Virus record (IMG/VR): IMGVR_UViG_2667527431_000001
DNA length: 22,992 bases
Source: an uncultured virus (IMG/VR IMGVR_UViG_2667527431_000001)
Taxonomy: Duplodnaviria > Heunggongvirae > Uroviricota > Caudoviricetes
Reading direction: 5' to 3' (one strand)
Positions within the stretch are counted from its first letter, which is position 1. Each line of letters starts with the position of its first letter. The position numbers were made by a program, and so were the translations under genes. The notes beneath the pieces are model-generated. The model had not been told where the DNA came from, searched no databases, and worked only from the letters and a program-made list of their open reading frames with translations. This document shows positions 1 to 22,992 of the stretch, piece after piece.

Positions 1-62
1 CAGGCGGCTTCATATTGCATGCCGGCCTTGGTCAAAATCGTATAGAACTCTTGCGCTGCCAT
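1..62 (-). CDS. Tail fibre protein (P2 gpH-like), N-terminal fragment running off the window edge
   Basis: ATG at 62 overlaps the gpI stop (TGATG). It translates MAAQEFYTILTKAGMQYEAA, a typical gpH N-terminus, in the expected position after gpI. Confidence 0.8.
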   Translation of the reverse strand, partial: MAAQEFYTILTKAGMQYEAA

Positions 63-865
63 CACGCCTCCAACGGGTAAATAGTGGTTAACTCCCCCGC
101 GTCTACGGTGATGGACTGACAGGCCGGTTCGGCCTGTTGCTCCAGCTCAGTGACCTGCAAGGGGTGGATTGTTGTTTGCTCGCTGTAAGCACTGCCAGCC
201 GCCTCTTTGGCGGGGTAGGCGTGTTGTTCCAGCAATGTGGGTTGAAGCGGGTAAAGCGTGGTGTCTTCGGCGGTCATGGCAATGTTCGCCGCCTCTCGAA
301 CTGCACAGGTGAGGTCCATCAACGTGACTTGTAACGGGTAAATCGTGGTGACTTCACCCTCTACAACACAGGCACCGAACCGCAGGGTGCTGGTTGTTTC
401 CAGGCTGATACGCAGGAGATTCATGTGCCGACTGACCGGCTTAGTGTCCTCAATAAGCCGGATCAGCTCCTGGCACACTTTCTCGGTGAAGCCGCCATCC
501 CGAACCTCGACCTTCAGCGCATAGGTGCCCGGCTCGCGTTCAGGTAGGGTCTGCCACCACTCTTCCACGTCAATGACGTAGCCCAGGGACTCGGCCACCC
601 GTTTCAACGCGCCCACGGTGCCCTTACGCTTGTGGATCTCGAAAGAGTCTTTAATCACCTTGCGCTTGATCGCTTCCGTCCAGTCAGGGTCCCAGCGATC
701 GACACTGCGCTGAATGGCCAGCCAAGGCAGCAACTCAACCGGACAGGTGTCCGGTGAGTTCATGCGGCGAAGGACGTTTGGCAGATCAGGGTTTTCCATC
801 GACACTAGGGCCAGCGCCTGCTCCAGCGTCGTGCGATTCGACGGCAACAGGCTGGCATCACTCAT
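62..865 (-). CDS. Phage tail protein I (P2 gpI family) with repeated C-terminal extension
   Basis: The start MSDASLLPSN at 865 is preferred over the ORF-track start at 988, which overlaps gpJ. Motifs CPVELLPWLA..VDRWD..W..KR, HKRKGTVGAL, EEWWQ and KPVSRH are characteristic of gpI. Confidence 0.92.
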   Translation of the reverse strand: MSDASLLPSNRTTLEQALALVSMENPDLPNVLRRMNSPDTCPVELLPWLAIQRSVDRWDPDWTEAIKRKVIKDSFEIHKRKGTVGALKRVAESLGYVIDVEEWWQTLPEREPGTYALKVEVRDGGFTEKVCQELIRLIEDTKPVSRHMNLLRISLETTSTLRFGACVVEGEVTTIYPLQVTLMDLTCAVREAANIAMTAEDTTLYPLQPTLLEQHAYPAKEAAGSAYSEQTTIHPLQVTELEQQAEPACQSITVDAGELTTIYPLEA

Positions 866-1748
866 CGGTGCCACCGAACACCACGCTAAAGCCCGTGCAA
901 TTGGCGGCCTGATGGTCCAGCACCACCACATCCTCAACCGGGTGGACCAGCTCCACGCGCTGCACCAGCGAAACATGCAAGGCGGCATGGATAGCTGATC
1001 GACGGATATCCCGCCCCAAGCGGCGCTGGGTGTTGATATAGCGATCCAGGGACGACCGGGCTTCAGCCAGGATCAGCTCAATCTCCGGGCCCGGGTAGAG
1101 GTACAAAACAGCCTCAATCCGGTAGTCGATCAGACCGGCGGACTGGACGATCACGCGGTCGCCTAACGGCCGCACATCCTCATCACTGAGGGCCACCCGA
1201 ACCACCTCAAGCAAATCCTCAGAAGCCACGCCATCGCCAACCCGGCTAAGAATACTGACCTCAACCATGGCGGGGCTTGGACTGACGACCCGGGCATCCG
1301 CCACCCGACCATCGGCCGACATGGCGTGAAATACGTAAGCATCCCGAGGGCCAGCAATCGACAGGCCCTCAAATGCAAACAGCGTGCGCTCCACCAGGGA
1401 GTCGTCCGACTCGTATTGCGCCTCGATCGGCGGTACTGCACCAGGATCAGCGGCGACCACGGTCAGACGTTTTACGTTGTAGTTGGCCGCTAGGTGATCC
1501 ACATCGCTGCCCCGGGCAAAGGCCAACAGCAGCGCCTTGGCCGCATCGTTGATCCGCGCCCGGCTCATCATCTTGTCGTAAGCGGCCTTTTCCAGCAGCT
1601 TGACCACCGGGTCGGACTCCAGCGCTGCCGACCAGTTGTCCCCCATCAAGCCGCGAAAGTCGGTCAGCGCCTCTTGGTACAACGACTCAAAATCCAGCGG
1701 CTCCAGCACAAGCGGGGCCGGTAAACGGGACAGGTCAAGGGTGCTCAT
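858..1748 (-). CDS. Baseplate assembly protein J (P2 gpJ family)
   Basis: LDLSRLPAP, LESDPVVKLLE, RINDAAKA, SIAGPRDAYVFHA and VRPLGDRV motifs; synteny W-J-I-H. Confidence 0.95.
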   Translation of the reverse strand: MSTLDLSRLPAPLVLEPLDFESLYQEALTDFRGLMGDNWSAALESDPVVKLLEKAAYDKMMSRARINDAAKALLLAFARGSDVDHLAANYNVKRLTVVAADPGAVPPIEAQYESDDSLVERTLFAFEGLSIAGPRDAYVFHAMSADGRVADARVVSPSPAMVEVSILSRVGDGVASEDLLEVVRVALSDEDVRPLGDRVIVQSAGLIDYRIEAVLYLYPGPEIELILAEARSSLDRYINTQRRLGRDIRRSAIHAALHVSLVQRVELVHPVEDVVVLDHQAANCTGFSVVFGGTDE

Positions 1749-2071
1749 ACGTTCACTTCCAATAGCTGACTGTCGCCCTTGTAGATACCCGACAGGCGAA
1801 AAGTGATACGCCCATCAAGAACGGACAGGACTTGAACCTGCGTCAGTTCCAGACGCGGCTCCCAGCGTTTCAGGGCGCGGGCCGCCTCAGCCTGCACAGC
1901 GCTTTTCCAGCCCTCACTGACGGGCAGATCGACAAAGCGCCGGATGGTGCTGCCGTATTCCGGGCGCATTAGCCGGGACCCCAGCGGCGTGGTCAAAATG
2001 TCTTCAATGGACTGCCTCAGATGCTTAACGCCCGAGATAGGCAGCCCGGTACGGCGGTCCATTCCGATCAT
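1745..2071 (-). CDS. Baseplate wedge protein W (gpW/gp25 family)
   Basis: HLRQSIEDILTTPLGSRLMRPEYGS and RWEPR motifs; overlaps the gpJ start by 4 nt. Confidence 0.95.
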   Translation of the reverse strand: MIGMDRRTGLPISGVKHLRQSIEDILTTPLGSRLMRPEYGSTIRRFVDLPVSEGWKSAVQAEAARALKRWEPRLELTQVQVLSVLDGRITFRLSGIYKGDSQLLEVNV

Positions 2072-2075
2072 GGGG

Positions 2076-2270
2076 CTACTCCGGCAGACGCTCTAAATCA
2101 GGGTGTTTATCGAGAAATGCCTGCGCTTCGGCGTCCGACGCCTCGACGTGGTGCTTGCTGACCTGCAGCAGGCGGTCGTCGCTCATCACCAGAGTGCGTG
2201 AGATAAAAGCCCGGTCGCGGTAAACCACCGGGCTGACAGGCTTGTCGATCGGGACGGCTTTGCTCGTCAT
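2076..2270 (-). CDS. Small hypothetical phage protein (64 aa) between gpV and gpW
   Basis: ATG at 2270 with GGAG 6 nt upstream. The longer ORF-track start runs through a terminator. Confidence 0.75.
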   Translation of the reverse strand: MTSKAVPIDKPVSPVVYRDRAFISRTLVMSDDRLLQVSKHHVEASDAEAQAFLDKHPDLERLPE

Positions 2271-2285
2271 CGTTTTCTCCAGGAC

Positions 2286-2308
2286 AAAAAAAACCCGCAA
2301 AATGCGGG
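2286..2308 (-). terminator. Intrinsic terminator-like hairpin downstream of sdhC and upstream of the 2270 gene
   Basis: Minus strand reads CCCGCA-TTT-TGCGGG followed by T8. Confidence 0.8.
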
Positions 2309-2434
2309 CTGGGGGTACGGTCAAAAGGCTAGGGTTTAAGCATCAGAAACAAACACATTCAATACTGGCTGCTCAAAAGCTCAAAACTTGGCAATTCGAC
2401 CGTGAATACTTTTCGATTTTCGATTAAGGAAAAC

Positions 2435-2812
2435 TCAAGTCCAAAGCCAAACACCAGCAACAGCGATCAAGACGATAGAAATCACGAGCACAATCATAGA
2501 TCCGCGCTTACCGCCTTCCAGCGTCTCACCAACCCCCATATCCATGATGAGATGTCTTACACCTGCGACCAAGTGATAAGCCAGTGCTGACACCACCACC
2601 CAAACAACGATCTTCGCAAATGGCGTGGACAACATGGCCTTCATTTCGTTGAAACCTTCCTCGGAGCTCAGCGATTTTCCCAGGGCGTACAACAGTAAGA
2701 ACACGCAGGGAAAGAGAATCAGTCCTGAGATCCGGTGCAATATCGATGTGATAGCGGTAATCGGATACTTGAAGGTTCCAAGGTCAAGGTTCACGGGTCT
2801 TTTCTGGTTCAT
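2435..2812 (-). CDS. sdhC: Succinate dehydrogenase cytochrome b556 subunit (orphan copy, phage cargo)
   Basis: RPVNLDL, SILHRISG, YHLVAGVRHLIMDMG (haem-ligand His) and three hydrophobic helices. ATG at 2812 preceded by AGGA; an alternative TTG start is at 2818. Confidence 0.95.
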   Translation of the reverse strand: MNQKRPVNLDLGTFKYPITAITSILHRISGLILFPCVFLLLYALGKSLSSEEGFNEMKAMLSTPFAKIVVWVVVSALAYHLVAGVRHLIMDMGVGETLEGGKRGSMIVLVISIVLIAVAGVWLWT

Positions 2813-2944
2813 ATCCAATCCTGATGTAGGAAAAAGGGCTTATCTATTTGGCCCCAGTTGCGTCTCGGTGCTACGACAAAACTCGGCGCAGCTATGTCTG
2901 TAGAGGGGCGAGGCTGCCATTCATCAATGGGTACATCGCAATCC

Positions 2945-2970
2945 TAAACTAAACCAACCGGTTCAGTTTA
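2945..2970. promoter_or_regulatory. Inverted repeat, probable TetR operator
   Basis: TAAACTAAACC-AACC-GGTTCAGTTTA has 11-bp arms with 1 mismatch and lies between divergent sdhC and tetR. The right arm read on the minus strand contains a -10-like TAAACT facing sdhC. Confidence 0.7.
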
Positions 2971-3035
2971 CAGCTTAGACGCTGACCTAGCACAAGCTTT
3001 TTCGCTTACCATGCCCCTTTAATTGAGACCATCTG

Positions 3036-3659
3036 ATGAAGAAAAGAACCGAAGCTAGACGTCTAGCTATCCGCGATGCCGCAGGGCAAGCTTTCAAAGA
3101 ACTCGGATTTGAGGGCACCTCAATGGCTCACCTGGCACAGCGGCTGGGCTATTCGAAAGCCACGCTTTACTCCTACTTTGATTCCAAAGAAGAACTGTTC
3201 TATGAAGTGTTGATGGCTTCAACAAGCTCTCAAATGGATGCCATTTTTAAGATTTTAGAGAAGCCGCTATTTGAGTTACGCAAGGATTTGACATTGCTTG
3301 GCGAGAAAATTACCGAGCTCCTCTATTCAGAAGAAGTAATGGCCGTACGACGTCTGCTTTTGTCCGAGGCAGGTCGCAAGAACGAACTGGGTCTGAAGTG
3401 TTATGAGGCTGGTCCCGCTCAGTTTCTTGTTGTTATATCCCAAAGCCTGCAATGCGCTATGAACCGTGGGTTGTTGCGACAATCCGACCCTGTCGTTGCG
3501 GCGCTTCATTGGCGGGCACTTCTGGAATCCGAATGGATCGATCATTTCCTGTTCTCGACTTCAACACAGGACAGTGAGGCAAAGGTCCGGGCCACAACAG
3601 CGCGCGCCGTGGAAGCATTTCTACTGGCCTATGGTGCTTCCAGCTCGGACAAGAATTGA
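3036..3659 (+). CDS. TetR/AcrR family transcriptional regulator
   Basis: N-terminal HTH (AFKELGFEGTSMAHLAQRLGYSKATLYSYFDSKEELF) and an all-helical ligand domain ending AVEAFLLAY. Confidence 0.95.
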   Translation: MKKRTEARRLAIRDAAGQAFKELGFEGTSMAHLAQRLGYSKATLYSYFDSKEELFYEVLMASTSSQMDAIFKILEKPLFELRKDLTLLGEKITELLYSEEVMAVRRLLLSEAGRKNELGLKCYEAGPAQFLVVISQSLQCAMNRGLLRQSDPVVAALHWRALLESEWIDHFLFSTSTQDSEAKVRATTARAVEAFLLAYGASSSDKN

Positions 3660-3678
3660 CGCAGTGGCAACCAACACC

Positions 3679-4260
3679 TCAATGCTTGTGATTGGGCGTG
3701 TTGCCGCTTGTGTCGATAATTGCCCCGCCACCGTTGATATTGCCCATTACGCGTAACCCGCCGTTGATCAACACTTCACCGTAGATCGTCAGGTCGCCAT
3801 CGAGTGCAATTGCCCCGGACGTGACGACCACCGCGTTATCCGTAACGGTCGCCGATGAACCACCCACCTTGATATCCACCGAGCCGGTCGGCAGCACAAT
3901 GCTGTAACTGTGGGCCTGCCAGTCATAAGTCAGCGACCCGCCATCATCGAACAGCCAGAGCTCGACGTGATCGCGGTTATCCGGGGCGGGGCCGGCATCG
4001 CCAAACAATCCCGGTACAAAGGTGCCTTGTGAAACGTCACCACTTGGGCTGAGCAAAGCGCCCTGCTCGCCCATGCTGGGCACCCGCCAGTGCCGCGCCT
4101 TGCCCGCCGCCTGACTGTGCCAGCGCACCCAGGCACTGACCCATTCGCCGTCCGACACCCGGCACACGGGCGGCATGGTCGCAAGGTCCAGGGCGACCAC
4201 ATAACAGCCCTTGACCACCCCGGCGATCATGCGGTCGTGTTCGGCAAGTGCGTGGCTCAT
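3679..4260 (-). CDS. Baseplate assembly/spike protein V (P2 gpV family)
   Basis: WVRW..AAGKARHWRVPSMGEQ..LLSPSG motif, beta-helix-like repeats and a terminal HxH iron-binding motif (NHKH). Confidence 0.93.
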   Translation of the reverse strand: MSHALAEHDRMIAGVVKGCYVVALDLATMPPVCRVSDGEWVSAWVRWHSQAAGKARHWRVPSMGEQGALLSPSGDVSQGTFVPGLFGDAGPAPDNRDHVELWLFDDGGSLTYDWQAHSYSIVLPTGSVDIKVGGSSATVTDNAVVVTSGAIALDGDLTIYGEVLINGGLRVMGNINGGGAIIDTSGNTPNHKH

Positions 4261-4748
4261 GGGTCAACCTCAACATTCACGCTGAACACCAGCGAACCGG
4301 GCGGCTCATCCGGCCACGGCCATTCCGTTTCACCTAGGTAAATCGTCTGGGTCCACTCCACCAGCCACACGGTGTAGCCATCAAGCTCCGGGCGGGTCCA
4401 GTCCTGGGTTGAACGCTTGAACTCGGCAGGCTCAACCGCCAGCCCCCACGTCTGAGCGCGCAACAACACCGCCAATTGCGTGGCAAGGTGAATGGCCTGC
4501 TGGTAATGCTGATCACGGATCACATCAACAATCACCCGTGCTTCAAAGGTAACGTTCAGCGTGCTTTCGCCGGTGCCGATATCGGTACCCGGCTCGATCT
4601 CGGCGATGTCGAGAAATACGGCTGGCAGCGGGATGTGCTGCTCGATGTCAGGCCAGAAGCGGACCAACTGAACACCTGACAGCTGCTCTTGCAGATGCTG
4701 TTCAATGGTTTGATACAACAGGTCGAGGCTAAACGGCTGTTCAGACAC
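4257..4748 (-). CDS. Probable tail completion/terminator-type structural protein
   Basis: Lies between the gpZ-like gene and gpV with overlapping start/stop codons. Has the LPAVFLD and WLVEWTQTIYLG pattern seen in such neck/tail proteins. Confidence 0.65.
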   Translation of the reverse strand: MSEQPFSLDLLYQTIEQHLQEQLSGVQLVRFWPDIEQHIPLPAVFLDIAEIEPGTDIGTGESTLNVTFEARVIVDVIRDQHYQQAIHLATQLAVLLRAQTWGLAVEPAEFKRSTQDWTRPELDGYTVWLVEWTQTIYLGETEWPWPDEPPGSLVFSVNVEVDP

Positions 4749-5406
4749 GGCGCGTCCCCTTCAGGTATTTCTGCAGTTCAAAGTTCATTTCTTGCCGGAG
4801 AATCTGCAGCAGGCGCTCATCGGCCTTGCGGCTCCAGGTTTCAAAATGCGGCCGTACTGAATCCAGTGAAATCTTGGCCTTGGCCAACGGAAAGCGATCG
4901 CTGTTTTCCCCCACAAAACCGGAGCTGGCCCCGGTCTGCGAAGTGACTTCGCTGTCGGGGTAGTCGGCCCGGGCGAAGTGTTTACTGGCGGTACGAATCC
5001 AGATATCGGCCTGATTGCCGTACACCTTTTTGTAGAAGGCGCCGCGATAGCGCCGACTACCCACTGATACACCGGCCTTGGTCTGCCGTGGGCGCCCTGT
5101 CCGGCTGGCTTCCAGCGGGTTGATACCGAACCAGAGCTTGCCGCGCATCGCCCCGCCGGCGATCGGGTAGCTGCGCAAACGCTGCCGCACCGCCTTGACC
5201 GCGATTCGCTCCTGCTTGCCAACGGCCCGGGCTATATGGGTGCTGAGCCAGCCCAAGGTTTTATTGATTGCGCGACGTTGCGCGTTGGCAGCAGCTTTGG
5301 GTATCAGGGCGGCCAGTTCCGCAAATGCTTTCAGGTCCTCGGACGAGACCTGAATATTGAACATTCCACTGCTGGCCCTGTTCTCACTAAAGCTGCCAAT
5401 GCTCAT
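4741..5406 (-). CDS. Minor tail protein (lambda gpZ-like)
   Basis: Basic protein with RAINKT and GAF motifs, located after the head-tail joining gene. Confidence 0.7.
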   Translation of the reverse strand: MSIGSFSENRASSGMFNIQVSSEDLKAFAELAALIPKAAANAQRRAINKTLGWLSTHIARAVGKQERIAVKAVRQRLRSYPIAGGAMRGKLWFGINPLEASRTGRPRQTKAGVSVGSRRYRGAFYKKVYGNQADIWIRTASKHFARADYPDSEVTSQTGASSGFVGENSDRFPLAKAKISLDSVRPHFETWSRKADERLLQILRQEMNFELQKYLKGTRRV

Positions 5407-5723
5407 GGGCGTTTCCTCAAGATCAGCGATACCAGGCCGTCGCCGCTGGGCTCCAGTTGCAGCAGGTCATAATCGCCACCACCGTCCAGCGCAGGCAGGT
5501 CGATGGTGACAAGCAATCCTTTATTCAGCCCATCCGAGTCCGCAACCCGCACGACAAAGTGCGGCTCGCGAAGGCCGGTATTGAGACGGCCAATCTGCGG
5601 CTGTTTCCACGGTGCTGAGAACATCCCCAGCACCGGCTCGGCGCGACCCTCGATGTGGCCGGTATCGCCCAGCACGTCGAAAATCACGCTGTCGATATCG
5701 ACCACCAGATCACGAATGCCCAC
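5403..5723 (-). CDS. Head-tail joining protein
   Basis: 106 aa, directly after the major capsid gene; ends EPSGDGLVSLILR, typical of this head-closure family. Confidence 0.7.
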   Translation of the reverse strand: MGIRDLVVDIDSVIFDVLGDTGHIEGRAEPVLGMFSAPWKQPQIGRLNTGLREPHFVVRVADSDGLNKGLLVTIDLPALDGGGDYDLLQLEPSGDGLVSLILRKRP

Positions 5724-5725
5724 GG

Positions 5726-6721
5726 TTACAGCTCCAGCAGGATCTGGGCACGTGGCCGGGTGCAGATATGCAGCGGGTTGGATTGGGCTTCGCCGGCCAT
5801 GCCTTTGTTGAACGGCATCGGCTCGATCTTGCTGTAGTACGGGATGCCCTGGGTGTTGACCGTTTCCATGTAATCGGCCGGAGCAAAGGCCGAGATATAG
5901 AGGTCAGGAACGCCTTCGGGGACCAGCAGGGCTTTGTCGTCGTGGACGAAGGCAACGCTCGCGATCTTGCCGCGATAGCGTTCCCAGACAATGCCGCCGA
6001 ACTCGAAGCTCTCGCGGGCATCACCACGCAGAGCTGCAGCTTGTGCCGAGTTGACGTAGGTCTCCTTGATTGCCTTGAGTCCCATCATCTTGTTCCAGAA
6101 ATTCTTGCCGCAGAACGCCCGGGCCCCCGTGCTGGTAACACTGCCCAGCGCATCCTCCTGCAGATCCAACGCTTCGCCACATTTGACGCGGAAGTCAGTG
6201 GACTCGACGTTCAATCCCATCGACATTTTCTGCTGCTTCACACCAAAGCGGTCATAGAGGTTGAGCAGCACCGTCTTGCCGTCAGCATCGAGAATCAGAC
6301 CATTCAAGGCACCGGCACGCTGGAACTCGTGAGTCACGTCCAACTGGCGTCGGGCTTTCAACAGTCGCGCATTAACCACGTCCTGCACCGCCTGCAATTC
6401 GCTGCGTGTGCCGAAGGCGCGAATGCCCTGAATCTCATCGGCCTTGATGGTAAAACGCTCCGGCAAATGCACGGTGTTGAACGGGATCAAGGTGCGCTTG
6501 CTGGCACCCACGACCAAACCCGAAGTACCGCGCTCACCGGCCGGTACCAGTGCCAGGGTATCGCCGTCCTTTTCGATCTGCACGGTCAGGGTGGTGATGC
6601 CCTCTTCACGAAACAGACCGAGGCTGCTCAAGCGCCCGGGTAGATATTGCTGTTCGTTGATGGCAGCGGTCAGCGAAGAAACAGAAAACGCTTCGTCGTC
6701 AAAGATGGCGATATCGGCCAT
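5726..6721 (-). CDS. Major capsid protein (lambda gpE family)
   Basis: LTAAIN, DEIQGIRAFG, FAPADYMETVNTQGIPYY and EAQSNPL..CTRP motifs; GGAG RBS upstream. Confidence 0.95.
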   Translation of the reverse strand: MADIAIFDDEAFSVSSLTAAINEQQYLPGRLSSLGLFREEGITTLTVQIEKDGDTLALVPAGERGTSGLVVGASKRTLIPFNTVHLPERFTIKADEIQGIRAFGTRSELQAVQDVVNARLLKARRQLDVTHEFQRAGALNGLILDADGKTVLLNLYDRFGVKQQKMSMGLNVESTDFRVKCGEALDLQEDALGSVTSTGARAFCGKNFWNKMMGLKAIKETYVNSAQAAALRGDARESFEFGGIVWERYRGKIASVAFVHDDKALLVPEGVPDLYISAFAPADYMETVNTQGIPYYSKIEPMPFNKGMAGEAQSNPLHICTRPRAQILLEL

Positions 6722-6740
6722 TGGGGACTCTCCAGAATGT

Positions 6741-6763
6741 AAAAACCCCGCTCGATGGCGGGG
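6741..6763 (-). terminator. Terminator-like hairpin between the head decoration and capsid genes
   Basis: Minus strand reads CCCCGC-CATCGA-GCGGGG-TTTTT. Confidence 0.65.
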
Positions 6764-6784
6764 TGCGATATAGGGGCGGTCGGC

Positions 6785-7129
6785 TTAGCGCACGATCACA
6801 AAATGTTCGGCCAGTGATTTCTCGCCCTCGGGGTCAAGCCCAGTCAAATGCGCCTCGCTGACTTCAGCCAGGCGCACCACTGCGCGACCACGGCGTACGA
6901 TGTCGGATTCGCCCAGCGGGCCGTAGAGGATGGCCACGGCGGTCTGGCTGCCGTCTTCGGCGGTGGGTACATAAGGCGCGAATTCGCCCGAGGCGGTCAC
7001 CAGCCCGAGGACTTGGCCAGCATTCAGCGCAGAGCCCGCCGCCACATTGATCGCTTCACGAGAGATGTTCCCGGCCCCTTCGGACAGCAGGAACTCACCC
7101 GCGTGCATCGGCTCTTTTTTAATGGTCAT
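6785..7129 (-). CDS. Head decoration protein (lambda gpD-like)
   Basis: EFLLSE..SRE, AGQVLG, DGSQTAVAILY and RLAEV motifs; located before the capsid gene. Confidence 0.9.
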   Translation of the reverse strand: MTIKKEPMHAGEFLLSEGAGNISREAINVAAGSALNAGQVLGLVTASGEFAPYVPTAEDGSQTAVAILYGPLGESDIVRRGRAVVRLAEVSEAHLTGLDPEGEKSLAEHFVIVR

Positions 7130-8256
7130 GCTTTTACCCCTGTCTGGACGGCGCGGCGGGCCGCATAAATGGCATTGGTGTCAGGCTGTTTGGCCTGGGT
7201 TTTCGGCGCCGGCTCATCGCTGATCGGCAGGCTGTTATCGATTTCAAAACCGCCGCCGCTGACCAGCTTGTCGAACAGACGACTGCGCACCGCTTCAGCA
7301 CTGAGCCCGGCAGCTACAAACTCCTGGGTGAACTCCGGCAAACGCGCCGCCACGCACAGGTCGCGCACGGCCTTGGCATTGGTCAGCGCGGCATTAACTG
7401 TGGCCTCGTCGGCCAACTTGGTGGTGCTGATCAATGCTTCGATCAGGTTGCTAATCCCAGCGGCCGTGCAACTTTGGGTGATCAGCAAGGCCAGCTTCGC
7501 CGAGTCCACGATGGGCGGTTTTTCGGGTTCAGGCGGAATAGGTTCCGGTGTTGGCTCAGGAACTGGCTCGGGCGGTTCATCCAATTGGGCCAGTAATGCT
7601 TGCGGTGCATGTTGGTAGCGCTGCAGTGCACCGCCCTGCCCCAGGCAAGCTTTGACGGCAACGCCCTCGCCCACTTCGTCAGCCAAGCCCAAGGCCACCG
7701 CTTCGCTGGCCGTGAGCCAGGTTTCAGCATTGACCATGCGCCGCAGTTCAACTTCGTCGATGTCGGGTGCCTTGGCCTTGTAGGCCGCGATGATGGCTTC
7801 CATCGCCTGATCCAACGCCGTGGCCACCTTACGCAAATCTTCGGCATCACCTGCGGCGTAGGTCCACGGGTTGTGGATCATCAGCATGGCATTGGACGCG
7901 ATCACCACGCGGTGCGCGCCACACACCGCGACACTGGCCGCGCTGGCTGCCAGCGCATCTACACGGCCGGTGCAACGCTCGCCCAGGCGCGACAGGGCGT
8001 TGTGAATGGCCAAGCCGTCAAACAGGTCACCGCCGATGCTGTTAAAGGCCACAACAATTGGCGACACACCATCATCCAATGCCGCCAAGTCGCGGACAAA
8101 TTGGTTGGCAGTGATGCCCCAGGTACCGATCTCGCCGTATACGTAGACCTCAATGCTGCGTGTCTCGGCCTCGCCGCTGGCCTTCAGGCTGTACCAGTGC
8201 TTGTTTTGCGGCGCCGGTGGGTCACCGGCCTTGTTGAAAATGCGTAGCCTGTTCAT
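7126..8256 (-). CDS. Head maturation protease (ClpP-related) with C-terminal scaffold region
   Basis: YGEIG, NSIGGD, ALAASAAS (catalytic Ser), MIHNPW (His) and ETWLTASEAVALGLAD motifs, then a Pro/Glu linker and a helical C-terminal domain. Confidence 0.93.
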   Translation of the reverse strand: MNRLRIFNKAGDPPAPQNKHWYSLKASGEAETRSIEVYVYGEIGTWGITANQFVRDLAALDDGVSPIVVAFNSIGGDLFDGLAIHNALSRLGERCTGRVDALAASAASVAVCGAHRVVIASNAMLMIHNPWTYAAGDAEDLRKVATALDQAMEAIIAAYKAKAPDIDEVELRRMVNAETWLTASEAVALGLADEVGEGVAVKACLGQGGALQRYQHAPQALLAQLDEPPEPVPEPTPEPIPPEPEKPPIVDSAKLALLITQSCTAAGISNLIEALISTTKLADEATVNAALTNAKAVRDLCVAARLPEFTQEFVAAGLSAEAVRSRLFDKLVSGGGFEIDNSLPISDEPAPKTQAKQPDTNAIYAARRAVQTGVKA

Positions 8257-9737
8257 GGTGTCTCCTTATCGGCGGCCGGTTCTGGCTGGTCGACGAGCGT
8301 TTTGTAGTTGAGGCCCAGATCACGGGCACGGGCCTGATCGGCAGCGTTTTCAGCGTCGACGGTTTCAGCGTCATAGCCCGAACGCAGGACCATTTCACTG
8401 CGGGAGTTGAAGCCCGCATTGACCTCCATCATTCGCGCCTGAATGTCCTGCACCGGCTGGATATAGGCCCAGCCCTGCGGTACCCAGCGGGTACGCAGGT
8501 ACTCGCGGCGGCGTTGCGCGTAATCGTCCAATTTCAGACGACCCGCCAACACCGCCATATCCATCCATGCGGCCCGCACCGGGCGGCACAACTGGTGGAC
8601 GTACACGCCGAACTGCAGTTGCTCCAGACGACGCCGGAATTCGTTGAGCACAACCCGCAGCGCCCGGTCGTTGACCTCGCGCATATCGCCGGTGAGGATT
8701 TCGTAAGGCGTGCCGGTACCGGCGGCAGCTGCCATCAGTTGCTGCCGCATAAAGTCCGGGTAGTTGTTGCCGGCGTCCGGTGGTTTGGAAAACTCCACTT
8801 CTTCGCCAGGTCCCAGTTCCTGCATAGTCCCGGGCTCCAGCGCGACCATCGGCGTGAAGCCGTCTCGGTCTTCGGTCAACAACTGCCCTGTGACCGGGTC
8901 GCGGGGTTGCTGTGAGGCTTCGGGGGGCGGTCGGCTGATAAACCCGGCAAACAGGTTGGCCACCTCCTGACGAAACAACACCGCGTCATCGTAGTTGTCC
9001 AAGCTGCGCAAGCGCTTGAGCACCGGCGCCAAACGCGGCACACCGCGCAACTGGCCAGGCTCGACGGGCTCAAAGATATGCAGCACCTGCTCGGCCGGAA
9101 CCCGCACCAACTGGTTGTAACCGGCGTTTAGCGACGACGCATCACGGGGATGCACCCGGTACATGTGATACGCCACGCGCTGGTGAGCCGGGTTGAATTC
9201 GATACCGGCGCGGATGCTGTTGCCGTTTTTGGCGGGCTCAAACTTGTCGTGTGGCACAAACTCGGGGGCCAGTACCTGGAGCTGAAGCGGTACCGCCAGA
9301 TCCTGGTCCAGGCTGCGTGGCCGTATACGCACAAAACACTCACCAGCGGTTTCCACGGTGCGAGCAATCAAGGCCTGCTGGCCGTAGAAATCGGTCAGTC
9401 CATCGGCGTCCGACTCGTCCACCCAGTCCTCCCATAACTCCTGCTGCGCTTTGCGCAGGGCATCGTCCTCAATCTTGGGTCGCGGAGTGATGCCGGTACC
9501 GATCAGGTTGCTGACGCGCTTGTCGATGACGTTGAAGGCGTAAGGGTCATTGCGCACTGCTGCCCGCGAACGGGCCCGCAGGTTGCGCAAGGCCGGGGTG
9601 TTGATGCTGTTGATACCAACATCAGGGGCGTCCCAACTGGCCGAACGCCTGCCCTCTCCGGCCCCTTCATAACTGGCTTTGATCCGCTCGGGCAGCAAGA
9701 AGCCGTTGCGGGTCAGGGTTGGATATTGGCGTGCCAT
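8253..9737 (-). CDS. Portal protein, lambda family
   Basis: LRARSR..RND, GIEF, RPGQ-like EPGQLRGVP and YEILTGD motifs; 494 aa. Confidence 0.95.
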   Translation of the reverse strand: MARQYPTLTRNGFLLPERIKASYEGAGEGRRSASWDAPDVGINSINTPALRNLRARSRAAVRNDPYAFNVIDKRVSNLIGTGITPRPKIEDDALRKAQQELWEDWVDESDADGLTDFYGQQALIARTVETAGECFVRIRPRSLDQDLAVPLQLQVLAPEFVPHDKFEPAKNGNSIRAGIEFNPAHQRVAYHMYRVHPRDASSLNAGYNQLVRVPAEQVLHIFEPVEPGQLRGVPRLAPVLKRLRSLDNYDDAVLFRQEVANLFAGFISRPPPEASQQPRDPVTGQLLTEDRDGFTPMVALEPGTMQELGPGEEVEFSKPPDAGNNYPDFMRQQLMAAAAGTGTPYEILTGDMREVNDRALRVVLNEFRRRLEQLQFGVYVHQLCRPVRAAWMDMAVLAGRLKLDDYAQRRREYLRTRWVPQGWAYIQPVQDIQARMMEVNAGFNSRSEMVLRSGYDAETVDAENAADQARARDLGLNYKTLVDQPEPAADKETP

Positions 9738-9943
9738 TAGAGTCCCTTGCCTCCATGGTAAAGCCTCACCACTTTTGAACGTGGCCCGGCGGACGCGACC
9801 AACGAAGTGCGGATCTGGTCACGCGCCTTGAGCAGCTCATCCACCGTGCGGTACTCCACGGTGCGATCGGCATAGCGCACGGTTTTCTCACCGCGAGCGA
9901 TGGCCGCCTCAACCGCGTCGAGGTGCTTTTGGGTAAAGGACAT
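9737..9943 (-). CDS. Head-to-tail joining protein (lambda gpW-like)
   Basis: 68 aa between terL and portal, with AIARGEKTVRYADRTVEYR. Confidence 0.88.
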   Translation of the reverse strand: MSFTQKHLDAVEAAIARGEKTVRYADRTVEYRTVDELLKARDQIRTSLVASAGPRSKVVRLYHGGKGL

Positions 9944-9945
9944 AA

Positions 9946-11958
9946 TCAGCGTCTCTTGAGATAGCCGCTGCTAGAGCTGCGACGTTGAGGGGGTCGTGCA
10001 ATTGGTTGGGTTTGAACTACGGGTACAGCAGGTTCTGGGGTTGGTGAATGCATCTCCGGCTCGGTAGCAATGACGGGCTGATCGACTGCCGATGCAGCTA
10101 CCGGGGCTTTTTCAACAAACAACTCAGCCTGAGCCAGCGCCTGGGCAACTCGGTCCCAGTCACGCTCCTTGTAGCGATCCAGCCCCAGGTAATGGGCCAT
10201 TGCCAGGCAATAAACCATCAAGTCCAACGCTTCGTTACGCTCGGACTTGCCCTTGATCCACTCAGTGACCGGTTTACCCTTCACATAACGTGTCATCCGG
10301 CGCTCAGCCACACACTGTGCAAAAAAGTCATCCGGCAAATCTTTCGCAAAGTGCAATGCACCAGGACCGCTTTCAAACGGGTAGCGGTTATAGATCCAGT
10401 CCTTGGCTGTATCAGTCCCGACGATCCAAAGCTCGGCGCCGTTTCGTTCGGTCTGGCCACGCCATGTCACATCGACCATCGAAGGCCGCTGGGCAATGGG
10501 TGGTTTGCCAGGCTTGCTCGCACCTTTGATTGCAAACACATTGCGCCACCGCCGCAGACGGCAGAACTGGTACACCTCATTTGTGTGGTGTCCCCCGGTG
10601 TCGATAGCCGTCGCCAGAATCGACAAGCCCACGCCGCAGGGATGCCAATAGCGCGACTTCAATTTTTCATCGAGCGCGGACCAGGTGCGGTCGTCTGAGG
10701 GATCACCCATGATGACTTGGTGATCGATGATCCAGCGCTCTAACCCCACGCCCCAACCCATCACCATGAATTCAAGCCGGTTGGCCTGCACATCGACCGA
10801 AGCCGTAAGCATCAATGCACCCTTCGGTACCGAACCAAGGACATAGTCTTCCTGCAAAGCACGGGCCTGAAGAACGCTCGCCTTGGTCTGCTCCTGAGTG
10901 CTGTCCCAGACCTTGGCTAACCGGGTGTTGAAGAACACCTGCATAGCCTCCAGATCACCACTGGCCTGTTTCACGATGGCCTCGTCATAGTCCTTCGCCA
11001 TCGATAACCAACTGGTCCACCCCAGGGGGGCGTACAGGGCATTGAGGTGGAACCCTACAGTTTCACCATCACCTTCCGCGTGGGAACGCCACTCGCCCTG
11101 GGCCAGCATTTCGCCTTTGTGGTGCTCTTCAATCAGCGCACCGCAATCAGGGCCGCTGCAGAGGTACTCAATACGGCTGTAATCCTCCGTATATTTGAGG
11201 TTCTCCCACTCAAGAATCTGCATGTGCCGGCAATGAGGGCATGGGACGTAGTAGTAACGCTGGTCGCTGATCGCAAATAGATCGGCAATGCGTGAAGCAC
11301 CTTTCAGCGTGGGCGAGCTTGAGAAGTAGAACTTGGCCTTCCTGCCAAACGTACTGCCCCGAATTTCGGCCAGTTTTACCGGATCACCTTCGTTGCCTAC
11401 GTCGACCTCCCAACGGTCAATCTCATCTCCATAAATAAACCGGGCGGCCAGCTCCGCAAGGTTGGCGGCGGAGCCTGCAGTAACTGCATACAGAGTGCCG
11501 CCCTCAAACTCCTTGGTGTCCTGAGTATTCTTGGCATCGCGCGACCTCGGCGCAGCCACTCTTTCGCGCAGCACGGGGGTGGCGTCGATGGTCTTGCTTA
11601 TCCGGGATGAAACCCGCGACGCGAGTTTGAGTGTGGGGAGTAGCGTCAGAATGTTCGACGGCGACATGTGGATCAGGGCACCAATCCAGTTCAGCGCTAT
11701 CTGGGTTTTCATCAACTGCGAAGCCACCATCGTAACCACGCGTTTGCAGGGGTGAGCCGGTGACAAACAGCGCATGGGCTCCCGGGCGTATGGAGTGCGG
11801 GCGGTTCGATATTGACCTGGCTCAGCAGCACCGACACTGCGAGGAATACGCATGTACTCGTCTGCCCATTCATCAACCCAGAGGTCTGGGTCTGGACGCA
11901 AGCCACGGTAATACGCCAAACGGTAAACCTCCGTTCCGTCAGCGTATGGAAAGTGCAT
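9946..11958 (-). CDS. Terminase large subunit (lambda gpA family)
   Basis: RTPYAREPM, Walker A variant ASQLMKT, Walker B YGDEID, SSPT, CPHC...C, VDVQ, IDTGG and RNEALD motifs. The ATG at 11958 avoids overlap with terS; the exact start is uncertain. Confidence 0.95.
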   Translation of the reverse strand: MHFPYADGTEVYRLAYYRGLRPDPDLWVDEWADEYMRIPRSVGAAEPGQYRTARTPYAREPMRCLSPAHPCKRVVTMVASQLMKTQIALNWIGALIHMSPSNILTLLPTLKLASRVSSRISKTIDATPVLRERVAAPRSRDAKNTQDTKEFEGGTLYAVTAGSAANLAELAARFIYGDEIDRWEVDVGNEGDPVKLAEIRGSTFGRKAKFYFSSSPTLKGASRIADLFAISDQRYYYVPCPHCRHMQILEWENLKYTEDYSRIEYLCSGPDCGALIEEHHKGEMLAQGEWRSHAEGDGETVGFHLNALYAPLGWTSWLSMAKDYDEAIVKQASGDLEAMQVFFNTRLAKVWDSTQEQTKASVLQARALQEDYVLGSVPKGALMLTASVDVQANRLEFMVMGWGVGLERWIIDHQVIMGDPSDDRTWSALDEKLKSRYWHPCGVGLSILATAIDTGGHHTNEVYQFCRLRRWRNVFAIKGASKPGKPPIAQRPSMVDVTWRGQTERNGAELWIVGTDTAKDWIYNRYPFESGPGALHFAKDLPDDFFAQCVAERRMTRYVKGKPVTEWIKGKSERNEALDLMVYCLAMAHYLGLDRYKERDWDRVAQALAQAELFVEKAPVAASAVDQPVIATEPEMHSPTPEPAVPVVQTQPIARPPQRRSSSSGYLKRR

Positions 11959-11962
11959 AAGA

Positions 11963-12523
11963 TCAGCTCTTGGTGAGTGCTCGGGAAAGATCACTGATGG
12001 ACATGCGTTCAGCGTCTTCAAGCGTTCTGCGAATAGAAGTAGTCAGGTGTTTTTCGATTTCCCAAGGATCGGTCAACGCAACCAATTCAGAGGCAATCTG
12101 CGGTGGCAGTCCGAGAAGAAGGTCCCGCAGCATGCGGCCTGCTTCAAAGGCCGCCTTATCAACCACACTCGCCTCCACTAGGGAGCCGTTTTCTTTTCGG
12201 ACCTGGGCTTCGATCTGTTCCGCCTGAGCGTGTTCACGACGTGCCCGGGAACGCTGGTAGTCAGGAATAGACGGAAGCGAGGCGTTAGCCGGAGGGTGAA
12301 TCGGCGCAGTAGCTGGAGCACTGGCCTGCTTGCCCTGAGCATGACGAGCGCTCACACCAGCCTTGCTGGGGTCACGAGTCATCGCCAGAAACTGCTCACT
12401 GGCGTCAACATCCACAAGACCTGCTTCATTCAAAACCAGACGATCATTTTGAATCAGCTTGCTGATGTGTTGTTTGGACCAACCCTTCAGTTCGCCGTAT
12501 TCCTTACGTGTCAAAAACGCCAT
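11963..12523 (-). CDS. Terminase small subunit
   Basis: N-terminal wHTH (LTRKEYGELKGWSKQHISKL), a YQRSRARRE coiled coil and a G.LV motif; first gene after cos. Confidence 0.88.
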   Translation of the reverse strand: MAFLTRKEYGELKGWSKQHISKLIQNDRLVLNEAGLVDVDASEQFLAMTRDPSKAGVSARHAQGKQASAPATAPIHPPANASLPSIPDYQRSRARREHAQAEQIEAQVRKENGSLVEASVVDKAAFEAGRMLRDLLLGLPPQIASELVALTDPWEIEKHLTTSIRRTLEDAERMSISDLSRALTKS

Positions 12524-12546
12524 GTGGTCGTCCCTTTTAATACCGA

Positions 12547-12578
12547 GTCAACTGGTCAACCAGTCAACTGTGGTCAAC
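12547..12578. repeat. Four GTCAAC direct repeats (candidate terminase-binding, cosB-like sites)
   Basis: GTCAAC at 12547, 12555, 12563 and 12573, between the cos-like site and terS. Confidence 0.6.
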
Positions 12579-12607
12579 TAACTTTGAAACCCAGCCACTA
12601 ACGATTT

Positions 12608-12653
12608 CCCGCGGGTTTCCTGCCCCGTACCCGTGGAAAATGCCCAGGGTCCC
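12608..12653 (-). other. Lambda-like cos site (cosQ-like plus cosN); predicted 12-nt cohesive end GGGCAGGAAACC at 12614-12625
   Basis: Minus strand GGGACCC-N13-CGGGTACG-GGGCAGGAAACC-CGCGGG aligns with lambda GGGTCCT...GGTTACG-GGGCGGCGACCT-CGCGGG (lambda sequence recalled). It lies just upstream of terS. Confidence 0.8.
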
Positions 12654-12676
12654 CGGCAGGATTTGAGAGACGAGAG

Positions 12677-13021
12677 TTATTCTGATTGGTCCGAACGGGG
12701 TGGAATTTCACAAACCCCGAGGCGTTTGGCGGCCCAGCGCTCGTAAAGGCCGATGGCGACGTCTGCCCCGGCCATCGCCGTGAGGCAACCCACCGCCGAT
12801 GACGCCCAGATCGACACGCCGTTGGCATGCAGCAGCATCATCGTGGACAGCCCGCAGCCGATACAGGCACCTGACCTCAAGGCCAGGCGCCGCACCAGTG
12901 ACCAACCCCGGGCGCCATCCTTGTCAGCTCGCCACATCTCACCCGACACCCCACCGATCAAGGACAGTGCAATCACCAGCCAGATCGGCATATCCGCTAA
13001 CGCTTGTTGCTCTGTTGTCAT
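12677..13021 (-). CDS. Phage holin family protein
   Basis: 114 aa, three hydrophobic segments and a charged C-terminus; first late gene. Resembles the holins of Pseudomonas tailocin loci. Confidence 0.85.
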   Translation of the reverse strand: MTTEQQALADMPIWLVIALSLIGGVSGEMWRADKDGARGWSLVRRLALRSGACIGCGLSTMMLLHANGVSIWASSAVGCLTAMAGADVAIGLYERWAAKRLGVCEIPPRSDQSE

Positions 13022-13038
13022 TGCCTGCCCCTAAACGC

Positions 13039-13065
13039 AAAAAACCCGGCGCAATGGCCGGGTTT
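13039..13065 (-). terminator. Late-leader terminator (tR'-like)
   Basis: Minus strand AAACCCGGC-CATTGC-GCCGGGTTT-TTT, between the late promoter and holin. Confidence 0.8.
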
Positions 13066-13116
13066 AGTGGTGGGTGTCGGCCGCTCTCTGCGGTCGCACC
13101 TATCGAAGATGACTAC

Positions 13117-13145
13117 TTTTTACAGGTGGAATTTACTGGCAGCAA
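13117..13145 (-). promoter_or_regulatory. Putative sigma70 late promoter (pR'-like)
   Basis: TTGCTG-N17-TAAAAA upstream of the terminator and holin. Confidence 0.6.
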
Positions 13146-13162
13146 GCAGGTTTTAATGCCAC

Positions 13163-13212
13163 CGGCGAATAAGTAGGCTAGGCAGCTGAACGCCCGGCGA
13201 ATGTCGGCGAAT
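13163..13212 (-). repeat. Three ATTCGCCG direct repeats upstream of the late promoter
   Basis: CGGCGAAT on the + strand at 13163, 13195 and 13205. Confidence 0.7.
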
Positions 13213-13250
13213 ACATCATCCCGGCTAGCGCTTTTGGGGGCTGTCTGCCC

Positions 13251-13528
13251 TGCCCCACTGCTCAGGATCAAGGTGGGACAAGGGAGAGAGCCTAAATCAA
13301 AGGCTGTGCCCTACTGTCCTACTTCTTTTACTTTTTCCTCGTATATAGAAAGATTATTAAGAACACGCATGCGCGTGAAACGCGCGTATTGCTGCCCGCT
13401 ACGCTCACATGTGCGAGGGGCAGTAACAGGCGGGACGGTGGGACAGCCCAGTAACGGCGCGGGCTGCGCTTGACCCACTGCTGTTGAAAGCAGCGGGACA
13501 AGGTGGGCCATAGATAATGGGTGGGCAA
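13251..13528. repeat. Symmetric array of TGTCCCAC/GTGGGACA-like octamers around an AT-rich core (candidate replication origin)
   Basis: About 10 degenerate copies (13251, 13273, 13307, 13315, 13430, 13438, 13471, 13493, 13503, 13521) flank an AT-rich stretch at about 13323-13362. Confidence 0.65.
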
Positions 13529-13543
13529 AGGGAGAGGCATCGA

Positions 13544-13903
13544 TCACGCAGCTTTTTTCCCAAGCAGCAGTTCAGCAATACACTCATGAGCTTCGTGCAG
13601 TCGCTCGTAGTAGGTTTTCCGGCAGCACCCGCAGTGAGTGATCTTCTGCGACAGGAAGCTGTCGTGGTTGCAGTAGTGCTCGCGCACCACCACCGACAAC
13701 TGCGGCGGAAGGTGTTTATTGACGATCAACTCAATGTCGGCCGACTCATCGAGCAGTACCCGACTGCCCCGCGTGCCGCGAATCAGCTCGCCCTTGGTTT
13801 CCATCAGCATGGCAATCATGTTGCCGCTGCCAGTGCTTTCGGGCGCTGCGCTGTGCAGATCCTCTGCCCACAGTTTGAGCATGGCGTCGATGTGCTTAAT
13901 CAA
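13544..13903 (-). CDS. PA0613-like protein, probable late-gene regulator/antiterminator (Q position)
   Basis: TTG start with GAGGAG RBS. LKLWAE...LIRGTRGSRVLLDESADIE...EHY...TYYERLHEAH resembles P. aeruginosa PA0613 (recalled), with a C-terminal HTH-like region. Confidence 0.8.
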   Translation of the reverse strand: MIKHIDAMLKLWAEDLHSAAPESTGSGNMIAMLMETKGELIRGTRGSRVLLDESADIELIVNKHLPPQLSVVVREHYCNHDSFLSQKITHCGCCRKTYYERLHEAHECIAELLLGKKAA

Positions 13904-16112
13904 AGCAAGGCTCCTCGATCTTCTGCACCTGCAGGGCTGAGTGGCCACCCCAGTTATCAGGCTTTTTGTACGCCCAGGGACGCTGCCCGCTTTTTGCCAG
14001 GGCTGGCAGGCGCACACGACGCCATCCAAGCCGGTGCATAATCGCGCCGACACGCATTTGCTCGGGCTTGCCCCAATGGCCGAAGTCGAGTTTGAGTGCG
14101 CTGGCCAGTACTTCGCTGCCGCTGGTGGTTTCACCGATCTGCGACTCTTCCAGCCAGGTCAAGATCGGACCTTCCCATTCATCCACCACAAAGCGCTCGT
14201 CCTGGGCTTCGGAGAACATCGCAGTTTCGTCGCGGTTAACCCACCAGATCTCATCGGCCTTGTAGCAAAACATCGCCTCAGCCCAGAGTTGGTCACGGAT
14301 CTCGCGCAGTTGCTCCAGATCGACCTTAGTGCAGGCCACCGGCCAATAACGGCGGTTGCCCGTGGCGTCTTTGAGGTATTCGTCCTGGTTGGTGGTACCC
14401 ACGAAAACACACTGGCGTGGCACGTCATTTGTTCTGCGTCCGTAGCTCTCGCGGTAGGTGTCTGTGGACGCTGAGAAGAACTGCTTGGCCTTGGTACTCT
14501 CGGCCTTGTTGAAGCTGTCCAGTTCGCCCAGTTCGATGATCCATTTGCCACGGATCGCCTGAAAGCCGTCCTTGTCGCCCAGGGCAAACGGCGTATCCAT
14601 AAACCAGTCGCCGCCGAGGATGCTCATGGCCGTGGACTTGCCTTCGCCCTGCCCGCCTTCAAGGATCATCACTGAGTCAGCCTTGCAGCCCGGCCGCATT
14701 ACCCGTGCGACCGCCGAGATCATCCAACGCTTACCGACCTTGGCGCTGTAACCGCTTTGGGTCACACCCATGACCGTGTTGAGCCAGGTGTCGAGACGCG
14801 GCACGCGGTCCCATTCCAACTTGTTCAGGTAGTTGCGCACCGGGTGAAAGGAATTGTCATGGGCCACAACGCTGACCGCCTCGATCACGCTGGAGGCTTT
14901 GACCCGCAGGTTGTACTGCTGGGCCAGCCACTTCATCACCCGGATATCGTCGATATCGCCCCAGTCCCCCGTGCCACCGCCATAGGGAGGTGTGCGCAAT
15001 TTGACGATCTTTGAGCTGAAGGCGCTGAAGGTGATCACACCGGCCCAGCGCTCATCGTTGCCCAGGATCAGTTCGACGTTTTGCATATGGGCGATCAATG
15101 AGCCGTTTTCAGTACGTGCCAGTTGGTCTTTCCAGCCACCTGCAGCCGGCGGCCTGACCACCGACAACACCTGGCGGCGGACAGCGTCCAACCCTTCGGC
15201 ACAATGCAGATCGTTGAAGTCGGTCCACTTGATCTCGCGCTCGCCCGAAAAGACCGGGCCAACCACCTGGCCGCCAACGATCAAGGCCGCGTTGCTGCCC
15301 TTGTCTTCGCCCGGGTTCCAAGGCTCGCCGTTGGCGCGTTTGGTCTTCCAGTCATCGTCGCGGCAGACGATCAGGGCGCGGCCCGGGAAACGCTCGCGCA
15401 TGGCCTTGGCCACCACGCTCAAATTACCCGCGTCAAACGCGATAGCCACCGTCAAAGAGGTGGCCATATGCAGGCTTGCGCCGGTGGCGTAGCCCTCACA
15501 TACAAGGACCGGTTCACCGGGCTCAGGATGTGGGCCAATCAGGTGGAAGGCGCCCTCCTTGGACATGCCATAGGGCCAATAGGACTTGTCGCGGCCAGTG
15601 TCCTGCTGCTTCTCCGGGTAGATAACCTGCAGCCCAACGATCTGATCCCGCACATTGCTCATCGGCACCAATACCGCCCCGGAGCGCGGGGCGTAACGCA
15701 CGCCCATGCCGACGATCTGTTTACGATCGAGGTAGGCGCTACGGCCCTTCTCCGGCATGCGCTTGAACAGGCCAGATGCACGATTGGCAGCACGCCGTGC
15801 GGCGTCCGCGGCAATCTCGGCAGCGCGGCGTTTACCTTCCTCTTGACGAGCGCGCATTACGTCGCGCTCTTCCTGGCTCATACGCCCGGCCTTGACCTTG
15901 ATCTTGTTGCTGTCGCCCGAACGCCAGTCACCGAAGCTGCCGAAAATCAGCGTCTCGTTTTTCTCGGTGCGATGTTCATGAATCACATACCAGCCGTTTT
16001 TCTCTTTGCCCTTGTCCTGCGTGGTCTTACAGCGGGTCAGCTTGCCGAACGTGAGTGGTTGCGCAGGCTCAAGGCCGTGGTCAGCAAATTGACCCAGAAC
16101 GTCATCGAGCAT
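13896..16112 (-). CDS. Toprim primase fused to VapE-type (virulence-associated E) helicase/ATPase
   Basis: Toprim motifs VCEGYATG and DDD; Walker A GGQGEGKST, Walker B IIELGEL, and VGTTN..YLKDATGNRRYWPV. Confidence 0.93.
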   Translation of the reverse strand: MLDDVLGQFADHGLEPAQPLTFGKLTRCKTTQDKGKEKNGWYVIHEHRTEKNETLIFGSFGDWRSGDSNKIKVKAGRMSQEERDVMRARQEEGKRRAAEIAADAARRAANRASGLFKRMPEKGRSAYLDRKQIVGMGVRYAPRSGAVLVPMSNVRDQIVGLQVIYPEKQQDTGRDKSYWPYGMSKEGAFHLIGPHPEPGEPVLVCEGYATGASLHMATSLTVAIAFDAGNLSVVAKAMRERFPGRALIVCRDDDWKTKRANGEPWNPGEDKGSNAALIVGGQVVGPVFSGEREIKWTDFNDLHCAEGLDAVRRQVLSVVRPPAAGGWKDQLARTENGSLIAHMQNVELILGNDERWAGVITFSAFSSKIVKLRTPPYGGGTGDWGDIDDIRVMKWLAQQYNLRVKASSVIEAVSVVAHDNSFHPVRNYLNKLEWDRVPRLDTWLNTVMGVTQSGYSAKVGKRWMISAVARVMRPGCKADSVMILEGGQGEGKSTAMSILGGDWFMDTPFALGDKDGFQAIRGKWIIELGELDSFNKAESTKAKQFFSASTDTYRESYGRRTNDVPRQCVFVGTTNQDEYLKDATGNRRYWPVACTKVDLEQLREIRDQLWAEAMFCYKADEIWWVNRDETAMFSEAQDERFVVDEWEGPILTWLEESQIGETTSGSEVLASALKLDFGHWGKPEQMRVGAIMHRLGWRRVRLPALAKSGQRPWAYKKPDNWGGHSALQVQKIEEPCFD

Positions 16113-16320
16113 AACGGGTACCTATTTGTTCATTCAGTTGTTGGCAGGCTGCACAGCGCGTGCAACTGGTGACGGCCAAACGGCGGGCCAAGGGAATTGA
16201 TGAATCGCAGTCCACACAAAACTCGTAAGACGCAAACACCGGCTGCGCTTTGCGCGCTGCCAGCGCTATGTCGATACGCTCCTGCACCAGGTCATTAGCA
16301 AAATCTGCGATATCAGCCAC
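16102..16320 (-). CDS. TraR/DksA C4 zinc-finger protein (PtrB-like)
   Basis: GTG start; DIADFA (DxxDxA) motif and CVDC...IPLARR...CAACQ. Confidence 0.9.
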   Translation of the reverse strand: MADIADFANDLVQERIDIALAARKAQPVFASYEFCVDCDSSIPLARRLAVTSCTRCAACQQLNEQIGTRYAR

Positions 16321-16831
16321 GGTCAGTACCCCGCGTAGTCGAGTTGACGTAGCAGGCGCGATTGAACATGCCCAGCAGCCCCTGAATACCGCGAAACACC
16401 TGCAAGCGGATCTCGGCCAGTTCGCGGTCATTGACCACACCGTCGCCGATGCTCTTGGCCCAGGTATCAGCCAAATCGGCTACCTGCCGGAAATACACGG
16501 CAAGGCCAGTGGTCAGCGTTTCGGGTATATCGTCGGTATAGGCTTCGGCCAGTTCCTGCCAGATCGTGTCGCCCACCAACGCATGCACCGCATCCAGGAT
16601 GCGGCGGTCTTTAGTCAGCTCCAGGATCTCGGCGAATTCTTGAACATTCACCGTGTGGCTTGGGTGGGTCGGAGACAGCTTGTGCTGCAGCGTGGTGGGA
16701 TTACGGCCGGTGGTGGCGGCGATGGCAGCAGCGCCACCCGGGTAGTCGCGGGCAGCGTGATACAGGGCCAGATCGAGCGGCAGAATTTCGCGGCGCGCTC
16801 GTTGGGTGCAACTAAGAGCAATACGGCTCAT
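16313..16831 (-). CDS. Phage regulatory CII-family protein (186/CP76-like)
   Basis: YPGGAAAIA...TLQHKLSP...H and DGVVNDRE motifs; downstream of cro. Confidence 0.85.
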   Translation of the reverse strand: MSRIALSCTQRARREILPLDLALYHAARDYPGGAAAIAATTGRNPTTLQHKLSPTHPSHTVNVQEFAEILELTKDRRILDAVHALVGDTIWQELAEAYTDDIPETLTTGLAVYFRQVADLADTWAKSIGDGVVNDRELAEIRLQVFRGIQGLLGMFNRACYVNSTTRGTDRG

Positions 16832-16891
16832 GGCATTAATCCTTGAATGTTGCCAGTGCCGCGCGGCGTGCTGTGGTGGTACATTTGCCGC

Positions 16892-17161
16892 GTGGCTTGT
16901 AAGGGCCCAAAAAGCCGGTCTAGATTCTTAAGATCGAAACCGGCACCGTGCCGAGGCGAGCGATCCGTCGCTCACCTCTGGCGCAACAGCTGCCTGATCT
17001 GTGGTGGAGAAGGCAGCAACCCAAAGCTTCCGAGCCTTGGAAAGCGCGGTTAAGGGAGGCGGAATTGCATGTGGTGTGCCCGCCTACCTTGACCGCGACC
17101 CGGCGACACTGTGGTGGTGTGTGCTGGGAGGAAATGGGCGGCCTTATTGGTCGCCTTTTTT
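16892..17161 (+). ncRNA. Predicted multi-hairpin small RNA antisense to the cro-cII interval
   Basis: Back-to-back hairpins with UGUGGUG or UCCG loops, G-U pairs favouring the + strand, an extended -10 (TGgTACATT, 16877-16885) and a + strand terminator. The 5' end is uncertain and could be about 16858. Confidence 0.7.
17137..17161 (+). terminator. Intrinsic terminator on the + strand, with no + strand CDS upstream
   Basis: GGCGGCC-TTATT-GGTCGCC-TTTTTT. Confidence 0.8.
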
Positions 17162-17165
17162 CTAT

Positions 17166-17387
17166 CTAGGCCGCCTTGGTTTCCGTCACACCGAAGTGAT
17201 CAAGAACCTCAGCGAGCGATACACGACCTTCGCTTTGGCGGGTCAATGACTTGATCAGCGAAACGCTTGGGTCTTTGCTGGCGTACTTAACGTGCAAACG
17301 CAGGTAGTTGACCGCGATCTTGCAACGCCCGGCGTAAGCCTGCAGTGCGTCTGAATCTAAGCTGTCGATGTAGTCACGCAATTTCAT
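17166..17387 (-). CDS. cro: Cro-like HTH regulator
   Basis: ATG at 17387 with GGAGG RBS; 73 aa (MKLRDYI...YAGRCKIAVNYLR...PS); divergent from the repressor. Confidence 0.85.
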   Translation of the reverse strand: MKLRDYIDSLDSDALQAYAGRCKIAVNYLRLHVKYASKDPSVSLIKSLTRQSEGRVSLAEVLDHFGVTETKAA

Positions 17388-17409
17388 GTGGTGTACCTCC
17401 GGGTGACGC

Positions 17410-17481
17410 AATTTAACCACAAAGGTTAACTATTGCAATACCTCTAAGGACATTCACCCCATAGGTTAATCTGGGCACAAT
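17410..17481. promoter_or_regulatory. Immunity switch: PR-like and PRM-like promoters with 17-bp operators
   Basis: Minus strand TTGCAA-N17-TAAATT (17438-17410); plus strand TTCACC-N17-CACAAT (17453-17481). Operators TTAACC-N5-GGTTAA (17413-17429) and TTCACC-N5-GGTTAA (17453-17469). Confidence 0.75.
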
Positions 17482-17487
17482 CACTGC

Positions 17488-18135
17488 ATGAGAATTTCAG
17501 ATACTCGCCTGCACAATTTCCGCCAGATCCTGGCCGAAAAAAAACTACGCCTGATCGACATTGCCGAGCTGCTCGGCAAAGCGCCTGCGCAAGTGAGCGC
17601 TTTCGGCGGGAAGAACCCAACCAAAGGAATTGGCGATCAAATTGCGCGTGAAATTGAAAGAGCCCTCAGCCTGCCTAACGGCTCGCTCGACATCCCGCAT
17701 GGTTTTGCAAATTTCGATAACGGCTCTGTACTGGGCTACACCGGCAGGAAACTGCCTGTGATCGGCTCAATCGCTGCAGGCGCCTGGTGCAGTTCTGAAG
17801 AAAACTTTGATCCGCGCGATGCTGAAGAATGGATCGAAGCACCTGGACCGGTTGGGCCGCGTGCATTCATCCTTCGCGTTGAAGGCATCAGCATGGAGCC
17901 CAAGTTTATGGAAGGCGATAAGGTTGTTATCGATCCATCGCTTGACGCTTTCCCTGGCCACTTTGTGGCAGCCAAGCGCACACGCGACGAGGCTACAACG
18001 CTAAAGCAACTTAAACAGGAAGGGAGCGAGTTGTATCTGTACGCGCTCAACCCTGACTGGCCAGAGCGCATTATTCGGATGACTGAAGAGTGGAGCATTT
18101 GTGGGCGGGCTAGGTGGAAGATTTCAGATTTATAG
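17488..18135 (+). CDS. CI/PrtR-like repressor with S24 autopeptidase domain
   Basis: N-terminal HTH, AG cleavage site (IAAGAW), catalytic Ser (VEGISMEP) and Lys (TTLKQL), and ALNPDW. Confidence 0.95.
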   Translation: MRISDTRLHNFRQILAEKKLRLIDIAELLGKAPAQVSAFGGKNPTKGIGDQIAREIERALSLPNGSLDIPHGFANFDNGSVLGYTGRKLPVIGSIAAGAWCSSEENFDPRDAEEWIEAPGPVGPRAFILRVEGISMEPKFMEGDKVVIDPSLDAFPGHFVAAKRTRDEATTLKQLKQEGSELYLYALNPDWPERIIRMTEEWSICGRARWKISDL

Positions 18136-18143
18136 CGGGTATT

Positions 18144-19502
18144 TCAACTGTTATAAACATCATCCACAGGTGCAGGTGCAGGTGCAGGTGCAGGTGCAGG
18201 TGCAGGTGCAGGTGCAGCTTCGCTCTTATTAGAAGTATCTAACTCAGACATATTAATTTTAGATCCTAAATCTTTGGCCAAGTGTGACTTCAACATTTCT
18301 ATTTTCAATCTAGTTCTCAAATGAAACTTTTCAGCAGGATCTATCCCTAAATCTTCAGCAGTCGAAAAAACTGTATTCTTTGCCAAAATGAGCAATTTTG
18401 CCAAAGCAAGGCGTTCTTCCTGAATAGAAAAAATCTTGACCATGAAGGCATGAGCTATCCGCCAAGAATAGTAGATTGCCCCACCTACAACTGCTGCAAA
18501 GGGAAGGCGCAAAAAAAATGCAGCAACAACATCCGCAGCACTCACATAATGAGCAGATAGGAAATTCCCTGCACCATTAAATATCACTGCCACACCCAAC
18601 CCAATAACAAACGCAGGAACCACCATCAGCCGCAAATATACCGCTGCCTGCCCCTTCCCCTCTTTTATATAGTCAGAGAACTCATCTGAGATAAGACTTC
18701 TGTCGTTTACGAGTCCCGAAAGCTGTTGTTTAAGGTCGGCAACCCCATCATTTAAATTTTTAGTTTCTCTTGTTAGTTGTTGTAAATTATTTTGCTTTGC
18801 CTGTAGTTCAACAACTACGTTACTAAGACCTGCCTTCAAAGCCTCTGCATCGGACTCAAGTTCATTCAGGCTCTTTTTCCCTCTTTTAATTGCAACATCT
18901 AACTCCTCAGACTCCTTAGTCTGTTTTGAAATAACATCTACATATTCATCAATCTCTTCAGACAAGGTTTCATGCTTAACTTCTAGCGCAGCAACAGCCT
19001 CCTTCGACTCTTTAACATGTGTAGTAACTTTATAGGCGGCAGATGCAAACTCAACTAGCGTAGAGCGCATATCTTTTGGCCTAGTGAACTCAAAGCCATA
19101 AATAGTAATTGTCGACAACTTAGGCCTTGCAAGAACTCCTTTCGTACGAATAGAAAACTTTGAACAGAACTCATTCACTGATACCCAGCCACCTCTTGAG
19201 CCCACCTCTACAGTTAAAGCTTTTGACTTACCTTCTGAAGTATACAAACACAGTTCAATACTCTTATAAGCCTCACCAATAAAGTCTATTCGCCTGATAA
19301 ATACCGGGGTTGTCGTTTGGAAAACTCTTTCCCGCTTTTCTAAATCAATACTCTTTTTACCAGCCACCTGGGGAGACAACATAGGTGAAAAAAGAGGAGT
19401 AGTAGAGAAGCTCCTAGTTATGTTATCAACTGTAAATGATAACGCTTCAATATTCGAAACCAGCTCATCTAACTCAGTAGTAAATAACGTCATAGTACTC
19501 AC
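18144..19502 (-). CDS. AT-rich cargo gene: coiled-coil protein with two predicted TM helices, function unknown
   Basis: 452-aa ORF in markedly AT-richer DNA. It has a long heptad region, two hydrophobic segments (LMVVPAFVIGLGVAVIF; VVAAFFLRLPFAAVVGGAIYYSW) and an (AP)8 tail. The start could be GTG 19502 or ATG 19493. Confidence 0.85.
   Translation of the reverse strand: MSTMTLFTTELDELVSNIEALSFTVDNITRSFSTTPLFSPMLSPQVAGKKSIDLEKRERVFQTTTPVFIRRIDFIGEAYKSIELCLYTSEGKSKALTVEVGSRGGWVSVNEFCSKFSIRTKGVLARPKLSTITIYGFEFTRPKDMRSTLVEFASAAYKVTTHVKESKEAVAALEVKHETLSEEIDEYVDVISKQTKESEELDVAIKRGKKSLNELESDAEALKAGLSNVVVELQAKQNNLQQLTRETKNLNDGVADLKQQLSGLVNDRSLISDEFSDYIKEGKGQAAVYLRLMVVPAFVIGLGVAVIFNGAGNFLSAHYVSAADVVAAFFLRLPFAAVVGGAIYYSWRIAHAFMVKIFSIQEERLALAKLLILAKNTVFSTAEDLGIDPAEKFHLRTRLKIEMLKSHLAKDLGSKINMSELDTSNKSEAAPAPAPAPAPAPAPAPVDDVYNS
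18167..18217. repeat. Perfect hexanucleotide tandem repeat (CAGGTG)x8.5
   Basis: Read directly; encodes (Ala-Pro)8 on the minus strand. Confidence 0.95.
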
Positions 19503-19607
19503 GCTCTTATTTTGACATCACTATGACATCAACCGATTAATAAGGCCAAACCTTGATGCTCTATCCCGTTAGCGCCTGAACCAAAAAACCAAATAGAGCA
19601 TTTTTTC

Positions 19608-19635
19608 TTGTAAAATTAACCTTTCAGGTTATTAT
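19608..19635 (+). promoter_or_regulatory. PL-like early promoter with repressor operator
   Basis: TTGTAA-N16-TATTAT overlaps TTAACC-TTTCA-GGTTAT (19616-19632), which matches the operators at 17413 and 17453. Confidence 0.72.
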
Positions 19636-19670
19636 CGTCTCACTCTCCCACCACAGAGCGAGGCAACACC

Positions 19671-19850
19671 ATGCACACCACAGCAACCCTGCACGTCCAC
19701 CCAGCGTGCGCCAGTAACCGTCGACTGATCGAGCAGCTGCAAGCCACCACCGGCTGTCTAGTCATCCTTCACAACCACAAACCCCGACTGGTCCCGCACA
19801 GCAACAGCCCTGCCCCGTTCGATCCAAACAACGGAGGGCATGCAGCATGA
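19671..19850 (+). CDS. Small hypothetical phage protein (59 aa), not in the ORF track
   Basis: GAGG RBS; MHTTATLHVHPACASNRRLIEQLQATTG...GGHAA; the stop overlaps the next start (ATGA). Confidence 0.8.
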   Translation: MHTTATLHVHPACASNRRLIEQLQATTGCLVILHNHKPRLVPHSNSPAPFDPNNGGHAA

Positions 19851-20440
19851 ACCGGTTTTTTTTGGCTGATAAAACCCTTCGCCTGCTGGCTGCGCAGGTC
19901 AATTTGAACGGCACGTTTCGCCACTCGTGCAGCTTCAAAAATACCAACCTGCCGTTGATCTTCGTACTGCAGGTTGAGCGCGGCTCCTCTGGCACGCTTT
20001 TCACCATTGTTTCCGGCGAAGAGAAGCACAGCCTGACGGTTTACGACCCCGACAAAGACACACACCTGGTACTCGCTGACTTTATTGAGTCCATCGCCAA
20101 CGGCCGCATGGACACTGCCGAGCCAGCAACACCGCGCGTGCGTGCTGAATCTGTCGATCGCGGCCAGCTACTGGATGCCAATCAACAAGAGTTGCTGCAG
20201 AAACTGGTGCGCAAAGGTGGCTCGTTGTTACTCGATGTCGGTCTGGATGAAGCTGTCAGCTTGGCAGTGCATCGCACACAGAGCCGTAAAGGCATCACGG
20301 CGATACTGATCGCCGGCGACAGTTACCCGCGCACTCAGTGCTTTACCGCTTATGGCGACGACCAGCACAGCTTTAGCCGGCTGCTTCAGTCGCTCGATCA
20401 CTTAGTCGCGTCGGCGACTTCTACCGCGCTCGCAGCCTAG
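19847..20440 (+). CDS. Hypothetical phage protein
   Basis: 197-aa ORF, GGAGG RBS, translationally coupled to the previous gene. Confidence 0.8.
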   Translation: MNRFFLADKTLRLLAAQVNLNGTFRHSCSFKNTNLPLIFVLQVERGSSGTLFTIVSGEEKHSLTVYDPDKDTHLVLADFIESIANGRMDTAEPATPRVRAESVDRGQLLDANQQELLQKLVRKGGSLLLDVGLDEAVSLAVHRTQSRKGITAILIAGDSYPRTQCFTAYGDDQHSFSRLLQSLDHLVASATSTALAA

Positions 20441-20448
20441 GGGGTGTT

Positions 20449-20742
20449 ATGGAACGCACCCTCTCCAAAGCCGCTGCGTGCCTAGGCACTACCCGGCCAA
20501 AACTGATCAAGTTGATGCGCGAAAAAGGACTGCTCAACGAACGCAACCTGCCTGCCTTCCCGGTTAGGGACCGTGAGTATTTGCGGATAAAGGACAGCAA
20601 CTGGTTTCACGCCGAACTCGGCATGCAGTACAGCCAATCAACCCGGGTACGTCAGTCTGGCATCGCTTGGCTGGCCGAGCAGTTGGGCCTGACCCTTCCA
20701 GCAATTCCAGCAATTCCAGCTGATCACCGTGACGTGGCCTAG
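20449..20742 (+). CDS. Antirepressor KilAC (ANT) domain protein
   Basis: TLSKAA..LG..RPKL...MREKG.L....LP and TRV...GIAWL pattern. Confidence 0.8.
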   Translation: MERTLSKAAACLGTTRPKLIKLMREKGLLNERNLPAFPVRDREYLRIKDSNWFHAELGMQYSQSTRVRQSGIAWLAEQLGLTLPAIPAIPADHRDVA

Positions 20743-20908
20743 GGAATACGCTCGGCAGATCGTGGCCATGCCGACACGCGAGGAGCGCAACGCTGCGCTC
20801 CTTGAAGTGCCGGAGCATTTGCGCGAACTGACCAAGCGACACTGCCTGAATGCCTGGAACCACCCGGCCCGGCTCCAACCAAAACCGAGCACACCAGCCC
20901 ATGACTAA
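20729..20908 (+). CDS. Small hypothetical phage protein (59 aa), not in the ORF track
   Basis: GTG start; MTWPREYARQIVAMPTREERNAALLEVPEHLRELTKRHC...; fills the gap and overlaps both neighbours. Confidence 0.7.
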   Translation: MTWPREYARQIVAMPTREERNAALLEVPEHLRELTKRHCLNAWNHPARLQPKPSTPAHD

Positions 20909-21227
20909 TGCCAACCAAAGCCCTCTACGGCTGCTGCCAGCACCGGATGCGGACACCGTAGAGCTGCTGTACCGCAATTTTGGTGACGTGCTGATCCCCC
21001 TCGACAAGCTGCGCGTGCAGTACTTTCGCCACCTCAACGAGCAGTCTTTTGCGGCAGAGATCATCAGCGGCCGGATTCAAATACCCGTAATCACACTCGA
21101 CAGCAGCCGCAAGGCGCCGAAGTTCGCTCACATCCGCCACGTTGCCGCGCTGATTGATATTCGCGCCTACAAGGCTGACGAGGAGCTGGCCAGACCGCAA
21201 AGCGGCACACCGGATAAAGACGACTAG
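20901..21227 (+). CDS. prtN: Pyocin activator PrtN family protein
   Basis: TVELLYRNFGDVLIPLDKLRVQYFRHLN...GRIQIPVITLDSSRKA...HVAALID closely resembles P. aeruginosa PrtN (recalled). Confidence 0.88.
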   Translation: MTNANQSPLRLLPAPDADTVELLYRNFGDVLIPLDKLRVQYFRHLNEQSFAAEIISGRIQIPVITLDSSRKAPKFAHIRHVAALIDIRAYKADEELARPQSGTPDKDD

Positions 21228-21268
21228 CCAGCGCTGCCACCACCGGCGCCGCACCAGGAGCACACCAC

Positions 21269-21406
21269 ATGACCCCGACCCAGATCAGCGCACTGATCTT
21301 TTTGACATTGAGCGCGGCCTTGCTCTATTGGCTCGGCTACCGCAACGGCCTGGCCGATGGCCGCAAGCATCACCCTGAATACCGCACCCGGAGAAAAGCG
21401 GCATGA
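21269..21406 (+). CDS. Small single-TM protein (45 aa), not in the ORF track
   Basis: AGGAG RBS; MTPTQISALIFLTLSAALLYWLGYRNGLADGRK...AA; ATGA overlap with the next ORF. Confidence 0.75.
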   Translation: MTPTQISALIFLTLSAALLYWLGYRNGLADGRKHHPEYRTRRKAA

Positions 21407-21675
21407 CGCACTCACTGACCAACTGCCTACCCCTGCCCGCTTTGCTCCGCAACACCAGTGGGATCGATACGCCTGTAAAAAACAGTCTCTGCTGCGCAGC
21501 AGCAGGCATTACTAAAGCTTTTCGCGCCACTGCGGGGGTGCTTATACCCCACATAAAGCTGCGCGAGGCAGCGCGCATTGATGCCCCGCTAAGCGCTCAA
21601 AATCGCCCGCCCGCGCAGCTTGTGGTGGGGTATACGCACCCAGGCACCGCTATCAAAGGGGATGGCCATGCGTAA
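21403..21675 (+). CDS. Hypothetical phage protein
   Basis: GGAG RBS; coupled to both neighbours; no recognisable domain. Confidence 0.55.
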   Translation: MTHSLTNCLPLPALLRNTSGIDTPVKNSLCCAAAGITKAFRATAGVLIPHIKLREAARIDAPLSAQNRPPAQLVVGYTHPGTAIKGDGHA

Positions 21676-21880
21676 AGAGCTGATCAAAATTAGCGAATAC
21701 CAACGCCGCCGCTGGGGTGAGAACGGGACACCGCTCTGCTCGCAAGCCATACGCAATTACATCCGCAACGGAAAGCTGCCGGGCGAGCAGATAGGCTCGC
21801 TCTGGTATGTGGACTGGAACGCACTGAACATAGCTGAAGGCAACGACCTGGTCGCTATGGTGCTAAGAGGAGTTGCCTGA
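21668..21880 (+). CDS. Excisionase-like wHTH protein
   Basis: 70 aa, IRNYIRNGKLPGEQIGSLWYVD; the stop overlaps the integrase start (TGATG). Confidence 0.8.
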   Translation: MRKELIKISEYQRRRWGENGTPLCSQAIRNYIRNGKLPGEQIGSLWYVDWNALNIAEGNDLVAMVLRGVA

Positions 21881-22992
21881 TGGCTCCACGGCCACGCAAT
21901 AGTGCGAACAAGCACCTGCCGCAGAACCTGTACTTTGATCCACGCCGTTCGACCTACCGCTACCGTCGCCCCAGCGACGGTAAGTGGTTTCAATTCGGTA
22001 CCGATCGGATCAGGGCAATTGATGCCGCAAAACAGCTCAACCTGGCCTTCATGCAAGGCGCCGATCTGGTCCGCTCTGTCATGGGTAATCCATCAGGGTC
22101 CTTTGCAGGCTTTCTGGATAAATACGAAGCCGAGATCTTACCTCCCCGCGAACTGGCCAAGGGTACGCTCGGACTGTATGCCGTTCACTTCAGACGCTTC
22201 CGAAAGCATTTTGAGGGCAAAGCAGTCGATCAAATCACCATACGCATGGTTGCCGAGTTCCTGGACACACTGACCCCGAGGAGCGCCAATCAAAGCCGCG
22301 CTCTGTTGGTGGACATTTTCAATCATGCCGCGTCCAAAGGCTTATGCCCGGACAACCCGGCATCGAGCACCATTAACCGTATCGAGAAGAAGCAACGCAG
22401 ACGCCATACCGTGGAAGGTCTGAAGGCGATCAGGGAGGTGGCCCCACCCTGGCTGCGCAACGCCATCGACTTAGCGCTGATCACTGCTCAGCGGCGCTCA
22501 GACATTCTGGACATGCGCTTTGATGGAGTAAGGGATGGTTTCCTGTACCTGGTACAAAAGAAGACAGCCAAGGCCAGTGATACGGCGTGGATTCGATTTA
22601 AGGTAACTGATGAGTTGCAGGCCGTAATAACCCGTTGCCGAGATAGCGTCGCCTCACCCTTCTTGATTCATCGCAAGCCGCAACGATTGCTGCAGAAGCA
22701 GGCGCAGACCAAAGAGCACTGGACTAAGGTTGAGGATCGCTTTCTAACGCGCTCTTTTAAAGAAGCGCGGGAAATTGCCGGCTGCTATGCAGACTGGAAA
22801 GAAGAGGAAATGCCAGGCTTCCACGAAGTGCGTGCGCTGTCGCTGCACCTGTACAAAAGAGCCGGTAAAGATGGTCAATCCATTGCGGGCCATGCCAGCG
22901 AGACGATGACCAAGAACTACCAGAAAGACCACGCCGATGTGATCTGGTCGGATGCGATTCCAGACCTGAATATCAGCGAAATCACCGGTTAG
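21880..22992 (+). CDS. int: Tyrosine integrase (lambda-type with arm-binding N-terminus)
   Basis: LPQNLY arm domain; catalytic R (TAQRRSD), K (QKKT), HxxR (FHEVR), H (AGH) and Y (MTKNY). Confidence 0.96.
   Translation: MAPRPRNSANKHLPQNLYFDPRRSTYRYRRPSDGKWFQFGTDRIRAIDAAKQLNLAFMQGADLVRSVMGNPSGSFAGFLDKYEAEILPPRELAKGTLGLYAVHFRRFRKHFEGKAVDQITIRMVAEFLDTLTPRSANQSRALLVDIFNHAASKGLCPDNPASSTINRIEKKQRRRHTVEGLKAIREVAPPWLRNAIDLALITAQRRSDILDMRFDGVRDGFLYLVQKKTAKASDTAWIRFKVTDELQAVITRCRDSVASPFLIHRKPQRLLQKQAQTKEHWTKVEDRFLTRSFKEAREIAGCYADWKEEEMPGFHEVRALSLHLYKRAGKDGQSIAGHASETMTKNYQKDHADVIWSDAIPDLNISEITG

Follow-up and report, generated by a model that had tools for sequence, protein, structure and literature searches.

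A respiratory enzyme of four subunits can acquire an altered drug pocket through the swap of one membrane subunit, as has been proven in one fungus. The alternative SDHC of Zymoseptoria tritici, ZtSDHC3, is dispensable and 62.5% identical to SDHC, and it assembles with the other subunits and gives resistance to SDHI compounds through one Qp-site residue, according to the parts of the published account on which we draw (PMC6941823). A literature search returned no bacterial case of resistance by a swapped SDH membrane subunit. Orphan sdhC genes on Tn1403-like transposons and plasmids have been noted previously, as far as the preprint and the entry consulted go (bioRxiv 10.1101/2020.12.23.424275; listed in PMC8490738).

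In this study, we analyzed a stretch of 22,992 nucleotides from a Pseudomonas prophage (the window), which carries a two-gene cassette of 1,367 bp at positions 2311-3677, delimited by comparison with empty sites. The distance between the sequences flanking the cassette is 14 bp in genome G303, 18 bp in a further tail cluster within the genome that contains the window (G000), and 226 bp in genome G007. From these three empty-site tail clusters, we place the limits of the cassette at about 2311 and 3677. The first-pass annotation had described a lower-GC insert of about 1.35 kb at 2310-3678, which is what we found with slightly revised limits; the GC content is 0.489 within the cassette and 0.574 in the rest of the window. 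The insertion site extends from the gene for the baseplate spike gpV (3679..4260, minus strand; PF04717, PF21930, phrog_6142), the upstream flank, to an intrinsic terminator with a hairpin and T-run (2292..2310, minus strand). This terminator is the phage's own: in the empty sites it comes directly after gpV, and it is now located downstream of the orphan sdhC. The downstream neighbor had been taken for the next tail gene and is instead a short phage ORF without a known function (2076..2270, minus strand; phrog_7077 at 6.1e-18) that is conserved in the empty-site relatives and followed by the gene for the baseplate wedge protein gpW (1745..2071, minus strand; PF04965, phrog_43). The ORF list starts the phrog_7077 ORF at a TTG at 2324, and an ATG near 2270 has a GGAGAA ribosome site. 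When the junctions were aligned, neither terminal repeats nor a duplication of the target site could be recognized convincingly at either end of the cassette, which also lacks mobility genes. This moron-like insert behind gpV is absent from three related tail clusters.

The sdhC-like ORF of the cassette (2435..2818, minus strand) encodes 127 residues from an in-frame TTG at 2818; its relatives begin at the second methionine, giving the 125-residue product of 2435..2812, and the closest relatives are also 125 residues long. The protein matched PF01127 (Sdh_cyt) at 1.8e-31 and 109.2 bits (cut-off 25.8), TIGR02970 at 134.7 bits over residues 5-124 (cut-off 52.3), and chain C of E. coli SQR (PDB 1nek_C) at 1.1e-37 across residues 3-124. 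Its score of 140.7 bits with the enterobacterial equivalog NF007021 is below the cut-off of 180, which has limited meaning with no score for the host copy alongside. A search of the whole host genome with PF01127 gave three matches, namely the window SdhC and the host sdhC and sdhD (G000:C1:4897062..), and no extra sdhD. The host copies are followed by sdhA, and the host keeps a full sdhCDAB operon, which lies 3.66 Mb from the orphan gene and whose SdhC is 66% identical to the orphan protein. The orphan sdhC is not part of sdhCDAB and has no adjoining sdhD, sdhA, or sdhB, and the family models and the genome search agree with the annotation, which had reported a full-length sdhC without these genes in the window.

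We analyzed the distribution of the orphan gene and of the tetR-sdhC pair. A recurrent linkage of the two genes, which the earlier reading had called for, was found in six further loci, comprising five Pseudomonas genomes (L047, L048, L049, L050, and L035) and one metagenome contig (L143). TetR orthologs with 57-84% identity adjoin every TetR-type orphan sdhC. The flanks differ at every locus and the common unit consists of only the two genes and their spacer; a 1.44-kb unit with 96% identity is present in three species with unrelated flanks. Within 401 genomes of the genus, the TetR type is present in three and a second type carried on Tn1403-like transposons (the Tn type) in five, and all eight carriers also contain a housekeeping match. 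The orphan sdhC is an extra copy, present in some genomes and absent from others, beside a retained core copy. When 80 genome loci were inspected, sdhD and sdhA were downstream in 76 and absent at the four TetR-type loci; in the metagenome scan, 70 of 73 loci had sdhD, one was the TetR pair on L143, and two were cut by contig ends. Three identical sdhC matches in genome G118 were discarded as orphans, as they belong to full sdhCDA copies on three contigs (a duplication or an assembly artefact). The TetR-type sdhC was not found on plasmids, where the best match had 61.7% identity, and no genes for making or exporting an inhibitor were found near the cassette.

By position, sdhC belongs to the late tail operon, and it shares the strand of the tail genes, which raises the question of whether it serves the phage. 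Late transcripts coming from gpV would run on through the gene, and in an infected cell the SdhC could reprogram the respiration of the host, protect it, or exclude other phages, with the TetR tying it to the phage life cycle; morons often aid the fitness of lysogens, as stated in the part of PMC3594210 considered here. We regard such a role as very improbable, because the cassette is missing from three related tail clusters and the pair occurs in six other loci, with adjoining phage genes (gpD and Dam) at L049 only and chromosomal or island contexts elsewhere. Moreover, SdhC matched no PHROG family, and a DNA search of a phage collection with window positions 1-6000 gave no match. The corresponding protein search returned only two 254-kb 'Acinetobacter phage' records, both with 44% identity. 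The single match in IMG/VR, at 100% identity, is the same prophage and was rejected as an independent carrier. The phage-borne state that the annotation had made part of its reading is incidental, as this small mobile module is mostly found outside phages and recurs in unrelated contexts, with the prophage as one of its vehicles.

An SdhC phylogeny that included the host's own copy, as the annotation had proposed, placed all 41 orphan rows in one clade (SH-aLRT 100) on a stem of 0.26, nested within the Pseudomonas housekeeping SdhC sequences. The orphan sdhC family is small and clearly delimited. The annotation had also named relaxed selection, with dN/dS near 1, as an outcome that would count against its reading; we observed purifying selection, with dN/dS values of 0.073 (window and L047), 0.031 (L048 and L035), and 0.105 (L048 and L049), in comparisons that reach a dS of about 2. 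Lack of own mobility genes and rarity (three of 401 genus genomes for the TetR type) would fit hitch-hiking foreign DNA without a current function. We find this hardly credible given two intact reading frames, dN/dS of 0.03-0.11 over dS values that reach about 2, a conserved putative operator, and the 96% identical unit in three species with unrelated flanks.

The Tn-type genes form a sister branch within the same orphan clade. They have no TetR and are found on more than 100 plasmid records from several genera, within a conserved island encoding a glutaredoxin, a ferredoxin reductase, a sulfite-oxidase-like reductase, a heme-binding protein, a DUF417 protein, and an AraC regulator. We take the DUF417 and AraC genes to resemble the E. 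coli rcl genes.

We compared 33 distinct orphan sequences with 46 distinct Pseudomonas housekeeping SdhC sequences, using E. coli position numbers derived from sequence alignment. His80 of the orphan protein corresponds to the E. coli heme ligand His84, the very column at which 2wu2 (an H84M mutant) differs, and Ser23 and Arg27 correspond to the quinone-site residues Ser27 and Arg31. The residues Ser27, Arg31, His84, His91, and Asp95 are kept in all 33 distinct orphans and His30 in 32, and the SILHR and heme histidine motifs are intact, as the annotation had noted. Changes from the housekeeping sequence are specific to the clade and cluster in the segment preceding SILHR, in the helix that lines the quinone site, again in line with the annotation, which had seen a difference near the quinone site. 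Position 16 is arginine in 46/46 housekeeping sequences and glycine, lysine, or methionine in 31/33 orphans; position 18 is isoleucine in all 46 and methionine or phenylalanine in 32/33; position 20 is leucine or valine in all 46 and tyrosine in 32/33. Tn-type SdhC proteins have housekeeping-like residues at these three positions. Compared with the host's own SdhC, the orphan also has alanine in place of glycine at position 24, isoleucine in place of valine at 25, and isoleucine in place of phenylalanine at 28. Which of the six positions touch the quinone we take partly from E. coli structures. The pattern TIKLPITAYT, which the annotation had given for housekeeping proteins, proved to be the commonest residue per column among the 46 sequences, and this host's own copy reads TIKLPITGVT. 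In a docking model of promysalin, Ser27 is named as a contact, as is residue 24 through its backbone, in the section of PMC10077553 that describes the pose. The comparison indicates that orphan SdhC proteins have kept the catalytic residues and shifted pocket residues predicted to contact inhibitors, these contacts coming from that one docking paper and from E. coli structures.

As only the C subunit is duplicated and the genome has no extra sdhD, the orphan could be a membrane heme protein that acts outside complex II, possibly as a homodimer that holds heme b between two His84 equivalents and works as an inhibitor decoy or a quinol-linked electron conduit. SdhC is homologous to SdhD, both having three helices, the SdhD model TIGR02968 matched the orphan at 3.2e-8, and the Tn-type relative adjoins periplasmic-type reductase genes, all of which would suit a protein that stands alone. 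This is quite improbable, as the N-terminal RPVNLD segment, like Ser27 and Arg31, is invariant or nearly so among the orphans, and these features matter beside SdhB and SdhD. The N-terminal segment presumably has its role at SdhB. We favor an SdhC that works beside SdhB and SdhD because retention of the quinone-site residues otherwise makes little sense.

Divergent from sdhC is the gene for a TetR-family regulator of 207 residues (3036..3659, plus strand) with a TetR_N domain (1.4e-14) and an AefR-like TetR_C_7 domain (6.3e-22). The regulator matched PDB 3bhq at 2.7e-27 across residues 10-201, NalC at 4.3e-15, and AefR at 8.2e-11. The next-nearest TetR proteins (37-42% identity) are encoded beside an efflux membrane-fusion gene in three of the five loci examined and beside PqiA in one; judging by these neighbors, the regulator lineage may be one that senses xenobiotics. 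The annotation had described a divergent TetR gene and a palindromic operator, and the gene and the palindrome were confirmed. The palindrome, TAAACTAAACC-N4-GGTTCAGTTTA at 2945..2970, has arms at 2945-2955 and 2960-2970 that are complementary at 10 of 11 positions, and when the intergenic region was shuffled 2000 times, 14 of the shuffled versions had an equally good repeat. In an alignment of six loci, 15 of 26 columns inside the palindrome and 28 of 200 outside it are identical; the palindrome is the conserved island of the spacer and likely a TetR operator. A putative -10-like hexamer directed towards sdhC, TAGGAT (2941..2946, minus strand), overlaps one end of the palindrome, and TAnnAT is present at the corresponding place in five of the six aligned intergenic regions, L047 being the exception. 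A consensus scan detected no full sigma-70 promoter in the spacer, and no -35 element could be placed by eye. Two RNA-seq libraries gave a weak hint of expression, with a single contig on the cassette at word depths of 17.6 and 21.8 and with 0-7 in most bins of flanking phage DNA; this evidence consists of contigs of one study, from which strand and expression level are not readable. A DNA-like library had a flat depth of about 290, and among the contigs of the RNA runs are some that depart from the window sequence at 1534 and 3881.

The same arrangement could belong to a physiological isoform that enters complex II to tune it for a condition and not to resist an inhibitor, with the TetR sensing a stress-related metabolite. 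Such conditions might be oxidant or redox stress, the state of the quinone pool, lower ROS, or heme or iron limitation. All support for assembly into complex II counts here too, and the Tn-type branch sits in a gene set that looks like one for redox or oxidant stress. The housekeeping-like residues and redox-gene island of the Tn type imply that the common role of the orphan family need not be inhibitor resistance. We consider an isoform unlikely for the TetR-type cassette, which has no redox neighbors and different flanks at each locus; the changes concentrated at positions 16-28, by Ser27 and Arg31, fit an altered ligand pocket better than redox tuning, and the relatives of its TetR are encoded beside efflux genes.

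We tentatively propose, at a little under an even chance, that the cassette encodes an inducible swap-in SdhC under a ligand-responsive TetR that alters the quinone site of complex II. The swap-in and inhibitor-resistance interpretation of the first-pass annotation is partly supported by the sequence comparisons, from which we infer the steps of repression and induction, of assembly with host subunits, and of resistance. In uninduced cells, TetR bound to the palindrome would keep sdhC, and probably tetR, at a low level. A hydrophobic toxic compound would bind TetR and release it, and the alternative SdhC would then be made, compete with housekeeping SdhC, and assemble with SdhD, SdhB, and SdhA of the host. 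The resulting hybrid complex II would keep the heme and the catalytic quinone-site residues and have a remodeled pocket wall (positions 16, 18, 20, 24, 25, and 28), and with the wall remodeled and the catalytic residues kept, it could stay active despite a quinone-site inhibitor or quinone analogue. The prophage is a vehicle only, which the cassette entered behind gpV as a moron.

Promysalin as the relevant inhibitor is a guess, and nothing in our analysis favors it over other compounds. We rejected a specific link: the promysalin papers name SdhC as the target and present a docking pose; they report neither an SdhC resistance allele nor a second sdhC in the producer, and PMC13223145 makes no mention of sdh. 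A wider and more doubtful proposal is that orphan SdhC genes form a horizontally transferred class of single-subunit swap-ins that leave the complex II of bacteria insensitive to quinone-site poisons, with one branch under a drug-sensing TetR spreading via prophages and islands and another via Tn1403-like transposons and plasmids of Pseudomonas, Acinetobacter, and Enterobacteriaceae. These poisons could be promysalin-like or siccanin-like natural compounds, or man-made ones such as SDHI fungicides or phenolic biocides. Complex II inhibitors are explored as narrow-spectrum agents against Pseudomonas and widely used as fungicides. If the swap-in reading is true, they already face a mobile bacterial resistance module with its own sensor, and the TetR and its operator would be a ready biosensor for the natural inducer.

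Overall, the cassette resembles the fungal alternative SDHC in being a dispensable paralog of the C subunit only, polymorphic in its presence, with a retained core copy and quinone-site differences (62.5% identity there, 66% here). In the parts of PMC6941823 used for this comparison, the fungal gene lies in a eukaryotic nucleus, lacks a repressor dedicated to it, and varies in its expression via promoter transposons, whereas the cassette is bacterial, has a TetR with a conserved putative operator, occurs in mobile contexts, and is known here from its sequence. With housekeeping SdhC (1NEK chain C) the orphan shares a full-length alignment, His84, and Ser27/Arg31, but it lies outside the sdh operon and belongs to a clade of its own with a long stem. 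The regulator resembles TetR proteins of the AefR/NalC type in its TetR_N and TetR_C_7 domains, divergent target, and palindromic site; those proteins regulate divergent efflux genes, while the partner here is a subunit of a respiratory complex. Like phage morons, as characterized in the portion of PMC3594210 used here, the cassette is an extra unit of different GC content between conserved phage genes and is absent from relatives; it differs from them in having its own regulator, in using the phage's terminator, and in its core-metabolism cargo without a PHROG family. The Tn-type genes share with the cassette the orphan clade, about 60% identity, mobility, and the absence of sdhD, sdhA, and sdhB, and they differ from it in the missing TetR, the redox-gene island with its AraC regulator, and their spread on plasmids.

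The window is a complete prophage. Read from right to left, it encodes an integrase (21880-22992), a CI-like repressor and a primase-helicase, then the terminase, portal and protease, the decoration and major head proteins and a protein for tail completion, after which comes the P2-type baseplate set gpV, gpW, gpJ and gpI. The sdhC-like gene (2435-2812, minus strand; 125 amino acids, or 127 if started at an upstream TTG) and the divergent TetR-family gene (3036-3659, plus strand; 207 amino acids) have gpV (3679-4260, minus strand) on one side and, on the other, a small phage ORF that is conserved (2076-2270, phrog_7077). Using a DNA search of 401 Pseudomonas genomes (tallies from this sample include G099, G151 and G370, which are flagged as unpublished and on which no individual claim depends), we found the same flanks without the cassette in three related tail clusters, separated by 14 bp in G303, by 226 bp in G007 and by 18 bp in a second tail cluster that the host genome G000 carries about 45 kb upstream of this prophage. 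Junction alignment showed that these empty sites run from the gpV stop codon through a short spacer to a G+C hairpin plus T-run, beyond which lies the small ORF. The cassette occupies the spacer between gpV and the hairpin, so that the terminator native to the phage (2292-2310, minus strand) has come to lie downstream, on the 3' side, of sdhC. Hence, the tetR-sdhC pair in the window is an insertion, and the empty-site junctions place its limits at about 2311 and 3677, in agreement with the first-pass annotation (2310-3678); the G+C content of this stretch is 0.489 vs 0.574 in the remaining window. Junction alignment revealed no convincing terminal repeats at the cassette ends. The cassette-free P2-type cluster in the host (L137, G000:C1:1190941-1192745) has 83-87% DNA identity to the gpJ/gpW and gpV regions of the window and could come from another prophage or from a tailocin. 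The prophage of the window also has, close to its repressor and integrase genes, several ORFs lacking a PHROG match (18144-19502, minus strand; 16250-16846, plus strand; 20564-21064, minus strand), one of them of 452 amino acids. These ORFs may represent additional cargo or defence functions.

Sequence searches identified a set of 125-amino-acid SdhC proteins that are nearer to the prophage SdhC than any housekeeping copy. Context analysis of 80 genome loci showed ordinary sdhC-sdhD-sdhA operons at 76 of them, and the remaining four, from P. moorei, P. paraversuta, P. kulmbachensis and Pseudomonas sp. 2024-210, have an orphan sdhC, each with a divergent TetR ortholog. The same pair is present in a fifth genome, G184, and at one of 73 metagenome loci (L143). 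The recurrent tetR linkage outside sdh operons on which the first-pass annotation had made its reading depend is therefore seen in five further genomes and one metagenome locus. Within the 401 genomes, TetR homologs with at least 57% identity occur only in the three carriers of the TetR-type orphan, and the next best TetR after the cassette orthologs has 42% identity. At the DNA level, the loci have nothing in common beyond the gene pair with its spacer: the window aligns with P. moorei across 2435-3634 at 76% identity, and a 1.44-kb unit with 96% identity is found in three species within unrelated flanks. The flanks differ at every locus, with an MvaT-type silencer, an IS66 fragment and SIR2/HerA genes in P. 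moorei (L047 7562-9981), NucS, Dam and gpD at a prophage end in sp. 2024-210 (L049 6600-10691), an ApeA-type HEPN gene in G184 (L035 11854-13236), and an Xre antitoxin and a Sir2 gene at the metagenome locus (L143 5784-8216). Since the loci share only the pair and its spacer and the flanks are all different, the cassette behaves as a small accessory module landing in variable regions, and the prophage is one of several vehicles for it. This distribution, mostly outside phages, weakens the alternative that the sdhC cassette serves the phage, which we consider very unlikely. The neighbours in the other genomes are defence-type or mobile genes, typical of variable islands.

We placed the orphan proteins in an SdhC tree of 121 rows (97 distinct; quick IQ-TREE run, LG+G4), which rests on 125 columns only and leaves most inner forks unresolved. 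All 41 orphan rows (6 TetR-linked, 4 transposon-linked and 31 database proteins of no known context) fall into one clade (SH-aLRT 100, stem 0.26 changes per site). This clade is nested within Pseudomonas housekeeping SdhC, adjoining P. putida-group sequences with weak support (82-83), and the host's own SdhC belongs to a different, well-supported clade (99). A sister branch lacks TetR and has 60% identity to the SdhC of the window (loci L141, NZ_CP033797.1 5446-19817; L142, NZ_CP146075.1; L042-L045; L219). Its sdhC is identical across the genomes of five species (G005, G011, G078, G238 and G333), where it adjoins resolvase or Tn3-type transposase genes. The SdhC of the window matches 139 plasmid records; among the matches listed, all 24 rows with 59.7% identity (from Enterobacter, Citrobacter, Klebsiella, Raoultella, Pseudomonas and Acinetobacter) are of this transposon type. 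In both plasmid records inspected, the gene lies inside one conserved island of redox genes, encoding an AraC regulator, a DUF417 protein, DUF427, glutaredoxin 3 (grxC), a ferredoxin reductase, a sulfite-oxidase-like reductase, DUF1330, a haem-binding protein and a zinc alcohol dehydrogenase. This neighbourhood favours a physiological SdhC isoform for redox or oxidant stress, an explanation of the cassette that we regard as unlikely. Tn1403-like transposons carry the transposon-type sdhC, as do many plasmids from Enterobacteriaceae, Acinetobacter and Pseudomonas; the function of this gene appears to be unstudied, and a plasmid paper simply names sdhC among 'other genes' (PMC8490738).

The SdhC of the window matches the family over its whole length (Pfam Sdh_cyt, 1.8e-31; TIGR02970, 134.7 bits with a cut-off of 52.3) and aligns without gaps to the host SdhC with 66% identity. 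The host genome has a single sdhCDAB operon, 3.66 Mb distant, and no Sdh_cyt gene beyond this operon and the prophage sdhC. A gene annotated as sdhC, with 44% identity to that of the window, is present in two 254-kb records named 'Acinetobacter phage MD-2021a' (CAKLQH020000002.1 and CAKLQF020000003.1), which may include bacterial DNA. The dN/dS ratio was 0.073 (dS 0.85) for the window and P. moorei, 0.031 for P. paraversuta and G184, and 0.105 for P. paraversuta and sp. 2024-210, synonymous sites being saturated in more distant pairs. Judging from these ratios, the orphan sdhC is under selection; relaxed selection, with values near 1, had been named by the first-pass annotation as a result that would refute its reading, and the range of 0.031-0.105 speaks against such relaxation.

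We compared 33 distinct orphan with 46 distinct Pseudomonas housekeeping sequences, numbering residues as in E. coli SdhC by alignment to 1NEK chain C (1.1e-37; position in the 125-residue protein plus 4). Ser27, Arg31, the haem ligand His84, His91 and Asp95 are invariant in the orphans, and His30 is conserved in 32 of 33. A stand-alone haem protein or decoy is an alternative to which we assign a distinctly low probability. Position 16 is Arg in 46/46 housekeeping sequences vs Gly, Lys or Met in 31/33 orphans, position 18 is Ile (46/46) vs Met or Phe (32/33), and position 20 is Leu or Val (46/46) vs Tyr (32/33); the transposon-type orphan is the exception at these positions and resembles housekeeping SdhC. 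Positions 40, 42, 59, 64, 76, 78, 82, 108 and 111 are also shifted. Across 16-28, the segment preceding the Ser27/Arg31 motif, the prophage and host proteins differ at 6 of 13 residues, including G24A, V25I and F28I (host to prophage). In E. coli crystal structures, positions 20 and 28 line the quinone site. A docking study models promysalin in this pocket, where it is hydrogen-bonded to SdhD Tyr83, to SdhC Ser27 and to the residue 24 backbone (PMC10077553). Most Pseudomonas housekeeping SdhC proteins have A24, Y25 and I28, and those of all three sampled TetR-type carrier genomes (L002 1486-1872; L217; L218) are of the G24/V25/F28 minority type; with n=3 this is a small sample, and the carriers may simply be kin.

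The regulator has a TetR_N domain and an AefR-like TetR_C_7 domain. The spacer contains a palindrome (2945-2955/2960-2970) whose arms match at 10/11 positions, a value reached in 14 of 2000 spacer shuffles. The six available spacers are otherwise very diverged, with identical columns at 15/26 positions inside the palindrome vs 28/200 outside, and in five of them a TAnnAT hexamer directed towards sdhC overlaps the palindrome end. No full consensus promoter was found in the spacer, so promoter positions are putative. Both the conservation of this putative operator and the selection on sdhC contradict the idea that the cassette is an inert passenger, which is thus extremely improbable. The best solved relatives of the TetR are 3bhq (an uncharacterised TetR, 2.7e-27), NalC and AefR. 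Among the next-nearest Pseudomonas TetRs (37-42% identity), three of five examined adjoin an efflux membrane-fusion gene, one PqiA and one a chemoreceptor. These relationships fit a lineage predicted to sense hydrophobic toxic compounds.

Two oligo-dT RNA-seq libraries each yielded one contig across the cassette in full (2308-3748, depth 17.6; 2403-3942, depth 21.8), with depths of 0-7 in most flanking phage bins, contig coverage giving neither strand nor expression level. Some contigs of these runs part from the window at 1534 and 3881. Coverage in a whole-genome-amplified library was flat at about 290. In a wastewater cDNA library (run X18, window 1-9000), the flanks had depths of 24-337 save for one bin, at 95-99% identity, and the cassette 1.4-6. 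This pattern suggests that the sample is dominated by related phages lacking the cassette; the contigs listed for this run included none that bridged the empty site. As all coverage comes from one study, we count it as a weak hint only that the cassette is expressed.

We propose that the TetR protein would repress by binding the palindrome at 2945-2970, and that a toxic ligand would free it. The alternative SdhC would then be made and displace housekeeping SdhC in newly assembled complex II, giving a hybrid enzyme that would retain the haem and catalytic residues and have a different pocket wall. Full-text literature searches, with most subscription journals outside their coverage, found no bacterial tetR-sdhC cassette, prophage-borne sdhC or bacterial alternative SdhC conferring resistance. 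Among proven cases, the closest is Zymoseptoria tritici alt-SDHC, a dispensable paralog (62.5% identity to the core subunit) that forms a complex with the other three subunits and, by way of a single Qp-site residue, confers up to >55,000-fold resistance to one inhibitor subclass (PMC6941823). Replacing a target by means of a paralogous subunit is thus a known principle, of which the cassette would represent a new form in bacteria, coupled to a regulator and mobile.

Follow-up and report, generated by a model that had tools for sequence, protein, structure and literature searches.

A conserved structured RNA element between the cro-like and cII-like genes of a Pseudomonas prophage, most likely a small RNA with loops matching start regions of the other early operon

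The structured gap between the cro-like and cII-like genes

In the Pseudomonas prophage studied here, the window (the whole stretch of 22,992 nt that was analysed) contains a 334-nt gap (16832-17165) between the ATG of a cII-like gene at 16831 and the stop of a cro-like gene at 17166. An earlier note, made from the letters alone, had described this gap as a series of consecutive + strand hairpins, and the minimum free energy (MFE) fold reproduces them at the positions then given, with -167.1 kcal/mol for the + strand against -128.8 ± 5.5 kcal/mol in 100 shuffles (z = -7.03; none of the 100 as good). The fold of the - strand also beats chance (-143.5 kcal/mol, z = -5.83). The motif TGTGGTG, which the same note had placed in four of the hairpin loops, is seen there at 16872, 17000, 17070 and 17110, and a fifth + strand copy lies at 17387; counted over both strands, the window contains 13 occurrences where 4.07 ± 2.11 would be expected, and none of 100 shuffles reached 13. 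Two small + strand ORFs over the gap (16948-17169 and 17001-17249) were rejected on account of the many 1- and 2-nt indels and the stem-wise covariation in the alignment. The parts of the putative small RNA (sRNA) gene are as follows.

16859..16896 (16858-16896 in the fold), no strand assigned: inverted repeat ("hairpin 1") with arms flanking the -10; fold and alignment
16877..16885, + strand: putative sRNA promoter, extended -10 TGgTACATT; TGnTACATT kept in 80 of 80 named relatives
16892..17161, + strand: predicted sRNA transcript of about 270 nt; promoter and terminator, covariation, RNA-library contigs
16894..16907, + strand: small 5'-proximal hairpin, loop of GNRA type (GUAA in this copy, mostly GAAA in relatives); alignment columns 64-77
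16914..16944, + strand: hairpin 2; fold, inner helix (helix 1) compensatory (AU 42, GC 9, CG 5)
16948..16984, + strand: hairpin 3 with a UCCG loop; fold, helices 2 and 3 with 4 pairs changed on both sides
16989..17017, + strand: hairpin 4 with seed loop 2; fold, helix 4 100% paired
17022..17040, + strand: hairpin 5 with a UCCG loop; helix 5 with 4 of 6 pairs changed on both sides
17045..17097, + strand: hairpin 6 with seed loop 3, CATGTGGTGTGC, at 17068-17079; fold, helices 6-8
17099..17128, + strand: hairpin 7 with seed loop 4, CTGTGGTGG, at 17109-17117; helix 9 with 5 pairs changed on both sides
17136..17161, + strand: intrinsic terminator, a GC-rich hairpin followed by T6; 160 G-U against 4 A-C cells

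Both signals that would delimit the transcript had been pointed out before. The terminator, claimed at 17137-17161, was found as a terminator-like hairpin with a T-run one nucleotide further out; its T6 is invariant in the 60-sequence alignment and the terminator is present in 79 of the 80 named loci. The extended -10 is present where it had been reported. It stands without a -35, and a simple sigma-70 consensus scan returned no -35/-10 pair for the sRNA promoter; TGnTAnAnT motifs occupy the equivalent place in divergent forms of the gene and in the P. aeruginosa phage Haddon. Haddon and a Halomonas phage likewise have a -10-like hexamer enclosed by an inverted repeat, in other letters and with loops that lack GTGGTG. 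The earlier note had counted four seed loops while allowing that the first hairpin might be promoter DNA. The four identical loops stand; hairpin 1, with the extended -10 inside its inverted repeat, is more likely promoter DNA than a seed, which leaves three probable working seeds. The repeat may serve as an operator or fold as a hairpin in the early-right RNA of the - strand. Hairpin 5 is also kept in Haddon and in the P. aeruginosa phage U5, two phages in which a clear T-run terminator was not seen. A 46-aa "hypothetical protein" annotated over the RNA gene in Haddon is likely a mis-annotation.

Conservation, covariation and the transcribed strand

Of 401 genomes sampled from the genus, 64 carry the element, which ranges over about one in six of the sampled Pseudomonas species. 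On average the element is 85.1% identical and the adjacent cII gene 80.8%, and the element has the higher value in 49 of 59 loci; the element is conserved to the same degree as its neighbour. In 47 of the 59 loci the intervening cro/cI module has been swapped, and homology there ends at 17163-17176, just past the terminator. Copies that seemed partial (query positions 185-333 only) are not truncated, their 5' halves being a different, Haddon-like form of the same gene. In the phage collection, blastn returned no record covering the gap, and tblastn gave only 3 records for ORF2 and only 4 for CII.

Stem covariation in relatives had been proposed as a check, and its outcome is positive. In 60 full-length copies 96.9% of cells are paired, compared with 92.6 ± 0.2% in shuffles, and 24 of 63 pairs have changed on both sides as opposed to 15.3 ± 1.4 in shuffles (0 of 500 as high) and 2-11 in slid controls. 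The gap is a real structured RNA element with compensatory changes beyond those of the controls.

The assignment of the + strand had originally been argued from the G-U pairs, the UNCG-type loops and the terminator. The consensus fold is more stable on the + strand (-99.5 vs -73.6 kcal/mol), as are the folds of 54 of the 60 single sequences. The overall count of G-U versus A-C cells on the + strand prediction (683 vs 52) was dropped as a strand test, being biased by the way the structure was derived; a strand-neutral count over the 47 pairs predicted on both strands gives 33 G-U against 31 A-C cells and does not discriminate, and the argument from base pairs is therefore confined to helix-specific counts. 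These, together with the conserved terminator, speak for the + strand: the 5'-proximal hairpin has 106 G-U and 0 A-C cells, so that it pairs on the + strand only, and hairpin 7 has 119 G-U against 4 A-C cells. Hairpins 3 and 6 contain 22 and 17 A-C cells, respectively, which would be G-U wobbles on the - strand. The - strand must in any case be transcribed during lytic growth.

The RNA data are assembled contigs, without strand or ends, from two tiny oligo-dT libraries of one study and from one metatranscriptome, with DNA carry-over possible; of the runs X1-X4, which the comparison covered, X1 is probably DNA and may be the origin of the window, and uncovered parts in contigs were not counted as evidence. 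Contig X3 covers 16934-17111 at a depth of 515 and ends ahead of the terminator, while contig X2 (16913-17972, depth 71.5) runs through cro into cI; elsewhere the depth is 3.3-8.3 over cII and 43 over cro and cI. The extended -10, the terminator, the G-U-rich helices and the deep contigs favour a + strand transcript of about 16892-17161, the strand and ends of which we infer from these signals.

Complementary sites in the PL-like operon and in cro

The loops of the element match short stretches of the opposite early operon, which is cI-controlled and read from the + strand. The features concerned are listed below.

19608..19635, + strand: PL-like promoter TTGTAA, 16 nt, TATTAT; sequence
19637..19664, + strand: 5' hairpin at the head of the PL-like transcript; pairing of 95.2% over 70 leaders, slid controls not exceeding 47.1%
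19671..19850, + strand: ORF1, first ORF of the PL-like operon, 59 aa; matches to phrog_35204 and phrog_13491 (both function unknown)
21260..21271, + strand: site 3, GCACACCACATG, the SD-AUG spacer and AUG of TM45; perfect 12-nt complement of loop 3
21269..21406, + strand: TM45, an unannotated ORF of 45 aa, hydrophobic in one stretch and basic in its tail; candidate regulated gene
17385..17394, - strand: cro-like translation start region ACACCACAUG; complementary to loop 3 over 10 nt, with this cro allele only

The PL-like promoter overlaps a palindrome, TTAACC-N5-GGTTAT (19616-19632), similar to the one at 17413-17429 between cro and cI; in relatives it reads TTGACA-N17-GATATT, with inverted repeats that differ between loci. 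The operon includes a small gene with a KilAC domain (antirepressor C-terminal domain) and ends with a PrtN/excisionase-like gene and the integrase. ORF1 has no Pfam match and no arginine-rich stretch, and the ESM Atlas gave no function for it. RNAalifold did not return the 5' hairpin from the 70 leaders, and pairing was then counted on the named structure; its compensatory support is weak, with 1 pair changed on both sides, a value also reached in 368 of 500 shuffles.

Seed loop 2, TCTGTGGTGG (16998-17007), is the complement of site 1, CCACCACAGA (19648-19657), which lies in the loop and 3' arm of this hairpin. Loop 3 matches both site 2, GCACACCACA (19673-19682), covering the G of the ORF1 ATG and codons 2-4, and site 3 between the SD and the AUG of TM45. 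On the PL side of the window, exact complements of at least 9 nt form four runs in two places, all of them at the ORF1 leader/start or at the TM45 start. The duplex energies of loop 3 with the start regions are -26.3 kcal/mol for TM45, -24.5 for cro and -23.6 for ORF1, the 1st percentile of the background being -23.6 kcal/mol. A target in the cII leader, an option raised in the earlier note, gives way to these conserved candidates 2.5-4 kb away, and the element and the leader occur together in 63 of the 64 genomes (a match in G175, an unpublished genome, with E = 0.0075 was not used).

At the TM45 start, GGAG-N8-ATG is kept in 30 of 30 relatives, and the spacer is identical in 25 of them; in the other 5 the sole changes are C>U or A>G, which leave a wobble pair with the loop. 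The flanks vary freely. As to cro, CATGTGGTG occurs at its start in only 4 of 70 loci (L001, L002, L010 and L046), so that it is an allele-specific extra and not the target of the family.

Loops and sites also change together. Summed over runs of at least 8 nt, the complementarity between sRNA and leader was matched by none of 1000 shuffles in any of four systems. The ...GGTGG... form of loop 2 is paired with a ...CACC... site 1 in 55 of 55 loci and the ...GGTAA... form with ...TACC... in 9 of 11, the matching site being absent in the other two. Similarly, loop 3 GTGGTGT accompanies the TM45 spacer CACACCAC in 17 loci and TTGGTTT accompanies CAAACCAA in 4 of 4; in L015 and L218 a G-type loop 3 stands beside an A-type site 2. 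Within Pseudomonas these changes represent few evolutionary events, roughly one clade each, and cognate and non-cognate combinations of loop 2 and site 1 are only 3-4 base pairs apart. Identical protein-binding or DNA sites on both early operons would produce the same co-variation. A whole-molecule RNAduplex matrix of cognate and non-cognate pairs was dropped as uninformative, since it gave long artificial duplexes with all pairs between -36 and -60 kcal/mol.

In the cultured P. aeruginosa phages Haddon and U5, the complementarity extends over 15 nt at the leader loop and over 10 nt across the AUG. The Halomonas phage, which has a shorter form of the element, has a 13-nt complement for each of these two places, and the two 13-mers are different. 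By their predicted pairings, these distant systems keep the loop-target principle with other letters.

Proposed role, alternative readings and relation to known phage RNAs

Taken together, the data suggest that the gap most likely encodes a conserved sRNA of about 270 nt whose loops match start regions in the other early operon. We put the probability that it is a multivalent antisense sRNA, acting like P1 c4 or P4 CI and standing outside those families, at roughly 0.7. A role of this kind had been suggested for the element from the start, and covariation, promoter and terminator, library depth and the complementary sites now lend it support. The sRNA would be started near 16892 by its own extended -10 and ended at 17161, just ahead of the end of the convergent cro-like gene, and would fold into six hairpins between the 5' hairpin and the terminator, three of them exposing G/U-rich loops to C/A-rich sites of the cI-controlled PL-like operon. 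Loop 2, with loop 4 as a back-up, is predicted to bind the loop of the hairpin that opens the PL-like transcript; loop 3 would pair with the G of the AUG and codons 2-4 of ORF1, with the SD-AUG spacer and AUG of TM45 and, in this allele only, with the start of cro. Pairing at the start codons would block ribosome binding and, through polarity, lower the downstream genes, and the sRNA would thus be a second lock on the early-left genes, made of RNA, beside the cI repressor. We infer this repression and the role of the sRNA in the life cycle from the pairing pattern. The sRNA is perfectly antisense to the early-right read-through RNA between cro and cII and should therefore act on that RNA or be soaked up by it.

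The last point leads to the most direct alternative, in which the + strand RNA acts mainly in cis, causing cleavage or termination of the cro-cII read-through and so setting the level of cII and the replication genes, with the trans matches being secondary. The control of the cII level by lambda OOP is a model for such cis-antisense action, the sRNA is fully complementary to any PR read-through transcript, and the element travels with the cII/replication module up to the point where homology ends in the 47 swapped loci. Cis action, however, has no need of conserved loops, and it leaves unexplained both the co-varying 10-15-nt complements at start codons 2.5-4 kb away and their presence in systems as distant as Haddon, U5 and the Halomonas phage; we regard it as unlikely as the main function. 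Cis and trans roles of the sRNA are mutually compatible. A leader function is another alternative. The lambda PRE promoter lies at the start of cII and points toward cro and cI, as the promoter does here, a conserved CTGCCAGTGCC about 32-41 nt upstream of the inferred start is in a possible activator position, and the X2 contig goes from 16913 through cro into cI; the RNA could then be the leader of a PRE-like establishment transcript, antisense through cro into cI, with the terminator as an attenuator. Against this stand the strength of that terminator and its retention in 79 of 80 loci, the swapping of the downstream cro/cI module while the element stays, and the fall in depth from 515 in X3 to at most 43 ahead of cro. 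This reading is very improbable, and the trans complementarity would stand regardless.

The two remaining alternatives replace the + strand RNA altogether. Lambdoid phages have a nut site between cro and cII and a hairpin where the left operon begins, and the position of the gap and the 5' hairpin of the PL-like transcript mirror this layout. The functional RNA might then be the - strand, nutR-like with C/A-rich loops, the PL leader hairpin would be nutL-like, and one protein, from the phage or the host, would read both, for example in antitermination. The fold of the - strand (z = -5.8) and the A-C intermediates in hairpins 3 and 6 suit such pairing, and identical motifs on both transcripts would co-vary with the specificity of the protein. 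In lambda N antitermination, the same protein-bound hairpin is present on both early transcripts and the gene for the arginine-rich antiterminator comes first in the left operon. Here C/A-rich loops do occur on both early transcripts, but as two or three site types, each with its own 10-15-nt partner in different letters, and one of the Halomonas phage 13-mers lacks the shared core; sites 2 and 3 are on start codons and not in comparable hairpins. Two signals of the + strand, the T6 terminator and the extended -10, are retained in 79-80 of 80 loci. On the - strand, hairpin 7, the terminator and the 5' hairpin would be riddled with A-C mismatches. No gene of a known antiterminator family was seen, ORF1 having neither a Pfam match nor an arginine-rich stretch. 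We consider the nut-like interpretation quite improbable. The repeats might alternatively be DNA sites, either origin iterons for the neighbouring primase-helicase or the sites of another regulator, with the PL copies forming a second cis element: the motif occurs 4-5 times in one orientation beside replication genes, and inverted copies lie near the PL-like promoter. Yet the spacings of 128, 70 and 40 bp are unphased, the loops that hold the motifs cap stems with RNA-type covariation, each pair of partners is matched over 10-15 nt in place of one shared consensus, and the target copies fall on start codons, which makes DNA sites extremely unlikely.

The multivalent antisense sRNA may be compared with the RNAs already described in phage immunity, of which there is a handful of models, mostly enterobacterial (P1/P7 c4, P4 CI, P22 sar and lambda OOP). 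A search for Rfam matches had been suggested as a check of novelty, and the whole window gave none at the gathering score. In a cmscan of 16700-17500 at E up to 10, C4 (RF01695), which we take to comprise P1 c4, P4 CI and N15 CA, was absent, and only four weak, unrelated matches were obtained (mir-2985, mir-1976, CsrC with 12.4 bits against 61, and P11). The family is likewise absent from the papers searched.

The c4 RNA carries its recognition sequences in loops, has two target sites, one of them at a ribosome-binding site, and shows variant loop/target pairs in P1 and P7; it is encoded upstream of its target and processed from the same transcript. P4 CI and N15 CA are cut out of their own operon, in which they cause premature termination. 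Lambda OOP is a purely cis-acting RNA that overlaps cII from its 3' end, and P22 sar blocks translation initiation. In the review PMC12197685, c4 of P1/P7 is described as a phage antisense RNA that pairs around the ribosome-binding site of an mRNA and blocks the downstream products, and lambda OOP and P22 sar are listed among the phage antisense RNAs. The putative sRNA resembles c4 as a temperate-phage antisense RNA with loop seeds, mRNA sites at the ribosome-binding region and variant loop/target pairs, and a further likeness is the KilAC-domain gene in the candidate target operon. It differs in its length (about 270 nt against 77 nt), in its three seed loops with at least two candidate mRNA targets (three in this allele), and in the place of its gene, 2.5-4 kb from the candidate targets, beyond cro and cI and with its own -10 and terminator. 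With P4 CI and N15 CA it would share the nature of an RNA immunity layer in which one short segment serves two early-transcript sites, whereas its sites are at start codons of another operon and it has no family match. Like OOP and sar it would be a short terminated antisense RNA of a lambdoid immunity/early region, convergent with the early-right operon near cII as OOP is, and blocking translation initiation as sar does; unlike OOP it is confined to the spacer between cro and cII, upstream of the cII ATG, and its conserved loops match distant genes.

What is new here is the likely targets of the sRNA in the PL-like operon. If the proposal is true, the element represents a distinct, larger RNA family in which several seeds serve two or more mRNA targets, and an RNA layer is added to the lysis-lysogeny switch. 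It makes testable a coupling of the two lambdoid early operons through RNA, an RNA-based exclusion of heteroimmune relatives by prophages, and the roles of the first left-operon genes and of the small hydrophobic ORF.

A further and more tentative proposal, doubtful when all its parts are taken jointly, combines a three-RNA switch with a sponge, cross-immunity and a toxin. The constant sRNA of the prophage would prevent translation of ORF1 and TM45 and, through polarity, of the KilAC, excisionase-like and integrase genes despite a leaky cI; the early-right read-through RNA, bearing the perfect complement of each loop, would collide with the sRNA and soak it up, and early-left proteins would appear only once early-right transcription is committed. 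Since prophages that differ in their cI/cro modules have the sRNA/target pair in common, a resident prophage would silence superinfecting heteroimmune relatives, and variant loop/target pairs may be escapes from this cross-immunity. TM45 might be a host-killing peptide restrained as in a type I toxin-antitoxin pair. The sRNA is not encoded opposite TM45, which lies inside a longer phage operon, and the toxin role is hypothetical; the likeness to such pairs, e.g. hok/sok, is that the sRNA would cover the ribosome-binding region of a very small hydrophobic ORF.

Prophage layout and the folded cro–cII gap

The prophage in the window is of the lambdoid type, with the following genes and intervals.

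Features of the prophage (coordinates, strand, description)
16313-16831, -, CII/CP76-family gene
16832-17165, cro–cII gap, 334 nt
17166-17387, -, cro-like gene, 73 aa, named cro from its position, without a family match
17488-18135, +, cI-like repressor (S24 peptidase)
-, TraR-type zinc-finger gene
-, Toprim/VapE primase-helicase gene
+ strand, early-left operon after its 59-aa ORF: 197-aa ORF, KilAC-domain ORF, PrtN/excisionase-like ORF, integrase

The promoter of the early-left (PL-like) operon, beyond cI on the + strand, is overlapped by the palindrome TTAACC-N5-GGTTAT (19616-19632), and its counterpart TTAACC-N5-GGTTAA lies between cro and cI (17413-17429). The two are probably the cI operators; at both places the relatives have different palindromes. 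Between cI and this promoter a 452-aa ORF (18144-19502, - strand; G+C 0.43-0.46 versus about 0.59 in the surroundings) has weak coiled-coil-type family matches, hydrophobic stretches and a C-terminal Ala-Pro repeat, and has the appearance of an inserted cargo gene of the moron or defence type. In most relatives the distance between the leader of the operon and the putative sRNA gene is only about 1.0-1.3 kb, too short for an insert of this size.

All the hairpins, loops, the terminator and the -10 sequence that the earlier note had described in the gap were found where it had placed them. The + strand of the gap folds with -167.1 kcal/mol against -128.8 ± 5.5 in shuffles (z -7.0), and the - strand with -143.5 kcal/mol (z -5.8). 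TGTGGTG has 13 copies in the window (expected 4.07 ± 2.11), five of these on the + strand within 16872-17393. By DNA search, the element was present in 64 of 401 genomes sampled from the genus; the genus is Pseudomonas, as the named relatives are P. lundensis, saxonica, fragi, fluorescens, koreensis, chlororaphis, brassicacearum, viridiflava, cichorii and others. The 60 full-length copies are 74-96% identical. Conservation of the gap is at least that of the neighbouring cII gene (mean identity 85.1% versus 80.8%; gap higher in 49/59 loci).

Of the 90 pairs that RNAalifold predicted, 26 show compensatory change. On a reduced structure of 63 pairs, hairpin 1 being left out, 96.9% of the cells were paired (shuffles 92.6 ± 0.2%, slid controls 38-45%). 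Stem covariation among the cro–cII gaps of related prophages, which the note had proposed as a test, was seen: 24 of the 63 pairs changed on both sides, compared with 15.3 ± 1.4 in shuffles (24 reached in 0/500) and 2-11 in slid controls. The note had also called for a search of Rfam, which gave no match at the gathering score across the whole window and only four chance-level matches at E up to 10.

The sequence GGGAGGAA (17126-17134), between hairpin 7 and the terminator, is unpaired and nearly invariant, resembling an SD on the + strand and CCUCC on the - strand. In six loci (L008, L063, L064, L006, L068, L070) the sRNA gene is a mosaic, its 5' half being Haddon-like and its 3' half of the window's form.

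Strand and transcription

Two + strand signals are conserved among the 80 named loci, the extended -10 TGnTACATT in all 80 and a hairpin plus T-run in 79; divergent forms have equivalent TGnTAnAnT motifs at unchanged position. The consensus fold is more stable on the + strand (-99.5 versus -73.6 kcal/mol; 54/60 sequences). Since G-U cells far outnumber A-C cells in hairpin 7 (119/4), the terminator (160/4) and the 5' GNRA-loop hairpin (106/0), these pair on the + strand only. The 47 pairs common to both strand predictions (33 G-U and 31 A-C cells) count against a + strand preference, as do the A-C cells of hairpins 3 (16948-16984; 22) and 6 (17045-17097; 17), where A-U/G-C switches go via A-C as well as G-U. 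Because of these equal counts and A-C cells, the - strand (early-right) read-through RNA may also be under some folding constraint; this RNA must exist in lytic growth, and the putative sRNA is cis-antisense to it as well.

In two tiny oligo-dT libraries from a single study, represented by strandless contigs rather than strand-specific reads, contig depth in run X3 was 515 over the element (16934-17111), 3.3 over cII and 43 over cro and cI; in run X2 it was 71.5 over the element (one contig, 16913-17972, also spanning cro and cI) and 5.7-8.3 over cII.

The arms of hairpin 1 lie on either side of the -10, and in phage Haddon and the Halomonas phage an inverted repeat of other letters likewise surrounds a -10-like hexamer, with loops lacking the motif. 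From these recurring repeats we read hairpin 1 as promoter DNA within an inverted repeat, the alternative that the note had itself allowed, and not as a seed loop. The sequence TTGCCAGTGCC (16850-16860) is conserved about 32-41 nt ahead of the inferred sRNA start; on the opposite strand it lies just before the cII SD. It is replaced by CTGCCAGTGCC in Haddon, U5 and divergent Pseudomonas forms, and the motif is retained despite CII proteins that share only ~35% identity; it may serve as an activator site or belong to the cII leader.

Complementary sites and the proposed mode of action

The loop of the leader 5' hairpin, 95.2% paired across 70 leaders, contains CACCACA (site 1), and a second CACCACA (site 2) directly follows the ATG of the 59-aa ORF1. 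Comparison of the RNA with the + strand from 19560 to the window end gave four exact runs of at least 9 nt in all; loops 2, 3 and 4 are the G/U-rich loops of hairpins 4, 6 and 7.

Exact complements of the sRNA loops (coordinates, strand, description)
19648-19657, +, site 1, 10 nt, loop 2
19648-19656, +, site 1, 9 nt, loop 4
19673-19682, +, site 2, 10 nt, loop 3
21260-21271, +, GCACACCACATG, 12 nt, loop 3

The site GCACACCACATG takes in the AUG of TM45 together with the spacer between SD and AUG. TM45 is an unannotated 45-aa ORF (21269-21406, +) that has a strong SD, encodes a hydrophobic stretch and a basic tail, and is conserved in all 30 of the relatives examined. The spacer is kept in all 30 (identical in 25, the other five with C>U or A>G only) while the flanks vary. 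TM45 may encode a toxic or kil-like peptide. Loop 3 also has a 10-nt match to the cro start, including the AUG, limited to this cro allele (4/70 loci).

The summed RNA-leader complementarity was reached by 0/1000 shuffles in each of four systems. The leader is present in 63 of the 64 genomes with an element match, and in 47/59 loci a different cro/cI module lies between the two, homology ending at 17163-17176. One genome, G061 (leader fetched as L108), has a PL-type leader (E 1.5e-14) without a blastn match to the element and may carry a divergent sRNA form.

Loops and sites co-vary among the 80 named loci, through changes that within Pseudomonas represent few independent events: GTGGTGG in loop 2 is paired with CACC in site 1 in 55/55 loci and GTGGTAA with TACC in 9/11, and in loop 3 GTGGTGT is paired with the TM45 spacer CACACCAC in 17 loci and TTGGTTT with CAAACCAA in 4/4. 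In these last four, site 2 of ORF1 begins with CAAACC in two and is the unrelated CTACCTA in the other two. Such co-variation would also be expected if the repeats were identical protein-binding sites, either nut-like in RNA or in DNA, rather than sRNA pairing partners. These explanations account poorly for several types of site that each have a 10-15-nt partner of their own, for sites placed on start codons, for conserved + strand promoter and terminator signals, and for helices pairing on the + strand only. The best reading of the element is a trans-acting multi-seed antisense sRNA, which would block translation starts of the early-left operon.

Known phage RNAs and distant systems

The proposed mode of action resembles that of P1/P7 c4 and P4 CI, and partly that of OOP and sar. 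The note's analogy to P1 C4 and P4 CI would hold for the role but does not extend to family membership: by sequence and structure the element does not match the C4 family, and it differs too in size, seed number, target number and gene arrangement. The element was not found described in the literature searched, including passages of a review of phage sRNAs from 2025 (PMC12197685) and of a Salmonella prophage transcriptome paper (PMC7067206); a term search of the Halomonas phage paper (PMC10580944) gave no mention of a small or antisense RNA.

The gene order is shared with the more distant phages Haddon, U5 and vB_HmeY_H4907. In the P. aeruginosa phages Haddon and U5 the gap has five G/U-rich motifs, one a 15-nt complement of the leader loop and another a 10-nt complement across the ATG. 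The 187-nt gap of Halomonas phage vB_HmeY_H4907 has two different 13-nt complements (leader loop; across the ATG) and, after them, a terminator. In Haddon (PQ571161; L109 3356-3496) the annotation places CDS0011, a 'hypothetical protein' of 46 aa, on the - strand within the cro–cII gap over the putative sRNA gene; this is probably a spurious call.

Follow-up and report, generated by a model that had tools for sequence, protein, structure and literature searches.

The window analyzed here, a 22,992-nt stretch from an uncultured Caudoviricetes virus, carries a structured RNA gene between cII and cro, and short complements of its hairpin loops lie at the translation starts of early phage genes. 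This raises the question of whether one RNA could regulate several early genes through loop-site pairing, as an earlier note on this DNA had proposed for cro and for the operon leading to the antirepressor, prtN, xis, and int. A few enterobacterial model phages supply the known examples of RNA-based immunity (P1/P7 c4, P4 CI, and P22 sar).

Structure, strand, and spread of the RNA gene

The RNA gene, its loops as predicted by folding, and the neighboring cro-like gene are as follows:

16845..17162, plus strand: structured RNA gene of ∼318 nt between cII and cro; 5′ end inferred, 3′ end set by the terminator
16858..16896, plus strand: hairpin with loop 1 (TGTGGTG at 16872-16878)
16989..17017, plus strand: hairpin carrying loop 2 (TCTGTGGTGGA at 16998-17008), which is partnered with site T1
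17046..17096, plus strand: hairpin with loop 3 (GCATGTGGTGTGC at 17067-17079); fold −31.1 kcal/mol, z −6.06
17100..17127, plus strand: hairpin carrying loop 4 (CTGTGGTGGTG; TGTGGTG at 17110-17116), which may pair with site T3
17136..17162, plus strand: intrinsic terminator of the RNA (terminator scan), convergent with the cro 3′ end
17166..17387, minus strand: cro-like gene of 73 aa (ORF list), divergent from the S24 repressor gene at 17488-18135

Alignment of the RNA gene showed compensatory changes in 28 of its 91 predicted pairs, and the terminator stem and T-run are kept across the 61-sequence alignment except in its most divergent row (L090). The plus strand is favored by the excess of G-U over A-C cells in the alignment (853 vs. 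54). The opposite strand likewise folds well (z about −7), and the RNA is fully antisense to the 320-nt cro–cII spacer of the leftward transcript. By-eye reading of a conserved TGGCA..TGCCA element as a sigma-54 or sigma-70 promoter gave nothing convincing, and that assignment was rejected.

Searched over the whole window at gathering score, Rfam returned no family match for the RNA gene, C4 included; with E up to 10, the region 16750-17250 gave only three sub-threshold, unrelated matches (mir-2985, mir-1976, and CsrC). Among 400 genomes of other Pseudomonas species, 65 carry the multi-hairpin gene, which is also present on at least 120 contigs in IMG/VR and in three cultured phages of P. aeruginosa. 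A blastn query of the RNA plus cro against cultured phages matched in the cro part only, after which the P. aeruginosa phage relatives were recovered via the orf59 protein. An order-wide DNA search of 401 genomes yielded, besides the window's own genome, just one other genome, from the same genus, and a weak match of 24 nt; at blastn sensitivity, all RNA loci come from one genus. We found no description of the RNA in searches of non-subscription literature or in passages of a review (PMC12197685). In RNA library X2, a contig at 16934-17111 on the RNA gene had a mean depth of 515, compared with 43 for the cro–cI contig and 5–13 for operon contigs, these being assembled contigs, which give neither strand nor transcript ends and whose depth cannot rank genes.

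Complementary sites at early gene starts

Sites complementary to the loops were located in the int-proximal early operon and at the cro start:

19608..19635, plus strand: promoter-like site of the operon, with a TTAACC-N5-GGTTAT palindrome at 19616-19632
19637..19664, plus strand: T1, hairpin in the leader that displays CCCACCAC as its loop and has the GAGG Shine-Dalgarno sequence in its 3′ arm
19671..19850, plus strand: orf59, with which the operon begins (unknown-function PHROG 35204/13491)
19674..19685, plus strand: T2, codons 2–5 of orf59, complementary to loop 3
21231..21249, plus strand: T3, small hairpin with CCACCAC, ∼25 nt ahead of the orf45 start
21260..21271, plus strand: T4, GCACACCACATG, the spacer between Shine-Dalgarno and ATG plus the start codon of orf45
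21269..21406, plus strand: orf45, a peptide of 45 aa that has a single hydrophobic helix and a basic tail (unknown-function PHROG 28176)
17385..17397, minus strand: GGTACACCACATG at the cro start, matching loop 3 over 13 bp that include one G-U

Every site quoted in the earlier note is where it had been placed, with its complementarity correct. The source records label orf59 a "hypothetical protein," and neither orf59 nor orf45 obtained a function from Pfam, PHROG, cluster names, or Atlas. The palindrome at 19616-19632 resembles one at 17413-17429, as spotted by eye, and both may be operators. The cI gene and a low-GC insert separate the RNA gene from its targets; for the 452-aa insert protein, PADLOC gave weak coiled-coil matches only.

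The T1 hairpin folds at −13.5 kcal/mol, a value attained by 2 of 200 shuffles, and its stem pairs the GAGG Shine-Dalgarno sequence of orf59, in agreement with the earlier description of a small hairpin that presents (C)CCACCAC in its loop and whose 3′ arm overlaps the GAGG ribosome-binding site. Within it, CCACCACAGA at 19648-19657 is the complement of the loop 2 stretch 16998-17007. All 61 of the 61 loci carry a homologue of orf59, nearly all of them with a readable leader site, and in 109 of 159 loci the T1 site lies 24 nt ahead of the orf59 start. Downstream of the start codon, GCACACCACA at 19674-19683 complements loop 3 (17070-17079), and the first seven T2 positions are paired with loop 3 in 151 of 161 loci. 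The overlapping CACCACAGCA at 19676-19685 complements 16869-16878 in the loop 1 hairpin; a conserved phage target for loop 1 was sought and none was found.

The arrangement at T1 also admits the opposite outcome. With the Shine-Dalgarno sequence tied up in T1, pairing at this site could release it, and loop 2, whose complement takes in both the T1 loop and the upper part of its 3′ arm, might activate orf59 by freeing GAGG. We regard activation as quite unlikely, given that loop 3 spans the orf59 start codon (T2) and the orf45 start, and that c4 and sar cover the initiation region and so block translation (PMC12197685).

At orf45, T4 is a perfect 12-nt complement of the loop 3 stretch 17068-17079, and the spacer between Shine-Dalgarno and ATG is invariant among related loci, whereas its flanks vary. 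In 130 of 136 loci, a CACCAC precedes the start of orf45 by 12–60 nt, and the T3 sequence ggctgCCACCACcagcc was found again in related loci. The stability of the T3 fold in the window is no better than that of shuffled sequences (100 of 200 equally good). The conserved orf59 and orf45 sites occupy non-coding or start-codon positions, and the predicted duplexes in the window are −26.3 kcal/mol for L3–T4, −23.2 for L3–T2, and −21.6 for L2–T1.

The remaining proposed targets were less widely shared. The cro-like protein had no match in Pfam or PHROG. Its start does carry the complement: GGAGGTACACCACATG, which is 17385-17400 read on the opposite strand, forms 13 bp with 17068-17080, a single G-U included. 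However, CACCAC at the cro start was seen in only 8 of 43 cro homologues and is lineage-specific, and a Shine-Dalgarno..ACCAC..start arrangement within 700 nt past the terminator was present in only 8 of 174 loci, so that general silencing of cro is unsupported. The partial match noted ahead of prtN, GCACACCA at 20889-20896, is likewise present in the window but not conserved (CACACCA in only 2 of 61 related loci), and we rejected it as chance. The cI start lacks a CACCAC-type site, as had been observed.

Motif counts exceed chance expectation in the window. CACCACA occurs 13 times vs. 3.74 expected, a count attained by 0 of 100 shuffles; the loops of the RNA itself account for four copies and the claimed targets for another four, and five lie elsewhere, namely the internal copies reported earlier (924, 10584, 11118, 14184, and 21621). 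With up to one mismatch, GCACACCACATG has 3 copies vs. 0.15 expected and CCACCACAGA has 7 vs. 1.70, neither count being reached in 100 shuffles. Exact complements of at least 10 nt in the host genome numbered 610, with 12-mers expected by chance, and the best of them (a 15-nt hit at G000 4357147 and one of 13 nt at 1568108) were not at clear gene starts.

A different use of the same pairing would be that the RNA serves mainly in cis-antisense control of the cro–cII transcript, in the manner of OOP and cII, with the CACCAC sites of the early rightward mRNA acting after induction as decoys that take up the RNA and thereby lift this control. The RNA is antisense to the cro–cII spacer over its full length and would therefore fit as a cis partner for that transcript, the minus strand folds well, and four target sites on a single abundant early mRNA would suit titration. 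Also compatible with this role is a further CA-rich element at 13100-13040 of the leftward strand, with a terminator after it, which was seen again in 71 of 106 loci. Decoys, however, would not need to sit exactly on the Shine-Dalgarno spacers and start codons of two genes, and structural selection acts on the plus strand. We judge this explanation unlikely as the main function of the RNA, although it is compatible with trans-acting control of orf59 and orf45.

Matched changes in loops and sites across relatives

The earlier note had called for a co-variation check, and the related loci provided one. Of 136 loci, 129 show complete pairing of loop 3 with T4 across 12 positions, and 7 have a mismatch. 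Three allele classes were distinguished, every one a perfect Watson-Crick match:

93 loci: CATGTGGTGTGC with GCACACCACATG
19 loci: CATTTGGTTTGC with GCAAACCAAATG
10 loci: CATGTGGTTTGC with GCAAACCACATG

The orf59 start (T2) tracks the same loop 3 allele as T4. Where position 10 of loop 3 is G (n = 129), the opposite T2 base is C in 114 loci, U in 13, and A in 2, and where it is U (n = 32), the opposite base is A in 31 and C in 1. For loop 2, G at base 9 faces C in T1 in 126 of 127 loci, and GG-to-AA loop variants accompany CC-to-UU changes in T1; compensation is incomplete here, with A-loops opposite U in just 16 of 32 loci. One locus that lacks loop 3 (L089) also lacks CACCAC at the orf45 start. 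Same-locus pairing exceeded permuted pairing for L2–T1, L3–T4, and L3–T2 (0 of 1000 permutations each), and L4–T3 showed no consistent covariation in the main family (379 of 1000).

The region from the RNA gene to its targets is mosaic and spans 1.17–5.4 kb. Of 127 canonical loci, 33 have a homologue of cro and 78 have one of cI, and loop-site matching persists regardless. In the P. aeruginosa phage Haddon, an independent and distant lineage, the loop sequences differ and the sites still match, with perfect complements of 15 nt at T1, 10 nt at T2, 12 nt at T3 (the equivalent of L4–T3), and 11 nt at T4.

These patterns bear on the suggestion that CACCAC(A)/TGTGGTG is a protein-binding element, either a nut/boxB-like RNA site or a DNA operator, with one protein binding both transcripts. 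The motif lies in hairpin loops of both transcripts in sense orientation, and its core is almost invariant. Yet the RNA bears the complement of the sites rather than the same strand, and a single RNA-binding protein would therefore miss one of the two. Adoption of the loop/site alleles GGUUUGC/GCAAACC is moreover pair-specific, being confined to loop 3, T2, and T4 while, within those genomes, loops 2 and 4, T1, and T3 keep GUGGUGG/CCACCAC; target-side variants are mostly wobble-compatible, and a position between Shine-Dalgarno and ATG is a signature of translation-level control. A nut-like protein-binding motif would fit these sequences poorly, and we consider it very unlikely.

With loop columns masked, a tree built from the RNA gene has two changes at L3[10], one at L3[5], and two at L2[9]. 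The per-locus counts above overstate the support for covariation because independent loop-change events are few, and with about five of them tree sign tests cannot reach significance. This scarcity, together with the origin of all loci in one genus at blastn sensitivity, would be expected if the operon were conserved by shared ancestry alone and the complementarity had no function. We give that explanation almost no weight, since the orf45 spacer is invariant between variable flanks, two-sided double changes hit precisely the positions predicted, in two different targets, the distant Haddon matches at four sites with different sequences, and the motif is enriched over shuffles. The earlier reading is supported in part: one plus-strand RNA has loops complementary to conserved bipartite sites at orf59 and orf45, and the L3–T4 and L3–T2 alleles are matched among relatives. 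On sequence evidence, the matched loop-site changes point to a putative RNA-based layer of lysogeny control.

Proposed mechanism and comparison with known systems

We think it probable that the gene encodes a trans-acting antisense RNA of a new family, similar in action to P1 c4, that blocks the starts of orf59 and orf45. The ∼320-nt RNA would be transcribed from the plus strand from its own putative promoter, end at its own terminator, and form a row of hairpins, four of them displaying a GUGGU-centered loop. Acting in trans on the mRNA of the cI-controlled operon heading to int, it would kiss the loop of T1 through loop 2 and pair through loop 3 over both the orf59 start codon (T2) and the spacer and start codon of orf45 (T4); loop 4 may bind T3, and in the window's lineage loop 3, besides T4 and T2, would match the cro start as well. 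The predicted duplexes of 10–13 bp fall within ribosome-binding windows, and their most likely result would be blocked translation initiation of orf59 and orf45 in the lysogen, with possible polarity on the downstream KilAC Ant-like gene, PrtN-like gene, xis, and int. The sequences establish the RNA fold, its strand, the complementarity, and the conservation with matched changes; repression, polarity, expression pattern, and any immunity function are what we infer for the RNA from these features.

More speculative, and in our view somewhat doubtful, is the larger proposal that a large group of temperate Pseudomonas phages uses this molecule as its master immunity RNA, with loop 3 alleles defining heteroimmunity groups and the 13100-13040 element serving as an anti-sRNA. 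If so, each kissing loop of one RNA molecule would be addressed to a different site, and heteroimmunity would follow the loop 3 alleles GGUGUGC, GGUUUGC, UUUGGUUUGC, and Haddon-type CAUGGUGGU, independently of cI/cro type, as c4 does for P1/P7. The CA-rich, terminator-linked element could then lift the block at induction.

An unrelated and much larger RNA, common among Pseudomonas prophages, would join the few enterobacterial examples. Its putative targets can be read straight from natural compensatory alleles, which supply ready-made mutant/rescue pairs, and the same reading offers a means of predicting which phages cross-regulate. For the cII–cro spacer, the RNA gives reason to drop the hypothetical-protein annotation. 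The pairing also suggests a design principle in which G/U-rich loops face C/A-rich sites, such that any target-side transition is tolerated via wobble pairing.

Several known systems share some of these features. In nut/boxB elements the same loop sequence recurs on the regulated transcripts and is bound by one protein, whereas here loops and sites are complementary, not identical. In type I toxin-antitoxin systems with a trans-acting sRNA, such as tisB/istR, the sRNA represses a short hydrophobic toxin by covering the start of its gene. The start of orf45, a 45-aa product with a hydrophobic stretch, would similarly be covered by loop 3, although the window RNA is far larger than in type I pairs and has other targets too, and orf45 lies within a phage operon. 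The P4 CI RNA confers immunity by pairing with repeated complementary sites on the early transcript; it is cut from the transcript that it controls and causes premature transcription termination. The sites of the window RNA are instead on start codons, and no sequence or Rfam similarity to P4 CI was found. Of the phage antisense RNAs, sar (P22) lowers ant and OOP (lambda) lowers cII, both affecting the lysis-lysogeny decision (PMC12197685). Like OOP, the window RNA is convergent with a rightward-type early operon near cII, but sar and OOP are short cis-antisense RNAs with a single overlapping target, whereas the sites here are unlinked and matched in trans over 10–13 nt.

The nearest counterpart is c4. 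RNAs of the c4 type lie upstream of their targets on a shared transcript and are released from it by processing. The window RNA is instead a separate gene with its own terminator, 2.5 kb and 4.1 kb from its targets. It is also larger (∼320 nt with four or five loops, vs. ∼77 nt and two loops), lacks an Rfam C4 match, and addresses two genes while being antisense to the cro–cII spacer. In P1/P7 c4 (immI), the loops pair with short sites around the ribosome-binding site in an antirepressor-type operon, and specificity is set by loop sequence (PMC12197685). The window RNA resembles c4 in having loops complementary to ribosome-binding-site regions (L3–T4 and L3–T2), with L2–T1 in the leader.

Genome setting and the structured RNA gene

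The window comes from a prophage carried by a 5.07-Mb Pseudomonas genome, and its regulatory region is arranged as listed here, from the replication genes to the early operon.

Minus, after the DksA-type gene: Toprim/VapE primase-helicase gene
Minus, after the CII/CP76 gene: DksA-type zinc-finger gene
16831 to 16313, minus: CII/CP76 activator gene (cII)
Between the cro-like and CII/CP76 genes, in minus-strand order: 320-nt spacer
About 16845-17162, plus: structured RNA gene ("the RNA")
17387 to 17166, minus: cro-like gene, 73 aa, no family match
17488-18135, plus: S24 repressor gene
18144-19502: low-GC insert in the cI-to-early-operon interval, with a minus-strand 452-aa gene
19608-19635: promoter-like site ahead of the orf59 operon
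From 19671, plus: early operon of orf59 (19671-19850), orf197, KilAC Ant-like gene, small ORF, PrtN-like gene, orf45 (21269-21406, 45 aa), orf90, xis-like gene and int

The RNA is real and plus-stranded. Comparison of the cII-cro spacer with Rfam returned no family match. Of 400 genomes from other species of the genus, 65 have a version of the spacer with 72-96% identity, often with the adjoining cro absent. In a 61-sequence alignment, 28 of the 91 predicted pairs show compensatory changes, and under the plus-strand structure G-U occupies 853 cells versus 54 for A-C, a signature of selection on a plus-strand RNA. A plus-strand intrinsic terminator is retained in every row of the alignment but the most divergent one, and local folds place GUGGU in the apical loops of four hairpins (loops 1-4). 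In run X2, an RNA library from the same strain type, mean depth was 515 for a contig spanning 16934-17111, against 43 for the cro-cI contig and 5-13 for operon contigs; a second run (X3) gave a single contig of depth 71.5 covering 16913-17972. Being assembled contigs that carry neither strand nor ends, these depths are only a hint of abundance.

An inverted repeat, TGGCA-N15-TGCCA (16831-16855), extends over the start of cII and the first conserved positions of the RNA gene. Possible roles are as a promoter element, as a 5' stem within the RNA or as a site bound by the CII-type activator. The repeat is retained in three related loci (L094, L095 and L098) in which the RNA gene is tandemly duplicated with no adjoining cII start; in L094 and L095 the two copies lie around 3700-4330, between cII and the convergent gene. 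Separately, a TTAACC-N5-GGTTA(A/T) palindrome, read by eye, occurs both in the cI-cro divergent region (17413-17429) and on the promoter-like site ahead of orf59 (19616-19632), and this match suggests that one repressor may control both regions. The 452-aa insert protein is a coiled-coil protein with hydrophobic segments and, at its C terminus, an (Ala-Pro) run for which a repeated GTGCAG hexamer codes (tandem repeat at about 18168-18226); its only matches in PADLOC, Pfam and PHROG were weak ones to coiled coils.

Complementary sites at early-operon starts

The earlier note had proposed that complements of the RNA loops lie at the translation starts of cro and of early-operon genes. Checked on the window sequence, the sequences it quoted are where it placed them and pair as it claimed. 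The orf45 start (21260-21271) forms a perfect 12-bp duplex with loop 3 at 17068-17079, and the orf59 leader (19637-19664, facing loop 2) and codons 2-5 (start site 19674-19685) each have a 10-nt match to other loops; codons 2-4 of orf59 additionally offer loop 3 a 10-nt match. The motif CACCACA occurs 13 times versus 3.74 expected, a count reached in none of 100 shuffles. Allowing at most one mismatch, the 12-mer occurs three times versus 0.15 expected, and CCACCACAGA seven times versus 1.70 expected.

The leader hairpin of orf59 folds as the earlier note described, with its own Shine-Dalgarno sequence paired. The small hairpin upstream of orf45 (21231-21249), its proposed counterpart, is no more stable than shuffled sequences in the window, and the partial match before prtN lacks conservation. 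At the cro start the 13-bp pairing with 17068-17080, including one G-U, stands in the window, but it is not a family feature: CACCAC is present at the start in 8 of 43 cro homologues, and an ACCAC between a Shine-Dalgarno sequence and a start, within 700 nt past the terminator, occurs in no more than 8 of 174 loci. Since a 13-bp match is hardly explained by chance, the cro site may nonetheless work in this lineage. No convincing candidate emerged among host targets.

Among 60 related loci of 10-19.5 kb each (61 with the window), an orf59 homologue was found in all 61, in almost every case with ctcactcttCCACCACAGAGcgagg as the leader hairpin and ATGCACACCAC at the start. An orf45 homologue occurs in 54/61, with AGGAGCACACCACATG in almost all and freely variable sequence immediately upstream. 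The targets are conserved at positions for which coding gives no explanation.

Two further elements carry related words. Upstream of the xis-like start, the plus-strand cttGTGGTGGGGtata (21615-21630) shares the word GUGGUGG with the RNA loops, and its minus-strand form tatacccCACCACAagctgcgcgggcggg is found again in several related loci; possible roles are pairing with the CCACCAC hairpin (21231-21249) of the same operon mRNA and recognition by a recombination protein. On the minus strand at 13040-13124 lie a hairpin, a CA-rich single-stranded stretch (GACACCCACCACUAAA) and an intrinsic terminator, within a gap of about 500 nt that comes after the 196-aa ORF found downstream of primase. Of 106 related loci whose sequence reaches far enough upstream, 71 have this element. 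Because the CACCAC within it is the complement of the GUGGUG loops, the element may be a second small RNA, or else a 3' end, pairing with the larger RNA; no covariation with loop 3 alleles was seen.

Covariation of loops and sites

Co-variation of loops and targets across related prophages, named in the earlier note as a check, was found: all 12 positions of loop 3 and the orf45 spacer are paired in 129 of 136 loci, and three classes, with 93, 19 and 10 loci, match perfectly. Natural loop 3 alleles include GGUGUGC, whose matching site is GCACACC, and GGUUUGC, matched by GCAAACC; loop 2 GG/AA variants go with CC/UU in the orf59 leader hairpin. A pattern search of IMG/VR added contigs to the set: at least 120 canonical ones, 35 in which loop 3 differs at position 10 and three differing at position 5 only. 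Opposite position 10, orf59 codon 2 has C in 114 of the 129 G-loops, U in 13 and A in two; in the 32 U-loops it has A 31 times and C once. Loop 2 GUGGUG stands opposite C in 126/127 loci, and GUGGUA opposite U in 16/32. A locus without loop 3 also lacks the orf45 site, and divergent five-loop relatives show matching likewise. No consistent covariation linked loop 4 to the hairpin at 21231-21249 in the main family, and no conserved phage partner of loop 1 was found.

Mere shared ancestry of loops and sites is a rival reading, though a very unlikely one. The stretch from the RNA gene to its targets is mosaic, with loop-site matching maintained; on an RNA-gene tree built with the loop columns masked, loop 3 changes twice at position 10 and once at position 5, loop 2 changes twice at position 9, and the orf45 partner of loop 3 shifts the same way every time. 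With two pairs, significance is out of reach of a sign test on the tree, and the permutation results, weakened by the relatedness of the loci, suffer from the same small number of events.

A second line of evidence comes from the P. aeruginosa phages Haddon, LPPA36 and vB_Pae_U5, an independent lineage with the gene order of the window. In Haddon the cII-cro spacer contains the RNA in diverged form. A hypothetical protein annotated there (PQ571161, CDS0011, minus; L258 5080-5220) lies entirely within the RNA homologue and is probably not a gene. The Haddon loops differ; perfect complements are nonetheless present at four equivalent places, and both start-codon sites pair with one loop, as in the window.

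Perfect complements of the RNA loops in phage Haddon
orf59 leader hairpin: 15 nt
Across the orf59 start codon: 10 nt
Hairpin 3' of the PrtN-like gene: 12 nt
Across the next start codon: 11 nt

A protein-binding motif shared by loops and sites is a further, unlikely reading.

Proposed action and comparison with known systems

A trans-acting antisense RNA is the best reading. The loops would seed kissing contacts, from which 10-13-bp duplexes would form over the orf59 and orf45 initiation regions and block their translation in the lysogen; the Ant-like and PrtN-like genes, xis and int would be affected only through a presumed polarity. Two less likely readings are that the sites serve as decoys and that pairing at the leader hairpin, where the Shine-Dalgarno sequence is sequestered, activates. 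The cro-cII spacer also lies antisense to the RNA, which makes a parallel cis effect on cII and on the genes for replication likely.

No description of the RNA turned up in literature listings or in passages of a review (PMC12197685). At blastn sensitivity, a search of 401 genomes of the order found none outside the genus; beyond the window's own genome, the only hits were one further genome of that genus and a single 24-nt match. The RNA bears a loose likeness to the CI RNA of P4. It would work like c4 of P1/P7 and more loosely resembles P22 sar and lambda OOP, as the review describes these RNAs (PMC12197685). It falls outside the Rfam C4 family, and it differs from c4 in size and loop number, in lying unlinked to its targets and in having two target genes.
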